A stretch of 64,000 nt of DNA from NCBI GenBank assembly GCA_963773065.1, contig CAVYZN010000011.1:224001-288000 (forward strand). The letters run 5' to 3'. Origin of the DNA: an uncultured Gammaproteobacteria bacterium (GTDB lineage: Bacteria; Pseudomonadota; Gammaproteobacteria; UBA9214). The translations under genes and the position numbers were made by a program. Below the pieces are notes generated by a model. It was not told the DNA's origin, ran no database searches, and was given only the letters and a program-made list of their open reading frames with translations. This document shows, one piece after another, positions 1 through 64,000 of the stretch (positions are counted from its first letter, which is position 1; each line of letters starts with the position of its first letter).

Positions 1-584
1 AAAAACACCTGCAGCGCGTCCTTGTGCTCCAGCAACTTGTCCAAGCACCGATACAAGGTGTCCTTCGCGGCCAGCGCGCTATCCCCTCCCAGCAGATCGC
101 CCATTGCGCTGTGCTCGAACCACTCCCGATGCAGTCGCCACTCGCTACCCGGATCGATCAGCCGATACGCCACCAGCACCATCAACACCTGATGCCAATC
201 CGTGCCCTCGCGCGACTCCCCCAAGCGGGGCTGCCAGAACTCATCGAGCTTCAGTTGCTGCCACAACCGCACAAACGCCCAGCACGCGCCCCACTGCCGA
301 GGACGATGCAAGCGGAATTCACCGAGCCGCACCTGCACACCGCACGCCGCGGCATGCGATGGTACTTTCACATCGTCGGGAAACAGCGCCAGCCTGTGTG
401 TTTGCGCGCGCTCGTCCAGCGCTTCAATCTGCTTGATCCACGCCGCGCGCTGCGAATCGTTGATCTCGCCCAGATACAAGATGTGCCGTTCAACCGTCCC
501 GCGCGCTACTCGCCGCTTCTCCGCGATGCTGAAGTAGCGATGCTCCTTGCCGTCTTTGAATCGTCGATGACACTTCAGATACAT
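1..584 (-). CDS. IS1634-family transposase, N-terminal part (runs off the left edge)
   Basis: Manual minus-strand translation from ATG 584: MYLKCHRRFKDGKEHRYFSIAE...LYLGEINDSQ...PRQWGACW...YRLIDPGSEWRLHREWF...KDTLYRCLDKLL, typical of IS1634 transposases. Absent from the ORF track because it is truncated. Element end near 733. Confidence 0.8.
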   Translation of the reverse strand, partial: MYLKCHRRFKDGKEHRYFSIAEKRRVARGTVERHILYLGEINDSQRAAWIKQIEALDERAQTHRLALFPDDVKVPSHAAACGVQVRLGEFRLHRPRQWGACWAFVRLWQQLKLDEFWQPRLGESREGTDWHQVLMVLVAYRLIDPGSEWRLHREWFEHSAMGDLLGGDSALAAKDTLYRCLDKLLEHKDALQVF

Positions 585-744
585 GCATCAAGACTACCCA
601 CGCCCACGCACCTTGCAAGCACCAAGGTCTGTACCTGATCGGAATTCGCGATCGCCCTCCTTACACGTCAATGGCTTGCGCGAACGAAAACGCGCAAAAT
701 CGGCGAAAACATTCGCCAGTAGCGAAAGTCAGGTTAGTAGGTGG

Positions 745-1235
745 TAGTTCAGTCATCTCGAGAGCCGTCGCGTTGAGATCGCCGGGATCACGCGACATCC
801 CAATGAAGCCTGGATGAAGCAAATCGCTAGGAATGTCACCATGGACGAATGGGGTTTTCTCGATAATTGCCGGTATCTCATCCATGACCGTGACACTAAG
901 TACTGTCAGTCATTTCGGAAATCATCGAATCCGGCGATGTCAAAACGCTGCCGCTCCCTGCACGTAGTCCGAATTTGAATGCGTTCGCGGAGCGCTGGGT
1001 GAAATCGGTGAAAGACGACTGTTTATCAAAGTTGATTCTGTTTGGCGAAACGTTTTTAAGATGTGCACTGCGTGAGTACCTCGTCCATTATCATGCCGAA
1101 CGGAATCATCAGGGCAAAGATAACGTCCTATTATTACCAACCGCCAAGCAATCAGTGGATCGTGTTGATGGACCAGTCAGATGTAAAGAACGCTTAGGTG
1201 GGCTGCTGAAATATTACCATCGAGAAGCTGCATGA
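745..1235 (+). pseudogene. rve/integrase-core transposase remnant (IS481/IS3-like orphan family), 5' truncated and frameshifted
   Basis: HLESRRVEIAGITRHPNEAWMKQIAR...YLIHDRDTKY, then a frameshift, then PARSPNLNAFAERWVKSVK...HYHAERNHQG...LGGLLKYYHREAA. Confidence 0.8.
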
Positions 1236-1282
1236 GTGTGATGCCTATACGGTCGCGGAAGCTTTGATCCCGCCTGTGGAAG

Positions 1283-1888
1283 ATGGCCGACCTGTTTCCC
1301 ACCGATCCTAAGCGTATCCGCGAGCGAATTTGCCGCTACGAACGCGCCCTTAAAAGGGAACTGGAGGAGGGATATGGTGGAGACGGCTACGGTAAGCGGT
1401 ATTTGCTAGGACCGCTCTACATGTTGATGGGCGATGTCGCCGGTGCTCTGGCATCATTCGACTGGTATGAAGACGCCTATCCCGACGATGGTGGAGAACC
1501 ATACCAATATTTGACCTGGGCACTGGCACTATTCCGGGGTGGTCGCAGAGAAGAGGCGTTCAACAAGCTCTACCAAACTATGCTTGAGAACCTTTATATC
1601 GTACCATTCCTACTCGGACGAAATCTCCGGCAACTTGATATTTGGCACGGTAGCAACTTCGAATGGATTGAGTACGCCGTTGAGGTGTCGCGAGAGTTAC
1701 TGAATCTATGGGACGACGCGGCCCTACAGTGGGCCCGAGAAGTTTCGGAGCACCCAGTTGTCATCGAAAAGGTAGCGCGTTATATCGCCATCCACCGGGA
1801 GTTGAAAAGCGAACCACCTGGGCCGCGGCGATCGGCCTTGGTGCATGAGTCTTTCGCCTTGAAAAAGGCCGCTATTCCATTACACTGA
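1283..1888 (+). CDS. hypothetical helical (TPR-like) protein
   Basis: Intact 201-aa ORF with a helical-repeat-like pattern (LGPLYMLMGDVAGALASF...WALALFRGGRREEA); no firm family. Confidence 0.6.
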   Translation: MADLFPTDPKRIRERICRYERALKRELEEGYGGDGYGKRYLLGPLYMLMGDVAGALASFDWYEDAYPDDGGEPYQYLTWALALFRGGRREEAFNKLYQTMLENLYIVPFLLGRNLRQLDIWHGSNFEWIEYAVEVSRELLNLWDDAALQWAREVSEHPVVIEKVARYIAIHRELKSEPPGPRRSALVHESFALKKAAIPLH

Positions 1889-2499
1889 CGGTTGCCTGTG
1901 GACAGCTACTTTCGCGTACTCTCTTGGTACCGGAGAACACGACAGTAGCCGTATGAGTATTTTGACCACGCGAGGATGGCGTTGTCGGCGGTTGCCAGTG
2001 CCTTGAAGAACTGATGCAATTGCTGGGTACGCGTGCGGTGGGCTTCAGGAAAGCTGTCCAGAAGGCAGGTCGCAACCGTCAGCGGATATGCCCCCGCCTG
2101 GACGGTGATCAGGAGCATCCACCTGCCAAGCTGACTCGGGATAAGCGCCCTGTCGTTATCGATGCTGGTGAAGGGCCACCTGAGTCCGCATCCGTCACCT
2201 ATTCAGCGAATTGGGTGGGATGCGGTGTAGATGCATTACTGGCAGCGCGCGCTCATGATTTAGGGCAGTCTGGCCCTTTATTGTTGTCGTGGACACAGTT
2301 GGTGAAATATTTTTCAGATCCTTACTATTCAAAACTGGCATTTCTCTGTGCTGTGTCCTATAAGAATTGACCAGAGAACAATGATCGACCCACGTGTTCG
2401 CTCGAGGTGCGTTATCAGCGGCCAATTTTCGTTCAAAGTACTGGCTCGGGCAACTTGCCATGATGGAATTCGATTATTTCATAAAAATGGAGGTGGAGG

Positions 2500-4593
2500 A
2501 TGGCACGCAAACCCCGTAAAACCAGTATGACGCCAGGTAAGGTCCGTGAAACAATGAGCCAAATTGCGAAAGCTGTTCGGCCTGTTGCAGCCGCTGGTGG
2601 CAAGCAACGCTTCCTGTATACCCGCCCGGACGGCATCGATTTTCGGGACAAAATGTACATCCCCACGCTGGTCGAGGTGCCGGTACAGCGCGAGTTAAAG
2701 GCGTACCGTGAGGCGGGCGCTCCGATACTCGATCAGGGGGAAGAGGGCGCTTGCACCGGATTTGGTCTTGCCACGGTTGCTCACTACCTGCTCTTAACCC
2801 GGATGGACTCCCGCGATCCTGCGCCTATTAGCCCGTTTATGTTCTATGACATGGCACGACGGTATGATGAATGGGCGGGTGAGGACTACGAAGGTTCGAG
2901 CTGTCGGGGAGCAATCAAGGGCTGGTACAAACATGGTGTCTGTAAGCAGTCGCTGTGGCTCTCAAGCTCCAAGAAGAACAAAGCTTTAAGCCAGGATGTC
3001 GTCGCCGACGCGGCAGTACGGCCGCTCGGTGCGTACTTCCGGGTCAATCACAAGGATCTGGTGGCGATGCACTCCGCCATAACGGAGACCGGGGTTCTCT
3101 ACGCAAGTGCCACGGTGCATACGGGCTGGGAAAAGGTGAAGTCCAACGGCAAGGTTCGCTTCGAGACGACGCCGCTGGGCGGCCACGCTTTTGCGATCGT
3201 CGCTTATGATCAAGAGGGGTTCTGGATCCAGAATTCCTGGGGAGGGGATTGGGGCCGTGAAGGTTTCTGCCACATCACCTATCAGGACTGGCTTGTCAAC
3301 GGAACCGATGTTTGGGCTGCCCGCCTTGGCGCACCCGTCATGCTACCCGAGAGTATACGATCTGCCGAGACAACAATGGTTGGCTCGGTACGCTCCGGGG
3401 CATTTGTATACAACGATATTCGTCCACACGTCATCAGCATCAAGAACGACGGTCAGTTGGATGAACACGGTGATATCGCTACCTCGCAGGAGATGGTAAG
3501 TGAGATCCTCCAGGAGGATTTCCTGCGCATTACGGCCGGTTGGAAGAAAAAGCGGTTGGTGCTCTACGCCCATGGTGGTCTCGTGGGGGAAGAGGCCGCC
3601 CTGCAACGGATCTCTGACTACCGCAAGGCGACGCTGGAAGCTGAGTGCTATCCATTGGCCTTCATCTGGAAGTCCGATTATTGGACCACGCTCAAGAATA
3701 TGCTGCTCGATGCAACCCAGCGTCGGCGCCCCGAGGGTTTTCTGGATAGCTCCAAGGACTTCATGCTGGATCGACTCGACGACGCGCTGGAACCGATCGC
3801 TCGGGTTTTCACCGGTAAGGCAGAGTGGAGCGAGATGAAAGAGAACGCACTCCTGGCCACCACCTCGGCCACCGGCGGTGCCCGCATGGTTGCGGACGAA
3901 ATCGCGAAGCTGGTTAGAAACAACGACGACGTGGAACTGCACATTGTCGGGCACAGTGCGGGCAGCATCTTCCATGCACCGCTCGTTCAATACCTCACGG
4001 GACAGGGCGTGATCGGCTCAGGGCCGATGGCGCCTTTAAAAGTCAAAGGACTGGGCTTGAAGATTGAGACCTGTACTCTCTGGGCACCGGCCTGTACGAC
4101 CCGGCTATTTAAGGAAAGCTACCTTCCTTCCATCGACCAAGGTCTGATTGACCGATTTGCGCTGTTTACACTCACCGACAAGGCTGAACAGGACGATGAC
4201 TGTGCCAATATCTACCACAAATCCCTGCTATACCTGGTATCCAACGCCTTCGAGGAGACGGCGAGAATCCCGATGATTCACCCCGACGGCGAGCCGATCT
4301 TGGGCATGCAAAAATGCGTCGATGGCGATGCTGCTTTAAAGAGCATTTTCAAGCAGAAGAAAGCCGATTGGATCCTGTCACCGAACATTAATTCCGTGGG
4401 TTCCGCGAACGCGTCTCAGTCGATGCACCACGGTGATTTTGATGACGACGAGGCGACCGTCAAGGCGACCTTGGCCCGTATCCTTGGAAAGTCCAGTGCA
4501 AAGAGTGATTTTACATTTCAACACAGTGCAATATCCCGTCGTGGTATTAGACGCCATATCGACGGTGAACAAGATGCTACACTCACCCGTTAG
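2500..4593 (+). CDS. C1 (papain-family) cysteine peptidase fused to a C-terminal alpha/beta-hydrolase domain
   Basis: DQGEEGACTGF (oxyanion Q, catalytic C), GGHAF (H), QNSWG (N); C-terminal YAHGGL and GHSAG nucleophile elbow; RBS ggagg upstream. Confidence 0.85.
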   Translation: MARKPRKTSMTPGKVRETMSQIAKAVRPVAAAGGKQRFLYTRPDGIDFRDKMYIPTLVEVPVQRELKAYREAGAPILDQGEEGACTGFGLATVAHYLLLTRMDSRDPAPISPFMFYDMARRYDEWAGEDYEGSSCRGAIKGWYKHGVCKQSLWLSSSKKNKALSQDVVADAAVRPLGAYFRVNHKDLVAMHSAITETGVLYASATVHTGWEKVKSNGKVRFETTPLGGHAFAIVAYDQEGFWIQNSWGGDWGREGFCHITYQDWLVNGTDVWAARLGAPVMLPESIRSAETTMVGSVRSGAFVYNDIRPHVISIKNDGQLDEHGDIATSQEMVSEILQEDFLRITAGWKKKRLVLYAHGGLVGEEAALQRISDYRKATLEAECYPLAFIWKSDYWTTLKNMLLDATQRRRPEGFLDSSKDFMLDRLDDALEPIARVFTGKAEWSEMKENALLATTSATGGARMVADEIAKLVRNNDDVELHIVGHSAGSIFHAPLVQYLTGQGVIGSGPMAPLKVKGLGLKIETCTLWAPACTTRLFKESYLPSIDQGLIDRFALFTLTDKAEQDDDCANIYHKSLLYLVSNAFEETARIPMIHPDGEPILGMQKCVDGDAALKSIFKQKKADWILSPNINSVGSANASQSMHHGDFDDDEATVKATLARILGKSSAKSDFTFQHSAISRRGIRRHIDGEQDATLTR

Positions 4594-4649
4594 TCCCTTA
4601 CCACTGAATTCTTGAGCAAGAATACAAAGGGCGCAGGAGGCTTTCCATA

Positions 4650-5324
4650 ATGAATACTCCGGTCGAATTCGGCTTAGCTATAAGCAATTCCTTTCCGTCA
4701 GGCACGGGAAGTTTCAACTACGAGGGGTCGTTTAAAATCGTCGTACAGAATCTGGCCTTCGTGAAGCAGGTCTCGATTTGGGCGCGCGTGAGCTCGTTTT
4801 GGAAAGACATCAACGCGAGCTACGTGGCATCGCTTCCCGGAGGGCTCGAATTGTGGAGCGCTCCGGCGAGCAACAGCGAGAGCGCGTTTGTCGCGAAATA
4901 CGTCGTGAACGGAACGACGTATTGGGAAAACAACGACGGATGGGATTATTTGTTTCCGCAGGCTTTCGACGAGTTTGTCGTGCTGGCGGGCCGGCACTAC
5001 CCGGTGGTCCTGGGCACTGCGAGCCTGGGCGGCGGAACGCTGCATGTGGACGTTGGGGTGCAAAACCTAGCCTACGCCAAGGTGGTCGGCATCGTTTTCA
5101 CGACGAACGATTGGGCCACGGTGCAGGTTGCGCTTGGCAGTTACAGCTCGACGATGAAAAGTGGTCTGGAAGTCTGGCACCTCACCACGCCGGTGGGCGC
5201 AGCAGTCGAGGTGAAATTCGCCATTTTCTACCAGGTGTTGGGAACTGAAATTTGGGACAACAACTTTTGGCGCAACTACCGCGTGACGCCGTCCATCACC
5301 GCAAAGTGGGGCGACGCGCCGTGA
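4650..5324 (+). CDS. tandem CBM21-like carbohydrate-binding protein
   Basis: Two internal repeats: VQNLAFVKQV...YWENNDGWDY and VQNLAYAKVV...IWDNNFWRNY, matching the VxNLA..K.V and WDNN.G.NY hallmarks of CBM21; RBS aggagg. Confidence 0.75.
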   Translation: MNTPVEFGLAISNSFPSGTGSFNYEGSFKIVVQNLAFVKQVSIWARVSSFWKDINASYVASLPGGLELWSAPASNSESAFVAKYVVNGTTYWENNDGWDYLFPQAFDEFVVLAGRHYPVVLGTASLGGGTLHVDVGVQNLAYAKVVGIVFTTNDWATVQVALGSYSSTMKSGLEVWHLTTPVGAAVEVKFAIFYQVLGTEIWDNNFWRNYRVTPSITAKWGDAP

Positions 5325-5349
5325 TTAACCACAAAGAAATAATGACGTA

Positions 5350-6035
5350 ATGAACGTCGGCTGGGGTTCACCGCGGATTGTTGGGGAGCTGCGCAAGCTC
5401 CGCATTGATGTCGCAAAATCAACCGTGGAGAAGTAGCGGGTGCGATTCAGGAAACCACCGTCGCCAACGTGGAAGGCTTTTCTGAACAATCATGTTGTGA
5501 CTTGGTGTCTATCGATTTCTTCGTGGTGCCGACAGTAAGATTCAAGGTAATGTTCGTCTTGGTAGTCCTTGCACATCACCGTCGCAGGGTGGTGCACTTC
5601 AACGTCACGGCGCATCCCACCGCCCAGTGGTCCACCCGGCAGATCATTGAAGCTTTGCCCTGGGATATGGCGCCGAAGTATCTACTGCGGGACCGAGATG
5701 CTATCTATGGGAACCAATTCCAGAAGCGCATCCAAAGCGTGGGCATCGAAGAGGTTATCACTGCACCACGATGCCCTTGGCAGAATGCATTTGTCGAACG
5801 CGTGATGGGTAGCATCCGGCGAAATTGCCTGGATCATGTCCTCGTGTTGAACGATTGTCATCTGAAACGAATTCTTACCTGCTATTTCGACTATTATCAT
5901 CGCTGGCGCATGCACCTGTCGCTGGCAATGGATAGTCCTGAATCGCGATCGGTGCAACTGTCAGCGCTGGGAAAGGTCGTACAATTTCCAGAAGTCGGTG
6001 GACTACATCATCATTACGAACGGCTGACGGCGTGA
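5350..6035 (+). pseudogene. rve/integrase-core transposase remnant
   Basis: WGSPRIVGELRKL..VAKSTVEK*, frameshift, SIDFFVVPT...YLLRDRD...PWQNAFVERVMGSIRR...GGLHHHYER; internal stop. Confidence 0.85.
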
Positions 6036-6363
6036 TATGAGTTTTCGGGAAGCACAGACACAATCCTGCAAGATTTCGCGGTGCTGGCGGGCCAATGGCC
6101 TGCCAGCACCGTTGAACTACCTGTTGACCTTTGAGGAAAAGGGCGTTTATCTTTCCTAGCCGCTGGACTTGACCCGCTTCCGTGGACACTTCATCTTCAC
6201 AAAGAGAGGTGTTCGAGATGGCAAAAAAGCAGAGAATGTACACGCCGGAGTTCCGGCTGTTGTTGCCGGAGTAAAAGCGCGGCTATTTGCCGCGACTGTT
6301 TGCCGTATCCAGGCATAACAGCTTATGGACGCTATCGGTGGCGCCCGTATCAGTGCCGCCTAG

Positions 6364-7930
6364 CAGCCTGTCGGACTTAGACCGACACTGCTAAAATAAC
6401 ACCAACAAAACCAAGCGTAACAAACAAACATGGCCCGATTCCGCGAGATAGACCGAGACACCGACTTCCTGTTTCCGCCATCGGTACAGAACTGGCTGCC
6501 GAAGGAGCACCTGGCGCGCTACATTGCCAACGTGGTCGAGAGCCTGGACCTTGGCGCGATCGAACGCGTCTACGCAGGACGCGGCAGCGATGCGTATCAC
6601 CCCGCCACGCTGATGAGCCTGCTGATTTACGGCTATGCCACAGGCGTGTTCTCCAGCCGCCAGATCGAGCGGGCCACCTACGATTCGGTTGCCTTCCGGT
6701 ATCTGGCGTGCAACCGTCACCCTGATCACGACACGCTGGCGAATTTCCGGCGCCGCTTTGGCAACGAATTCAGTTCGCTGTTTGTGCAGGTGTTGCAGAT
6801 TGCCCACGCCAATCGCTTCAGCCAATTCGGCACGGTGAGTCTGGATGGCACCAAGATACACGCCAACGCCAGTCGGCACAGCGCGCGCTCCTATGGGCAC
6901 GCTGAGAAGCTGGAAGTGCACCTCAAGAATGAGGTTCAGGAATTACTTGCGCTGGCCGAGCAGGCGGATCAGCGGGGTGTCCCCGAGGGTATGAATGTTC
7001 CGGATGAGATCACGCGGCGGGAAGATCAGCTGCGTGCGATTGCGCAGGCCAAGGCGAAGATCGAAGCGCGGGTGAAGGAGCGCTACGAGCGGGAGAAGCG
7101 TGAGTACGATGCCAAGGTGAAGGCGCGCGAAGAGAAGGAAGCCAAGACGGGCAAGAAGCCAGGTGGCAGCGCACCGACTGCACCGACCGCGACGCCGCGT
7201 GCGCAAGATCAAGTGAATCTCACGGACGATGAATCCCGGATCATGAAGGTGGCGGCCGGTGGGTTCGAACAGTGCTACAACGCGCAAGCGATGGTGGACA
7301 CGGAGAGCCTGTTGGTTTTGGTGGCGGACGTGAGCCAAGAAGCGAACGACAAGCAACAGGTTGTGCCGATGCTGGAGCAGCTCGACACGCTGCCCGAGGG
7401 ACTGAATTTGCCCAAGGCGCTGCTGGCCGATGCCGGCTACTACAGCGAAGGGAACATCGATGCGTGTTGCAAGGCGGAGATCGAACCGCTGATCGCCGCG
7501 GGCAGGGAAGGCCACCATGAGAACTGGAAGACACGATTCGGCGAGCCGGAACCGCTGGCCGCGGATGCCACGCGTGCGGAGACGATGAGGCACCGCCTCA
7601 AGACACGCGCCGGTAAGAAAGAATACGCGCTACGCAAGCAAACGGTTGAGCCGGTGTTCGGCATCATCAAGTCGGTGATGAAATTCCGGCAGTTCATGTT
7701 GCGTGGTTTGAGGCAAGTTCGCAGCGAGTGGACGCTGGTGTGCCTGGCGTGGAATTTGAAGCGCATGGCCGTATTGCGTCCAAAATTTGCCGGATGCGGT
7801 TGAAATGCAGGAAAACCGGGGAATACTGCAGTCGATACGACACAGGACGCCACTGATAGGCTAAATATTGAGCAAATCGCAACCGTGGCGATCGAAATCC
7901 CTCGTCAGCGGTTTCAAGTCCGACAGCCTG
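6364..7930 (+). mobile_element. IS1182-family insertion sequence nested in the IS21-like element
   Basis: IRs cagcctgtcggactt / aagtccgacagcctg; CTAG duplicated at 6360-6363 and 7931-7934. Confidence 0.9.
6430..7803 (+). CDS. IS1182-family transposase
   Basis: LPKEHLAR, YHPATL..LLIYGY..GVFSSRQIE, PDHDT, DGTKIHANAS, ADAGYYS, RKQTVEPVFG motifs; intact 457 aa. Confidence 0.92.
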   Translation: MARFREIDRDTDFLFPPSVQNWLPKEHLARYIANVVESLDLGAIERVYAGRGSDAYHPATLMSLLIYGYATGVFSSRQIERATYDSVAFRYLACNRHPDHDTLANFRRRFGNEFSSLFVQVLQIAHANRFSQFGTVSLDGTKIHANASRHSARSYGHAEKLEVHLKNEVQELLALAEQADQRGVPEGMNVPDEITRREDQLRAIAQAKAKIEARVKERYEREKREYDAKVKAREEKEAKTGKKPGGSAPTAPTATPRAQDQVNLTDDESRIMKVAAGGFEQCYNAQAMVDTESLLVLVADVSQEANDKQQVVPMLEQLDTLPEGLNLPKALLADAGYYSEGNIDACCKAEIEPLIAAGREGHHENWKTRFGEPEPLAADATRAETMRHRLKTRAGKKEYALRKQTVEPVFGIIKSVMKFRQFMLRGLRQVRSEWTLVCLAWNLKRMAVLRPKFAGCG

Positions 7931-8134
7931 CTAGAACTCAAGGTCGTCATCGAACTGAAGCTCGGCCTGCTGCTCGTTTGCGCCCTGGGTAACGGTTTCC
8001 TCGCGAAGCAGATCAATGATCTGATCGCCATAGATCTCCCAGAGCTGATCTCGAAGCACCTCCAGGAATTCGATGACGGCATGGGCTTCCGGGGCGTCCC
8101 AGTAGGTGTATAAGCGTGTGACTTTCATCGACAT
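7931..8134 (-). CDS. small acidic accessory protein of the IS21-like element
   Basis: 67-aa ORF starting 2 bp after the istB stop, inside the element IRs; ends QQAELQFDDDLEF. Confidence 0.7.
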   Translation of the reverse strand: MSMKVTRLYTYWDAPEAHAVIEFLEVLRDQLWEIYGDQIIDLLREETVTQGANEQQAELQFDDDLEF

Positions 8135-8136
8135 GG

Positions 8137-8946
8137 TCAGCGGTCTCCTGCGGGCGTTCTTGGAGTGGCGCTACGCGTGGATTTCGTGGATTTCTTCTTC
8201 CTGCTGGCGCGCTCCTTCGCCTCTCGGAAGCGATAGGACTCGCCCTCGAGGACGATGATCTCGGAGTGATGCACCAGGCGATCGACGATTGAGATCACGC
8301 AGGCTGCGTTGGGGAACACCTCGTTCCACTCGCCAAAGGGTCGGTTTGTGGTCACAATCGTTGGCTTGAGCTCATAGCGTTGATTAACGATGTTGAACAG
8401 CAGATCCGCATGGCGACTGCCGTAGGAGAGGTAACCGACTTCATCGATCACCAGCACCTGTGGATGCGCGTAGTGTTTCAGGCGTCGGCGCAAGGCGTTG
8501 TCACCCTCCTGTGCCGCCAGGTCCCCGAGCATCTGGGCGGAGTTGACGAACAAGGCGCTGTGTCCCTGCAGGACGGCGTGATGCACGATGTTCTGTGCGA
8601 TGGTGGATTTGCCGACGCCGTTGGGCCCGACCAGAATGACGTTGGTGGCGTCCTTGATGAAGTTGAGGCGCATCAGCTCTGAGACGGCCGCCTTGTCGCA
8701 CTGCGCGGGCCAGTCCCAGTCGAAGTCAGCGAGGGGTTTGAAGCGGCCGATGTGCGCCGCGCTCAGCCGTCGTTCCAGACCGCGGCGCTTGCGCTCGCTG
8801 TCCTCCCACTGGAGCAACGCCCTCACCCAGTCGATCTGCGGGTCGCTCAGCTCCTCCCAGTGCGCAACCAGCCCATGGAGCTTGAGCGCGAGCGCCCGCT
8901 GCTTGAGCGCTTCCTGAGGGATCCCTGCATCAGCGGTTCTCGTCAT
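8137..8946 (-). CDS. istB: IS21-family helper AAA+ ATPase IstB
   Basis: Walker A GPNGVGKS, Walker B LVIDEVGY, TTNRPF..W, DRLVHH..GESYR; probable start ATG 8946 overlapping the istA end. Confidence 0.93.
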   Translation of the reverse strand: MTRTADAGIPQEALKQRALALKLHGLVAHWEELSDPQIDWVRALLQWEDSERKRRGLERRLSAAHIGRFKPLADFDWDWPAQCDKAAVSELMRLNFIKDATNVILVGPNGVGKSTIAQNIVHHAVLQGHSALFVNSAQMLGDLAAQEGDNALRRRLKHYAHPQVLVIDEVGYLSYGSRHADLLFNIVNQRYELKPTIVTTNRPFGEWNEVFPNAACVISIVDRLVHHSEIIVLEGESYRFREAKERASRKKKSTKSTRSATPRTPAGDR

Positions 8947-10512
8947 CGGTGCGCTCCTGTTGCTCTGCCATCTCGGCGGCGTCGTCGGTGTCGAGTTGAT
9001 CGTAGGCCGCCAGGGAGGCGGGACGCACCACGATGTTTCTCGCCTTGGCGTTGTCCGGCAGCACGATGGCCAGCGGTGGCGGCAGGTGGCGCTGCTCACG
9101 CGCTCGCTCCAGCGCCTGGCGCACCGCATTGGGGTGCGGAACCCCGTTGGCGAGCGCCTCGGCGATGGCGTGCTCGAGCGCGCTTGCACCGTATTCGTCG
9201 AGCAGCCGGGTCAGCTGCGAGACGACCTGGCTCAGGCGGTTGCCCCGCTCGGCCGCCTCGCGCAGCAACTGGCGGCTCGACGGCGCCGCGTGCGCCAGGC
9301 GGTCCTGACCGCGGTGCTGGCGTGCGCCGCGCTTGGCATCGATCAACGCCTCGATATGGCCCGGATCCTCGATCTGCTCGCCCTTGCCATAGACGCGCCG
9401 GTGCTCGGCAATCACCGCGCCGGCGTCAAGCACCCGCACCTGGGTCGGCGAGGCCAGGACCGTCACGGTGCGCCGCACCTGGGTGTGCGGCACCGAGTAG
9501 TCATTAAGATCAAAGCGGATATACGGTGTCTTGCCGACACTCACTTCGAGGCGTTCCTCGGTGGGATAGGGATTGTCCGGTAAGGCAATGAGCTGCGCGC
9601 GCTCCTGCTCGAAGGCGTCCCTGACGGTGATAGCGGGGTCTTCCGGACACGGGCGGTTGGCACTGAGGCCCGAGTACCAGGCCGCGGCCTGCGCATTCAA
9701 GTCCTCGACATCCGACCATTGACGACCGGCAAAGAAGCTGTCGCGGATGTAGCGGATCGCCCGCTCGACACGGCCTTTTTCATTGCCTCGCGCGGGCGCC
9801 ACCGGCCGCGGCTCGAAGCGATAGTGTGCCGACAGCGCCAGCAGCGTGGGGTGAAAACGGATCGCCTCGCCCTGGCGCTCGAGCACGGCGGAGCGCAAGT
9901 TATCGTAGAGCAGCACCCGCGCCACACCCCCGCAGGCGCTGAACGCCGCGACGTGCCCGCGCAGGAAGTTGTCCATGCGTTGGTTGAGATAAAAGCGCAG
10001 GAAGATCTGCCGGCTCCAGCTCAACACCATCACGAAGGCCATCAACGGGCGCTGCGCCCGGCCGATCTGTACCTGCCCGAAGTGCCCCCAGTCGATCTGT
10101 GCCTCGGCAACTGCTCCTGCGTTGCTCTACCTCCTGCATCCATGCAGTCGTGCTCGCCCGGCAGGGTTCGCAGTCGCAGATACGCCTCACTGGGCTTGCG
10201 CGGGCGCAGCTGCGCCACATGCGCCCTGAACTGGCTCGCCCCACCGGCGTAGCCGCGCGCCTGCGCCATGGCATACAGGCGTGCGGCGGTGAGCCGGGGA
10301 AACTGCGCGAGCGTCTCGATGATCATCGGGTGGTAGGGATCGACGATCGAGGCTTGGCGGGTGCGCTCGGCTTTGGGCAAGCCCGCCTGCGAGAGCACCC
10401 GATCGACGCTGGAGTGATGAATACCCAGTTGCGCGGCAATGGTGTTCACCCCCCAGCGCTCCACGAAGTGATAGCGCAGAATCTTCGCTTCCTGTTCCTT
10501 GTCGATCGTCAA
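8930..10512 (-). pseudogene. istA: IS21-family transposase IstA, frameshifted by a 47-bp insertion
   Basis: N-terminal HTH (IAAQLGIHHSSV), PGE..QIDWGHF, LYDNLRSAV, NEKGRVER. Removing 10104-10150 restores one 511-aa ORF. Confidence 0.9.
10104..10150 (-). repeat. 47-bp double-hairpin miniature insertion
   Basis: cgactgcatggatgcaggaggtagagcaacgcaggagcagttgccga interrupts codons GAG CA|G GCA CAG (E-Q-A-Q); hairpins ctgca-tgga-tgcag and gcaac-gc-agga-gc-a-gttgc. Confidence 0.8.
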
Positions 10513-10539
10513 TGGCTGTCTCCTGTTGTCGCGCTTCGG

Positions 10540-10965
10540 TCACGGTGCTCGCGGTTGTCGAGCGCGTTCGGTGGGTCGAAGAAACTCCCGTCTCAACCAG
10601 GGCTCGCATTCACAACCACAGACATGGCAATAAATCGCGGTAGGGGCGCCGCTGCGCGCGTCTTCCTGAGGACTTTCCGGGTTGTTCAATGCGCAGAGGA
10701 GTAGAACAAGCGCCACTATCGGAAGGGAACCCTGATGCGTTACTTTTTGTCTTTGACGCGCACGGAACCGGCCCTGACGGGCGGCGTTGGCCAGGCGACC
10801 CCGGCGCGTCGAACAGTAACGGGATCCGGCGCGTCGCAGCGACGCCGTTCGGGCCCGTTCAGCGCAACCGCGGGCGCAGTAGAGGTTCCCCCGGTCGCAC
10901 TGTCGACAGACAAAGACCTGGCAATGGCAGCCGGCACAATGGTACAGACGGGCACTGGGTTTCAT
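10540..10965 (-). CDS. Cys-rich, Arg-rich putative zinc-binding accessory protein upstream of istA
   Basis: CAGC-x6-CRQC-x6-CARGC, basic segment RRGRLANAARQGRFRARQR, C-terminal CHVCGCEC; inside the element IRs and co-oriented with istA; probable ATG 10965. Confidence 0.7.
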   Translation of the reverse strand: MKPSARLYHCAGCHCQVFVCRQCDRGNLYCARGCAERARTASLRRAGSRYCSTRRGRLANAARQGRFRARQRQKVTHQGSLPIVALVLLLCALNNPESPQEDARSGAPTAIYCHVCGCECEPWLRREFLRPTERARQPRAP

Positions 10966-11010
10966 CGGCACAACCGGCCGATGAGCGCTGGATAATGACC
11001 ACGCCAGGTG

Positions 11011-11108
11011 CGACACTACGGTGGCTGTGCGAAAGCACGGTTGGGGGCGTAGCGCCAGGGTTGACCGTCAAATCATGGCTGGCGTTACGCCTATCTCCTC
11101 GGCCAGCC
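11011..11108 (-). ncRNA. candidate two-domain structured RNA in the IS21-like leader
   Basis: Two adjacent stems (ggctggccg/cggtcaacc and tggcgctacg/cgtagtgtcg, with G.U pairs on the minus strand), each enclosing an inner hairpin followed by agcca. Confidence 0.5.
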
Positions 11109-11729
11109 TGTCTTACCAACTTTCAGATTCTCTGTCACCTGATTCGGGTGACTCCGCGCCCCGTCAAACCTCGTTCTTGCACACCGAGTCGTCAACGCAG
11201 ACCTCAAGTGCAGGGGTGCGCCTCGAATACAGTCGCGGCAAATAGCCGCGGGTTTTGGTCGGCACTTACATCCGGCAACAGATGGTTGAGCTGGTCCGTG
11301 CGGGCCGCAAGTATGCGGAACTGGAAAAGGAGTTTGGCTGCACCGGCTGGTCGATCCGGCAAAGGGTCAAGCAGGCCGATCGGGATTCGGGTCGGGGAGA
11401 CGGTGGCCTGACGAACGAAGAGCGACAGGAGCTGATGCGGCTGCGGCGTGAGAACCGGCAGCTCAAGCTGGAGCGGGAGATCCTGTCAAAAGCCGCGGCT
11501 TGGTTTGCGAAGGAGAGCACCGCGACACCGAAGCGCTCTTCGGATTCGTGAAGGCACACCAGGCCCATTATCCGGTACGTGTCATGTGCCGGTTGCTCAA
11601 GATCTCCCAGAGCGGCTTCTACGCATGGGACGGTCGAGCGTTGTCGGCGCGTGCGCGCGAGGACATCGGCCTGACGGCGCTGATCCACGGTATCCATCGC
11701 CGCTCCAAAGGCGCGTACGGGGCGCCATC

Positions 11730-11830
11730 GATCCAGGTCGCCGGCGTTCCAGAAGAGCGCATGGTCAAGATATTCACGGCGAATGGTTCCGATCAGCCGT
11801 TCGACGAAAGGATGCGATAACGGTACGTAA
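11730..11830 (-). pseudogene. short rve/integrase-core remnant
   Basis: Minus strand reads VPLSHPFVERLIGTIRREYLDHALFWNAGDLDR, the ERxIGTIRRE motif of integrase-core transposases. Confidence 0.6.
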
Positions 11831-11922
11831 GGAACGGATTTGATCGAGCATTCTTTCCGAATTTTCTGCAGGGAAGTTGCATTATGTTATTTCAATATCA
11901 TCCGTTCGGATGATCCGGTGCG

Positions 11923-12336
11923 CTAGGTCTCCAGCCAGTTTTCCAACTTCAACCTGGGGACTCGGGAAAATTCACGGGTATTCGCGGTGACCAGCGTAAG
12001 GTCCATCGCGAGGGTATGCGCCGCAATCAACAGGTCATTGGGCCCGATAGGCATGCCCTGATGTGACAGGTGATGGCGTAACTCACCGTAATGCCGGTCT
12101 GCCGGGGGTTCCAGGGGAAGGATTTCCATGGCGGAGAGAATCAGGTCGACTGTCTGTGCCAGTTTCTCCGAGCCTGATTTGATCGCACCAAACCGAAGCT
12201 CCGCGGCCACGACAATGCTGGTGCAGACGGCGTCCTCACTTGTCGTGGCAATTCTGCTTGCCACCGTGCCCTGCGGATGGCGGATCAGGTTGGAGAGGAT
12301 GTTGGTATCGAGCAGGTAACGGAGCGCCATGCTCAA
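11923..12336 (-). CDS. vapC: VapC PIN-domain toxin
   Basis: YLLDTNILS, SIVVAAELRFG, IGPNDLLIAAH, LVTANTREFSRV. Confidence 0.93.
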   Translation of the reverse strand: MSMALRYLLDTNILSNLIRHPQGTVASRIATTSEDAVCTSIVVAAELRFGAIKSGSEKLAQTVDLILSAMEILPLEPPADRHYGELRHHLSHQGMPIGPNDLLIAAHTLAMDLTLVTANTREFSRVPRLKLENWLET

Positions 12337-12575
12337 AGCGTTACATCGTCCAGTGGCGGCAGGTCTTCGTCCACGTCCGGAAAGGGTATCTCCAGCGGTT
12401 CCAGGGATGAGAGCAGGGCAAGCAGCCGCCCCTTTCTGACCGGTTCCACGATCAGGCGGTTTCCCTCCTTGCGCAAGATCGCCTCATCCCCCTCCAGCTC
12501 AAACTCACGCGGGATGCGCAGTGCCTGGTTGCGCCCGTTGCGGAACAGGCGGACATGTCGTTCAGGGTGGGCCAT
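12333..12575 (-). CDS. vapB: VapB antitoxin (AbrB/SpoVT-type)
   Basis: LFRNGRNQALRIPREFEL; overlaps the vapC start. Confidence 0.92.
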   Translation of the reverse strand: MAHPERHVRLFRNGRNQALRIPREFELEGDEAILRKEGNRLIVEPVRKGRLLALLSSLEPLEIPFPDVDEDLPPLDDVTL

Positions 12576-12595
12576 TTTGGGGATCTCCTAATGTA

Positions 12596-12636
12596 GGCAT
12601 ATGCCACAACATATGCCACGAATCGGTGGCTGTCAA
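12596..12636 (-). promoter_or_regulatory. vapBC sigma70 promoter with overlapping operator repeats
   Basis: Minus strand TTGACA-17bp-TATGTT; palindrome ggcatatgcc and direct repeat catatgccac x2 over the -10/+1 region. Confidence 0.65.
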
Positions 12637-12993
12637 GCGCAGACCATGTGCCGTTCACGCTTCGGAATTTTTACGGGACTGGGTTGTGCACGGTTCTGCA
12701 ATCGAGGCAACGGGCGCCCAATTTATTCGTAATTAAAACAATAATATACAAGACAACAATGCCCTCATAATGCTGGGGTCGGTGGTTCGTAGCTAATCCT
12801 TCAAATATAGACAATTGCGGTGGCATCTGAACGGCTAGGCGCTGCGCAGTAACACCGTTACGGGCTTTTACGGGACCCTTCTCCTCCCACCCGGTAGGCG
12901 TACTCGATGTCTGTAATTCCGCCGCCGAGTTGTGCGTGGCAAAACCCCAGTTTGAGCAGCAACTCGTTGGCAATACGTTCCTCACTCCAAGAC

Positions 12994-15400
12994 CTGATCT
13001 TTACCCACATCTTTTCAGAGCACAAGGAAATTGAGGGCATGGTGGCAAATTTGATTTTAGATTTTCAGGTGGCCGCAGCCCCATGGTAGAGATCATAGGC
13101 GCGTTCGATATCGGCCAATCGCGCCATGCCGCGCCAGAGTACTTCCGTGCCCGGATGACCATCGCCCCTGCGTCCGAGATGACCTCCGAGCTTGCCCAGC
13201 AGTCGCACGGCTTCATTCAGGTTTGGCGGCAACTCGGGCGGTGTTTTGGTTTTGTTCACGAAGGTGATCAACGCACGCCACTCCGAGTCGGTGAAGTACA
13301 CGGTGCAGGGCACCTCGGGGGTGTGCTCGCCAAGCAGGGTCAGATAGAAGATGCGCCACGCCACGATGAGATCGATTGCCAGGCAGTTGCTCAGACGGTG
13401 GCTGTTCTCCAGTTGCCGCGCCTCGACGCGACAACCGCTCTTGAGGATACGGTGATAGACCTCGATGCCCCAGCGGCGCGCATACCAAGCCAGACGTTGG
13501 AACGCGTCGTCCTTGTGTCTCACCTCCACGGTGGTGAGCAGCATCCATTCCAGGGCGTCCACTGCATCCGGCGGATCGATCTCCTGGGCCAGCACCGCCC
13601 ACACCGGCACCGGCGCCAGTTGGGGGCTGCGCGCCGGGGGCTTGAGGACAACAGCGGCCGCGCGCACCGCCAAGCGCGCCTGACGTGCCGCCCGTTTCTC
13701 ATTCGGCGGGATCAGCAACTCGCGCTTGCCGATGACGGGTTGTTGCTCCAGCACCCGCCACAGCGGCTCATGGGTGTCTTCCTCACCGAGGACTTGGCGG
13801 TTGCGCGAGCGCTCGGCGCGGATCAGCAACTGCGCCCCATGCGCCGTCCTGGCCTGCGCGGCGAACACTTCGTGGATATCCGCCTCGCGATCGGCCATCA
13901 CCACCAGTACGGTGTTGCGGCAACGCTTCTGCACCGCCGAGACCGCTTGATAGCTCTGCACCCACTTGAAGCTCTCTTTGTCCTCGATGGGTTTGCTGTG
14001 GCGCTCATGACGGCTGCCAATTCCCGTGCGAGCCCAGCATTGCAGGTCCAGCAGCCCCAACGGCGTGCCCTCGGGGGTGAACGCCAGCGTGTCGTGCACC
14101 ATCAGCCCTCGCACCTGCTCGCTGTCGGTGCCGATCGGTCCCAGACCGTCGGTATGGGGATGGGTGCTGTAATTGAGGGTGGTGGTGTCCTGTGCCACCA
14201 GCACCAGAGGCGCCTCACGCACGCGCGCCTCGGCGGCCGCGTAATGCGAGGCCAGGATCGCCGGCCACCGCACGTTTTCGTTGTCCAGAAACCGGTACGC
14301 CGCCTTGGCCGCCATCGCCGAGCCACAGGCTTGGGGAATGTTCGCCGTCGGCTTGTCGTAGAACATGCCGGTCATCTGCAGCAGTCTGGCGGTCAAACGT
14401 GCATCGCCCATGTTCGCTCCTCCCAGTTCCGCTTCTATCCAGTCACGCGGGGCGCGTGGCAATGGCGCGGACGCGACGCGCACCTGACCATCCGCCTCGC
14501 GACACAATTGGCTCTGCCAAGCCCGCGACAGCGGCAGGACATACACGTCCTTGATGCTCGCCCCCGTGCCTTGCCGGCCGCGCCCTGCGCTGGTTCCGAC
14601 CCACGTCCAATTCGCCGCACGGTAACAGGTTCCGGCAAAACGGCCGCGCTCCACATACGTCTCCAGCAGCACCGGAGCATACCCATACACCTGCTCACAG
14701 TCTTGCGCCAAGCGGGCTTGGGCGCGTGCCAGCACCCACGATGCCAGACACTTCACCTGGACGCTCGGCGCAATCAGAAAACGACTGTTGTTCACTACCA
14801 GCGGGTGATTGCGCTGGCGTGTCGCCTCGGTCCAACCGATCCAACGGTCGCGACAGTCCACGCGAAGCGCACACGCGCTGTAGCTCAAGCCCCCGAGCCA
14901 GCCATAACGGCTGCTACGCACCAGATAACGCAACTGCGCACCGCACAGCGGCCCGCTCTTCAGGTAATGATGCGCATCGAGCATCCCGCGCCACAGCGCC
15001 GACAAGGCGTTCGAGGTGACGCGGATGATCTCCACCTCGCCCAACTCCGCCAGCGTGCAGTGCACCTCGGCGATGGGTGGGCATGCCAGCGCTTGCCGCG
15101 CCTCCTGGAAGGCGTAGCGACGCGTAAGTGCTGGCAACTTGACCACGCCGCGCCGATGCAGTTCCAGCAAGCTCTTGCGGCAACTCATCTCCTGCGGTCG
15201 GCCGCTCGCGTTGCGCCACTCCATCCACTCGCACACGCGCAGCGACAGTTGCCGTCGCGAAATGTTCGGCTCCGCATTCACCGTCTCGGTGATGCGCGAC
15301 AGAATGTCCGGCGAAAATGTCCGTCCAGCAATCGTGACCATGCCGCAACTCTACGACACAATACCCGCTGTGTCCAGTCATTGTTGTGGGTAATGGTCAG
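12994..15400 (-). mobile_element. IS4-family (IS50/Tn5-like) element
   Basis: IRs ctgatctttacccaca / tgtgggtaatggtcag; 9-bp TSD ctccaagac (12985-12993, 15401-15409); inserted in another integrase-core remnant (RWKSRPGRPPIPLELR...WSEERIANELLLKLG). Confidence 0.9.
13065..15341 (-). CDS. IS4-family transposase with N-terminal DUF4338 (DruA-like) domain
   Basis: N-terminal HHYL...NNSRFLI...LLETYVE..RFAGTCYRAANW; C-terminal Tn5-like GDARL, QDTT, DREAD, Y..RWGIE.YH..LKSGC (YREK); intact 758 aa. Confidence 0.9.
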   Translation of the reverse strand: MVTIAGRTFSPDILSRITETVNAEPNISRRQLSLRVCEWMEWRNASGRPQEMSCRKSLLELHRRGVVKLPALTRRYAFQEARQALACPPIAEVHCTLAELGEVEIIRVTSNALSALWRGMLDAHHYLKSGPLCGAQLRYLVRSSRYGWLGGLSYSACALRVDCRDRWIGWTEATRQRNHPLVVNNSRFLIAPSVQVKCLASWVLARAQARLAQDCEQVYGYAPVLLETYVERGRFAGTCYRAANWTWVGTSAGRGRQGTGASIKDVYVLPLSRAWQSQLCREADGQVRVASAPLPRAPRDWIEAELGGANMGDARLTARLLQMTGMFYDKPTANIPQACGSAMAAKAAYRFLDNENVRWPAILASHYAAAEARVREAPLVLVAQDTTTLNYSTHPHTDGLGPIGTDSEQVRGLMVHDTLAFTPEGTPLGLLDLQCWARTGIGSRHERHSKPIEDKESFKWVQSYQAVSAVQKRCRNTVLVVMADREADIHEVFAAQARTAHGAQLLIRAERSRNRQVLGEEDTHEPLWRVLEQQPVIGKRELLIPPNEKRAARQARLAVRAAAVVLKPPARSPQLAPVPVWAVLAQEIDPPDAVDALEWMLLTTVEVRHKDDAFQRLAWYARRWGIEVYHRILKSGCRVEARQLENSHRLSNCLAIDLIVAWRIFYLTLLGEHTPEVPCTVYFTDSEWRALITFVNKTKTPPELPPNLNEAVRLLGKLGGHLGRRGDGHPGTEVLWRGMARLADIERAYDLYHGAAAT

Positions 15401-15707
15401 CTCCAAGACGAATTGCTCAAAGTCATTTCCCGGTTGTGCGCGCGCGCAGTTCCAGCGGTATTGGAGGTCGTCCTGGACGCGACTTCCACCGCAAAACAGG
15501 CGTAAACCCTATTTCTCGCCGGCTACAATGTGCTAATCCCGAGAAACTGCGTCGGATCCATCTTCCGGAACCTTGCGGTGGTTGATGGCTACCCTTGAAC
15601 GCACCGTCACAAGCCGGCCGTGTCGCTCGTCTTGATGAAGGCATCCGGGTTACACATGTGTGTGACACGGATATATTCCCACGATACAGACTGAATGGGG
15701 AATCGCT

Positions 15708-16193
15708 ATGCAACCACGATTGAATTTTTCGAAAGTCTCGCCCGAGGCATCCAAGGCCATGCTGGGTCTCGAGACCTGCATCGCCAGAGGCAGCATCGAA
15801 CGCCCGCTCATCGAACTGGTCAAGATGCGTGCCTCGCAGATCAACGGCTGCGCCTTTTGCCTGGATATGCACTCGAAAGACGCACGCGCCGCGGGTGAGA
15901 ATGAGCAGCGGCTCTACGCACTCGATGCCTGGCGTGAGACACCGTTCTATACGGCACGGGAGCGGGCAGCCCTGGCCTGGACGGAAACACTCACGCTCGT
16001 CGCCGAGACCCATGTGCCGGATGCAGAGTACGATGCGGCACGCAGCGAGTTCTCGGAGCAGGAGCTGGTCGATCTGACGCTCACGATTGTCGCCATCAAT
16101 GGTTGGAACCGGATCGAGGTCGGCTTTCGCGCCGTGCCCGGTACCTATCAACCGGCCAAGTTCGCGGGCCTGGCGAAGAGCGGCGAACACTGA
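15708..16193 (+). CDS. AhpD-like / carboxymuconolactone decarboxylase family protein
   Basis: ELVKMRASQINGCAFCLDMH, AWRETPFY..RERAALAW, INGWNR. Confidence 0.9.
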   Translation: MQPRLNFSKVSPEASKAMLGLETCIARGSIERPLIELVKMRASQINGCAFCLDMHSKDARAAGENEQRLYALDAWRETPFYTARERAALAWTETLTLVAETHVPDAEYDAARSEFSEQELVDLTLTIVAINGWNRIEVGFRAVPGTYQPAKFAGLAKSGEH

Positions 16194-16233
16194 AACGCGA
16201 CCGTGCGGGTCTCACCGCGTAAGGAGAAACGAC

Positions 16234-17619
16234 ATGCATCCGGTTCAAGAGGCGATCACAGGCCGGGAACCCCACGGGGATTTGTCTTCGCTATATCAGG
16301 CGCTCAGCCAGTTTTATCATGCCTTCAACGCACGCGACATGGAAACGATGTCGCGTAACTGTGCACAGTCCGACGACATTGTCATGGATAACCCCCTGGG
16401 TGGTATCAAGCGAGGCTGGGCTGAGATACAGTCGGTGTATGCGCGTATTTTCGACGGCCCCGCCGCGGTCTACGTCGAGTATTTCGACTACACCCTGCAT
16501 GAGACCACGGACATGTTTTACACCGTGGGGAGGGAACGAGGGTATTTACGCTCAGGCGGCGAAGAAATAGCGCTCGCCATTCGCACCACCCGCCTCTTCC
16601 GGAAAATCGACGGACGCTGGAAACAAGTTCATCATCATGGCTCCATCGAAGACCCGCGGCTGTTAACCGGTTACCAGGCAGCCGTCCTGGGCCGAAAGCC
16701 GTCGTTGCCGGTCATGTGCGGCCAGGAAATACCGCGGGCTGTTCCACCGGTGGAGTTCAAGATTGTTTCGGTGAATGGCATGAAGCTGTTTTACCGCGAC
16801 GCCGGTCCGAAGGACGCCCCCGTGATCCTGTTGCTGCACGGCTTTCCGTCGTCCTCGCGCATGTTCGCCACCCTGATTCAGAGGCTGGCGGACAACTACC
16901 GTTTGATCGCACCGGACTATCCGGGATTCCGCCACAGTGACGCGCCGCCACCTGAGCGGTTTTCCTATACCTTCGACCACCTCGCCGGATGCATCGGGGG
17001 GCTCATCGAGCAGCTCGGTGTAACCCGCTATGCACTCTATCTTCAGGATTACGGCGGCCCCGTGGGTTTCCGTCTGGCCCTGGCCCACCCGGAACGCGTT
17101 CTGGCGTTGATCATCCAGAACACCGTGGCCCATCTCGAGGGTCTGTCCCCGGCGTGGGATCTCCGCAAGGAGTTCTGGCAGGACCGTCAGGCGCAGAAAG
17201 AAACACTGCGCCAGGCACTGCTCTCGCCTGACGTTGCACGCCAGCGTCATGCCGGTCACGTTGCCGAGCGCATCGACCCCGATACTTGGTCCGACGAGCT
17301 TGCGTTTCTGATGCGGCCAGGGATGGATCGCATTCAACTCGAGCTGATGTACGACTATCGGACCAACGTGGCAGCGTATCCGGCCTGGCAAGCGTACTTG
17401 CGCGAGAACTGTCCGCCGACCCTGATCGTGTGGGGCAACCACGACGCGCTGTTCACGGTCGACGGTGCATTGGCCTTTGGACGCGAAGTCCCCGCCGCCG
17501 AGATTCATCTGCTCAATGCCGGCCACTTCGCCCTGGACGAGGAAGTGGAAACCGTGGCAGCACTGGTGCGACGTTTCCTTGCGGGGATCGGGTCACAACC
17601 ACTTGGCTCAGACTATTGA
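16234..17619 (+). CDS. SnoaL/NTF2-like domain fused to an epoxide-hydrolase-like alpha/beta hydrolase
   Basis: RBS aaggag before ATG 16234; FYHAFNARD...WKQVHHHGS (NTF2-like), then LLHGFP, QDYGG, GHFAL. Confidence 0.8.
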   Translation: MHPVQEAITGREPHGDLSSLYQALSQFYHAFNARDMETMSRNCAQSDDIVMDNPLGGIKRGWAEIQSVYARIFDGPAAVYVEYFDYTLHETTDMFYTVGRERGYLRSGGEEIALAIRTTRLFRKIDGRWKQVHHHGSIEDPRLLTGYQAAVLGRKPSLPVMCGQEIPRAVPPVEFKIVSVNGMKLFYRDAGPKDAPVILLLHGFPSSSRMFATLIQRLADNYRLIAPDYPGFRHSDAPPPERFSYTFDHLAGCIGGLIEQLGVTRYALYLQDYGGPVGFRLALAHPERVLALIIQNTVAHLEGLSPAWDLRKEFWQDRQAQKETLRQALLSPDVARQRHAGHVAERIDPDTWSDELAFLMRPGMDRIQLELMYDYRTNVAAYPAWQAYLRENCPPTLIVWGNHDALFTVDGALAFGREVPAAEIHLLNAGHFALDEEVETVAALVRRFLAGIGSQPLGSDY

Positions 17620-17760
17620 TGGATGTAGCCGTAAACGATGCATCGGGCAGACTGAACCTGTTTCAGGTCGGAAACGGAGCGTCGATGCGGCCGTCGGTGG
17701 CGATGAGCAAAGCGATCAACAGTGCCGTCCATTCTGGCGGTTTGGAACTATAATCGCCGC

Positions 17761-20700
17761 ATGGACGAGTCGGTCGAAAACAGCATCCAGGAATTCTTGC
17801 AGCGCTGGCAGCATGCCGACGGCAGCGAGCGCGCCAACTATCAACTGTTTCTCACGGAGCTGTGCGCACTGCTGGGGCTCGACCGCCCCGATCCCGCCAG
17901 CGTAGACACCGAGGAAAATGCCTACGTCTTCGAGCGCAAGGTGACCTTCCGCCACGCCGACGGCACGACCTCCAACGGCTACATCGATCTCTACCGGCGC
18001 GGCGCCTTCGTCTGCGAGGCCAAGCAGACCAACAAGGAACTCGACTCCAAGGGCTGGGACAACGCCATGCTGCGCGCCCACGGCCAGGCGCAGCAGTATG
18101 CGCGCGCCTTGCCCGCCGCCGAGGGACGCCCGCCGTTCGTCATCCTCGTCGATGTCGGCCGCAACATTGAACTCTATGCGGAGTTCACCCGCTCCGGCGC
18201 GACCTATGTGCCGTACCCCGATCCGCGCTCGCATCGCCTCCATCTCGAAGACCTGCGCAAGCCCGAAGTGCGGGACACCCTGCGCGCCGTCTGGACCGAA
18301 CCGTTATCGCTCGACCCCGCGCGGCGTTCCGCCAGGGTCACGCGCGAGATCGCCGCGCAACTGGCGACGCTCGCCAAATCCCTCGAAGCCGCCGGCCACG
18401 GCGCCGACAGCGTCGCCGCGTTTCTCATGCGCTGCCTGTTCACCATGTTCGCCGAAGACGTGGGCCTGTTGCCCGGGCGCAGCTTCACCGGCCTGCTCGA
18501 GGAAACCCGCAAACAGCCGCAACTCTTTCCGCGCCTCATGCCCGGCCTGTGGCGGGCGATGAATCACGGCGGCTTCTCCGCCGAACTCCGCACCGATGTC
18601 CTGAAGTTCAATGGCGGCCTGTTCGCCGACGCGACCGCGTTGCCGCTCGACAAGAGTCAGATCGATCTGCTTATCGCCGCCGCCCGCGCCGACTGGCGCC
18701 ATGTCGAACCGGCCATCTTCGGCACGCTGCTGGAGCGCGCCCTCGACCCGCTCGAACGTCACCAGCTCGGCGCGCACTACACGCCGCGCGCCTATGTCGA
18801 ACGCCTGGTCATGCCCACCGTCATCGAACCACTGCGCGAGGAATGGGCCATCGCCCAGGCCACCGCGCTGCAGCACGATCGCGACGGCAAGCGCGACAAG
18901 GCCGTCGCCGAACTGCGCGCCTTTCACCGGCGGCTGTGTCATGTGCGCGTGCTCGATCCCGCCTGCGGCTCCGGAAATTTCCTCTATGTCACGCTCGAAC
19001 ACCTCAAGCGCCTGGAAGGCGAGGTGCTGAACGCGCTGGAAGCGCTCGGCGACACGCAGGGCCTGCTGGAAATGGCCGGCGTCACCGTCGACCCGCATCA
19101 GATGCTGGGTCTCGAAACCAACCCGCGCGCCGCGCGCGTCGCCGAGGCCGTGCTCTGGATCGGCTACCTGCAATGGCACTTCCGCACCCGCGGCACGGTC
19201 AACCCGCCCGAACCGGTGCTGAGAGATTTCCACAACATCGAATGCCGCGACGCCGTGCTCGCCTGGGACCGCATCGAGCAGGTGACCGACGAGCACGGCA
19301 TACCCGTCACCCGCTGGGACGGCCGCACGATGAAGACGCACCCGGTCACCGGCGAACCGGTGCCCGACGAGACCGCGCGCGTGCTGCTGGAAAACTACGT
19401 CAATCCGCGCAAGGCGGACTGGCCGCAGGCGGATTTCGTGGTGGGGAATCCGCCGTTCATCGGTGCCGCGCGCATGCGCTAGGCGCTGGGTGACGGTTAT
19501 GTCGAGGTGTTGCGGAACACCTACCCGGACGTTCCCGAGTCCGCCGACTATGTCATGTACTGGTGGCATCGCGCCGCCGAACTCACGCGCGCGGAAGTCG
19601 ATCCGCCGCTTCGGCTTCATCACCACCAACAGCCTGCGCCAGACCTTCAATCGGCGCGTGGTGCAGCAGCATCTGGAACACAAGCAGCCGCTGTCGCTGG
19701 TCTTCGCCATTCCCGATCACCCATGGGTGGATTCCGCCGATGGCGCGGCGGTGCGCATCGCTATGACGGTGGGCGCGAGCGGCGAGCGGACGGGGCTGCT
19801 GTTGCGCGTGATCGATGAGCAGGAAGGCGATGGTGAGGGGAGGGCAGTCAGACATCGTAGCGCACTCATGCGGGAAAACTGCATGCGGATTTGAAGGTCG
19901 GTGCCAATGTGGCCTCGGCCAGTCAGCCTGCGTGCCTGCGAAGGCATCAGTTCGCCCGGCGTAAAACTTCACGGCGTGGGTTTCATCGTCACGCCGGAAG
20001 AAGCGGCTCAGTTGGGCTTGGGCCGTATTCCCGGATGCTGGAGAACCATATTCGCCAATACCGCAATGGCAAGGATATGACCCAGACCGCCCACGGACGT
20101 CTATGGTGATCGATTTGTTCGGTTTCGTCAGCGGACGAGGTGCGCAGCCGTTACCCCGAGGTCTATCAATGGGTCGTTGATCGAGTCAAACCGGAGCGCG
20201 ATGCAAAATCGCACACGAAGGACGGTGCGGGCTATGCAAAGCTCTGGTGGTAGTTTGGGAAACCACGACAGCAGTTACGTGATCGCATTGAGAGGATTAA
20301 GACGATACGTTGCTACGGTCGAAACCAGCAAAGCATCGTTTCTTCGTGTTTCTGGATGGCGAGATTCTTCCTGACAACATGCTGATCAGCTATTGCGGTC
20401 GACGACTGATTCATGCTTGGGTGTTCTTTCCAACCGCATCCATGTTGCATGGGCCTTGGCAACAGGCGGTCGCCTCGGCGTTGGCAATGATCCTCGTTAC
20501 AACAAAACCCGCTGCTTCGAAACCTTCCCTTTCCCCAACGCCACCGACGCCCAGCAAACCCGCATCCGCGCGCTGGCCGAACAACTCGACGCCCACCGCA
20601 AACGCCAGCAGGCGCTGCATCCCGACCTGACGCTGACCGGGATGTACAACGTCCTGGAAAAACTGCGCCTGGGCGAGACCCTGACGGCGAAAGATAAAAC

Positions 20701-21246
20701 CATCCACGAACAGGGCCTGGTGTCGGTGCTCGCGCAACTGCACGACGAACTCGACGCCGCCGTGTTCGACGCCTACGGCTGGAACGACCTCGCGCCCGCG
20801 CTGGTCGGTAAACCCGGCGGCACCACGCCGTATCCCGACAAACCCGCCGCCCAGGCCGAGGCCGAAGAGGAACTGCTGTCGCGCCTGGTCGCGCTCAACG
20901 CCGAACGCGCCGCCGAAGAAGCGCGCGGCCTGGTGCGCTGGCTGCGCCCGGATTTCCAGAACCCCGGCGGCGCCCAAACGGCGCAAGGCGAAATGGACAC
21001 CGGCGACGAAACCGCAGTCGCCGCGATACCGCAGAAGAAACGCACCTGGCCCAAAACGATCCCCGAACAGGTCCAGGCACTGCGCGGCGCGCTTGGTCAC
21101 GGCGCCCGGTCCGCTGACCGGCGAACAGCTCGCCCGCGGTTTCAATCGCGCGCAAACGAGAGAAGGTGCAGGAATTGCTGGAGACCCTGGTCGCCCTGGG
21201 GCAGGTTCACCGCAACAAGGAAGGTCGCTATAACTTTAGAGGTTAA
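17761..21246 (+). pseudogene. MmeI-like type IIG/IIL restriction-modification enzyme, disrupted
   Basis: GYIDL...EAK nuclease motif, [24 protein letters not shown]-terminal [16 protein letters not shown]; TAG at 19480-19482 and several frameshifts at about 19.6-20.4 kb and 21.1 kb. Confidence 0.88.
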
Positions 21247-21253
21247 ATTTTTT

Positions 21254-22635
21254 GGGTCATCGCGTAATCGTGTGGGTAAAAACTGGCATTGCAGTGTGGC
21301 CAGACCCTGTAATTACCGGCATAAACAGCATTTGCTGAGGCACAGGAATTTGGCATGATAACCCGATGGCTACCTCACGCAAACGACCCCGCCGATTGGC
21401 GGATGCATACACCTTCCCCGGTTTCCGTCCCCGGGCCACGGTGCGCGGTGTGTTCGGAGACCCGCAGGCCCGTGTTGTCACGCTTACACGGCGGTCAAAA
21501 AAACGATTTGCAGCGTCTGTGGGCGTGCGCATTCGGGTTGGTACGATCGCAAAGTCCGACGGGTACGCGACCTGTCCTGCGGCGACACCCGTGTGTACCT
21601 CGACCTGGAGATCCGGCGTGTGGCGTGCCGGCGCTGCGGCAAGGTGAAGCGCGAGCGGTTGGACTTTCTGGCCGACAATCCGCTGTACACGAAGCGGTTC
21701 GCCCATTACGTAGGCCGGCGCTGCGCCAGCGCCACGATCAAAGCGGTGGCCAAGGAACTGCGCCTGGACTGGCACACGGTCAAGGAACTGGACAAGCAAT
21801 ACATGCGGTCGCAACTGGCCCGCGCGGGCACGCCGGGCCCCAAGGCGATCGGCATCGATGAGATCTCGATTCGCAAGGGACACACCTACCGCATCGTGGT
21901 CAGCGATCTCATCCGTTGCCGGCCGATCTGGTTCGGTGGCACGGACCGTTCCGAGGCGAGCATGGCGCAGTTTTATGACTGGCTCGGAGAAAAGAAGGCC
22001 AAACGCATCCGCCTGGCGGTGATGGACATGTGGAAACCGTTTCGCAATGTGGCTCAGGAACGCGCCCCGCAGGCGGCGATCCTGTTCGACAAGTTCCATG
22101 TGATGCGCCACCTGGGCAAGGCTCTGGATCAGGTACGCAAGAGCGAATATGCCCGCCTCAGCGGCAAAGAGCGGCGCTACATCAAGGGGCAGAAGTACAC
22201 GCTGCTCTCGCGCAAGGAAAACCTGAGCCTGGAAGGCCGCACGGCGCTGAAGGCCCTGCTGGCGGCCAACCGGCGCCTCAACACCGCCTATCTGCTCAAG
22301 GAATCCTTTGGCCAGCTCTGGGACTACGAACGCGAGGGCTGGGCACGGCGCTTCTTCGACAACTGGCGTGCCAGCCTCAAGTGGCAACGCCTGAAGCCTT
22401 ACGAGAAGTTCGCTGAGATGATCGAGCGTCATTGGGATGGAATCGCCGCCTACTGCAAGCCCGAGAACAAAGTCTCGCTCGGCTTCGTCGAGGGACTGAA
22501 CAACAAAATCCGCGTCATCCAGCGCCGCGCATACGGGCTGCGCGATGAAGAGTATCTGCGACTCAAGATACTGACGTGCATGCTGCCGATCCTCTAAAAT
22601 GACCCAAAAGCACCCACACGATTACGCGAAGAGCC
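21254..22635 (+). mobile_element. ISL3-family element
   Basis: IRs gggtcatcgcgtaatcgtgtgggt / acccacacgattacgcgaagagcc; 8-bp TSD aatttttt (21246-21253, 22636-22643). Confidence 0.92.
21366..22597 (+). CDS. ISL3 transposase, probably expressed through a -1 frameshift at tcaaaaaaac (~21497-21503)
   Basis: ORF 21366 (MATSRK...RRSKK) joins the -1 frame TICSVCG...RRVACRRCG...IGIDE...MDMW...DKFH...EGLNNKI. Confidence 0.85.
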
Positions 22636-22674
22636 AATTTTTTGTTATGTGTCACCACATACTGGGAGTCAGCA

Positions 22675-23850
22675 GTGAGTCAAATCAAAATCCGAACTGA
22701 AAATCAGATCAACCCTGTCGGAGATGAGGTCTCCGCGCTTATCGCTGTCACGCGGCCAATTCTCCAAGGTCTTCTCTACGCTTTAAAGGAAGAAGTGGTT
22801 TCTGAAGTAGGAGGATTTAATAATGTGAAACTTATGATGCTTCACCGGATGTACCGTGCAGGAGATGGCGATATAGGCATTTGCTTTGAATACGCAGTTC
22901 ACGACGCGGTAAGACGCGGTGACTCTAACGTTATAGAGAAAGTAAATGATGGGATGAGAAGGTACTGCAAGGTAAAGGAGAACGAAACCGCCTTGGAGTG
23001 CGGGCGGTTAACTGGAGAGCGTGAGCCGATCACAGTTGCAGCGCGAACCGGCTGGCGAGTGAGGGATCGGTTTTGATTCCCTCCTCAAGTTCACTCGGGG
23101 TGAGGTAGTCAATGCCCGAATGCACGCGTTTTTCGTTGTACACCTCCTCGATAAAGGTTGGCAAGTTTTCCAGCACGTCCAGGTACGTTTCGTCGGTTGA
23201 TTGATACGGCCAAGGGACTTTTGACTGATGACTCAAGGCTGCTGACGGGTGCACAAGCACAGCCCATCAAGCTGCGCCGCTACATCAATTTGTTGGCAGC
23301 TGCCTTTCGTCGGCCCACAACACGTCTTTTTCTACCTGCCAGTATCAGCGGAGCTTGGAAGGCAGACCTGTTTCTCGGAATGAAAGACACCGACCGTTGG
23401 GTCGGTACGTCGGTAAAAATTAATCCATCGCAGTTGGAAGGGGCTACTGGGTTACGAGTAGGAATTATTCCTTCACGTCAAGGCAAGAGCGACAAAATAA
23501 CTTTCGATCACGCGAAGAATCTAGTTATTTGCCCACTCCCCTATGACGCAGCATTTATGGAAGTCTTCTACTCAGCATGGGTAATTATTCAACAGTTCAT
23601 AGCCGCCGACGCTAAAGTACCGAAGGAGGCATCACTTCCGACGACGGCCAAAAGGATGGTCGCTAAGATCTTGGCCAAGCGTAAAGCGTATCCAATAGTC
23701 GACGTCATTGAAGCACTTGGTCCCATAGCGCAACCGGAGCTTCTTATGACGAACACAGAAGATCGTCCGGTGGAGCCTAGCCGCGATGAAGCCGCAACTG
23801 TTGAAACCTTGATAGCCCCGGTCTCGCGTTTCGTCGCACCAAACGTGTAA
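22675..23850 (+). pseudogene. hypothetical protein with possible PD-(D/E)xK nuclease motif, interrupted by an IS3 end remnant (22994-~23200)
   Basis: RBS gggag + GTG 22675; GICFEYAVH...WKADLFLG...GTSVK. The intervening minus-strand fragment FIEEVYNEKRVHSGIDYLTP and terminal ...gcactcca are IS3-like. Confidence 0.6.
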
Positions 23851-23919
23851 CGGGATGATATTGGAAAAACCGGAACAGATTTAATTTTCCTTTGCGCGTA
23901 ACAAGAGAGTACCGTATCT

Positions 23920-24089
23920 ATGCCTACAATTTCGATGTTTTACGGAATCTGTTGGCTGGCGCATTACCGCCGAAGAAACACAAACGGGTCGTTGCATGGA
24001 TTGAAATACACCAGGAGGATTTGCTTGCCGATTGGGAATTGGCGGTTAATGGCAAGAAACCTTTCCCTATCCGAGGGCTTGATCAATGA
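23920..24089 (+). pseudogene. DUF4160-family protein with internal deletion
   Basis: MPTISMFYGI joined out of frame to LLAGALPPKKHKRVVAWIEIHQEDLLADWE; the central HxPPH region is missing. Confidence 0.75.
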
Positions 24090-24340
24090 ATATTGCAGAA
24101 ATTCTTCCGAAAGAAAATTACATGCTATACATCAAGACTGATAATGGACAGGCCGGTCTGTTTGATGTAACGCCCTATCTCGAATCAGAAGCTTTTGCAC
24201 CCCTGAAAGACCGAAGTGAGTTCGAGCATATTCACAATGGAAGGTACTTCATTGAATGGGACTGTGGGGCGGACCTTTCGGCAGACACAATTCAGGCGCG
24301 GTGGAAGCCTGCGACAAATGACACCGCCCAAAACGCTTAA
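24086..24340 (+). CDS. DUF2442-family protein (partner of DUF4160)
   Basis: FDVTPYL...FAPLKD..F.......IEW..GADLS; overlaps the upstream stop (ATGA). Confidence 0.8.
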   Translation: MNIAEILPKENYMLYIKTDNGQAGLFDVTPYLESEAFAPLKDRSEFEHIHNGRYFIEWDCGADLSADTIQARWKPATNDTAQNA

Positions 24341-24397
24341 CGCGGTCTGCCTCAGTCACTGCGTTTCCTTGGCAGCCTGTTAACGCTAGCGCTGGGT
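24326..24397 (+). other. degenerate attC-like imperfect palindrome
   Basis: gcccaaa...ttaacgcggtctgcc...ggcagcctgttaa...gctgggt: R''/R'-like ends and an inner stem with unpaired bases. Confidence 0.35.
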
Positions 24398-24758
24398 GTC
24401 TTCATGCTGACATTGTACCGCGAGGTCAGAGTAAAGATAGGGAAGCATTCCTGGAATACCATGCGGCTCACAGACAAACTCGTCCTTGACCAGCTTGTAA
24501 GTGGCGCGTGTGATCTGGATGATGATCGTTCCCCCAATAGCCACTGGTTGTGTACCGATCCGATGCTAATGAAGGACCACCTGGACAGGATGACCTGTCG
24601 CTCGGGTGGCGACAGGTATTCCATCATAAGAATTCGAGCATTGATCCAAGCGAGTTCGAAACCTACGTCTGGCGCGATCATCAGCGTAGCCTGGATCACC
24701 CATGTTCCCGGATTAACTCGCGTGCGGGCTACGTGGTTGAATGGTAGCCTTGTCCTCC

Positions 24759-25355
24759 ATGAAGTCCATTACCGGCTCAGTACCCCTCGCCCTTGCCTGC
24801 CATCCCCAAACCCCATCTCAGGCAATACGTGGTATCGACGTGGTGGTGGGTGGGACACCGGGTGGCATCCTCACCCTGACCTTCGCCTTGGAGGGTGATC
24901 TCTCCGGTTTGCGCATCCCTGAACCCCGGCCGTCTCGCCGGGTGGACGGCCTGTGGCGGCACACCTGCTTCGAGGCCTTCGTGATGGCGGGGGAGGGGCC
25001 AGGGTATCGTGAGTTCAACTTCTCGCCCTCGGGGGAGTGGGCGGTCTATGCCTTTCGCGGCTATCGGGACGGCGAGAAACTGGAGGCGGAGCTGAGCCCG
25101 GGAATCGTGGTGCGCCGGAGCGGGGATCGGTTGGAGCTGGATGCGGGGATCCGCCCGGATTGCCTGCCGCCGGGCCGTTCGCTGCGGCTGGGGCTGTCCG
25201 CGGTGGTGGAGGACGCGGAGGGCCTGCTGTCATACTGGGCGTTGCGACATCCTCCGGGCAAGCCCGACTTCCATCATACGGACGCCTTCGCGTTGCCACT
25301 GGTACTGCCCGGAATGCCTGACGTTAACACGCTCACCGGCGAGGTGAGGCCATGA
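24759..25355 (+). CDS. DOMON-like domain protein
   Basis: LWRHTCFEAF, YREFNFSPSGEWA.Y.F..YR, SYWAL.HP.GKPDFH. Confidence 0.8.
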   Translation: MKSITGSVPLALACHPQTPSQAIRGIDVVVGGTPGGILTLTFALEGDLSGLRIPEPRPSRRVDGLWRHTCFEAFVMAGEGPGYREFNFSPSGEWAVYAFRGYRDGEKLEAELSPGIVVRRSGDRLELDAGIRPDCLPPGRSLRLGLSAVVEDAEGLLSYWALRHPPGKPDFHHTDAFALPLVLPGMPDVNTLTGEVRP

Positions 25356-26557
25356 AGTTCGGCATCGACCGCCTGCTGCAACAGCCCGCGCTGCGGGAGT
25401 CCCTGAAGGGGCGCCGTGTGGCCCTGCTGGCCCATCCTGCCTCGGTGACAGACGATCTCACCCATTCCCTGGACGCCTTGGCATGGCTGCCCGACATCCG
25501 GCTCACCGCCGCCTTCGGTCCCCAGCACGGCCTGCGCGGGGACAAGCAGGACAACATGAGGGAGTCGCCGGACTTCAACGACCCGGTGCTGGGCATCCCG
25601 GTGTTCAGCCTGTACGGCAAGGTACGCCGGCCCACGCCGGCGATGATGGACAGCTTCGACGTGCTGCTGGTGGACCTGCAGGACCTGGGCTGCCGCATCT
25701 ACACCTTCATTACCACCCTGCGTTATGTGCTGGAGGCGGCGGCACAGTTCAAGAAGCGGGTGGTGGTGCTGGACCGGCCCAACCCGGCGGGACGCCCGGT
25801 GGAGGGGCTGACCCTGCGCCCGGGTTGGGAGAGCTTCGTGGGCGCGGGCCCACTGCCCATGCGCCACGGCCTGACCCTGGGCGAACTCGCCTTGTGGTTC
25901 GCGCGTACCCTGAACCTGGACGTGGAATGCGAGGTGGTGACTCTGGAGGGTTGGGCGCCCGGGTCCGGGCCGGGTTACGGCTGGCCCCTGGGCGAGCGCA
26001 CCTGGGTCAACCCCAGCCCCAACGCGCCTAATCTTTGGATGGCCCGCTGCTATGCCGGCACGGTCATGCTGGAGGGTACGACCCTGTCCGAGGGGCGCGG
26101 CACCACCCGGCCCCTGGAGCTGTTCGGGGCACCGGACCTGGACCCCCGCAAGCTCCTGGCGGAGATGCGGCGCCTCGCGCCCCACTGGCTGCAGGGCTGC
26201 CGGCTGCGGGAGTGCTGGTTCGAGCCCACCTTCCACAAGCACGCGGGAACGCTGTGCGCCGGGGTGCAGATCCACGTCGAGGACGGGGCCTACGACCCTG
26301 GGGCATTCCGTCCCTGGCGGCTGATGGCCCTGGCCTTCAAGGCGCTGCGCCGGCAGCGGCCGGACTACGCCCTGTGGAGGGACTTTCCTTACGAGTACGA
26401 AGTCGACCGCCTGGCCATCGACCTGATCAATGGCGGCGGGCTGTTGCGCCAGTGGGTGGACGACCCCGACGCCACGCCAGACGACCTGGACGCCCTGGCC
26501 GGGACGGACGAGTCGGCATGGATAGCGGAGCGGGAAGCGGTGCTGCTGTATCGGTGA
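25352..26557 (+). CDS. exo-beta-N-acetylmuramidase NamZ (DUF1343) family
   Basis: FGPQHG, SLYG, DLQDLGCRIYTF, LDRPNP, RHGLTLGELA, PSPN, EGRGTTRP. Confidence 0.9.
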   Translation: MKFGIDRLLQQPALRESLKGRRVALLAHPASVTDDLTHSLDALAWLPDIRLTAAFGPQHGLRGDKQDNMRESPDFNDPVLGIPVFSLYGKVRRPTPAMMDSFDVLLVDLQDLGCRIYTFITTLRYVLEAAAQFKKRVVVLDRPNPAGRPVEGLTLRPGWESFVGAGPLPMRHGLTLGELALWFARTLNLDVECEVVTLEGWAPGSGPGYGWPLGERTWVNPSPNAPNLWMARCYAGTVMLEGTTLSEGRGTTRPLELFGAPDLDPRKLLAEMRRLAPHWLQGCRLRECWFEPTFHKHAGTLCAGVQIHVEDGAYDPGAFRPWRLMALAFKALRRQRPDYALWRDFPYEYEVDRLAIDLINGGGLLRQWVDDPDATPDDLDALAGTDESAWIAEREAVLLYR

Positions 26558-26744
26558 GGCTGTTGCGGAAGTTCTATGTGTCTCCCGAAAAATCGGGTCA
26601 AGACCACAACTTCAATCTCAAGACCTCTTTGATCTTACGCAAGGATAACCTCAGTGCTGGCATTTGACCCTTCCTTAATCAGCGGGAAAATGGGCCCGAA
26701 TAGCGAACGGATCATCCCACGTCGGGATCGCACCGAACCCCCCT

Positions 26745-26822
26745 CAGGGGGTGGCAGCATTGCCGTGGAACAGGTGGCAGCTTTGTCGTGGAATCAGTGG
26801 CAGGATTGGTCTGGAATACGCA
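26745..26822 (+). repeat. IS21-type terminal remnant (three ~23-bp tandem repeats ending ggaatacgca)
   Basis: ggtggcagcattgccgtggaaca / ggtggcagctttgtcgtggaatc / agtggcaggattggtctggaata, then cgca. Confidence 0.65.
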
Positions 26823-26882
26823 AGCTGGTCGTACAGTTGTAATTTTATAGGTAAATTCAACCTATTGAATACAGATTATATT

Positions 26883-28571
26883 TAGTGTCCGTCCATAAAC
26901 GGACGAATTTCAACCCAGCGCGCAACGCAATTTCACGATTGAGCCAACGCGGCCTGATCCGATCGTGCCGGTCGGGTTAAAAATGCGCTTTTTTTACCAA
27001 GACGGCCGCTGATCTGCCTACGGCACACAGCAGCAACCCTGAGCAGCTGACTCATCACACTAACCCAACCTTGGCGCGGCTTCAGGCCGGTTTTAAACGC
27101 GCCAGCAGCGCCAGATTATGCGCTACCACCGAAGACCAGACACGAATGACTTGAAATGCACCAGTCCCTTCCAGGTGCAGCGCGAGAGCCCATACGCGCG
27201 CTTCAGACACGAGATGCCCGCCTCGATGCCGGCGCGAAAGTTACGTAACTGCCGATACACCCAGGTACTCCTCACCATCGCTTCAATTGGCAAGCCGCGC
27301 TTCTTATGGAACGCCACATCCTCGACGCCGCATCCCTTGGCCTTCTCAAGATTATCCTTGCTGGCATAACCGCCATCCACGGCCAGTTGTTTCGGCGCGC
27401 GGCCATACTGGTTGCTATGGCGCTCCAGCAGGGGCAGTAACCGCTCGCTGTCGGCGGGGTTGCCCTCTTCAACGACCACATCAAGAATCAGCCCGATTTT
27501 TCCCGAACTGAGATTGAGCTTGTGTCCGTACTGGATGTCCCGACTGCCCTTGATAATGATATCGGTGTGGGGCTCAAACAGACTGAAGAGCTTCTCACCG
27601 GCCGGCACGCGCTCCCCCTGGAATACCCGGCGCTCCGCCTGATCAATCACCCGCTTGATCAAGGGCAGATAATGCGCCACCTCGGCCTGCCAGGCTTCCC
27701 CTTGCAGCGTCGCGCTCCCGGTGACGGTTAAGATCATCCTGGCCTGCTCAAGATACCCCAAGGTGTGCGTCGTGACCTTGATCAAGTCCCGATACAGCGC
27801 GTCCTTCTTGTCCTTACCCCGTGTATAGAGGATGGCGCGTGCCCGCTGCTTCGCGCGCCGGCGAGGGTTGCGAAATTCAATCCCCGGCGTACCCGGCAGC
27901 GACTGGGCCGCCTCCAGCAGGCGCACCATGATCCGCACACTGTCCCATAACAGCGTGCTGTCGCTGGGTGCATGGATGTCCGTTTCGGTGACGGTACTGT
28001 CAATGCGCACTTTGTTACCCGACTCGACCTTCTCGTGCTGGGCCTCCCGCAGCAACCCGTGATTGATCCGCTCCCAGGTCGCGGGCTGAATGCGGCTGAT
28101 CGTCTGTTGCAACACCGATTTCTTGGGAAACAGGCTCCCCGGCAGGCGCGCAAACGCCTGAAAGGAGGCCGAGTCCGACACATGAAACGCCAGTTCCTGA
28201 TAACTCAGTTGCCGGTATTGCTTGAGCAGCGCACACCGCAGTACCGACTCCGCCGGCAAACCCTGGCGGCCCGTGTCATAGACATCGTTGCGATGTAAAT
28301 CCAGCGCCACCCACTCCAGCAGCTCGCGATGCCGGTCGAGTCGCTCCGACATGGCTTTCAGTCCCTTGCCAATGTCGTGATTTGAAAACCGATCGAATAG
28401 ACTCACTTGGTCAGTGCGCGTTTTACGCATTGTCACCTCCGGTGGTTTTTGTGTTTCCTTTGTTTTCAGTCGCTTGAAAAAATGGATGGCAAAAATCACC
28501 AGAACTTTATCACTAAACACGCCGCTTTTCTTATTCCTTTTCATCGCGTTAACGTTTATGGACGGACACTA
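26883..28571 (-). mobile_element. ISNCY-type (IS5-like DDE) element; transposase ~27085-28430 with C-terminal frameshift
   Basis: Perfect 18-bp IRs tagtgtccgtccataaac / gtttatggacggacacta; RIDSTVTETDIH.P.DS.LL, DGGYAS, FRAGIEAGIS.LKR. Confidence 0.88.
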
Positions 28572-28574
28572 GTT

Positions 28575-30147
28575 AGAGTCCCCGAGGGGATCCGTAAATT
28601 CTCCGCCTTTAGGTGGCGGATGATACTTGGCTGATGCAAGAATATAAGCGTGGCAGTCTTACGGTCTGGGATTGCAAGTACCACTTGGTATGGACGACGA
28701 AATACCGTTATCAGGTACTGGGAGGAGAAGTTGGGCAGCGATGCCAAGAGTTGTTACGAGAGATTGCGATGAGCAAGGAGATGATTATCTAAGCGGGTTC
28801 AACGATACGCTGGTTCCACGTTGCGCGAAGTTGGGACCTGGTATCAGTATCAAACACGATCACAGCCACAAGGCCAATCGGCCCACCTTTCTGAACAGCC
28901 AGTGCTGGGTCACGCTGGCACTGGTCGTGCGCGTCAGGCTGGGCTCGGCGCTGACGATACCGATCCGCTCCTGGTTGGTCGAAGAATCGGGCCAACGCGG
29001 CAAGCTCTGGGTGGCGAGGCAACTGATCGATTCGATCAGGGGGCACGTCAAGGAGGTGCGTTTGCTGATCAATGCATGGTTCATGCGCAAGCGCCTGATT
29101 CTGCCCTTGCTCGAACAGAAGGTGCGCATCATCGGGCAGGTGCGGCGGGATACGGCGCTGTTTCTGCCGCCGGAGTCGGAACCGAAGCGCCGGGGGCCGA
29201 AACGCAAATACGGGCAGCGGATCGATGCGGCCATGCTGGATACGCTGCCCGCGCAGGAGATCGAACTGATGCTGTACGGCAAGATGCAGCGGGTGAGGCT
29301 GCGCTCGGTCACCGCCGTGGTGCGATTCCTGAAGGGGGTGCCGGTGCGGGCGGTGTGGTGCGAGATGCGCCAGGACGACAACACCTGGTCGCGTCCGCGA
29401 TTGATTCTGGCGACCGAGACAGAACTGTCGGCTCAAGCCGTGGTGGAAATCTACGCCGAGCGCTGGGGTATCGAGCCGTTGTTTCACAACCTGAAGCGAT
29501 GGTGGGGAATGACGAACCTGTGGCAGCAATCGAAGGCCGCACTGGAACTGTGGATGCAGGTTCGTTCCACGGCGTATGCCCTGGTGCAATTGCTCGCCCT
29601 GAAGTTGTGGGAATTCTTCCCGTTGATGGAGATCGCACCTTGGCGCAAGGGAGCGTTGATTACGGCTGGACTTTTCGGCCAGTGGATGCGCATCCAATTT
29701 ATCGGACTTCGCGTGCGCGATGCCTGCAACCCGAAGTCGGGGAATTTTGTGATGCCTTTCCCCGTCCAGGATCAGCGTTTGCAGTGTTGAAGTATGCGGC
29801 ATCGCGTTTCAACCGTGACCATGTACATAGGCTGATGGGTATTCCACCGCAGTTATCGGTATCCCGGGCGGTGCAGTATCTGAAAGGGAAGAGTTCGCAC
29901 CTATTGTTGTCGGAGTATAAGGTATTGAGGAAGCGGTACTGGGGTCAGCATTTGTGGGCAGGGGATACTGGGTAGCTTCGAGTGGGAATGTGACAGATGA
30001 GGTTTGGAAGGAATACATCAAGAATCAGCCGCCGCCGGAGCCAGACGATGATTTTACCGTCGTATGACGGTAATCGGCCGAATGGCCGATCAATTCGGCT
30101 TTCAGCCGTAATCCGAAGCCACCGGCTTTAGCCGGTGGAGTGTTCAC
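28575..30147 (+). mobile_element. tnpA: IS200/IS605 tnpA element, pseudogene, split by an IS701 fragment
   Basis: MQEYKRGS.TVWDCKYHLVWTTKYR (28634-) ... NRDHVH (HUH) ... KGKSS ... YWGQHLWA..Y ... YIKNQ (-30067); terminal hairpins tccgcctttaggtggcgga and ccaccggctttagccggtgg. Confidence 0.85.
28801..29790 (+). pseudogene. IS701-family transposase, 5' truncated
   Basis: DTLVPR...HDHSHK.NRP.F...(D>N)AWF...GPKRKYG...YAERWGIEPLFHNLK. Confidence 0.75.
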
Positions 30148-32597
30148 GGCGACTCTGAATAAGTCCCGCCATCTGCGATACTATGCGCATTGTATATAAC
30201 GGATGGGTCTCGATGAAACAGCAAACCTTCGCTGCTGGAGATTTTGAACGTTTTCGCAAGCCCACACGCCGGGGACAGTTTCTCCTGGAGATGAATAAGA
30301 TGGTGCCGTGGAAGGAACTTTGTAAGCGGATTGAGCCGTTTTATCCCCGGGTTGGCAACGGCCGTCCGCCGGTGGGGCTGGAGTGGATGCTGCGCATCTA
30401 CTTTCTCCAGCACTGGTTCAACCTGTCGGCCCCGGGTGCGGAGGAAGCGCTGTATGAGTCCCGCTCGATGTGCCGCTTTGTCGGCATTGACCTGGGTCGG
30501 GAGCCGGTGCCGGACGAGACGACGATCCTCAACTTCCGCCATTTGCTGGAGCAACACCAATTGGGCGAGCGGCTGTTTCAGGCGGTGGGCGAGTACCTGC
30601 AGGAACGGGGCCTGCGCATTGCCAGCGGCACCATTGTGGACGCCAGCAAGTTCCACCAAGAACAAGGACAAGGCGCGCGACCCGGAGATGCGCTCCACGA
30701 GCAAGGGCAAGCAGTGGTACTTCGGCATGAAGGCGCACATCGGCGTGGACAGCAAAACCAAACAGATTCATTCAGTGGTGGCCACGGCGGCCAACGTACA
30801 TGATTCGCATGTGCTGGAAGACCCGCTGCATGGCGAGGAGACGCGCGTGTAAGGTGATTCGGCTTATACAGGTCAGACGGAGGCCATCCGACGAACGGCA
30901 CCCGGTGCCCAGGACTTTACCCACGATAAAGGCCGTCGTAATCAACCCCTGGATGAGGCGGCCAAGGCACGCAATCGCACCAAGTCGAAAGTCAGGGCCA
31001 AGGTGGAGCATGTTTTCGCAGTCATCAAGCGCGTGTTCGGCTTTACCGAGGTCCGCTATCGTGGTCTGGCGAAGAACGCCCACGCCCTGTTTGTGCTCTG
31101 CGCGTTGACCAATCTGTATCTGGCACGACGGCGACTGCGATACCAAACGTAGGGAAGGTGCGTCCGCAATTCCAGGAACAGCGCAATAAGACAACGAACC
31201 CAGATAAGATCGGGCCGGATGGCGTTGAAAAGAACAGAACAATGAGAAAAATCGCAGTATCACCAAAATGTACCCGTGTATTTCGTGACTTGTTCAGACG
31301 TTTTGAGCTTCCCCCGGTTTTTCGTCTTCCAACCGGTGTGCTTCATGCTACCAGTTCATTCCCGTGCTGAACACTGATCCAGTCATCGAGATACTGGAAT
31401 GGTGCCTTGTAGCCGAGAGTCGAATGACGGCGTTTGCGGTTGTAGAACACCTCGATGTAATCGAAGGCATCGACCGTCGCTTCCGCGCGTGTGACGTAAT
31501 GCGTGCCATGCGCCCGCTCATTCTTGAAATTGTTGAACCAGCTTTCCGTCGGCGCGTTATCCCAGCAGTTCCGCTTGCGGCTCATCGAGCACGTCATGCC
31601 GTAGTCGACAAGCTTGTCCTGGAACGCTGCGCTGGCATACTGGCTGCCCCGGTCCGAGTGGTGCAGCACACCCGGTAGCGGTTTCCTGCGAAACCACGCC
31701 ATGGTCAGCGCATCTGTCACCATGTCCGCTGTCATCCGGGCCTTGATCGACCAGCCGATCACTTCGCGGTTGAACAGGTCCAGCACGATGGCCAGATACA
31801 GCCAGCCCTCGTCCGTCCACAGGTAGGTGATGTCGGAGGTCCAGAGCTGGTTCGGTGCCGTCGGCGTGAAGTTCCGCCCCAGCAGGTTCTGCGCCACCGG
31901 CAGAGCGTGCCCGGAGTCCGTCGTGGCTTTGTAGCGCCGCTTGTGGCGGGCCCGGATGCGTTCTCGCGCATCAGCCGCTCCACCCGCTCCTTCCCGACCG
32001 GGAAACCCCGTGCGCGCAGCTCCAGCACCATCCGCGGGCTGCCATAGGCACCCTTGAATTCCGCCGCGATGGCCCGGATCAGGGTCAGCAGTTGCATATC
32101 ACTCAGCCGCTTGCGACCGGGCGTTCCGCCCCGTTTCCAGGCGCGGTAGCTGCTCACACTGACATCCAGCACGGCACACAATTCCGGCAACGCAAACTGT
32201 TTGCACTCCAGGTCAATCCAGGCGTACTTCACAGCACGTCTTTCGCGAAGTACGCCGTCGCTTTTTTTAGGATCTCGACCTCCCGCCTGAGCCGGACGGT
32301 GTCCGCCCGCAACCTCGATACTTCCACCTGCTCCGGCGTGACCGACTTCGTCCCGGACCCGTTGAGCTTGCCGGCCTTGGCCGCCTTTACCCAGTTGCGC
32401 AGCGTCTGTTCGATCAGCCCCACCAGCTCCCGGGCCACGGCAGCGGGCGTCTGGCCTGCCGTTACCCGTTTCACCGCCAGTTCCTTGAACTCGGATGTGT
32501 ATTCCTGTTTCGGTATCTTCTTCATCGTCTGTCTCTCCAATGTGGCTGTAGTTTACATTACCCTTGGAAGACGAATTTCAGGGGGAAGCTCAGTTCC
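30148..32597 (+). mobile_element. IS5-family element (transposase pseudogene 30213-31152); right IR interrupted by IS3
   Basis: Left ggcgactctgaataagtc; [49 protein letters not shown]; right IR reconstructs as gacttgttcagacgttcc once the IS3 is removed. Confidence 0.8.
31304..32592 (-). mobile_element. IS3-family element (orfA 32229-32540; orfB 31343-32232, frameshifted)
   Basis: IRs tgagcttccccc / gggggaagctca; [40 protein letters not shown]. Confidence 0.9.
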
Positions 32598-32677
32598 TTA
32601 AACCAGATCGACTATATGCAACGCCATATAGCGCTGGCGCCGGGCATTACGCTACCTAACTCCTTGAGACAGATTAT

Positions 32678-33643
32678 ATGTTGGAGTATAACAATGTTGG
32701 CGAAATCGTGACTGTCAAAGAAATCATAGTTGGAGTAGATACTATGCAGCAAAATGATAATCAGTCTTTAAGCCAGTTTTATGATTACTTGGTTACTCAA
32801 TTTGATACAGAGTCAGGTGTCATGTGGTGCTATGTCAATCCGTCACCACGGCCTTGTTTTACATCTGAGCTTCTTTCGGATTTGAGAAAATTTCTGCATG
32901 CTGTCAAGAATGACTACAATAATGACTTATCTTCAAATTTTACCCCGCGATTAGAATATCTGATCCTCGGGTCTTACCGTCCAGGCGTTTTTAGCTTGGG
33001 TGGTGATCTGAGTTTTTTTATAGACTGCATCAGAACCAATGATAGGAAACGATTAACAGAATACATGCGACTCAGTATTGATGTGCTTTATAACACATAC
33101 ACTAATATGGGGTTACCAGTCACCACTATTGCTCTTATCAGGGGGAACGCTCTAGGAGCCGGCTTCGAAGGAGCGTTATCATGTGATTACTTGATTGCCG
33201 AGAGAGGTGTTCACCTGGGTTTTCCGGAAGTGCTCTTTAATATGTTTCCAGGAATGGGTGCGTATAGTTTTCTTGCCAGAAGAATCAGTACGGTCGATGT
33301 TGAGAAAATGATATTAAGCGGTCGTATATATATGGCAGAAGAGTTATTTAATATGGGGGTGGTTGATGTATTGGCAGAGGACGGAGATGGGGTGAATGAA
33401 GCTTCTCGATTTATCAACCGACATCGAAAAAATCATAATACTAGAAAAGCAATATTAAAGATCAGGCATCGTATTAATCCGGTTACTTTGGAAGAATTGC
33501 TTGATATTGGTCAGTTATGGATTGATGCGGCAATGTCACTCGGTAATAAGGAATTACATGTTATGGAGCGATTGATACGCTCGCAAGACAAAATGTCCGA
33601 GACTTCAGAGAAATCGCAGCCACTTGCAACTGCCAAGGCTTAG
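32678..33643 (+). CDS. rpfF: DSF synthase RpfF (enoyl-CoA hydratase/thioesterase, crotonase fold)
   Basis: PRPCFT, FSLGGDL, GNALGAGFEGALS...GFPEVLFNMFPGMGAYSFL (both catalytic Glu present); convergent with rpfC/rpfG as in the Xanthomonas rpf cluster; true start may be 32708 or 32744. Confidence 0.88.
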   Translation: MLEYNNVGEIVTVKEIIVGVDTMQQNDNQSLSQFYDYLVTQFDTESGVMWCYVNPSPRPCFTSELLSDLRKFLHAVKNDYNNDLSSNFTPRLEYLILGSYRPGVFSLGGDLSFFIDCIRTNDRKRLTEYMRLSIDVLYNTYTNMGLPVTTIALIRGNALGAGFEGALSCDYLIAERGVHLGFPEVLFNMFPGMGAYSFLARRISTVDVEKMILSGRIYMAEELFNMGVVDVLAEDGDGVNEASRFINRHRKNHNTRKAILKIRHRINPVTLEELLDIGQLWIDAAMSLGNKELHVMERLIRSQDKMSETSEKSQPLATAKA

Positions 33644-33654
33644 TAGTTCAAACG

Positions 33655-35160
33655 TCACTCATGTTTTTTCAACTTGGTGGCGAACAGATCCGGTTGGGCA
33701 AACAATTGGTCAACTCGCAGTTTCCCCAAGGCGAGCTTCTCTTGTATTGGGATGATTCTTTCCAGTTCAGTAAGACGAAGGGAGTCTGTGTCATATCTGC
33801 GCTTAATTTGTTCCAGTTCAGTTATCAGTTCACTAAGGTCAGTATCGGCTTGCTCCAACGAATAATCCTTATCATAAGCGTTGTGTAGTGGTCAACTGTT
33901 TCCGGGCACTTTATTAAGGATCTTTTCGTAATTCATCGGTGTCTTGTAGCCCAGCGTCGAGTGCAGACGCTTCGAATTGTAATACACCGCCACATATTCC
34001 CGGACATCGGCCATCGCTTCCTGCCGGGTACGATACAACCGGTCACCGGTCCATTCCCGTTTCAGACTGCTGAAGAACCGTTCTATCGGTGCGTTATCCC
34101 AGCAGTTACCCTTACGACTCATGCTGCAGACCATCTCATGCTGTTTCATCAAGCCTGGTAGGCATGACTGGCGTACTGGCTGCCGCGGTCTGAATGGTGC
34201 AGCAGGCCGGGTGGTGGTTGCCTCAGATTGATCGCCATCAGCAAGGCCCGGATCACCAGCGCCTTCTTCATGCGCCGATCCATCGCCCAGCCCACTACCC
34301 GGCGGGAATACAGATCAATGACTACCGCCAGGTAGACCCAACCCTCTTGGGTCCACAGGTACGTTATGTCCGTGCCCCAGACCTGATTGGGCCCCTGCGG
34401 AGCAAATTGGCGACTCAGCACATTCTCAGCCACTGGCAGGTTGTGCTTGCTGTCGGTCGTTGCCTTATATTTGCGCTTCTGCTTGACCTTCAGGTTCAGC
34501 ACCTTCATCAAACGACGCGTCCGGTCACGACCAATCTCAAAACCTTCCTCACGCAGGTTCTTCATCAGCGTGCGACTACCCAGGCTGTCACGGGATGCCC
34601 TGAACAGCTCCTTCATGCGCCGCCGCAAGACCAGATCCTCGGTGGGATGACCCTGCCTGGCTGATCTCGCCAGTCGTAATAGCTGCTGCGCGGCACCCCC
34701 AGTAGGCGGCACAGATGAGCTACCGGCCAGTGCCCGGCATGCTCCCGTATGAACCCGTACTTCACTTCATTTCCTTCGCGAAGTACTGACTCGCTTTTTT
34801 TAAAATCTCTTTCTCCATCCGCAGCAGGCAGACTTCTTTGCGCAGCCGCTTCAACTCCTCACGCTCATCAGTGCTGAGCCAGTATCAGAGGCCTCTTCCT
34901 CAAACTCCCGCATCCAGCGGCGTATCAGGTTATCCCCAATACCCAGGCTCCGCGCCGCCTCAGAGGGCTTGTAACCCTGCTCGGTCACCAGCGCCACCGC
35001 ATCCCGCTTGAAATCTTCCGTGTAGTTCCGCCGCTTTCTCGTCTCTGTTGTCATCGCTCACCTCGTTATGGCATTTTACCGCCTTAACTCGGTGTCCGGA
35101 TGTATCAGACCAGACCACTTCATTGCAGATAATGTCGGCGAGAGTCCATTTCCTTAGCAT
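33655..35160 (-). pseudogene. small hypothetical ORF (~87 aa) split by IS3
   Basis: MLRKWTLADIICN rejoins AYDKDYSLEQADTDLSELI...QPDLFATKLKKHE in frame after removing IS3 33884-35122 and one ttg TSD. Confidence 0.6.
33884..35122 (-). mobile_element. IS3-family element, frameshifted
   Basis: Ends tgtagtggtc...ccgggcac / gtgtccgga...gaccacttca; 3-bp TSD ttg; [39 protein letters not shown]. Confidence 0.9.
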
Positions 35161-35226
35161 GGAAGAATTTTATCTTGAAGGTATGAGCTTTGTTTCGAGT
35201 ATTAAGCGACAAATGAGTGAGCCGTT

Positions 35227-36505
35227 AGAGGTGGCCCGCGGTAGCTGGACAGGGGTGAGGTATGTTTAAGTGTCTTCTGCGAAGATAATTGGAATTGAGA
35301 TGGGAGCAGAAGATGAAGAGAAAGCGCAGGAATCATTCAGCGAGTTTCAAGGCGAAGGTGGCTCTGGCAGCTATTCGGGGCGACAAGACGCTGGCGGAAT
35401 TATCCGAGCAGTTTGATGTGCATCAGAACCAGATTCAGGACTGGCGGCGGAAGTTGTTGGATCAAGCAGAGCGGGTCTTTGACCACGGCGGTGGTTCAGC
35501 GTCCGAGTCTGAACACAAGGTCAAGGAGCTGCATGCCAAGATCGGGCAATTAACGATGGAACGGGATTTTTTAGCACAAGGGCTGGAAAGGATTCACGGC
35601 CCGAGCGGCAGAAAATGATTGATCGGACGCATTCATTGCCAGTGACTCGCCAGTGTCAGCTGCTGGGTCTCAATCGCTCCTCGGTGTATTACCAACCGAT
35701 GGGTTTCTGACGAGGATTTGCTGCTGATGCGGCTGATCGACGAGATTCATCTCAAACGCCCGTTCTATGGCAGTCGACGGATCCGGGATGATTTACAGGA
35801 CCTGGGGCATCGGGTGAACCGCAAGAAGGTGCAGCGCCTGATGCGGCTGATGGGGATTACTGCCCTCTATCCGAAGGCGAACACCAGCCGGCCTGGAAAG
35901 GGCCATACGATCTACCCCTACCTGCTGAAAGGCTTGAACATCGACCGTTCGAACCAGGTGTGGGCAACGGACATCAGCTACGTTCCGATGGCCAAAGGCT
36001 TTGTGTATGTGGTGGCCATCATGGACTGGTACAGCCGCAAGGCGCTGGCCTGGCGGATGTCGAACACGATGGATGCGGACTTCTGTGTGGATGCCCTGGA
36101 GGAAGCTATCAGCCGCTATGGGGCGCCGGATATTTTCAATACGGATCAGGGTGCCCAGTTTACCAGTGATGCTTTCACCGGTGTTCTCAAGGCGGCGGGT
36201 ATCCGGATCAGCATGGACGGCAAGGGTCGTTGGGTGGACAATGTGTTTGTGGAGCGCTTGTGGCGCAGCCTGAAATACGAGGAGGTGTATCTCAAGGCGT
36301 ACGAGACGGTTGCCGAGGCCCGGTTGAGCATTGGAAACTACTTCCGGTTCTACAATCGCGAACGCAGGCACCAGAGCCTGGATCGGCAGACGCCGGATCA
36401 GGTCTATGAAGGTAGTGTGGTGTGGCCGGTTGCAGCATGATCAGGCCACAGCATGTGTGGGCAGAATACACTTGAGCAGATGTCCAAGAATCGGGGTCCA
36501 TTTCT
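35227..36505 (+). mobile_element. IS3-family element (orfA 35313-35618; orfB 35615-36440)
   Basis: IRs agaggtggcc...tggaca / tgtcca...ggtccatttct; RRNHSASFKAKVAL, WATDISY, NTDQGAQF, DNVFVERLWRSLKYE. Confidence 0.9.
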
Positions 36506-36637
36506 GAATGTGAAGGATAAATCGCGGGAGAGCGTGGTTGCGAATTCTCCGCGTAGCGGCTTCGTCCAACACTCTAATTGACAGGGAAGCTAATGTGCAC
36601 ACAACTGCACGATCTGTGCTGAATCAATTGGTAAGAA

Positions 36638-39199
36638 TCAACTATCGTAATTCGTTGCTGCTTTGCTATTTATATAACCCAATAAATCATTCATTGTTTC
36701 TTTTCTAATCCTGTTCAGATTCCTAAGGTTGTTAATATAACTAAAGGGGTCATCATCTCTATACAAGAATTCTTTACATGCAATATATAGTTGCTCGGCG
36801 CCAACACTACCAGATGAACCTTTCAATGCGTGTAGACATTCCTTGTAGCCTTTATAATCTTTTTTTGATATGGCAATCTCCATTTCTGAAAGTAGAGCTT
36901 CGCTGTCTTTGGTAAATACGTTTATTATCTCGCATATAAATCTGTTACCTTCTGATAATGAGATTAGATTGTTAATGATGTCCTTATTTAGCATCTTGTA
37001 TAACTTTTCTTGTTGAGTAGTTATGTTAATAACATTTTTTGATGTGATGGTCGGATCAACTGAAGAATGATACTGCTTAGAAACCGAATAAATGGTAGTT
37101 AATAATTTTTTAGCTTCAATTGGTTTTGTAAGATAAGCCTCAACATTAGCTTCTTCACATAGTTGTTTTGCTTCCATGGTTGCATTTGCTGTAAGAATAA
37201 TAATCGGTATTTTTTCCTGTCCCATAGTTGAATAATTATATATTTTTGCTGCCTCTATACCCCCCATTACAGGCATCTGCATATCCATGATAAGTATGTC
37301 AAAATCTTTAGACTCCAGTGCATCAAGCGCTTCTTGCCCATTATTTACTAAATATGGTAAATGACCTGCATGCTCGATAATTTTCGATACAACAAGCTGG
37401 TTTGTTGCATTGTCATCTGCCACGAGGATATGCAATGGCGGGCGGGAGTTGATACCCTTTTGACGGAAATAATCATGAAGATTACTTGTCCTGTCATTTT
37501 TTATAAAACTAGTACATGAGGCATGTAAGGCATTAAACAAAGAGTGCTTATCTACCAGTTTCTTTATGATATTTGTATATCCTGCCGTGTACAATTCGTT
37601 ATACCCATCTGTCTGATCCGTCATAAGCAACAGTGGTATGTGACTAATACGTGAGGATGAGCGTACTGAATATGCAAATTGCTCGGCACTTATTTCAAGA
37701 TTCTCGCTATCAATTAGTGCAATATCGAATGCTTTCCCGCCAGTAGCAGCATTCATAAGGTAGGATATTGCTGATTCTGAATTATCAGCAATTGTGTATT
37801 CAATACCCCAACTGGTGAGGTAATTCAATACATTGACATTGTCAGATCGCATAACTAATACACGCAATTTATTAAAAATTGTCTTGTCAAATCCTGAAGA
37901 TGTTTCTTTCTGCTTATTGAAATTTATCTGGAACCAGAAAGTACTTCCTACGTCCATAACACTGTGTACGCCGATTACGCCTCCCATGAGTTCTACTATC
38001 TGTTTGGAAATGGTTGTGCCAAGGCCTGTTCCACCAAAGCGGCGGGTAGTCGAACTGTCAGCCTGGGTAAAACTCTCAAATATTGATTTTTGAGCTTTGA
38101 GAGGGATGCCTATACCGGAGTCGATAACCTCGAAGCGCACATCTGCCACAGTATTATCTTCAAACAGGGTGCTGATCCTAAGTTCGATGCCACCTTTTTC
38201 CGTGAATTTAATGGCATTTCCAATCAGGTTGATAAAGACCTGTCTCAGATGATGAGGGTCCCCGATTAATCTGAATGGGGTATATGGAGAAATATGCGAA
38301 ACCAGATCGAGTCCTTTCGATTTGGCCTGAATCTGAAGCATTGCTATAGTTGTATTCACTAGATCATGCAGATCAAAATCAGTGCTTTCAATGGAAAACT
38401 TGCCTGCTTCGATCTTTGAAATATCCAGAATATCTTCGATTAGGGTAAGTAATGTCTTTGCAGAAGACTGGATTATTCTGGCTAGTTCATGTTGCTCATT
38501 GTTTAATTCAGTCTCCATGATTAAATCACTCATCCCAATTACACCATTGAGAGGAGTTCTTATTTCATGACTCATATTTGCGAGAAATCGACTTTTTGCT
38601 TTATTGGCTTCTTCTGCGTCGGCTCTAGCTTTTGTTAATTTGTTCAGTAAGACCGAGAAGAAAACAGGCAATACAACCATCCCAATTAACAAACCGACAC
38701 CAGCAGTTCTCTGTTCAATCCAATAATCAGTCATTAATAATACAAATGAAAACTCAATGGAGGCAATGATTGTCCCCGCTAGCAGATAAATCTGCCCGAA
38801 ACGCATACCGTAACCGACAATTATCCACAGATATATCGAGAAACATGGCGTGGCTGTGTCGCCACCTATATATAGGGTAGAGGATAGAAGAGTCAGGTCT
38901 GAGATTAAGGTAAATACCCTTCGTATATGTGATTTATTTGGCGCTAATTTGAATGATATAAGTATAAAAATCGCTGTAAAATCATAAAAAGTTAGGAAAC
39001 CTATTGGATGTTCTAATATATTCTTGTCGCCAGTGAGATAATAATGTAGTGAGAAATATACAGTTATAGATGAAAGAATAATCAGCCTTATTACGGCTTG
39101 CTGATACTCACCCAGAGAAATGTCTTCATTGAAAGCAATAGTTCTCTTTACCAAACTGAGAATTGGTTTGGTAGGTTCTGCAAAGATTGTGTTGGACAT
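36638..39199 (-). CDS. rpfC: DSF sensor hybrid histidine kinase RpfC
   Basis: N-terminal multi-TM region with GYGMRFG, H-box [17 protein letters not shown]1/G2 boxes, a degenerate REC plus an intact REC (DMQMP), HPt LHALKGSSG; lies between rpfG and rpfF. Confidence 0.87.
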
Positions 39200-40257
39200 T
39201 ACTTATAGTTAGAAATCTGATTATCCGGAAGCATATTCTGGATCTTCAATATGAAATCGATCTTTGCCTTGAAGGCATCGAAACACTCCGGATCAAAATG
39301 AATGCCACGCTGTTTCGCCATGTATTCAAGTGCGGTCTGCATCGGCCAAGCATGCTTGTAGGGTCGTTCTGACACGAGTGCGTCATAGACATCTGCAACG
39401 GCAACTATCCTTGCGACTATCGGTATCTCTTCACCCTTCTTGCCGTGTGGATAACCGGACCCGTCGAATTTTTCATGATGTCCCAATGCGATGATTGCAC
39501 CCATTTTCAGGAACTTTGACGGGCTGTCCTTGAGTATTTCGTAGCCTATCAATGTATGTTCCTTCATTATTTTGAACTCTTCTTGAGTTAGTTTCCCAGG
39601 CTTCAGGAGGATGCTGTCCATGATGCCAATCTTGCCAATGTCATGCATAGGTGCAGCCATCTCGATAACGTCAGCGTCATCACCGGTGAAACCAAGTTCC
39701 TCGGCAATGATCCTGGAATACTTGGCCATGCGTATGACATGGTTACCAGTCTCCTCGTCGCGGTATTCGCCCGCTTTTGCAAGGCGGAGGAGTGTTTCCC
39801 TTTCCCGTAACCGGATCTCGCTGGTAGCTTCGGCAACGCGTCGTTCAAGCCAGCGTGACCGGTCACGGATAATCTTGTATTGCTGATGCTGGGTCAGAAG
39901 GTTGCGGCAGCGTGCTCGGCACTCGTGGTGATCGACCGGTTTCATGAGAAAGTCGGTGGCGCCAACTTCCAATGCATCATAACGTACGGTTCTGTCTTCG
40001 ATTGCGGTGACCATGATAACCGGGATATGTTCGCAGGCAGGATCTCGGCGGAATTTACGGATGAATTCGATACCGTTCATCTCCGGCATCTTGTAATCTG
40101 TCAATATGAGATCAATCGGGTTGCACAATGTCCACTTGAGCGCCTCCAGTGGATCCGCAAAAGACTGGATATTCAAACCATCTTCTAGGGATCTGACCAA
40201 CTGAATTAGGATTTGTCGACTGGTCATCTGGTCATCAACTATTACGATCGTGGTCAT
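39199..40257 (-). CDS. rpfG: REC + HD-GYP c-di-GMP phosphodiesterase RpfG
   Basis: IVDD...DYKMP REC; [33 protein letters not shown]...RPYK; stop overlaps the rpfC start. Confidence 0.9.
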
Positions 40258-40332
40258 ATCACTTCTCTTCGTGACAGATAATAAATACGGTCACAACCGG
40301 CCGCTCTATCTCTAGCCTGATTTCTTCATTTA

Positions 40333-40352
40333 TATGTGACATAAGTCACATA
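40333..40352. promoter_or_regulatory. perfect CRP/Clp-type box upstream of rpfG
   Basis: TGTGA-cataag-TCACA within the palindrome tatgtgac-ataa-gtcacata, about 80 bp upstream of the rpfG start. Confidence 0.65.
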
Positions 40353-40604
40353 ACAAATTGAAATATATTAGTAAAACAGGTTTCCACTTTGCTCTGAAGA
40401 GTATCGGCATTTATATAAAAAAGTTAAATCTTTTAGTGGGTTGCAAAAGCGGGCTGGATAATGATGGGTGCTGTTTAAGCGTGATTCACCGGGACAGTGA
40501 TGGAGCCGTGCAAATTGTCACGGGCTTGATGTGGGTACGTTGCCTTGCAGGCTGACAACCAGCCGTTACAATAGCTCGCAATTAATTACTCAACGAGGTT
40601 GTCT

Positions 40605-40829
40605 ATGATCCCTAAAAACGAAAATGAGCGGCAAGCGCCTTCATTTTTCAGCGTGCTGGGAAGTGTGCTGGCAAGCATGTTCGGGGTGCAAAGCACGAGC
40701 AAACGCGAGGCTGACTTTACTCGCGGCAAACCAATCCACTATATCCTGGTGGGGCTGCTGGTAACGGTGGTTTTTATATTGACGGTGTGGGGTGTGGTGA
40801 AACTAGTACTGGGTTTTGCTGGTGTCTAA
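40605..40829 (+). CDS. DUF2970-family small membrane protein
   Basis: SVLASMFGVQS...READF..GKP followed by a TM helix. Confidence 0.8.
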   Translation: MIPKNENERQAPSFFSVLGSVLASMFGVQSTSKREADFTRGKPIHYILVGLLVTVVFILTVWGVVKLVLGFAGV

Positions 40830-43592
40830 AGAGAGCGGATCCGCTGTTGTTGTTCCTCCAGGCTGTTGATCGCATTCCTCAACTCGGCGGCCCGTGCCTG
40901 TTCTTTTTCTACGACCGCAGCCGGCGCTTTGTCAACAAAACAGGCATTTGAGAGTTTTTTCTCGCAGCGGTCCAGTTCACTAATCTTCTTGTTCCATTCT
41001 TTGAACAGCCTGACAAGCTCCGCCTCCTTGTCGATCAAACCGGAAAGGGGATGAGCAGTTTCATGTCACCCAGCAGGGCGGTGGCCGATTCCGGCACCGT
41101 GTCATCCGGCTTCCAGCCAGGCCACGGATTCAATGCGTCCCACCGTGACCAGGTAATGCCGGTTTCCTGACAGGCGTTCCCGGTCAATGGCTGAGCCATT
41201 CTGCAGCATCACAGGCAGAAGTTTACGCGGATCGATATTCATGCCGCTGCGGATCTTGCGTACGCCGATGATGAAGGCCTTAACCCACTCAATCTCTTCG
41301 ATGGCGTTCCGGTCGATCAGATGTTCCTCGGGTGAGGGGTAGGGCTGTTGCATGATGGTCTTGCCTGCAACTCCTGCCAATGGTGCCATCCGTTGCCAGA
41401 TTTCCTCCGTTATGAACGGTATTATGGGGTGAGCGAGTCGCAGCAGGGTTTCCATGACGATGACCAGCGTTCGGCGTGTGCCGCGCAGTGCCGCCTCGGG
41501 GCTGTCTGGGTCGGTCAGGACCGGTTTGGAGAGTTCCAGGTACCAGTCGCAGTATTCATCCCAGATGAATGAATAGATCGTCTGCGCCGCCAGGTCGAAG
41601 CGGTAATTGCCGATCGAGCCGACAACCTCGTGCACGGTGTTTTGCAGCAGGGAAATGATCCACCGGTCGGCGGCGTTCAGTTCGATCGCGTGGCCGCTCT
41701 GTCCGCAGTCCCGGCCTTCGGTGTTCATCAGGACATAGCGCGCGGCATTCCAGAGCTTGTTGCAGAAGTTCCGGTAGCCTTCTATCCGGCCCAGGTCGAA
41801 ATTGATATCGCGTCCCGTCGAAGCCAGCGCCGCAAAGGTAAAACGGAGTGCATCGGTCCCGAAAGCAGGGATGCCGTCCGGGAAATCCTTGCGCGTCTGT
41901 CTTTCGACCCTGTCCGCCATTTGCGGCTGCATAAGACCGGCGCGTCGCTTGGCAACCAGCATCTCCAGGTCTATGCCATCGATAAGGTCAAGCGGATCCA
42001 GTACATTGCCCTTGGACTTGGACATCTTCTGGCCGTGCGCATCACGCACCAGGCCATGGATGTAGACTTCCCGGAAAGGCACATCACCCATGAATTTCAG
42101 TCCCATCATGATCATGCGCGCGACCCAAAAGAAGATGATGTCGAAGCCGGTCACCAGCACGCTGGTCGGGTAGAACGTTCTCAGGGCGTCGGTCTCTTCC
42201 GGCCACCCCAAGGTGCTGAAGGGCCATAGCGCCGAGGAGAACCAGGTATCCAGTACGTCCTCATCCTGCCTGAGTGTGACGGCTTCCTTCAAGGCATGCC
42301 TGGTGCGCACCTCGGTTTCGGAACGACCAACATAGATGTTGCCGTCCGAATCATACCAGGCCGGTATGCGATGGCCCCACCAGATCTGGCGCGAGATGCA
42401 CCAGTCCTGGATGTTGCGCATCCATTCGTAATAGGTATTCTTCCAGTTATCGGGTATGAACCGGATGCGGCCATCCTCGACGGCCTTGATTGCGGGTTCC
42501 GCCAGAGGTGCGATCTTCACGAACCACTGGTCGGTCAGATAGGGCTCCACCACGGACCCTGAACGATCACCGCGCGGGACCATCAGCCGGTGATCCTCAA
42601 TCTTTTCGAGCAGACCAGCGCTTTCAAGATCGGCCACGATCCGCTGGCGCGCGGCATAACGTTCCAGGCCCTGATATTTCTCCGGCGCATTCTCATTGAT
42701 GCAGGCATCCACCGTGAGGATGTTGATCATGGGCAGGCCATGACGCTTGCCGACCTCGTAGTCATTGAAATCGTGTGCCGGCGTTATCTTCACACAACCG
42801 GTACCGAACTCCGGGTCGACATATTCATCGGCAATGATCGGAATCTCACGATCTGCGAGTGGCAGGTGAACGGTTTTCCCTACCAGATGGCGGTAACGAG
42901 CGTCTTCGGGGTGCACGGCTACAGCCGTGTCGCCCAGCATGGTTTCCGGCCGTGTCGTTGCGACTATCAGGTGACCGGAGCCATCGGTCGATCGGATAGC
43001 GCATATGCCACAGGTGACCGGCCTCTTCCCCGGAGATGACTTCGAGGTCCGAGACAGCGGTATGCAGGATCGGGTCCCAGTTTACCAGTCGCTGGCCGCG
43101 GTAGATCAAGCCCTCTTCATACAGGCGCACAAAGGTTTCCTTCACGGCACTGGACAGACCCTTATCCATGGTGAAGCGCTCGCGGCTCCAGTCCACCGAG
43201 GAGCCCATGCGACGCAGCTGTTGCGTGATCGTGCCGCCGGATTTGTGCTTCCACTCCCAGATGCGTTCGATAAAGGCCTCGCGCCCGAGATCATGGCGGG
43301 TTTTGTTGTCGATGTTGAGCTGGCGCTCCACCACCATCTGCGTGGCAATCCCGGCATGGTCGGTGCCGGGTTGCCATAGCGTGTTGTCGCCGCGCATGCG
43401 GTGATAGCGGGTGAGGGCGTCCATCAGCGTGTCCTGGAACGCGTGTCCCATGTGCAGGCTACCGGTGACGTTGGGTGGCGGGATCATGATGCAGTAGGGT
43501 TCGCCCTTCCCGGAGGGCGTAAAACAGCCTTCCTTTTCCCAGGTATCGTACCAGCGCTGCTCGATGGCTTGCGGGTTGTAGGTTTTATCCAT
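40826..43592 (-). CDS. valS: valine--tRNA ligase (apparent indels near 42.98 and 41.04-41.10 kb)
   Basis: [41 protein letters not shown]-terminal coiled coil. Confidence 0.97.
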
Positions 43593-43671
43593 CTCAAATT
43601 CTTGCATGAAACACGGCCGCCGATGGCCAGAGCAGGGAATTATACCTTACGTCGCGTGATGGCCGAGGAGC

Positions 43672-44049
43672 TTACCCATTCCCTGGGTTGGTTTCCTCCA
43701 GGATGCGGGCGAGGATATCCGGGATCACGGATTCGAGCTGCTGTCGAATTTCGTCATAGGCGTTATTGCCAGCCTCATCCATGGCCTTGGTGATGGCCTG
43801 TTCGATGACGGGGCGTATGGAACGGTCAATGTGCTGGTAGATATCCAGCGACAATTCCGCGGCGAACTCATCCAGTGCCTTTCGCAAGGTCTGATTGCTC
43901 AGCAACTGCCGGGCAATGGATTCAACCGGCATGCCGGGCAACCGCGTGTCGGGGTACTGCTTATTAACGCTCCCGGTGTCCGGATGGACAACGTTGCTAA
44001 GGATTGGAATGCCCTCCTCGTCAACAACCAGTTCATCGTGTGATCTCAT
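43672..44049 (-). CDS. hypothetical protein between holC and valS
   Basis: N-terminal DEEGIPILSNVV motif and helical C-terminus; co-oriented in the operon. Confidence 0.65.
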   Translation of the reverse strand: MRSHDELVVDEEGIPILSNVVHPDTGSVNKQYPDTRLPGMPVESIARQLLSNQTLRKALDEFAAELSLDIYQHIDRSIRPVIEQAITKAMDEAGNNAYDEIRQQLESVIPDILARILEETNPGNG

Positions 44050-44053
44050 CAGC

Positions 44054-44483
44054 TTAACTGATCTCGTGAGTGTTCAATGTGTAACCACGGTCCTTGTAGA
44101 AACGATACCGCTCCCGCGCTTCGGCCCGCTGTGTGTCGTTGCCACCGACGAGATCGGCCACCCGATTAAAACGGCTAAAAAAGGGCGGGACTTCGCTCGA
44201 CAGGTTGATCAGTACATCATGGCTGTCCTGCGGTTCCCTGTTGTGACCCAGCAGGATGGGCTGTTCCCCGCGATCTTCTCCATTATCATACAGCGTGCGG
44301 CAGAAAACTTCCGGCCCGGAATGACCACAGCAGATCATCCAGTTGCAACAGTTGCGTGGCCGATTCTGTGTTGATATAGACCCGATGACCCTGTTGAAAT
44401 GCTTTTTCCGTCAGCCGGCAGGCAAACAGCGGACGCGCGGTTTCCCCTGTGTCCTTGAGAATGTAGAAATCGACACGGGTCAT
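44054..44483 (-). CDS. holC: DNA polymerase III subunit chi (apparent indel)
   Basis: MTRVDFYIL...ACRLTEKA...LDDLLWSF...SFLPH, then LINL...FSRF.RV..ARERYRFYK..GY. Confidence 0.93.
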
Positions 44484-44495
44484 CGCCGGGTGTCG

Positions 44496-45994
<1,499 letters not shown>

Positions 45995-46131
45995 GCCATG
46001 CTCCTGTTGTGTGGTAGTCATTGCAGTCAGCGCGTCTGGTGGTATACGGTAGCCGCGTTCGAACCGTTGTCAGGAAAAGCGCAAAGTGTACTGGAAGCAG
46101 GCATGATTTTCATGCATCAGACTATCCCCCC

Positions 46132-47230
46132 ATGTTAAGAATCATCGATCGCTACCTGCTCAGGGAAATCCTGCTTGGCTGGCTTGCGATCACGCTGGTT
46201 TTGTTACTGATCATGATCAGCCACCGCATGGTGGGCTACCTGGCGCAGGCGGCAACCGGTGAATTGCCGGGTGATGTGATTTTTGTCCTGATGGGAGTGA
46301 AAACGCTCTGGCTGCTCGTGTATGTCATGCCGTTTTCACTTGCGTTGGGTGTGGTTTCAGGGTTGGGCAGGCTTTACCGTGACAATGAAATGACGGTGCT
46401 GGCTGCCTGTGGGGTTGGTCCGGGGCGCCTTTACCCCCCCTTGCTGGGCATGGCGGCCGTGGTAGCCATGTTGCTGGGCTGGATGGCACTCTATTTCAGT
46501 CCCGGGGTCGTGGCCTACGGTGAACGGATCACGCAGCGTGCGGAGCAGCAGGCCGATATCTCGCTGCTTGGCGCCGGCCGCTTCAACGTGCTACACGGCG
46601 GCCAGATCATCTTTTATGCCGAAAGGCTGTCGGAAGACAAACAGCGCATGGAGAACCTGTTCGTTTATGTCTACGACAGAAAGAACCGGGATAAACCGCC
46701 GCAGGTGATCTCGGCCGCCAGCGCCTATCGCATGACGGACAGGAACAGCGGCGATGAATACCTGGTGTTCGTTGACGGTTACCGTTATGAAGGCAGACCG
46801 GGCGAGGTCGGCTACCGGATTATGAAGTTTGACCGGCAGGGCGTGCGCGTTGAATTTCCCGGCGAGGAACCTGCGTCCTCCAAGCGCAGCGCGATCCCGA
46901 CGGCCGACCTGCTGGAATCGACATGACCTGAAGGAGATAGTCGAGTTGCAGTGGCGCCTGTCCGTTCCGCTGTCGGTCATGGTGTTGGTGTTTCTTTCCG
47001 TCCCGTTGAGTCGAATGTCGCCCCGCAAGGGACGTTATGGGGGCCTGGTCATGCCGGTCCTGGTGTTCGTGATCTATTTCAACCTGATGGGGACCGCCAA
47101 GGCCTGGGTTGAACAGGGCGCCATTCCCCCCGTGATCGGGATCTGGTGGGTGCATCTGCTGCCCATCGTACTGGCGATTGCGCTGCTCACTGGCGGCCGT
47201 GTGGGCTGTCGCCTGCGGCGCCGGTTATGA
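46132..47230 (+). CDS. lptF: LPS export permease LptF (apparent indel ~46.92 kb)
   Basis: IIDRYLLRE, LGRLYRDNEM..L.ACG, ELQWRLS.P, PRKGRY; divergent from pepA. Confidence 0.93.
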
Positions 47231-48288
47231 AACTGCTCGACCGCTACATCGCGGGCGCCGTGGCGACGGGAACCGGCATAGCCCTGCTGGTCATCATGGG
47301 GCTCAATGTGTTTTTCTCCATCATCGAGGAAATCGATGAACTCAACGAGGGCAGTTACAGCATCGCCAAGATGCTGCAGTATGTCGCCCTTACCCTGCCG
47401 CGGGGTATCTACGAGCTGTTTCCCACGGCGGCACTGATCGGTGGCTTGACGGGCATGGGCGCGCTCGCGGTGAATAGTGAACTGGTCGCGATGCGTGCCA
47501 GTGGATTGTCGGTATGGCGCATCGTGCGATCCGTCCTGCAGGCAGGTCTGGTGCTGCTGGTGTTTGTCGTCGCCCTGGGTGAGGGGGTCGCCCCAGTTGC
47601 CGAGCAATACGCCCAGCGCTTGCGTGCCGGTGCGTTGGAAAAACGCGTCAGTTTCATGGGCCAGGAAGGCGTCTGGGTGCGTGATGAATCGCGCTACATC
47701 CATGTCAACAAGATATTCGATAATGACATCCTGGCCGATGTCAGTGTCTTTGAGTTTGACAGAGACCGGCAAATGACGACGACGACACATGCCGATACGG
47801 TTTCCTATCAGGGAGGGAAATGGGTATTGCACAACATGCGCCAGACCCTGTTCGCGGGGGACAGCGCCAAGGCCCGAGTTGAGGAGACCTTCACCATGCC
47901 AGCCCTGTTGACACCCGAACTGATCAATGTCGTCGTGCTCAAGCCGGAAAACATGTCGGTGCAGGATATCCGGCAGTTTCTGGGCTACCTGGAAACCAAT
48001 GGGCTGGAAACGCAACAGTACCGTTATGCCCTGTACATCCGTTTCGTAACGCCGGTTTCCGTGTTGCTCATGCTGTTTATCTCCGTGCCATTTGTGTTCG
48101 GGTCATTGCGCTCGACGGGAACGGGACAGCGCTTTATTGTCGGTATCATGGCCGGATTCGGCTTCTACCTGGTCAACCAGATGGCCGGCCAGGCGGGGCA
48201 GGTCTATGGCTGGAATCCCCTGCTGGTCAGCGTCGTCCCCGGTCTGGCCGTATTGCTGGCGGGCATCCATGCGCTGCGGCGAATATAA
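47227..48288 (+). CDS. lptG: LPS export permease LptG
   Basis: LLDRYI, LA.NSELVAMRASG, GVWVRD, PFVFGSLRS. Confidence 0.95.
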   Translation: MKLLDRYIAGAVATGTGIALLVIMGLNVFFSIIEEIDELNEGSYSIAKMLQYVALTLPRGIYELFPTAALIGGLTGMGALAVNSELVAMRASGLSVWRIVRSVLQAGLVLLVFVVALGEGVAPVAEQYAQRLRAGALEKRVSFMGQEGVWVRDESRYIHVNKIFDNDILADVSVFEFDRDRQMTTTTHADTVSYQGGKWVLHNMRQTLFAGDSAKARVEETFTMPALLTPELINVVVLKPENMSVQDIRQFLGYLETNGLETQQYRYALYIRFVTPVSVLLMLFISVPFVFGSLRSTGTGQRFIVGIMAGFGFYLVNQMAGQAGQVYGWNPLLVSVVPGLAVLLAGIHALRRI

Positions 48289-48348
48289 ATCCGGGTGTTT
48301 ACCGTGATAGCAGGTCAATTCCCCTTGCCGGCGCCGGTGGCGGCACGC

Positions 48349-48783
48349 CTATTTCGTCAGCCGCACGATGACCGATTCCGAAATCCGGTCATGCAGCGCC
48401 ATACGGTTCTTGTCTACCAGGATCCAGAGGTAACCCAGGCCGAGCAATGCCCATGACGGTATCGCGGCAAGGAAACGCAGAAGTGCCTGCCACAGGGTGA
48501 TGGGTCGGCCATCGAGTCGCTGTACGCGCAACCGCCAGGCCCGCATGCCCAGCGTTTGACCACCATGCGTCCAGAACCAGGCATAGAAGAAAAAACAGAC
48601 GAAAAAGAGATAGGTACGGAATAGGGGATGGTGATAATCCAGCGTCCCCCGGGTTACCAGCAGGGCCAGTGCGGTGGCGAACAGCAGCAGCGATAACAGC
48701 AGGAGCATGTCATAGAGCATTGCCATCAGCCGGCGAAACAGCCCGGCAGGTTCGTAGGCGGGCTTGTCTGCGGATTTCTTCAT
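48349..48783 (-). CDS. RDD-family membrane protein
   Basis: AGLFRRL.A..YD, GQTLGM.AW, LHDRIS. Confidence 0.9.
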   Translation of the reverse strand: MKKSADKPAYEPAGLFRRLMAMLYDMLLLLSLLLFATALALLVTRGTLDYHHPLFRTYLFFVCFFFYAWFWTHGGQTLGMRAWRLRVQRLDGRPITLWQALLRFLAAIPSWALLGLGYLWILVDKNRMALHDRISESVIVRLTK

Positions 48784-48967
48784 GGTATTTCGTGCTACAG
48801 GCATTGAAAATCCCCGACCCGGGTGGCATAAGAGGTGGCAGGGGACAGGGCGCGCTGGCGGACCTTCTGCGGTAACGTGCGTCCGTTGGTGGCTGTACAC
48901 TCCCCGCACGACACACTGAATTCCCGGGCGCACAGCGCCGGCGACAGCTTTCCCGTTTCGGGTGAGA

Positions 48968-49042
48968 TGGCGCTCCCTAGGGGATTCGAACCCCTGTTAC
49001 CGGCGTGAGAGGCCAGCGTCCTAACCACTAGACGAAGGGAGC
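48968..49042 (-). tRNA. tRNA-Glu (anticodon CUC)
   Basis: gctcccttcgtctagtggttaggacgctggcctCTCacgccggtaacaggggttcgaatcccctagggagcgcca: acceptor stem, D loop, TTCGAAT, encoded CCA. Confidence 0.95.
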
Positions 49043-49117
49043 CTACCGGGCAAGCGCCCATGCAGCATAAAGCGGTGGTATTATACGCCCAACCACTTCA
49101 TTCACAAGCGAAGCTCC

Positions 49118-50446
49118 GTGAGCATCACGAGAAGTATCGACACATCCACCGAACCCACCATCATCAGCCGGTCAGAGCATCCGATTTCCCGGGCAAGCAT
49201 CAGTCCCAATGCCCTCAAGGTGTTGTACCGTCTGAAGGACGCCGGTTTTCAGGGGCACCTGGTCGGCGGGGGGGTGCGCGACCTGTTGCTGGGGCGTGAG
49301 CCCAAGGACTTCGATATCGCAACCGATGCGCATCCCGACGACGTGCGGCGCCTATTCGGTAATTGCCGCCTGATCGGCCGGCGTTTCCGCCTGGCGCACG
49401 TCTTGTTCGGGCACGAGGTCATCGAGGTGGCCACCTTCCGTGCCCTGCATGAGGGGAATGAGGAAGTTAGCAGCGCCCGCCATGTCGATGACGAGGGTCG
49501 TATCGTGCGCGACAACGTCTATGGCACCATCGAGGAAGACGCCTTTCGTCGCGATTTCACCGTCAATGCCCTGTACTACAACATCGCCGACTTCACGGTT
49601 ATCGATTATGCCGGTGGCATGGCCGACCTCAAGGCCGGCATGCTGCGCCTGATCGGTGATCCCGAGACCCGATTCCGGGAAGATCCCGTGCGCATGCTGC
49701 GTGCCGTGCGCTTTGCCACCAAACTGGGTTTTCGTATCCACCCCGAAACCGAGCGGCCCATCAAGGACCTCGCGCCGCTGCTGGGCGATATCCCCCCGGC
49801 GCGCCTGTTCGATGAAATGCTCAAGCTGTTCATGGGGGGTAGCGCGCTGGCTAATTTCGAGGCCCTGCGTCACTACGATCTGTTTGGCCAGTTGTTCCCG
49901 CTGACGGAGCAGAGCCTGACCCATGAGCAGGAGCATTTTCCGCTGACGCTGATCAGCCGTGGGATGGAGAACACCGACCAGCGCATCCAGCAGGACAAGC
50001 CGGTCACTCCGGCCTTCCTCTTCGCCATATTCCTCTGGCAGCCGGTGCGCGAACGTGCCGCCCGGCTGCAGGCCGAGGGTTTGCATCCGGCCCAGGCCAC
50101 GCAGCACGCCAGTTCCCAGATCATCGCGGAACAGGGTGCTGTGATGGCCATACCGCGTCGCTACTCGCTGTCCATGCGCGAGATCTGGATGTTGCAGATG
50201 CGGTTGGAGCTTGCCGGTGGCCGGCGCAGCCAGCGGGTGCTGAGTCATCCCCGGTTCCGCGCGGCCTATGATTTTCTGCTGTTGCGCGGCGAGGCCGGCG
50301 AAGTCTCTCGGGAACTGTGCCAATGGTGGACCGGCTTCCAGGAGACGCACCCGCAGCCGCGTGAAAAGGAAGCTCCCAGAACGGCGCCGCGTAAACGCCG
50401 GCGTCGTGGCCGGACGCGGAGCGCTCGCGGGGGAGATGAAACGTGA
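49118..50446 (+). CDS. pcnB: poly(A) polymerase I
   Basis: LVGGGVRDLLLG..PKDFD, LIGRRFRLAH, RRDFTVNAL, EDPVRMLRA, RFRAAYDFL, basic tail. Confidence 0.96.
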   Translation: MSITRSIDTSTEPTIISRSEHPISRASISPNALKVLYRLKDAGFQGHLVGGGVRDLLLGREPKDFDIATDAHPDDVRRLFGNCRLIGRRFRLAHVLFGHEVIEVATFRALHEGNEEVSSARHVDDEGRIVRDNVYGTIEEDAFRRDFTVNALYYNIADFTVIDYAGGMADLKAGMLRLIGDPETRFREDPVRMLRAVRFATKLGFRIHPETERPIKDLAPLLGDIPPARLFDEMLKLFMGGSALANFEALRHYDLFGQLFPLTEQSLTHEQEHFPLTLISRGMENTDQRIQQDKPVTPAFLFAIFLWQPVRERAARLQAEGLHPAQATQHASSQIIAEQGAVMAIPRRYSLSMREIWMLQMRLELAGGRRSQRVLSHPRFRAAYDFLLLRGEAGEVSRELCQWWTGFQETHPQPREKEAPRTAPRKRRRRGRTRSARGGDET

Positions 50447-50935
50447 GGCAACTGGCTTATATAGGCATAGGCAGCAACCTAGGCAATCCGATGGCGCAGG
50501 TGCAGCAGGCCTTTGCGGAACTCGACGCGATACCCCATTCCTTTGTGATTGCCCGCTCCTGCCTCTACGGCAGCAAACCGATGGGTCCGGCCGGGCAGCC
50601 GGACTATGTCAACGCCGTGGCTGCCATGGATACGCTGCTCGCACCGCAGGATTTGTTGCAGGCACTGCAGAAAATCGAACGGCGGCATGGCCGCGAACGC
50701 ACGGGAGAGAAATGGGGTCCGCGAATTCTGGATCTGGACCTGTTGCTTTATGGCGGGGAGAATGATCACTACCGCGGATCTGACGGTTCCCCACCCCGGC
50801 TTGCCTGAACGCGATTTTGTCCTCATTCCCCTGGAGGAGATCGCCGGCGATATCACCATCCCCGGGCGTGGCGCAGTGAGCTCGCTCATCTCCCGGTGTG
50901 AGAACCATGCACTGAGAAAGCTGGCTGCCGATTAA
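50443..50935 (+). CDS. folK: HPPK (apparent indel ~50.76 kb)
   Basis: AYIGIGSNL, QPDYVNAV, WGPRILDLDLL, then LTVPHP...RDFVL.PL. Confidence 0.95.
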
Positions 50936-51585
50936 TGGATCAGCATCGTCCCGGCTATATCGTCGTCGAAGGGCCGATCGGGGTCGGCAAGACCAGCCTG
51001 GCGCGACGGCTGGCCAGGACCTTCGAGTCCGACCTGTTGCTCGAGGGTGCCGGCGAAAATCCATTCCTGGAGCGTTTTTATCAGGATCCGCGTTCCGGCG
51101 CCCTGCCTGCCCAGTTGTTTTTCCTGTTTCAGCGCACGCGCCAGATCCAGGACATGCGCCAGGCCGACATGTTCCAGCCGGTGCGCGTCGCCGACTTTCT
51201 CATGGAGAAGGACCGCCTGTTTGCCGAGCTGACGCTGGACGCCGAAGAGCTGAAGCTTTACGAACAGGTCTACAGCCACCTCAGGGTGGATGCGCCGGTT
51301 CCCGACCTGGTCATTTACTTGCAGGCGCCGGTAGACGTGCTGCTCAAGCGGATCGCCAGACGCGGAATCAGCTATGAACGCCGGATCGATGCCGCTTACC
51401 TGCGCCGTCTCTCCGAGGCCTATGCCCGCCTGTTTCTCTACTACGAGGCCGCTCCGCTCCTGATCGTGAATGCGGCGCATATCGATCTGGTCGACAATGA
51501 CGAGGACTACCTGGCGCTGGTCGAACGGATCCATGCCTCCAGGAGCGGGCGGCATTACTTCAATCCCTCATTGGCGACGATCTGA
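50935..51585 (+). CDS. deoxynucleoside kinase
   Basis: VEGPIGVGKTSLA, NPFLERFY, PDLVIYL, RI..RG..YE. Confidence 0.9.
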   Translation: MDQHRPGYIVVEGPIGVGKTSLARRLARTFESDLLLEGAGENPFLERFYQDPRSGALPAQLFFLFQRTRQIQDMRQADMFQPVRVADFLMEKDRLFAELTLDAEELKLYEQVYSHLRVDAPVPDLVIYLQAPVDVLLKRIARRGISYERRIDAAYLRRLSEAYARLFLYYEAAPLLIVNAAHIDLVDNDEDYLALVERIHASRSGRHYFNPSLATI

Positions 51586-51593
51586 GCAGCGTC

Positions 51594-52406
51594 ATGGGCG
51601 CCGAAACCACTCCCTCGCCGGTCAGCCTTGCCACCTTGCAGCGCATGAAGGCGCAGGGCGAGAAGATCGCCTGCCTGACCTGTTATGACGCGAGCTTCAC
51701 GCGGGTGCTCGAGGGCGCCGGGGTCGATCTGTTCATCGTCGGCGACTCGCTCGGCATGGTGCTCAAGGGTCACGAATCCACCGTGGCGGTGACCATGGCC
51801 GATATGATCTATCACGCCGCCAACGTGGCGCGTTGCGGGCGGCATGCCCTGCGGGTGGTGGACCTGCCCTTCATGAGTTACGCCAGCCGCGACCAGGCGC
51901 TGGGCAATGCGGCGCGCCTGATGCGCGAGGGCGGTGCGCACATGGTCAAGCTGGAAGGCGGCACGGCGATGGCCGGTATTGTGGAACACCTGGTCCGCCA
52001 CGCCATTCCGGTCTGCGGACACATCGGTCTCCTGCCCCAGTCGGTGCACAAGCTGGGCGGCTACCGGGTACAGGGCCGCGATGAGGCGGGCGCCGCCGCC
52101 GTGCTCGCCGACGCCAGGGCGCTGGAGGCCGCCGGGGCGGACCTGCTGGTGCTCGAGTGCATCCCGGCCGAACTGGCCGCGCGGGTGACTGCCGCGGTAA
52201 ACATTCCCACTATCGGGATCGGCGCCGGCCCGTCCTGCGACGGGCAGGTGCTTGTGCTCTACGACATGCTCGGCATCACCCCGAGCCGACGCCCGAAATT
52301 CGTCAAGGACTTTCTCGCGGAGGCCGGCAGCGTGCCCGCGGCCATCGCCGCCTATATCAGGGCTGTCAGGGACGGCAGCTTCCCCGGTCCCGAACACTGT
52401 TTCTGA
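51594..52406 (+). CDS. panB: ketopantoate hydroxymethyltransferase
   Basis: LT.YD, VGDSLGM, DLPFMSY, VKLEGG, GHIGLLPQ, IGIGAG..CDGQVLV. Confidence 0.97.
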   Translation: MGAETTPSPVSLATLQRMKAQGEKIACLTCYDASFTRVLEGAGVDLFIVGDSLGMVLKGHESTVAVTMADMIYHAANVARCGRHALRVVDLPFMSYASRDQALGNAARLMREGGAHMVKLEGGTAMAGIVEHLVRHAIPVCGHIGLLPQSVHKLGGYRVQGRDEAGAAAVLADARALEAAGADLLVLECIPAELAARVTAAVNIPTIGIGAGPSCDGQVLVLYDMLGITPSRRPKFVKDFLAEAGSVPAAIAAYIRAVRDGSFPGPEHCF

Positions 52407-52415
52407 AGTAATACC

Positions 52416-53253
52416 ATGGATATCGTCGCTTCCACGACTGATTTGCGTGCACACGTGCGCGCCTGGCGGGCGCAGCAGGATCGCATCGCCTTTGTTCCTA
52501 CCATGGGCAATCTCCATGCCGGCCACCTGAAGCTGGTTCGCCATGCGCGCAGCATCGCCGGACGCGTCGTGGTCAGCATCTTCGTCAACCCGATGCAGTT
52601 TGGCCCCGGCGAGGATTACGACAGCTATCCACGCACCCTGGCGGACGACACGGCGGCATTGATGCGGGCGGACGCGGACCTGTTGTTTGTTCCGGCTGTC
52701 AGTGAAATTTATCCGGGCGACCTGGATAACACCACGCGTGTCGTGGTGCCGGGCCTCGGCGAGATCCTGTGCGGTGCGTTCCGCCCGGGGTTCTTCACCG
52801 GTGTCGCCACGGTCGTGACCCGCCTGCTCAATCTGGTGCAGCCGGATATTGCCGTGTTCGGCGAGAAGGACTACCAGCAGCTCATCGTTATCCGGCGCAT
52901 GGTCAGGGAATTGTGCCTGCCGGTGAGCATCGAGGGAGTTGCGACCGCGCGCGAGGCGGACGGACTGGCCATGAGTTCGCGCAATGGCTATCTGAACCGC
53001 GACCGAGCGCGTCACCGCCGCCATTCTGTATCGGACCCTCACGCAGGTGAAGGCGGCAGTCGAGGGCGGGGCGTCCGACTATGCCGCCATCGAACACGCG
53101 GCCATGGACAGATTGACCCGGGCGGGCTTCAGGCCGGACTATGTCGGCATTCGGCGCGCGGCCGATCTGGGCGAGCCCGCCGTGGGCGACACACGCGCTG
53201 CGGGTCCTGGCGGCCGCCTGGCTGGGACCGGCACGCTTGATCGACAACCTTGA
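52416..53253 (+). CDS. panC: pantoate--beta-alanine ligase (apparent indels in the 3' part)
   Basis: [47 protein letters not shown]. Confidence 0.96.
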
Positions 53254-53370
53254 GATAACAGTTCCTTAGCCTGACTTGTTAACAGGGGCGTAAGTACGGT
53301 TTCTTGAACTCTCATGCGCAAGGCTGGATAATTCATCACGATTACAGTTCTGGAAAGGAACCACCGCGGT

Positions 53371-53751
53371 ATGCAAATCACCCTGCTGAAATCAAAGCTG
53401 CATCACGCCCGGGTCACGCATTCGGAGCTCGAATATGAGGGTTCCTGCGCCATCGACGGCCGCCTGCTGGAAGCGGCGAACATTCGCGAATATGAACAGA
53501 TCCAGATCTACAATCTGGCTAATGGCGAACGTTTCACCACCTACGCGATCCGCGCGCAGGATGACAGCGGCATCATCTCCATCAACGGCGCGGCCGCGCA
53601 CAAGGCCAAGCCAGGCGACCGGGTTATTATCTGCACCTATGCCGTGCTGTCCCAGCAGGAGGCCGCCGCCTTCAAGCCCACCCTGATCTACCTCGACGCA
53701 CATAACCGCATCAAGGGCATGCGCCACGCCATACCCGTGCAGGTCGCCTGA
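53371..53751 (+). CDS. panD: aspartate 1-decarboxylase
   Basis: LKSKLH.A.VT, YEGS (self-cleavage site), [13 protein letters not shown]. Confidence 0.97.
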
Positions 53752-53770
53752 GGCATTACCGGGTCCACGG

Positions 53771-54643
53771 CTACCCGGCAATCAGGTATACCCCGGCAAT
53801 CATCAAGGACCCCGCGGCGAGATTTCGCTTCAGGCCCGTCTCGCCGAACAGCCACGCGCCATACAGTATCCCGAACAACAGACTGGTGCGCTTCACCGCG
53901 ATCATATACGCGACCGCAACGTGCGCAATGGCGTAAAAATGCGCCAGCACCATGCCGCCCATGAACAGACCCACCAGCAGATGCGCCCATGGATGCCGGC
54001 CCAGCACCCGCCAGGTCCTGACGTCACGCGAGGCGAACAACAGGGTGGCTGCCGCGCCCAGCAGGACGAAATAAAACGGACCGAAGAATCCCGGCGTCAC
54101 ATACTGCAATGCTCCCTTGCCCATCACCGACGTCAGGCTGTATAGCGCCGCCACCCCCAGCATCAGCCGTGAACCCCGCTCCCGGGCAATCGCCCGAAAC
54201 GCCGCCATGAAGGCCGGCCGCCTCCCGTCATGCAGGGCATTCAGGTTGAGCAGCCAGGCCCCGCACACCACCAGTGCGATCCCGGCAAAGCCCGGCAGAG
54301 TCACGGTTTCGCCCAGCAATACATACCCGGTGACGACATTGAACACCGGGGTGAAGGCCAGGTAGGGCAGTGTCAGCGACAAGGGGCATTCCCGGATGGC
54401 CTTCATGTAGAGCCACATGGCGAGTATCTCGAGCGGCAGCAGAGTCGCCAGCCAGCCCCAGAAGGGCGGTGCCGGCGCCGGCCAGGGTTGCAGCGCCAGC
54501 AGCGGCGACAACAGCAGGCCGGTCACGCCGAAGCGCACCAGCGTCATTTGCCCCGGACGATAATCCGACAGATAGCGCTTCGTGAGCGCATCGGCGGTCG
54601 CGAGACAGAAAGCCGATAGCAGGGTCAGACCGAACCAGTGCAT
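53771..54643 (-). CDS. EamA/DMT-family transporter
   Basis: Two hydrophobic repeats; PLS.T.PYLAFTP, VAYMIAVKR. Confidence 0.88.
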   Translation of the reverse strand: MHWFGLTLLSAFCLATADALTKRYLSDYRPGQMTLVRFGVTGLLLSPLLALQPWPAPAPPFWGWLATLLPLEILAMWLYMKAIRECPLSLTLPYLAFTPVFNVVTGYVLLGETVTLPGFAGIALVVCGAWLLNLNALHDGRRPAFMAAFRAIARERGSRLMLGVAALYSLTSVMGKGALQYVTPGFFGPFYFVLLGAAATLLFASRDVRTWRVLGRHPWAHLLVGLFMGGMVLAHFYAIAHVAVAYMIAVKRTSLLFGILYGAWLFGETGLKRNLAAGSLMIAGVYLIAG

Positions 54644-54897
54644 AGCAGGGACCGAAGTACAGGGATGTCAAAGTCGTCGCGCGAGGCAGGAGTCCGGGAG
54701 CGACCTTGAGAATTCCGGCAACCGTACTGCGAAACACGGCCGGGGTGCAATTACGCATGACCCCGGTGCATTACCTTCGCTATGAAGCGGAGGCTGTCTG
54801 GGGGAAATCCGCTAAACACCGGCGCGGCTGAACACCCCATGGAATGGAACTGCTACTATGATAATAGCGGGACGTGCCTGTAGAGGGAGATGTGCAC

Positions 54898-55120
54898 ATG
54901 ACAGACCACCACCAGCGACTGGCCCGGCAGGTTGTCGATAACTTCAGGAATTCACTCAGCGGGGAGGCGCGCGAGTATATCCCCGAGGCGCAATTTGAGG
55001 ATCTTGTCGGCGGCGGTCCACCAATTGCTTACCCACGAGCACGAACATATCACCGATCTGCTCGATGCACTCGTCAGGACCCTGCGTGGCGGCGTGGAGA
55101 AACCAGAGATCGGTTTGTAA
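54898..55120 (+). CDS. small hypothetical protein (apparent indel ~55.01 kb)
   Basis: RBS gaggga; MTDHHQRLARQVVDNFR...QFEDL joins AVHQLLTHE...LRGGVEKPEIGL. Confidence 0.55.
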
Positions 55121-55203
55121 ACCGGCACGGCAACGCCGTTGAGGCCGGGCCGGTATACCGTGGGCTTACGATATCGGCAGGCAGCAGTCGCGCCGGATCG
55201 CGC

Positions 55204-55911
55204 TCAGGCGATGATCGCCTGTTTCTCGAGTTTGAACGCCTCCGGCTGTGCATTGACCCGGCCCGTCTCCAGCCAGTCAATCAGGGATCGCCACTGGTCG
55301 CGGTCCGCGCGCGTGAGGTTGGTCTTCAGCTCGTGTATTCCCCTGCCTTCCGCCGCCGCCTGCACGTAGTATTGTGAATCACGCAGGCAGGCCACCGGTG
55401 GCCTGCCCTCTTCGTTTAGAAACTGCAGCAGCAACTGGAAGGCGCGCGTGTTCCGGTGGACCCGGTTGGCCACGATGGCTATCGGTGCGCCGGGGGCATG
55501 CAGGCGCATCTCGGTGCCGAGGTCCCCGATGAAGGCGGAGGTTACCCGGCAATCGATGAAGGAAGGAAGGAGCGGAATGATTATGGCCGAGGCATCACGC
55601 AGTACCTCGACCAAGTCCATGCGCTTCATGGAGGCCGGGGTATCCAGGATAATGCGCTGCGTCCCGGGTGGTACACGCATCTGGAATGAACGGGTGAAAT
55701 GGCCTGCGGGCGGGTGGGCAGCCGCCACGCCGTGAATCTTCGCCAGGTGCTCAGGCCGCAAACTGAGCCAACGGGTGGCGGAATCCTGCGGGTCATAATC
55801 CAACAGAGCGGAAGGATAGCCGTTGGCGGCGTAGTAACTGGCCAGGTTGGTGGACAAGGTCGTCTTGCCACATCCTCCCTTGCTGTTGATAACGACGATC
55901 TTTCGAATCAT
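55204..55911 (-). CDS. ParA/MinD-family ATPase (orphan)
   Basis: NSKGGCGKTT deviant Walker A, D.DPQ.S, ILDTP, VANRV. Confidence 0.9.
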   Translation of the reverse strand: MIRKIVVINSKGGCGKTTLSTNLASYYAANGYPSALLDYDPQDSATRWLSLRPEHLAKIHGVAAAHPPAGHFTRSFQMRVPPGTQRIILDTPASMKRMDLVEVLRDASAIIIPLLPSFIDCRVTSAFIGDLGTEMRLHAPGAPIAIVANRVHRNTRAFQLLLQFLNEEGRPPVACLRDSQYYVQAAAEGRGIHELKTNLTRADRDQWRSLIDWLETGRVNAQPEAFKLEKQAIIA

Positions 55912-56402
55912 TGGTTCCTCATGACGCTTGGCGGGCCGGTCCTGGCCTGCGAGATCGCGCGTAGTCTACTACGGATGGTGCCGATTTTCCGCTTCAAGTA
56001 TCGCGGCCCTCTCATAATGACCAGGATGCACCTTTGTGGCGCAGCGCATAATGCCAGCCACCGCGCGGCCCGGTTGGCATCCTGGCAGATGCAGACGTCA
56101 CGGCCTGGGAGTGCTCATTGCCGGGAACCCGTTGACTGGTATGACTATATTATATTTGCCGGATTATATGCCGGCTTGACGTGGCAGCATGGTGGAACAT
56201 GCCGGGCAGGACAAGGAATGTCTTTTTATCACGACAGTGATTCTCATGACTTGCATACTGCGTTAATCTTGGCCATCTTTCAGACCGACTCCCGCTACGG
56301 ACATCCCGCCTCCTTGCCGCGGCGAGAGGGTGATTACTCGACAACCGGGACAGGCCCTGAATCCCATGCAAACAAGCTGAACATCGACCACGGGAAAGCG
56401 AC

Positions 56403-57921
56403 GTGAAGCCAAAACCTGTCTTACTGGCCATCTTCGACGGATTCGGACTCAACCCCAGCCGCGCGCACAACGCCTGGGCCCTGGCGCGCACTCCCCACCT
56501 CGACCATTATTTCGCCTCCTATCCGCACACCGCGCTGCAGGCCTCCGGCCGGGCCGTCGGCCTGCCGGACGGGCAATTCGGCAACTCCGAGGTCGGCCAC
56601 CTCACGCTGGGATCGGGCCGCATCCTCGAACAGGACCTGATGCGCATCGCCGACGCCATCTATGACGGCTCGGTGACGGCTAGCACGGCCTGGCAGGGCA
56701 TGCTCGAGGGGACGCGCTGCCTGCACCTGGTCGGCATGGTGTCGGACGGCGGCGTGCACTCCCATATCGAACACCTGCTCGGCATCCTCGATCTGCTGCG
56801 TAGGACGGCGGTCGAGCCGGTGCTGCACATGTTTACCGACGGGCGTGATACGGCGCCGAAAGCCGCGCTTGGCTATCTGTCGAGGATCGAGGAAACCCTG
56901 GGCAAGCTGGGCAGGGGGCGCATCGCCACGGTGAGTGGACGTTATTCCGCGATGGACCGGGCCAAACACTGGGACCGCACGCAGCGCGCCTGGTCGGCGC
57001 TGGTGCGCGGTGAGGGGTTCAGTGCGGAGACTCCCCGGGAAGCCATCGAGTCGGCCTATGCGCGCGGCGAGGGCGATGAGTTTATTCAACCCACGGTGAT
57101 GACCGGATACCGCGGGATTGCCGAGGATGAACCGGTGCTGTTCTTCAACTTCCGCAGCGACCGCGCGCGCCAGTTATCGGCCGCCCTGGGACTGGCGGAA
57201 TTCGACGCCTTCGATCGCGGCGGCGCCGGCACTGAGGCGGCTGGTGTGCATGACCGAATACGATGCCACCTATCCGTTTCCCGTGCTGTTTTCACCCCAG
57301 ATTCCCGAGCAGGTGCTGGCACAGGTGATCAGCGAGGCCGGTCTGCGGCAGCTGCACTGTGCCGAAACCGAGAAATATCCGCACGTGACCTATTTCTTCA
57401 ATGGCGGGCGCGAGCCCCCCTATGCCGGCGAAGACCGGATTATCGTTCCCTCGCCGCAGGTCGCGACCTATGACGAACAGCCGGAGATGAGCGCCTCCAA
57501 GGTCGCCGACCGGCTGATCAGCGCGATCGAAAGCGATACCTATGACTTTGTTCTGACCAATTTCGCCAACACCGACATGGTCGGCCACACGGCGCGTCCG
57601 GCGGCGATCATCCGTGCCGTCGAGACCCTCGACAACGAGAGCCACCGCGTGTTCCGGGTCGCGCTGGAACGCGGCTGGCGCGTGTTGCTGACCTCGGATC
57701 ATGGCAACTGCGACGAGATGGTCAACCCCAACACCGGCGAGCCGCATACCCAGCACACTGAATATCCGGTCCCGTTTCTGATCATGGGGCAGGGTCCGGT
57801 GCGACTCGGCATCGGACGCGGCCTGGCGGATATCGCACCCACGGTGCTGGATCTGCTGGGTCTGCCGCGCCCCCCCGCCATGACCGGACGCAGTTTACTC
57901 CTCAAGCAAGGTCTGAGATAA
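56403..57921 (+). CDS. gpmI: 2,3-BPG-independent phosphoglycerate mutase (apparent indel ~57.23 kb)
   Basis: DGFG, GNSEVGH, SDGGVHSH, DGRD, GRY.AMDR, NFRSDR, AETEKYPHVT, DMVGH, SDHGN. Confidence 0.95.
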
Positions 57922-57934
57922 ACCGGAGACACCG

Positions 57935-58891
57935 ATGACGGAAAACAGTAGTAAGCCCATCGCCGTGCTCGCCCTGAATCCTGCCGTGGATATCAGCTAC
58001 GAGCTGCCGCAACTGATCGCCGACCGCAAGGTCTCCGCGGACCGGACCTCCTACCACCCGGGGGGAAACGGTATCAATGTGGCCCGTTCCTTCACCGAAC
58101 TCGGCATCCCCATCCATTGCACCAGTGTGATCGGGGGGGAAAGCGGCGACCTGTTGTTGCGGCTGCTTGGGGATACCCTGGGCGATAATCATGCCTATTT
58201 TCGGGTCGCGGGCGAGACGCGACTGAATGCCACCCTGCTGCAGAAGTCACCGCCGACCCAGTACGAGGTCGACAGCCGCGGGCCTGAGATTCCACCGGCG
58301 TTGCTGGAGGATCTGTCTAACCGCTTTCTGGCGGACTGCGGCGCGGGTATTGCCATCCTGACCGGTTCGGTCCCGCCCGGTGTGCCGGATGATCATTACC
58401 GTATACTGGCCGAGCGCGTCAAGGCACAGGGTGGCAGGGCGGTGGTCGATGCCTATGGACCGGTGCTGCAGGAGGCCTTGCGGGCGCAACCCTATCTGGT
58501 GCGGCTCAACCGCTATGTCATGGAAATGAATATCAAACGCCGTCTGGAAAACATAGAGGAAGTCGCCATGGCGGCACGCGAAGTCCAGCAGCGCGGCATC
58601 GAGTTCGTGTGTATTTCCCTCGCTTCCGAGGGCGCCATACTGTCCGGCCCCAGGAACAGCTACCACTGCCCCGCACCGCGGGTGCGCGTCCATTCAACGG
58701 TCGGTTGCGGCGATGCGATGGTCGCGGGGCTGGTGGCCGCGCTCTATCGCGGCGAGAACCCTGAGGCCATGCTGCGCTTCGGGGTGATCTGCGGCAGCGC
58801 CACGGCCTCCCACCAGGGAACGGAGCTTTTCACCCGCGCGGAAGTCGAGCAATCCGCATACGACCTGGAGATCACGAAGCTGAATATCTGA
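57935..58891 (+). CDS. 1-phosphofructokinase-family (PfkB) hexose kinase
   Basis: LNPAVD, PGGNGINVA, GETR.N, GS.PPG, STVGCGD. Confidence 0.9.
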   Translation: MTENSSKPIAVLALNPAVDISYELPQLIADRKVSADRTSYHPGGNGINVARSFTELGIPIHCTSVIGGESGDLLLRLLGDTLGDNHAYFRVAGETRLNATLLQKSPPTQYEVDSRGPEIPPALLEDLSNRFLADCGAGIAILTGSVPPGVPDDHYRILAERVKAQGGRAVVDAYGPVLQEALRAQPYLVRLNRYVMEMNIKRRLENIEEVAMAAREVQQRGIEFVCISLASEGAILSGPRNSYHCPAPRVRVHSTVGCGDAMVAGLVAALYRGENPEAMLRFGVICGSATASHQGTELFTRAEVEQSAYDLEITKLNI

Positions 58892-59037
58892 GCCCGCGGT
58901 GGCCTAGTTTTACTGGAATTCACCGGTAAAATCATTCACGAAACAGGCATGCCCCCGGCGATCGGGGTACACTGGCAAGGAACACGGTCCTGTGCATTGT
59001 TCCCGTTGGTGGTCAACGAGGAAAGGAGAGGCCGGAT

Positions 59038-60328
59038 ATGTCGATAAGATTCGAAGTCGATAGGCGGAATGGGCCGGAGATAGCGCCTGTACTGGGGCTG
59101 CCGAAGCCGGTTCCTCCCAGCCGTGGTCCGGTACACCAGACCGAGCGCTGGCTCACGAAGCGGCTGCTCGAGATGGCCGGCAACCCGCCGCTCGCCATCG
59201 TGCTCTGGGACGGTACCGAGATCAAGACATGCCGTCAGCCGGTGCTCGGCCGGCTGCTGATCCACGATCGCCGCGCGCTGCGGAAACTGGCCGTCAATCC
59301 CGACCTCGAACTCGGTGAACTCTATGGCGCCGGACGCATCGATGTGGAAGGCGACCTCGCGCAGGTACTGGAAATTGTCTATCGCACGCAGACCGCGGCC
59401 CACACCAGCGGCGCCAGGGTTCTGGGGCTGCTGCCGGCAGTGTCGCGGCGTCCACGCAACACGCTCTCGCGTGCCCGCGAAAACATCCATCATCACTACG
59501 ATATCGGCAACGAGTTCTACCGGCTGTGGCTCGATGAGCAGTTGGTGTACACCTGCGCCTATTACCCCACGCAGACCGAAACGCTGGAGCAGGCGCAGCA
59601 CGCCAAGCTCGATTACGTATGCCGCAAGCTGCGCCTCAAGCCCGGTGATCGCGTGGTCGATGCGGGCTGCGGCTGGGGCGCGCTCGCCCTGCACATGGGG
59701 CGCCACTACGGCGTCAGCGTCAAGGCATTCAACATCTCGCATGAGCAGATTGCCTTCGCCCGCGAACGGGCCCGTCGCGAAGGACTGGAGGATCGCGTCG
59801 AATTCATCGAGGACGACTACCGCAACATGAGCGGGGAATTCGACGCGTTTGCCTCCGTCGGGATGCTGGAACACGTCGGCGTGGCCAACTACGGGCAGCT
59901 CGGTGCGCTCGTGGACCGGGTACTGACACCCGAGGGGCGCGGTCTGATCCACAGCATCGGCCGCGATCTAGCCCATGCCGACCAACGCCTGGATCGACCG
60001 GCGAATTTTCCCGGGCGCGCAGCCGCCCAGTATCGGCGAGATGATCGGACTGTTCGAAACCAGAGGTTTCTCGGTGCTGGATGTCGAGAACCTGCGCCTG
60101 CACTACGCGCGCACACTGGAGCACTGGTCCGAGCGTTTCGAGCAGTCGGTCGAGCGCATCCGGGATATGTTCGATGAGTCCTTCGTGCGTGTCTGGCGTA
60201 TGTACCTGGCCAGTTCGATCGCGGCCTTCCGCGGCGGGACGCTGCAGCTCTTCCAGGTGATCTTCACCCGCAGCGGCAACAACGATATACCCTGGACGCG
60301 CCAGTACCTTTACCGGGATGGGGAATGA
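59038..60328 (+). CDS. Cfa-like SAM-dependent fatty-acid methyltransferase (apparent indel ~59.97 kb)
   Basis: HHYDIGNEFY, YTCAYY, LEQAQ..K, D.GCGWG, SVGMLEHVG, IFPG, HYARTL..W. Confidence 0.9.
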
Positions 60329-61446
60329 ACCCGGAGCGCTGCGATGCCCTGGTGGTGGGCGGCGGACCGGCCGGATCCAGTTGCGCGTGGAAACTCGTTC
60401 AGGCCGGTCTGGACGTGCTGGTGCTCGACAAGCAGATGTTTCCACGCGACAAGGTGTGCGCGGGCTGGGTGACGCCGCCGGTGCTGGACGCGCTGCGGCT
60501 CGACCTAGAACACTATCGGCGCGAGCGCGTGCTGCAGCCGATCTCGGGATTTCGCACCGGGCTGATCGACGGTTCCCCGGTAGTGACCGGCTATGACCGC
60601 ACGGTGAGCTACGGCATCCGCCGCTGCGAATTCGATCACTATCTGCTGCAACACAGCCATGCCCGCCTGGCGCTCGGTGAACCGCTGGAGAGCATCGAGC
60701 GAGTTGCCGGCCACTGGCTGGTCAACAATCGCATCGAATCACCGCTGCTGATCGGCGCGGGCGGACACTTCTGTCCGGTTGCGCGCCATCTCGGGGCGAG
60801 TCTGGGTGGTGATGAACGCGTGGTGGCCGCAAAGGAGATCGAGTTTGAAATGAGTGTGGCGCAACGGCGCGCCTGCCGCATCGAGGCGGAACGGCCCGAG
60901 CTGTATTTTTGCCGCGACCTGCAGGGTTACGGCTGGGTGTTCCGCAAGGGCGACTACCTCAACATCGGCCTGGGGCGTGAAGACAATCATAAACTGGCCG
61001 AACATGTCGAGGATTTCCTGGCCTTCCTCCGGCGCGCGCACAGGATTGAGAATGACATATCCGGCCGCTTCAAGGGCCACGCCTACATACTGCATGGTCA
61101 CGTCGATCGCAAGCGGCTGGACGATGGCGTGCTGCTGATCGGCGATGCCGCGGGGCTTGCTTACCCGCAGAGCGGTGAAGGCATCCGTCCGGCGGTCGAG
61201 TCCGGCCTGCTCGCCGCCGCGGCGATCATCGCCGCGGACGGTGACTTTTGCGCCGCACGACTCGCGCCTTATTGCCGGCGCCTCGACGAACGTTTCGGCA
61301 TGGGCAGAGCATCCACACCCGGTGCCTTGGCCGCTGTTCTGCGTAATTTCCTTGGCAGCAGGCTGCTCGGTAATGTTTGGTTTACCCGCAACGTGGTGCT
61401 GGACCGCTGGTTCCTGCATAGCCGACAGGCGCCCCTGCGTACCTAG
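60325..61446 (+). CDS. geranylgeranyl-reductase-family FAD oxidoreductase
   Basis: VVGGGPAGS, FPRDKVCAG, R.EFD, GYGWVF.K, GDAAG...SGEGI; overlaps the methyltransferase stop (ATGA). Confidence 0.88.
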   Translation: MNPERCDALVVGGGPAGSSCAWKLVQAGLDVLVLDKQMFPRDKVCAGWVTPPVLDALRLDLEHYRRERVLQPISGFRTGLIDGSPVVTGYDRTVSYGIRRCEFDHYLLQHSHARLALGEPLESIERVAGHWLVNNRIESPLLIGAGGHFCPVARHLGASLGGDERVVAAKEIEFEMSVAQRRACRIEAERPELYFCRDLQGYGWVFRKGDYLNIGLGREDNHKLAEHVEDFLAFLRRAHRIENDISGRFKGHAYILHGHVDRKRLDDGVLLIGDAAGLAYPQSGEGIRPAVESGLLAAAAIIAADGDFCAARLAPYCRRLDERFGMGRASTPGALAAVLRNFLGSRLLGNVWFTRNVVLDRWFLHSRQAPLRT

Positions 61447-61640
61447 CCCGCGTTGGCCGCTGGCAAGTAAAAAAGTACACTGAGGTGCCTGCATGCCTTC
61501 CGCGCGCCGTGTGCTCCGGCGGCCAAGGAAGCGACTGGATTGCCTGTGCAGCCTTGTTCTTACAGCCACTGCCTCAAAACCATTCTATCGTGTATGAGGC
61601 GACATTTTTTCTTGTCTACCGGTACGGATCGGGGTCGCAT

Positions 61641-63426
61641 ATGAGTGTATTCAAAATGGCCAACCTCAAGTGGCGCCGGATATTCCCGTTTTTGGGGTGG
61701 TGGCCGCTGCTTGGCCGGGAGTCGCTGCGGGCCGATTTCTTTGCGGGTCTTACCGGCGCCGTCATCGTGCTGCCCCAAGGTGTTGCTTTTGCCTTGATCG
61801 CCGGCCTGCCGCCGCAGTACGGTCTCTATACTGCCATCGTGACGCCGATCGTGGCGGGATTGTTCGGTTCTTCGCGTCACCTGATCTCGGGGCCCACCAC
61901 CGCGATTTCCATCGTGGTATTGGCCACGGTCAAGCCCTTCGCGGTGCCCGGCAGCCCGGATTTCATCAATATGGTGCTGACCCTGACCTTCCTCGCCGGC
62001 GCTTTTCAACTGGCCCTCGGCCTGGCACGCATGGGCCAGCTGGTCAATTTCATCTCCCACAGCGTGGTGATCGGCTTTACCGCGGGTGCCGCCATCCTCA
62101 TCGCCACCAGTCAGCTCAAGCATTATATTGGTGTGAAGCTGCCGCCTGGCGAGTCCTTCGTGCATACCGTGGATCGACCTGTATGGCCAGTTGCCGAATC
62201 TCAACGGCTATGCCGCCGCAACGGCCAGCGTCACCCTGCTAACCGCCATCCTGTTCAGGCGTTACCGGCCGCGCTGGCCGGGCATGCTGTTCGCCATGGT
62301 CCTCGGCAGCCTGACGAGCCTGTTGATGGCGGGCGAGCAGCACGGGGTCAACCTGGTCGGTTCCCTGCCGGCCCGGCTGCCACCTCTGTCGCACCCCGAT
62401 TTCTCCCTGGCGACGATACGTCTCCTCGGCCCGGGGGCACTGGCGGTGGCGCTGCTGGGTCTTATCGAGGCGGTGTCCATCGCACGCGCGATCGCGACCC
62501 GGTCGGGCCAGCGCATCAACGGCGACCAGGAATTCATCGGCCAGGGTCTCTCCAATATGGTCGGCAGCTTCTTCTCGAGTTACGCCGGTTCCGGTTCCTT
62601 TACCCGCTCCGGCATCAACTACCAGGCGGGCGCCCGCACGCCCATGGCAGCCTTATTTGCGGCGCTCATGCTGGCGGTCGTGCTGCTGGTGGTGGCGCCA
62701 CTCACCGCCTATCTGCCGATGCCCGCCATGGCGGGCATCATCCTGCTGGTGGCTTACAACCTGATCGATTTCCACCACATCAGGCAGGTCCTCCGCGCAA
62801 GCCAGTCGGATGCGGCCGTGCTGATCACCACCTTCCTGTCGACCCTGTTCCTGGAGCTGGAGTTCGCGATCTATATCGGGGTGATCCTGTCGCTGGTGCT
62901 GTATCTGAACCGTACCTCAAAACCGCGCATCTACACGGTGGCGCCCGACCCGGCCGACGGGCTGCGGCGCATGGCCGTGAAGACGGGCCTCAAGGAATGC
63001 CCGCAGCTGCGCATCATCCGTATCGACGGTTCGCTGTTCTTCGGGGCGGTGAATCACGTAGCCGGGACCTTCCACATGTTCGAACAGCGGGATTCCGAGC
63101 GCCGCCATCTCCTGATCGTGGCCAGCGGCATCAATTTCATGGACGTCGCGGGCGCGGAACTGTTGATCGAGGAGGCCCGGCGCCGGCGCAAGCATGGCGG
63201 CGGCCTTTACTTGGCGAAGGCGAAGGAGGGCTTGTGCGAGTCGTTGCGCAAGGGCGGCTACCTGGAGGAGTTCGGCGCGGAGAACGTTTTCCAGTCCAAG
63301 GGCGAGGCCATTGCGGCGATCTTCGAGAAGCTTGACCGGGAACGTTGCCGCCGCTGTGACAAGCGCATTTTCAGCGAATGTGCGACGGTCGAGTTCGTCG
63401 GGCTGCCGGGTGAGGCCGTCCACTGA
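61641..63426 (+). CDS. SulP/SLC26 anion transporter with STAS domain (apparent indel ~62.17 kb)
   Basis: D..AGLT.A...PQGVAFA..AGLP..YGLY, GPT, NMVGSFF..Y..SGSFTRS, STAS GSLFFG; C-terminal CxxC..IF.EC. Confidence 0.92.
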
Positions 63427-63516
63427 GCGCGAGGGTCTCTTCCCGTGCCATCTACAGGAAACGGCGGATTAACCGAGAACGCATTTCGATCAACCGAGTT
63501 TCCTGCCGTAAGGAAA

Positions 63517-63532
63517 GGTGACAGTTGTCACA
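63517..63532. promoter_or_regulatory. CRP/Clp-like box
   Basis: gGTGA-cagttg-TCACA, containing palindrome gtgaca-gt-tgtcac, upstream of the last ORF. Confidence 0.4.
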
Positions 63533-63789
63533 GTTCGGAAGATCAGGTTTTAAACTGTCCTTCGATGCCGATGTAGTTGTGGATCGGCCTGATGCATTAG
63601 CTACGAATGTAATCGAAATGACATGCAAGGCGCGCGGCGCAACATGTCTGCTGAGCGAAACGGATGCCGCCGGTGGACACGAAGCCGGGAGACAGGAAGT
63701 GCAGAGGGACGCAAGAGCGTCATCGCAATGCCGATGCTGAAATCGACGCCGTCGCATGATACGTGTAAACATCAAGAAGGGGGCAAATC

Positions 63790-64000
63790 ATGAAATGCAG
63801 TATATCCTTGTTTGTGGCGAGTTCGTTCCTGTCGGGTATTATCGCGGCATCAGGCGTTGCCTATTCCCGGTCCACCGATGCCGGGGTCAGGTTTTTCGGA
63901 CGGGGGGCGCCGGCAAATATTCAAGGTCTGCCTGCGGGAGATTTGCGCAAGTCCATCGAATCCCTTCCAGCGCAGGCACGCGACCGCGCCCTCGCCTGGC
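63790..64000 (+). CDS. secreted protein, N-terminus only (runs off the right edge)
   Basis: MKCSISLFVASSFLSGIIAASGVAYS signal-peptide-like start; purine-rich RBS gaagggg; open to the window end. Confidence 0.6.
   Translation, partial: MKCSISLFVASSFLSGIIAASGVAYSRSTDAGVRFFGRGAPANIQGLPAGDLRKSIESLPAQARDRALAW

What the first reader, a model, noticed from the sequence alone, without database searches (positions are those of the whole stretch)
6258..11270. IS21-like transposon carrying a structured RNA, a zinc-finger protein and a replisome-mimic peptide: candidate undescribed system
Seen: TGT...ACA inverted repeats and a 6-bp TSD (tccggc) bound the element, and removing it restores IS3 orfA in frame. 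Without the nested IS1182 and the 47-bp insert it is about 3.4 kb. It holds one co-oriented unit: structured leader (11011-11108), Cys/Arg-rich ORF (10540-10965), istA, istB and a 67-aa acidic ORF. Established: canonical IS21 elements encode only IstA and IstB; IstB is related to TnsC/MuB, which in Tn7 and CASTs is directed by separate target-selection factors. Inference: the extra parts are integral components for target selection, regulation or host-factor recruitment rather than random passengers, because they are tightly packed inside the IRs.
Basis: partly seen in the sequence, partly recalled or inferred. Interest (0 to 1): 0.85.

Follow-up and report, generated by a model that had tools for sequence, protein, structure and literature searches.

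The report
IS21 lineage with SSB-tail adaptor
This is a broken copy of a widespread, apparently undescribed 3.4-kb branch of the IS21 jumping-gene family that, besides the two usual transposition genes, always carries a folded leader, a zinc-type protein and a tiny protein whose tail looks like the docking peptide of the cell's single-strand-DNA-binding protein.

Summary
Window 6259-11270 (minus strand) is an IS21-family element with TGT/ACA inverted repeats and a TCCGGC duplication, inserted in an IS3 transposase gene. It is itself hit by an IS1182 element and by a 47-bp REP-like repeat that frameshifts istA. A second copy in the genome carries the same 47-bp insert, so both copies are dead.

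The extra parts are not random passengers. Among 44 loci holding close IstA relatives (55-88% identity), the Cys-rich ORF is present in 36 of 36 with room upstream. The small ORF is present in 29 of 31 with room downstream. All four genes are present in 27 of 28. The elements measure 3.38-3.45 kb.

A roughly 150-nt leader shows strong covariation: 25 of 31 pairs have compensatory changes. Its last hairpin holds the start codon of the first gene.

The small protein family has 1116 cluster representatives. It is one helix plus a disordered acidic tail ending in Phe, most often ...DDDIPF/LPF. The host's own SSB ends in the same way.

Neither accessory protein matches any Pfam, NCBIfam, PHROG, PADLOC or PDB entry.

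Functions remain inferred: translational control for the leader, and recruitment of a host replisome or repair factor for the tail. I rate this a new variant of a known kind.

The parts
6259..11270 (-). IS21-family element, 5012 bp as it stands and about 3395 bp without the two later insertions
   Evidence: IRs (I1); second copy of 3442 bp; relatives measure 3384-3452 bp in 14 of 16 delimited loci
11229..11270 (-). Left terminal inverted repeat. It starts TGTAAG and holds the hairpin-forming core CGCGGCTATTTGCCGCG at 11234-11250.
   Evidence: The core is conserved in relatives. Terminator-like on the + strand.
6259..6299 (-). Right terminal inverted repeat with the same core at 6278-6294
6253..6258 (.). 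Target-site duplication TCCGGC, left copy; the right copy is at 11271-11276
   Evidence: read
10957..11107 (-). Conserved structured leader. Helix P2 spans 11091-11046, hairpin P3 11038-11027, variable hairpin P4 11024-10999, and hairpin P5 10983-10963. P5 contains the ATG of the Cys ORF.
   Evidence: Covariance model R1 scores 163 bits here. The MFE fold reproduces P2, P3 and P5.
10540..10965 (-). Cys/Arg-rich 141-aa protein. Motifs: CxxC-x6-CxxC-x6-C-x3-C, an Arg-rich helical hairpin, invariant KVTHQGS, and a C-terminal CxxC.
   Evidence: 75 homologues; alignments; AF2 model with pLDDT 79.6; no known family
10152..10512 (-). istA 5' part (HTH region), TTG start
   Evidence: NF033546 model positions 2-121
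10105..10151 (.). 47-bp REP-like repeat inserted in istA; it causes a frameshift
   Evidence: about 25 further copies in the genome
8930..10104 (-). istA 3' part (DDE core and Mu-transposase C-terminal barrel)
   Evidence: NF033546 model positions 138-294; PF22483
8137..8946 (-). istB, the AAA+ helper ATPase; its start overlaps the end of istA
   Evidence: PF01695 E 7.8e-56; NF038214 at 209.9 bits
7931..8134 (-). 67-aa protein: N-terminal helix, disordered acidic tail ending QFDDDLEF. It starts 2 nt after the istB stop.
6360..7934 (+). Nested IS1182-family element (transposase 6430-7803) with CTAG at both junctions
   Evidence: (I5)
6218..6258 (+). Start of the interrupted IS3-family orfA; it continues at 11271-11551, and an orfB fragment runs to about 11820

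Best explanation
The region is a dead copy of a distinct, widespread lineage of IS21-family insertion sequences, about 3.4 kb long.

Shown. The conserved unit of the lineage is:
- terminal repeats built around a hairpin core;
- a structured leader of about 150 nt;
- a tightly packed four-gene operon: Zn-ribbon/Arg-rich protein, IstA, IstB, and a protein of about 65 aa.
All four genes and the leader are inherited together.

Inferred mechanism.
(1) The leader is the 5' UTR of the operon. Its last hairpin locks the start codon of the first gene, which keeps expression low or conditional. The Zn/Arg-rich protein is the most likely binder of this RNA or of the terminal hairpins, as an autoregulator.
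(2) The small protein is an adaptor. Its helical N-terminal part attaches to the transposition machinery, most likely the AAA+ ATPase whose gene it always follows. Its flexible acidic tail ends in ...DDD[IL]xF, and in about a third of family members a Q-x-x-L-x-F motif precedes it. The tail imitates the C-terminal tip of SSB. It would thereby dock onto a host protein that normally reads SSB (or the sliding clamp). That would link integration to replication forks or bring in the gap-repair or restart machinery.

In this genome both copies carry the same 47-bp insertion in istA and are probably immobile on their own.
For: Architecture.
- The Cys ORF is present in 36 of 36 IstA-relative loci with room upstream, the small ORF in 29 of 31 with room downstream, and all four genes in 27 of 28.
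- In the search centred on the Cys ORF, istA lies directly downstream in 25 of 30 loci.
- The same layout occurs in Burkholderia, Aromatoleum and Paraburkholderia plasmids.
- Multi-copy genomes exist, with 8 and 10 matches.
- Distance matrices of the four proteins correlate: r 0.74-0.87, 0 of 999 permutations.

Clade restriction. The Cys ORF is in 35 of 72,556 plasmid records, against at least 5000 records with an IstA homologue.

Leader.
- On an 18-sequence MAFFT alignment, 92.1% of cells pair against 23-42% when partners are slid; 13 pairs have compensatory changes; 0 of 500 shuffles reach the observed score.
- On a 26-sequence model-fitted alignment, 93.5% pair and 25 of 31 pairs are compensatory.
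- P5 contains the ATG.
- A start-codon hairpin of different sequence is seen in the Aromatoleum element (read).
- The upstream GTG extension is not conserved; L014 has an in-frame TAG (read).

Small protein.
- Its start overlaps or abuts the istB stop in nearly all relatives.
- AF2 gives one helix (residues 14-53) plus a tail with pLDDT below 50.
- The host's SSB ends PDFDDDIPF.
- Some relatives end in exactly DDDIPF or DDDLPF.
- Of the 127 full-length representatives among the best 149 hits, 112 end in F, 62 in PF and 36 in [ILV]PF. Forty have Q..[LIMV].[FL] in the last 20 residues, against 3.6 +/- 1.9 in shuffled tails, and 29 of those sit exactly 6 residues from the end.
- A homologue ending DDDESF follows an unrelated AAA_22/TniB-like ATPase in an IS481-like element. 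This ties the protein to transposon ATPases in general.

Background. SSB-Ct is a hub for chi, DnaG, Pol IV and RNase HI (PMC11253446, passages read).
Against: - No binding or function has been measured for any part.
- In this copy the tail ends LEF, and in the second copy PEF. Neither has SSB's Pro-Phe.
- 15 of the 127 representatives do not end in F. The clamp-like motif is present in only 40 of 127.
- The two models, the one folded from the Cys-protein alignment and searched and the small protein's, gave no known fold to lean on.
- In the leader, G-U pairs (18) are no commoner than A-C mismatches (22). The strand that folds, and even whether it is RNA or DNA, is therefore not decided.
- P5 and the rival helix P1 are almost invariant, so covariation cannot tell them apart.
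- No sigma-70-like promoter was found on the element's strand.
- Insertion sites and flanking genes are diverse, and orientation relative to dnaA in two multi-copy genomes shows no clear bias: 5 co-directional against 9 opposed, with the terminus position assumed.
- One intact Cys-protein gene stands alone without istA.
Confidence: 0.6

Rival explanations
1. The accessory proteins are purely internal regulators (copy-number control or transposition inhibitors). The acidic tail of the small protein acts inside the element, for instance as a DNA mimic or competitor on the DNA-binding or IstA-binding surface of IstB, or on the Arg-rich Cys protein. It would not act on host replisome proteins.
For: Many IS families carry small regulators (recalled: IS1 InsA). 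The small gene is translationally coupled to istB. It also follows another transposon ATPase. IstB here ends in a Lys/Arg-rich tail, and the Cys protein is Arg-rich. No target or orientation bias was seen.
Against: The tail converges on the exact SSB tip (DDDIPF/DDDLPF) in many family members. It often carries a clamp-type Q..L.F motif at a fixed distance from the end. A simple acidic DNA mimic would not need either feature.
Confidence: 0.2
2. The conserved 'leader' acts as DNA, or as an antisense RNA, and not as the sense 5' UTR. Possibilities are an internal transposase or Cys-protein binding site, a cruciform, or an IS10-like antisense regulator covering the start codon.
For: G-U (18) and A-C (22) are equally frequent at paired positions. 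P2 is nearly palindromic and scores on both strands. It holds the inverted repeat TTGAC-G-GTCAA. No sense promoter was predicted.
Against: The helices vary by compensatory changes while keeping pairing, which a double-stranded protein site does not require. The element sits directly upstream of, and overlaps, the first start codon. A start-codon hairpin recurs with a different sequence in a distant member.
Confidence: 0.2
3. The extra ORFs are hitch-hiking passenger genes that serve the host or fight host defences, for example as a decoy for SSB-dependent nucleases, and have no role in transposition itself.
For: Both proteins have no known family. One solo Cys gene exists. An SSB-tail decoy could protect any foreign DNA.
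Against: Order, spacing, gene overlaps and co-divergence with IstAB are kept down to about 55% IstA identity across several classes and phyla. Passenger genes in IS elements are usually variable. The small gene recurs behind a second, unrelated transposon ATPase.
Confidence: 0.08

Closest known systems
Canonical IS21 family elements (IS21, IS5376; IstA transposase plus IstB AAA+ ATPase)
   Same: IstA (HTH, DDE core, C-terminal barrel) and IstB match the family models. The termini are TGT/ACA, the target duplication is 5-6 bp, and istA and istB overlap.
   Different: The canonical organisation shown in PMC11208146 (Fig. 1 legend, passage read) is istA plus istB only. This lineage adds a 150-nt covarying leader, an upstream Zn/Arg-rich gene and a downstream gene for a small protein with an SSB-like tail. 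It measures about 3.4 kb, against roughly 2-2.6 kb (size range recalled from ISfinder reviews, not checked). Only one terminal core repeat is seen per end.
C-terminal tip of bacterial SSB (SSB-Ct)
   Same: A disordered linker is followed by an acidic tip ending in a hydrophobic residue, one further residue and Phe. The host SSB ends FDDDIPF. Family members end DDDIPF, DDDLPF or DDDIEF.
   Different: There is no OB fold and no SSB Pfam match. The protein is about 65 aa with a single helix. The penultimate Pro is replaced in about half of the members, including this copy.
Tn7 TnsE pathway (transposon protein that reads the beta clamp at replication forks; recalled)
   Same: It is a transposon-encoded accessory factor with a motif for a replisome hub, working with an AAA+ regulator (TnsC there, IstB here).
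   Different: TnsE is a large DNA-binding protein with no sequence relation. Here the motif sits on a 65-aa protein, and no orientation or replicon bias was detectable.
Start-site occlusion in IS mRNAs (IS10/IS50 'fold-back inhibition'; recalled) and IS1 InsA-type Zn-finger repressors (recalled)
   Same: A hairpin covers the initiation codon of the first gene, and a small Zn-type basic protein is encoded at the 5' end of the element.
   Different: The leader is much larger, with several helices and invariant loops. The Cys protein has no detectable similarity to InsA or to any Pfam zinc ribbon.
TniQ/TnsD target selectors of Tn7-like elements and CASTs
   Same: They are Zn-finger-containing accessory proteins encoded beside a DDE transposase and an AAA+ ATPase.
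   Different: No sequence or fold similarity was found (absence in a fold search is inconclusive). Insertion sites show no shared target.

Membership tests
IS21 family insertion sequence | IstA DDE transposase of the IS21 type | tested here: met
   NF033546 matches both pieces: positions 2-121 at E 2.8e-20 and positions 138-294 at E 3.3e-44. Each piece is below the whole-protein cutoff because the gene is split. PF22483 also matches. Intact relatives have 55-88% identity.
IS21 family insertion sequence | IstB AAA+ helper ATPase directly downstream | tested here: met
   NF038214 scores 209.9 bits against a cutoff of 200; PF01695 has E 7.8e-56
IS21 family insertion sequence | Terminal inverted repeats ending TG.../...CA and a short target duplication (4-8 bp; range recalled) | tested here: met
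   A 5-6 bp duplication was read by eye in the window copy and in 13 of 25 related loci with both junctions readable.
IS21 family insertion sequence | Two-gene organisation (istA, istB only), about 2-2.6 kb (size recalled) | tested here: not met
   Four genes plus a leader; 3384-3452 bp in 14 of 16 delimited elements. It is therefore a divergent lineage of the family and not a canonical member.
SSB (single-strand DNA-binding protein) | OB-fold DNA-binding domain | tested here: not met
   No PF00436 or any other Pfam match for the 67-aa protein. AF2 shows a single helix.
SSB-Ct-like docking peptide (works like, not membership) | Disordered acidic C-terminus ending in a hydrophobic residue, one further residue and Phe-COOH | tested here: met
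   Tail pLDDT is below 50. 112 of 127 representatives end in F and 36 in [ILV]PF. The host SSB tail was read for comparison. Binding was not tested.
Beta-clamp-binding motif (consensus QL[SD]LF / QxxLxF, recalled) | Motif present at a conserved place | tested here: inconclusive
   Q..[LIMV].[FL] occurs in the last 20 residues of 40 of 127 representatives, against 3.6 +/- 1.9 in shuffled tails. This copy reads QAELQF. It is absent in about two thirds of members.
Known RNA families (Rfam 15) | Match to a curated covariance model | tested here: not met
   Only one chance-level hit outside the element: BTH_s1, E 0.97
TniQ/TnsD target selectors | Sequence or fold similarity of the Cys-rich protein | tested here: inconclusive
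   No Pfam or NCBIfam hit. Best Foldseek E is 3. Best VIA-align Z is 4.2, to unrelated helical proteins.

The most novel reading that the evidence does not exclude
A whole lineage of IS21 elements, and at least one unrelated DDE+AAA+ transposon, encodes a dedicated mini-adaptor. It plugs the transposon's AAA+ target-capture ATPase into the host replisome or repair hub by imitating the SSB C-terminal tip, often together with a clamp-binding motif. A previously unknown structured RNA, together with a new Zn/Arg-rich RNA-binding protein, gates expression or forms part of the transpososome. This would be a new, portable way for simple insertion sequences to couple integration to host DNA replication.
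Probability: 0.3. Interest if true: 0.85.

Novelty: new variant of a known kind. Interest (0 to 1): 0.72.

Why it matters
IS21 is a structural model for ATPase-assisted transposition, and its elements are treated as two-gene machines. This work points to three new things.
- A conserved four-gene branch exists with two protein families of unknown function. The small one has more than 1000 cluster representatives.
- A new covarying leader element goes with them.
- If the SSB-tail reading is right, it would be a compact, transferable host-recruitment module. That bears on how transposons choose when and where to integrate, and on how SSB-interactome pockets are exploited by mobile DNA.

Practically, annotation pipelines now label all three parts 'hypothetical' or leave them uncalled. 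The element boundaries are therefore likely to be mis-set in many genomes.

Tried and rejected
RNA-guided or fixed-sequence targeting. I rejected this. Identical elements in one genome (L014, L015, L016, L019) lie at unrelated sites with different duplications. Flanking genes are diverse: IS3, IS1634, IS21, a TOTE primase-helicase, an MFS transporter, a thioredoxin-like protein.

N-terminal extension of the Cys ORF from GTG 11016. I rejected this because the frame is not conserved.

Complex prediction of IstB with the small protein. It gave no verdict (score 0.00, controls not run) and says nothing either way.

Fold and family searches for both accessory proteins led nowhere.
- Foldseek against PDB.
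- VIA-align wide search.
- PDB sequence profiles.
- ESM Atlas.
- PHROGs and PADLOC.
- A search for longer fused forms of the Cys protein (weak evidence).
- hhalign of the Undibacterium upstream protein against the Cys family: no relation.

Expression. One metatranscriptome run (X1) held a tenth of the sampled words. When its contigs were laid, they covered two pieces of istB, the IRL end and the 47-bp repeat (the last from other genomic copies), and nothing of the leader. This gives no conclusion on transcription.

Orientation bias relative to replication. The numbers are too small and the terminus position was assumed.

tblastn of the 67-aa protein against plasmids found only 3 records. The query is too short for that search to show absence.

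Promoter scan: nothing on the element's strand.

Literature searches that found no description of the architecture. ISfinder could not be consulted, and supplements of papers are closed. Either could hold an entry for such elements.

As a result, the genomic context of the 1116 small-protein clusters could not be surveyed.

Full report
1. What is in the window

Window 6259-11270 is an IS21-family element lying on the minus strand.
- A 47-nt inverted repeat, 79% complementary, bounds it (I1). The termini read TGT...ACA, and TCCGGC is duplicated at 6253-6258 and 11271-11276.
- Reading across the empty site joins 6218-6258 to 11277 onward in one frame. The right part matches the IS3 transposase model at positions 3-86, and a following fragment matches at 90-157.
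- On the minus strand it carries a 141-aa Cys/Arg-rich ORF (10965-10540). istA follows (10512-8930), split by a frameshift. istB is at 8946-8137, with NF038214 at 209.9 bits against a cutoff of 200. A 67-aa ORF (8134-7931) starts two bases after the istB stop.

2. Later damage

An IS1182-family element has inserted at a CTAG that contains the stop codon of the small ORF. It has a transposase at 6430-7803 and 19-nt inverted repeats at 6360-6378 and 7916-7934. The small ORF stays intact.

istA carries a 47-bp insertion (about 10105-10151) that three intact relatives lack.
- The insert belongs to a family of some 25 further copies scattered over the genome.
- It has two hairpins whose arms change in a compensatory way between copies.
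- The genome holds 10 matches to the Y1 transposase family, so a REP/RAYT-type origin is plausible.

A second copy of the IS21-like element lies on another contig (G000:C14, locus L002).
- It is about 100% identical and has the same 47-bp insert, but no IS1182.
- It is 3442 bp long and flanked by a GCTGG duplication.
- It sits inside an IS1634-family transposase gene, whose two halves meet at model position 140.
- Both copies are therefore probably unable to move on their own.

3. The extra genes are integral

A scan of one genome per species for close IstA relatives returned 44 loci with 55-88% identity. They come from Gamma-, Alpha-, Beta- and Deltaproteobacteria, Anaerolineales and a Fodinibius MAG.
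- The Cys ORF is present in 36 of 36 loci with at least 470 nt upstream of istA.
- The small ORF is present in 29 of 31 loci with room after istB.
- All four genes are present, in the same order and on the same strand, in 27 of 28 loci with room for both.
- There are two exceptions. L045 has another IS-like ORF directly after istB. L041 has a 105-aa ORF ending LDLPF in that place.
- Sixteen delimited elements measure 3384-3452 bp (14 of them) or 3647 bp (2).
- A 5-6 bp duplication could be read by eye in 13 of 25 loci with both junctions visible. It has no consensus.

The reverse test started from the Cys-protein profile in 400 genomes of the same class.
- It found the protein in 12 genomes, with up to 8 and 10 matches per genome. 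Two of the 12 are flagged unpublished (G039, G141).
- istA lies directly downstream in 25 of 30 loci.
- The other five are one intact solo gene (L061), one truncated solo copy (L073), one weak unconfirmed hit (L069), and one decayed place counted twice (L068, L076).

In the plasmid collection the Cys ORF occurs in 35 of 72,556 records. These are the same records that give the best IstA matches (57-65% identity). One further top record, from P. fungorum, has a 5'-truncated copy. At least 5000 records hold more distant IstA homologues.

Pairwise distances of the four proteins over 20 distinct elements correlate at r 0.74-0.87, with 0 of 999 permutations reaching the observed value for every pair. 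This is what co-inheritance as one unit predicts.

4. The leader

The 3' half of the 300-nt stretch between the left end and the Cys ORF is more conserved than the proteins.
- On an 18-sequence MAFFT alignment, a five-helix structure pairs in 92.1% of cells, against 23-42% when partners are slid by 1-3 columns. Thirteen pairs have changes on both sides, and 0 of 500 shuffles reach the observed covariation score.
- A covariance model built from that alignment scores 163 bits at window 11107-10957. It scores 69 bits or more in 29 of 53 sources scanned.
- The long-range helix P2 alone is found (27-35 bits) in four alphaproteobacterial elements, and weak matches occur in still more distant ones.
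- On the model-fitted 26-sequence alignment, 25 of 31 pairs show compensatory changes and 93.5% of cells pair. That alignment leans towards the structure; the slid controls give 23-38%.
- The last hairpin (CATCGGC/GCCGATG, window 10983-10963) contains the ATG of the Cys ORF. The Aromatoleum element has a start-codon hairpin of a different sequence.
- A rival long-range helix (GCCGAGGAG with CTCATCGGC) would free the start codon. Both are nearly invariant and cannot be told apart by covariation.

Caveats.
- G-U pairs (18) are no more frequent than A-C (22), so the folding strand is not settled.
- Rfam has no match.
- No promoter was predicted.
- The one RNA data set found did not cover the leader.

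5. The Cys/Arg-rich protein

- It has 75 homologues of 43-84% identity, all of similar length.
- Invariant or nearly invariant positions give CxxC-x6-CxxC-x6-C-x3-C, an Arg-rich stretch, KVTHQGS, and a C-terminal CxxC.
- AF2 (pLDDT 79.6) predicts an N-terminal zinc ribbon, two long antiparallel helices, a disordered linker, and a confident C-terminal knuckle that packs back onto the rest.
- No family or fold match was found by any search.
- Its position next to a conserved structured leader suggests a nucleic-acid-binding regulator. This is inference only.

6. The small protein

- It has 42 close homologues of 63-69 aa.
- A profile built with divergent members finds 1116 cluster representatives at E no greater than 1e-3, and 212 at E no greater than 1e-10.
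- AF2 gives one helix (residues 14-53) and a disordered tail.
- The gene starts at or within a few bases of the istB stop in almost every relative.
- The tail ends QFDDDLEF here. Elsewhere it ends ELEFDDDIEF, GFDDDIPF, DDDLPF, DPPF and similar. The host's own SSB ends PDFDDDIPF.

Among the 127 full-length representatives in the best 149 hits:
- 112 end in Phe, 62 in Pro-Phe, and 36 in [ILV]-Pro-Phe.
- 40 carry Q..[LIMV].[FL] in the last 20 residues, against 3.6 +/- 1.9 in shuffled tails.
- In 29 of those 40, the motif ends exactly six residues before the C-terminus.

That pattern resembles the clamp-binding consensus and the C-terminus of the Pol III alpha subunit. Both comparisons are recalled, not checked. 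SSB-Ct is documented as the docking site for chi, DnaG, Pol IV and RNase HI (PMC11253446, passages read).

A homologue ending DDDESF directly follows an AAA_22/TniB-like ATPase and an IS481-like DDE transposase on an Undibacterium plasmid. The protein therefore travels with transposon ATPases of two unrelated kinds.

In IS21 the known IstA-IstB contact uses the IstA beta-barrel. The role of the IstA C-terminal region is stated to be undefined (PMC11208146, passages read). There is therefore room for further partners.

7. Reading

It is shown that this is a distinct four-gene lineage of IS21 with a covarying leader. It is inferred that the leader gates translation of the operon, and that the small protein is an adaptor presenting an SSB-tip-like (and often clamp-like) peptide to a host factor. 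The Cys protein is probably a regulator that binds the leader or the terminal hairpins.

The main rivals are:
- the tail works inside the element;
- the leader acts as DNA or as antisense RNA;
- the genes are passengers.

A fixed or RNA-guided target is unlikely.

8. Novelty

Seven literature searches found no description of this architecture. I saw the Nature 2024 and FEMS 2024 papers and the Paracoccus mobilome paper (PMC3281130) as passages only, and the Nat Commun 2023 paper as a listing only. Public annotations call the two ORFs 'hypothetical' or miss them. ISfinder and paper supplements could not be consulted. I rate the finding a new variant of a known kind.

Noticed in passing
window 10105-10151; also G000 C11:171846-171897, C5:41164-41215, C32:164198-164248, C26:55326-55376 and about 20 more: A repeat of about 47-50 bp with two hairpins whose arms co-vary between copies (GGTAAC/GTTACC, GGCAAC/GTTGCC, GGCAAT/ATTGCC), sometimes in tandem. 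It has inserted inside the coding sequence of istA, which is unusual for REP-like repeats. It is abundant in contigs of one metatranscriptome. The genome has 10 matches to the Y1 transposase family.
   Followed up: partly
window 6360-7934: The IS1182-family element inserted at a CTAG that includes the stop codon of the small ORF and leaves that ORF whole. Both copies of the IS21-like element in this genome sit inside other transposase genes (IS3 and IS1634). In L016 and L026, IS21-type elements are nested in one another.
   Followed up: partly
L061 (G140:C30:34282-37680), ORF 1495-1896 minus: An intact 133-aa homologue of the Cys-rich protein stands alone in a low-GC genome. It lies between cytochrome-type and GST-like genes, with no istA and no leader. 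It may be a domesticated copy.
   Followed up: partly
L090/L091 (Undibacterium sp. KW1 plasmid NZ_AP018440.1, 82598-93500): Repeated units of a 185-aa Cys-containing hypothetical protein, an IS481-like DDE transposase, an AAA_22/TniB-like ATPase and a 62-aa homologue of the small protein (ending DDDESF), with partial tandem copies. This transposon type also looks uncharacterised.
   Followed up: partly
protein P0108 (98 aa, from a 1-Mb contig): The first 28 or so residues of IstA are fused in frame to the small protein. This looks like an internal deletion derivative of such an element.
   Followed up: no
window 11233-11251 (+) and 6278-6294: The conserved core of each terminal repeat is itself a GC-rich hairpin followed, reading outward, by a T-run. 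It was flagged as terminator-like and could stop transcription leaving the element.
   Followed up: no
L013 3282-3322 and beyond 6727: The Sedimenticola copy is inserted between REP-like palindromes (CCCCACGGGCGTGGGG type) on both sides.
   Followed up: no
window 4650-6035 and 11923-12575: The neighbourhood holds a CBM_21-domain ORF, an rve_3 integrase fragment (5469-6035), and a PIN-domain ORF followed by a small ORF in the usual antitoxin position, in a VapBC-like arrangement.
   Followed up: no

Follow-up and report, generated by a model that had tools for sequence, protein, structure and literature searches.

Transposons built around a transposase and an AAA+ ATPase (Mu, Tn7, Tn5053, and IS21) pick their targets via the ATPase, and Tn7 adds selectors to this machinery. 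One of these proteins, TnsE, is large and multidomain and selects replicating DNA via the beta clamp. In Tn5053/Tn7-like operons the gene of TniQ directly follows that of the ATPase. The canonical IS21 element carries istA and istB only, bounded by TGT terminal inverted repeats with inner repeats and flanked by a target duplication of 5-6 bp. TnsB and TnsC are relatives of IstA and IstB and, according to Faure et al. 2023, no target selector has been reported for IS21 (PMC10293859). A term search of the IS21 holo-transpososome paper found no mention of host factors, selectors of targets, accessory proteins, or forks of replication (PMC11208146). As described in another source, the beta clamp is used by the transposases of many IS families, by TnpA of Tn3, and by TnsE (PMC4549789). 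In our own literature search, which covered main texts in journals that need no subscription, no description was found of a third IS21 protein or of a transposon mimic of the SSB tail.

The window, that is, the whole stretch of 64,000 nucleotides that was analysed, contains an element of the IS21 family of 3.4 kb, with its genes in the order Cys-rich ORF, istA, istB, and small ORF. The features of this element, together with those of a second element inserted in it, are the following.

6258 to 6363, minus strand: right end of the IS21-family element, its last ~100 bp, ending in ...ACA (positions 4267-4377 of locus L002 correspond to window 6363-6253, with 98% identity)
6364 to 7930, plus strand: IS1182-family element, with its transposase at 6430-7803 (NF033551, E 2e-108)
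7931 to 8134, minus strand: small ORF encoding 67 aa and closed by a TAG stop, with which the genes of the IS21-family element end
8137 to 8946, minus strand: istB, helper AAA+ ATPase of 269 aa with a basic C-terminal extension
8144 to 8149, minus strand: AGGAGA ribosome-binding site of the small ORF, 9 nt before its ATG and within the 3' end of istB
8930 to 10512, minus strand: istA transposase, in two frames (10042-10512 and 8930-10045)
10540 to 11016, minus strand: Cys-rich ORF upstream of istA, 158 aa from GTG or 141 aa from ATG
11229 to 11270, minus strand: left end of the IS21-family element, which terminates in TGT at 11270-11268 and contains a repeat of 21-22 bp that recurs in inverted form at the other end

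The assignment to the IS21 family is given by the IstA and IstB operon, by inverted repeats that lie at the termini and are accompanied by inner ones, and by the short duplications that border the independent copies. IstB was identified by PF01695 (E 7.8e-56) and by NF038214 (209.9 bits against a cut-off of 200), and IstA matched NF033546 in two fragments (73 and 151.6 bits). A second copy of the element, uninterrupted, was found on another contig of the genome with 99.85% identity over 3347 bp; the flanks of the two copies differ, and the flanking direct repeats are GCCGGA in the window and GCTGG in the second copy. In contrast with canonical IS21, the element adds the Cys-rich ORF upstream and a small tail protein downstream. 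As a fourth gene, the Cys-rich ORF is conserved in the subgroup to which this IS belongs, being present in 30 of the 37 related loci with at least 3200 nt upstream; it gave no match in Pfam, PHROG, or PADLOC.

Both copies are altered in istA. A 47-bp insertion at 10105-10151, just upstream of the QIDWG motif, splits the gene in the window, and the identical insertion is present in the second genomic copy, while the intact istA of the related locus L012 does not have it. Considering that this insertion shifts the istA frame in both copies, the element is not autonomous here as assembled. The IS1182-family element, which does not belong to the IS21 system, in turn entered the IS21 element at a CTAG, which is duplicated at 6360-6363 and 7931-7934, and, because it inserted exactly there, the duplicated CTAG includes the TAG stop of the small ORF. 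In the uninterrupted second copy the IS runs ~102 nt beyond this stop. The location of the small ORF at the very terminus of the IS was accordingly rejected as an artefact of the IS1182 insertion, and its assignment to the flank was rejected as well, since the comparison of the two copies places it as the last gene of the IS.

The 67-aa protein encoded by the small ORF has QAELQFDDDLEF as its C-terminal residues. With a word-indexed search, 42 homologues were recovered with 54-99% identity, nearly all of them 67-69 aa long, and a profile search against 1.84 billion representatives extended the family to ~340 clusters at E ≤ 1e-3 (72 at E ≤ 1e-10). Four long repeat proteins (862-1281 aa) also matched the helix of this profile repeatedly, which we took as spurious. 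The protein had no family match in Pfam, NCBIfam, PHROGs, or PADLOC, GLE1 being the only Pfam hit and below the cut-off (E 0.045); a sequence search of the PDB gave no relative (best E 0.46), and a search of the ESM Atlas returned solely unnamed clusters of the same family. Expression was examined by comparing the uninterrupted copy with three runs of metatranscriptome data and one of DNA. RNA contigs with 99% identity covered parts of istB and not the small ORF, contigs of this kind being able to prove neither transcription nor its absence, and one contig with 90-95% identity, from a related element, spanned the IS end together with the final ~38 nt of the small ORF. The ORF is short, it has no known family, and no RNA contig of 99% identity lies over it, all of which would suit a chance open frame at the IS end with no functional gene. 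Against this stand the hundreds of clusters that retain the frame, a length of ~60-72 aa, the context of the start codon, and Phe as the last residue, as well as a median dN/dS of 0.22 for the whole gene (pairwise NG86 estimates over 18 coding sequences), with values that differ domain by domain. The chance of a meaningless frame is negligible, and the small ORF is a real gene under selection.

The genomic context of the family was counted in 91 loci in which the small ORF is preceded by 300 nt or more. The gene of a transposition AAA+ ATPase lies directly upstream in 84 of them: IstB in 75 (73 by a tblastn-based count, plus L068 and L030 by inspection) and an AAA_22 (TniB/MuB-like) ATPase in 9, of which 3 were verified by Pfam and 6 judged by sequence likeness. 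The AAA_22 ATPase is itself preceded by an rve-type transposase with a Mu-transposase C-terminal domain. The other 7 loci have no ATPase ORF just upstream; in one of these, L016, an internal deletion joins istA codon 28 to the small ORF. Among the 72 loci with a long upstream ORF, the distance from its stop to the start of the small ORF was −4 (an ATGA overlap) in 36 and did not exceed 35 nt in any. The small proteins coupled to AAA_22 share 39-70% identity with those coupled to IstB and adjoin three different IstB-coupled sublineages, which indicates repeated transfer of the gene from one type of transposon to another. In this subgroup the C-terminus of IstB is extended by a stretch rich in Lys and Arg, whereas the AAA_22 type has no basic tail. 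When 401 genomes of the phylum were sampled, the family appeared in 4, the genome of the window included, while strong IstB matches were common in the same sample, although not counted exactly; two further strong IstB loci in the genome of the window gave no match to the small ORF. The carriers of the small ORF are, then, a minority among IS21-like elements.

The protein can be divided into three parts, which are located in the window as follows.

7982 to 8095, minus strand: residues 14-51, long amphipathic helix of the conserved N-terminal module (AlphaFold2, alignment)
7970 to 7999, minus strand: residues 46-55, variable and presumably disordered linker (dN/dS, low pLDDT)
7934 to 7969, minus strand: residues 56-67, QAELQFDDDLEF, acidic Phe-ended SSB-like tail with an overlapping Q-x-x-L-x-F clamp-like motif

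With a shallow alignment AlphaFold2 predicted a single long helix over residues 14-53, and with 97 diverse sequences the helix comprised residues 14-51 with a pLDDT of ~95, the tail being of low confidence. The invariant or nearly invariant residues of this helix include A17, I21, F23, L24, L27, R28, L31, Y35, G36, and D37. The median dN/dS was 0.20 in codons 1-45 (N module), 0.94 in codons 46-55 (linker), and 0.21 in codons 56-67 (tail). This low-high-low pattern points to two constrained parts linked by a freely evolving linker, which varies in length and sequence across the family; judging from these substitution rates, the tail is under purifying selection and the linker that precedes it is not. 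A sequence-only reading of the same DNA had described the 67-aa ORF as coupled to istB, with an amphipathic helical core and an acidic tail. The coupling was confirmed, as the ATG (8134-8132) starts 2 nt past the istB stop (8137-8139), the ORF has its own AGGAGA, and Pfam and NCBIfam identify the upstream gene as IstB; the two models agree with that reading on the helix as well.

The tail is the hallmark of the family. A C-terminal Phe is present in 108 of the 143 short representatives (≤ 140 aa), or in 109 of 144 if P0033 is counted, and several of those without it resemble read-through or truncated forms; among distinct complete ORFs, from loci in genomes and metagenomes, 79 of 83 end in Phe. 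The C-terminal consensus of the 108 Phe-ended representatives is Q-x-x-L-x-F-D-D-D-I-P-F, and the counts (of 108) at its positions, numbered from the end, are these.

Position −12: Q 49
Position −9: L 36
Position −7: F 57
Position −6: D 55
Position −5: D 77
Position −4: D 50, E 23
Position −3: I 50, L 11, V 8
Position −2: P 51, D 21, E 19
Position −1: F 108

The exact ending ...DFDDDIPF was seen in many members of the family, and the SSB of the host, found with PF00436, ends in ...EPDFDDDIPF. As a genome-wide control, all stop-to-stop frames of at least 50 aa were taken in the six frames and searched for the patterns DD[DE][ILVM]xF or F[DE]3[ILVM]x[FWY]; only 2 of the 41,786 frames had an end of this type, and they were the host SSB and the small ORF. 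The likeness of the tail to the SSB end exceeds chance. It comprises the acidic tail and the end hydrophobic-x-Phe-COOH after a flexible linker, and in its build the small protein is like the C-terminal half of SSB, with a folded module, a variable linker, and a conserved tip. In the literature this SSB-Ct motif is named DDDIPF (PMC5872125). The small protein differs from SSB in having no OB fold, with no SSB-domain match in Pfam or NCBIfam, in its body, a single helix of ~40 residues in the AlphaFold2 models, and in being borne by a transposon.

The agreement is not equal in all the branches of the family. The protein of the window ends in FDDDLEF and that of the second genomic copy in FDDDPEF, with Pro at −3, so that neither has Pro at −2; in the clade of the window this residue is E, D, or K instead of P. 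Some sublineages have looser tails (...GERDEPF, ...DDDESF, and ...EEEEHRF), in which acidity and the final Phe alone are retained. It was also considered whether the tails track exactly the SSB of each host, and this was rejected, since in six genomes the two ends are alike and not identical: the small proteins end in LEF, IEF, IEF, PPF, ITF, and LDF, and the host SSBs in IPF, IPF, LPF, IPF, IPF, and IPF, all of them [IL]PF after acidic residues. Taking into account that the SSB of E. coli binds its partners less well when this Pro is changed (ssb-113), the tails of the clade of the window, with a residue other than Pro at −2, may bind weakly or bind something else.

The last residues also contain the clamp-like motif. 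The clamp-binding motif has the hexapeptide form Q-L-x-L-x-L, and in the QAELQF of the window Q1, L4, and F6 fit it while position 2 does not. The pattern Q-x-x-[LIMF]-x-[FLM] occurs within the last 22 residues of 61 of the 143 representatives, as compared with 6.2 ± 2.4 in shuffled sequences (maximum 14 in 1000), and in 46 of these 61 the Q is at −12. Leu at position 2 is seen in only 13 of the 108 Phe-ended representatives, and the F at −7 belongs to the clamp-like motif and to the SSB-like tip alike; hence the conserved Gln is the sole feature that argues specifically for a clamp motif. The clamp reading is thereby weaker than that of the SSB tail, and it is doubtful that this motif is functional. 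For the C-termini of IS and Tn3-family transposases, the published work gives the consensus Q-L-x-L-F and describes a short C-terminal motif in a disordered region with a conserved Gln and a hydrophobic or aromatic end, features that the motif of the small protein would share (PMC4549789). The motifs of those proteins are located on the transposase itself, whereas the one found here is on a separate small protein, where it is joined to the SSB-like tip and has part of its residues in common with it. The sequence-only reading had noted that FDDDLEF resembles the SSB tail, and it had expected a conserved terminus DD(I/L)(P/E)F. This expectation was surpassed, with a family consensus, FDDDIPF, that reproduces the tip of the host SSB, and the contrary outcome that it had envisaged, a tail that is not conserved among the homologues, is contradicted by the same consensus. 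Its interpretation as a whole is supported in part: for the tail, which is conserved, selected, and matched to SSB, and less so for the overlapping clamp motif, where the enrichment over shuffles speaks for the motif and the scarcity of Leu at position 2 and the double membership of F −7 speak against it. Its proposal that the peptide recruits or titrates proteins of replication and repair, or guides insertion to forks, is a hypothesis.

By analogy, the small protein would resemble the known couplings of transposons to the replisome through short motifs, and it would differ from them in having an SSB-tip motif, in place of a clamp motif or in addition to one, on a separate mini-protein. With TnsE it would share the condition of an accessory encoded by the element, beside a transposase and an AAA+ ATPase, with a short motif that we propose to be aimed at a hub of the replisome, and the same fork-directed targeting would result. 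The differences are of size and of motif: TnsE is much more complex in its domains, while the small protein is unlike any named family in the Pfam, NCBIfam, and PDB searches, and the motif of TnsE is directed to the clamp while that of the small protein is primarily SSB-like. The likeness to TniQ resides in the operon position, as seen in the 9 loci where an rve transposase is followed by an AAA_22 ATPase and this by the small ORF; however, the small protein is of ~65 aa and has neither zinc-finger nor HTH domains, and no homology to the TniQ domain was found in a Pfam search at E ≤ 0.1.

The union between the small protein and the host may be envisaged as follows. The protein is a conserved accessory of a subgroup of IS21-family elements and, in a diverged version, of rve + AAA_22 transposons; it is cotranslated with the AAA+ ATPase of transposition, and its helical module of ~45 residues would contact itself or a transposition protein. 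The tail of 9-12 residues, formed by an acidic run and [I/L]-x-Phe-COOH, would dock into pockets of host proteins that normally hold the SSB tip. Among the binders of this tip are PriA, RecQ, exonuclease I, and, in the clamp loader, the chi subunit. In addition, the beta clamp may be bound through the overlapping Q-x-x-L-x-F. In this way the transposition complex, or its product, would be linked with forks of replication, with gaps, or with factors of restart and repair, and the protein could be a hook that directs the choice of target, comparable to TnsE in Tn7, or could bring in gap repair or restart. We consider that there is about an even chance that the protein is a portable hook of this type, whose SSB-like tail engages the host partners of SSB, and possibly the beta clamp, and couples transposition to replication or repair. 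More tentatively, the ~65-residue family may be a portable "replisome hook," in which a mimic of the SSB-Ct hub peptide is fused to a clamp-binding motif and which would deliver the AAA+ target-capture ATPase to forks, gaps, or restart complexes or would bring those factors to the strand-transfer product. All the binding, and the direction of its effect (to recruit or to titrate), we infer from the sequence. The fact that the same type of small protein is found with two families of ATPase suggests a function that is independent of any one of them, in keeping with a module directed at host proteins. In a prediction run without controls, the complex of IstB with the small protein scored 0.00 and 0.00, against a mark of 0.32, values that speak neither for nor against the contact.

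We weighed the hook against three further explanations. The tail could dock on proteins of the element itself (a basic surface or tail of the ATPase, the DNA-binding groove of the latter, or the transposase), as part of an internal regulatory subunit that tunes the assembly of the ATPase or the activation of the transposase, the likeness to SSB being convergent. In such a subunit it would be natural for translation to be tightly coupled with that of the ATPase, as the gaps of −4 to 35 nt in 72/72 loci indicate, the Lys/Arg-rich extension of IstB is opposite in charge to the tail, and both the residue at −2 that is unlike SSB in the clade of the window and the sublineages that keep only acidity and the final Phe agree with it. 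The complementarity of charge, though, requires none of the seven positions, I-P-F included, over which the family consensus coincides with the SSB tip, and the same sublineages serve two ATPase families, one of which, AAA_22, has no basic tail to be complemented. We consider this explanation rather unlikely. The portability between transposon types, which weighs against a subunit made for one ATPase, fits a stand-alone module, and the protein might be a free, self-associating decoy that acts off the transpososome and titrates the partners of SSB (nucleases and helicases) from SSB-coated DNA, by which it would protect transposition intermediates or briefly perturb replication. The evidence from the tail is the same for this decoy as for the hook, and a lone amphipathic helix of 38 residues is probably more stable as an oligomer, in which, as in the tetramer of SSB, several tails would be exposed together. 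Nevertheless, the nearly obligate position after the ATPase and the overlapping stop and start suggest coproduction in stoichiometric amounts, and a general decoy of SSB partners would presumably be costly to the host; a decoy is therefore quite improbable.

Mobile elements often carry a small regulator as their final gene, and the position of the small ORF would be suitable for a DNA-binding protein, for example, of the ribbon-helix-helix (RHH) type, with a short N-terminal strand and two helices separated by a conserved Y-G-D turn, that represses the IS promoter or binds the IS ends and in which the tail is secondary. The alternation of polar and hydrophobic side chains along residues 3-12 and the near invariance of Y35-G36-D37 are in its favour. 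On the other hand, both AlphaFold2 runs gave an unbroken helix through YGD with a pLDDT of ~95 and no strand, although monomer models cannot exclude a fold that is formed only in the dimer, there was no RHH family among the Pfam matches and no sequence relative in the PDB, and the last 7 residues, which are as constrained as the fold, would be left unexplained. This makes a DNA-binding regulator very improbable.

If the hook is correct, the IS21 family and the transposons of the rve + AAA_22 type would have their first described subunit for coupling to the host or for target selection, and this would be the first mobile element known to copy the SSB tip on a protein other than SSB. The interaction hub of SSB, which has been studied as an antibacterial target, would gain a new kind of client or competitor. 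The hundreds of clusters that have an SSB docking peptide in the position of a selector offer a concrete hypothesis of how such elements might sense replication and repair, and annotators would gain a name for a recurrent "hypothetical protein" beside istB. The small gene is annotated in this manner on two plasmids: that of Methylotuvimicrobium alcaliphilum 20Z, where istA and istB are followed by a small ORF ending in DFNDEIPF, and that of Undibacterium sp. KW1, where a DDE integrase and an AAA ATPase are followed by one ending in DDDESF, with extra partial copies.

In the IS21-family element of the window, istA and istB are accompanied by the small ORF (the 67-aa protein with the SSB-like tail) that follows istB, and by a Cys-rich ORF, the first gene of the element:

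Window 10540-11016, minus strand: Cys-rich ORF, upstream of istA

This ORF contains multiple CxxC pairs, is rich in Arg in its middle part and has a CxxCxxC-PWLRR motif at the C-terminus, and it was found in 30 of the 37 related loci, counting only those with enough upstream sequence. No family match was obtained in Pfam, PHROG or PADLOC. The C-terminal motif was also detected in a small ORF that precedes istA in a Methylotuvimicrobium plasmid (E 1.4e-7), and the Cys-rich ORF of the window showed weak similarity (E about 0.008) to the Cys-rich ORFs that precede the AAA_22-type elements, which have an rve transposase and an AAA_22 ATPase followed by a relative of the small ORF. It is possible that the Cys-rich ORF is a second accessory gene common to IS21-type and AAA_22-type transposons.

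In both copies of the element in this genome, the one in the window and the second one at locus L002, the istA frame is shifted by a 47-bp two-hairpin element:

Window 10105-10151, minus strand: 47-bp two-hairpin element, within istA
L002 2050-2096: the same element in the second IS copy, within istA

BLAST located the 47-bp element at 23 sites in the genome, including the two in istA; a separate search gave 27 short matches. At some genomic sites tandem units were present. The second hairpin showed paired changes among the copies (GCAAC/GTTGC, GTAAC/GTTAC and GCAAT/ATTGC). The predicted fold was not more stable than that of shuffled sequences (z -0.68), and the Rfam search gave nothing convincing, only mir-1180 with an E-value of 0.45 and 19.7 bits (gathering score 49). 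It is possibly a repeat of REP- or MITE-like type.

The following features lie in and around the two IS copies:

Window 6364-7930: IS1182-family element, bounded by inverted ends of 15 bp, target duplication CTAG
Window 5469-6035, plus strand: fragment of 188 aa that carries an integrase-core domain (rve_3, E 1.5e-10)
Window 2500-4593, plus strand: 697-aa ORF, immediately left of the IS cluster
L002 4088-5026, minus strand: 312-aa open frame in the flank of the second IS copy

The insertion point of the IS1182-family element is precisely the small ORF's stop codon; the ORF stays intact, but the IS21 right end is severed from the rest of the window copy. The displaced end is adjoined by the rve_3 fragment, and the region around it appears to be an accumulation of IS remnants. 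The 312-aa frame, which starts in the flank, continues into the right end of the IS21 element in antisense orientation relative to the small ORF; apparently the second copy landed within another gene.

The profile search with the small-protein family also retrieved four long proteins, P0061, P0069, P0093 and P0119 (862-1281 aa), each with 6-11 matches to the helix part and summed E-values as low as 7e-17, which are probably repeat or coiled-coil noise. Rearranged forms of the small gene were observed at two loci:

L016 5923-6147: fusion frame, protein P0033, 98 aa
L115 2028-4689: small-gene copies, Undibacterium sp. KW1 plasmid

P0033, from another genome, results from an internal deletion after which codon 28 of istA is followed immediately by the small ORF's codon 4; the locus holds a form of the same IS derived by deletion. 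The plasmid carries the small gene in three identical copies inside 1.8 kb, of which the first two each lie behind a gene annotated 'AAA family ATPase' (shorter in the second case) and the third has no annotated gene directly before it; the ATPase-small-gene unit is duplicated locally in tandem.
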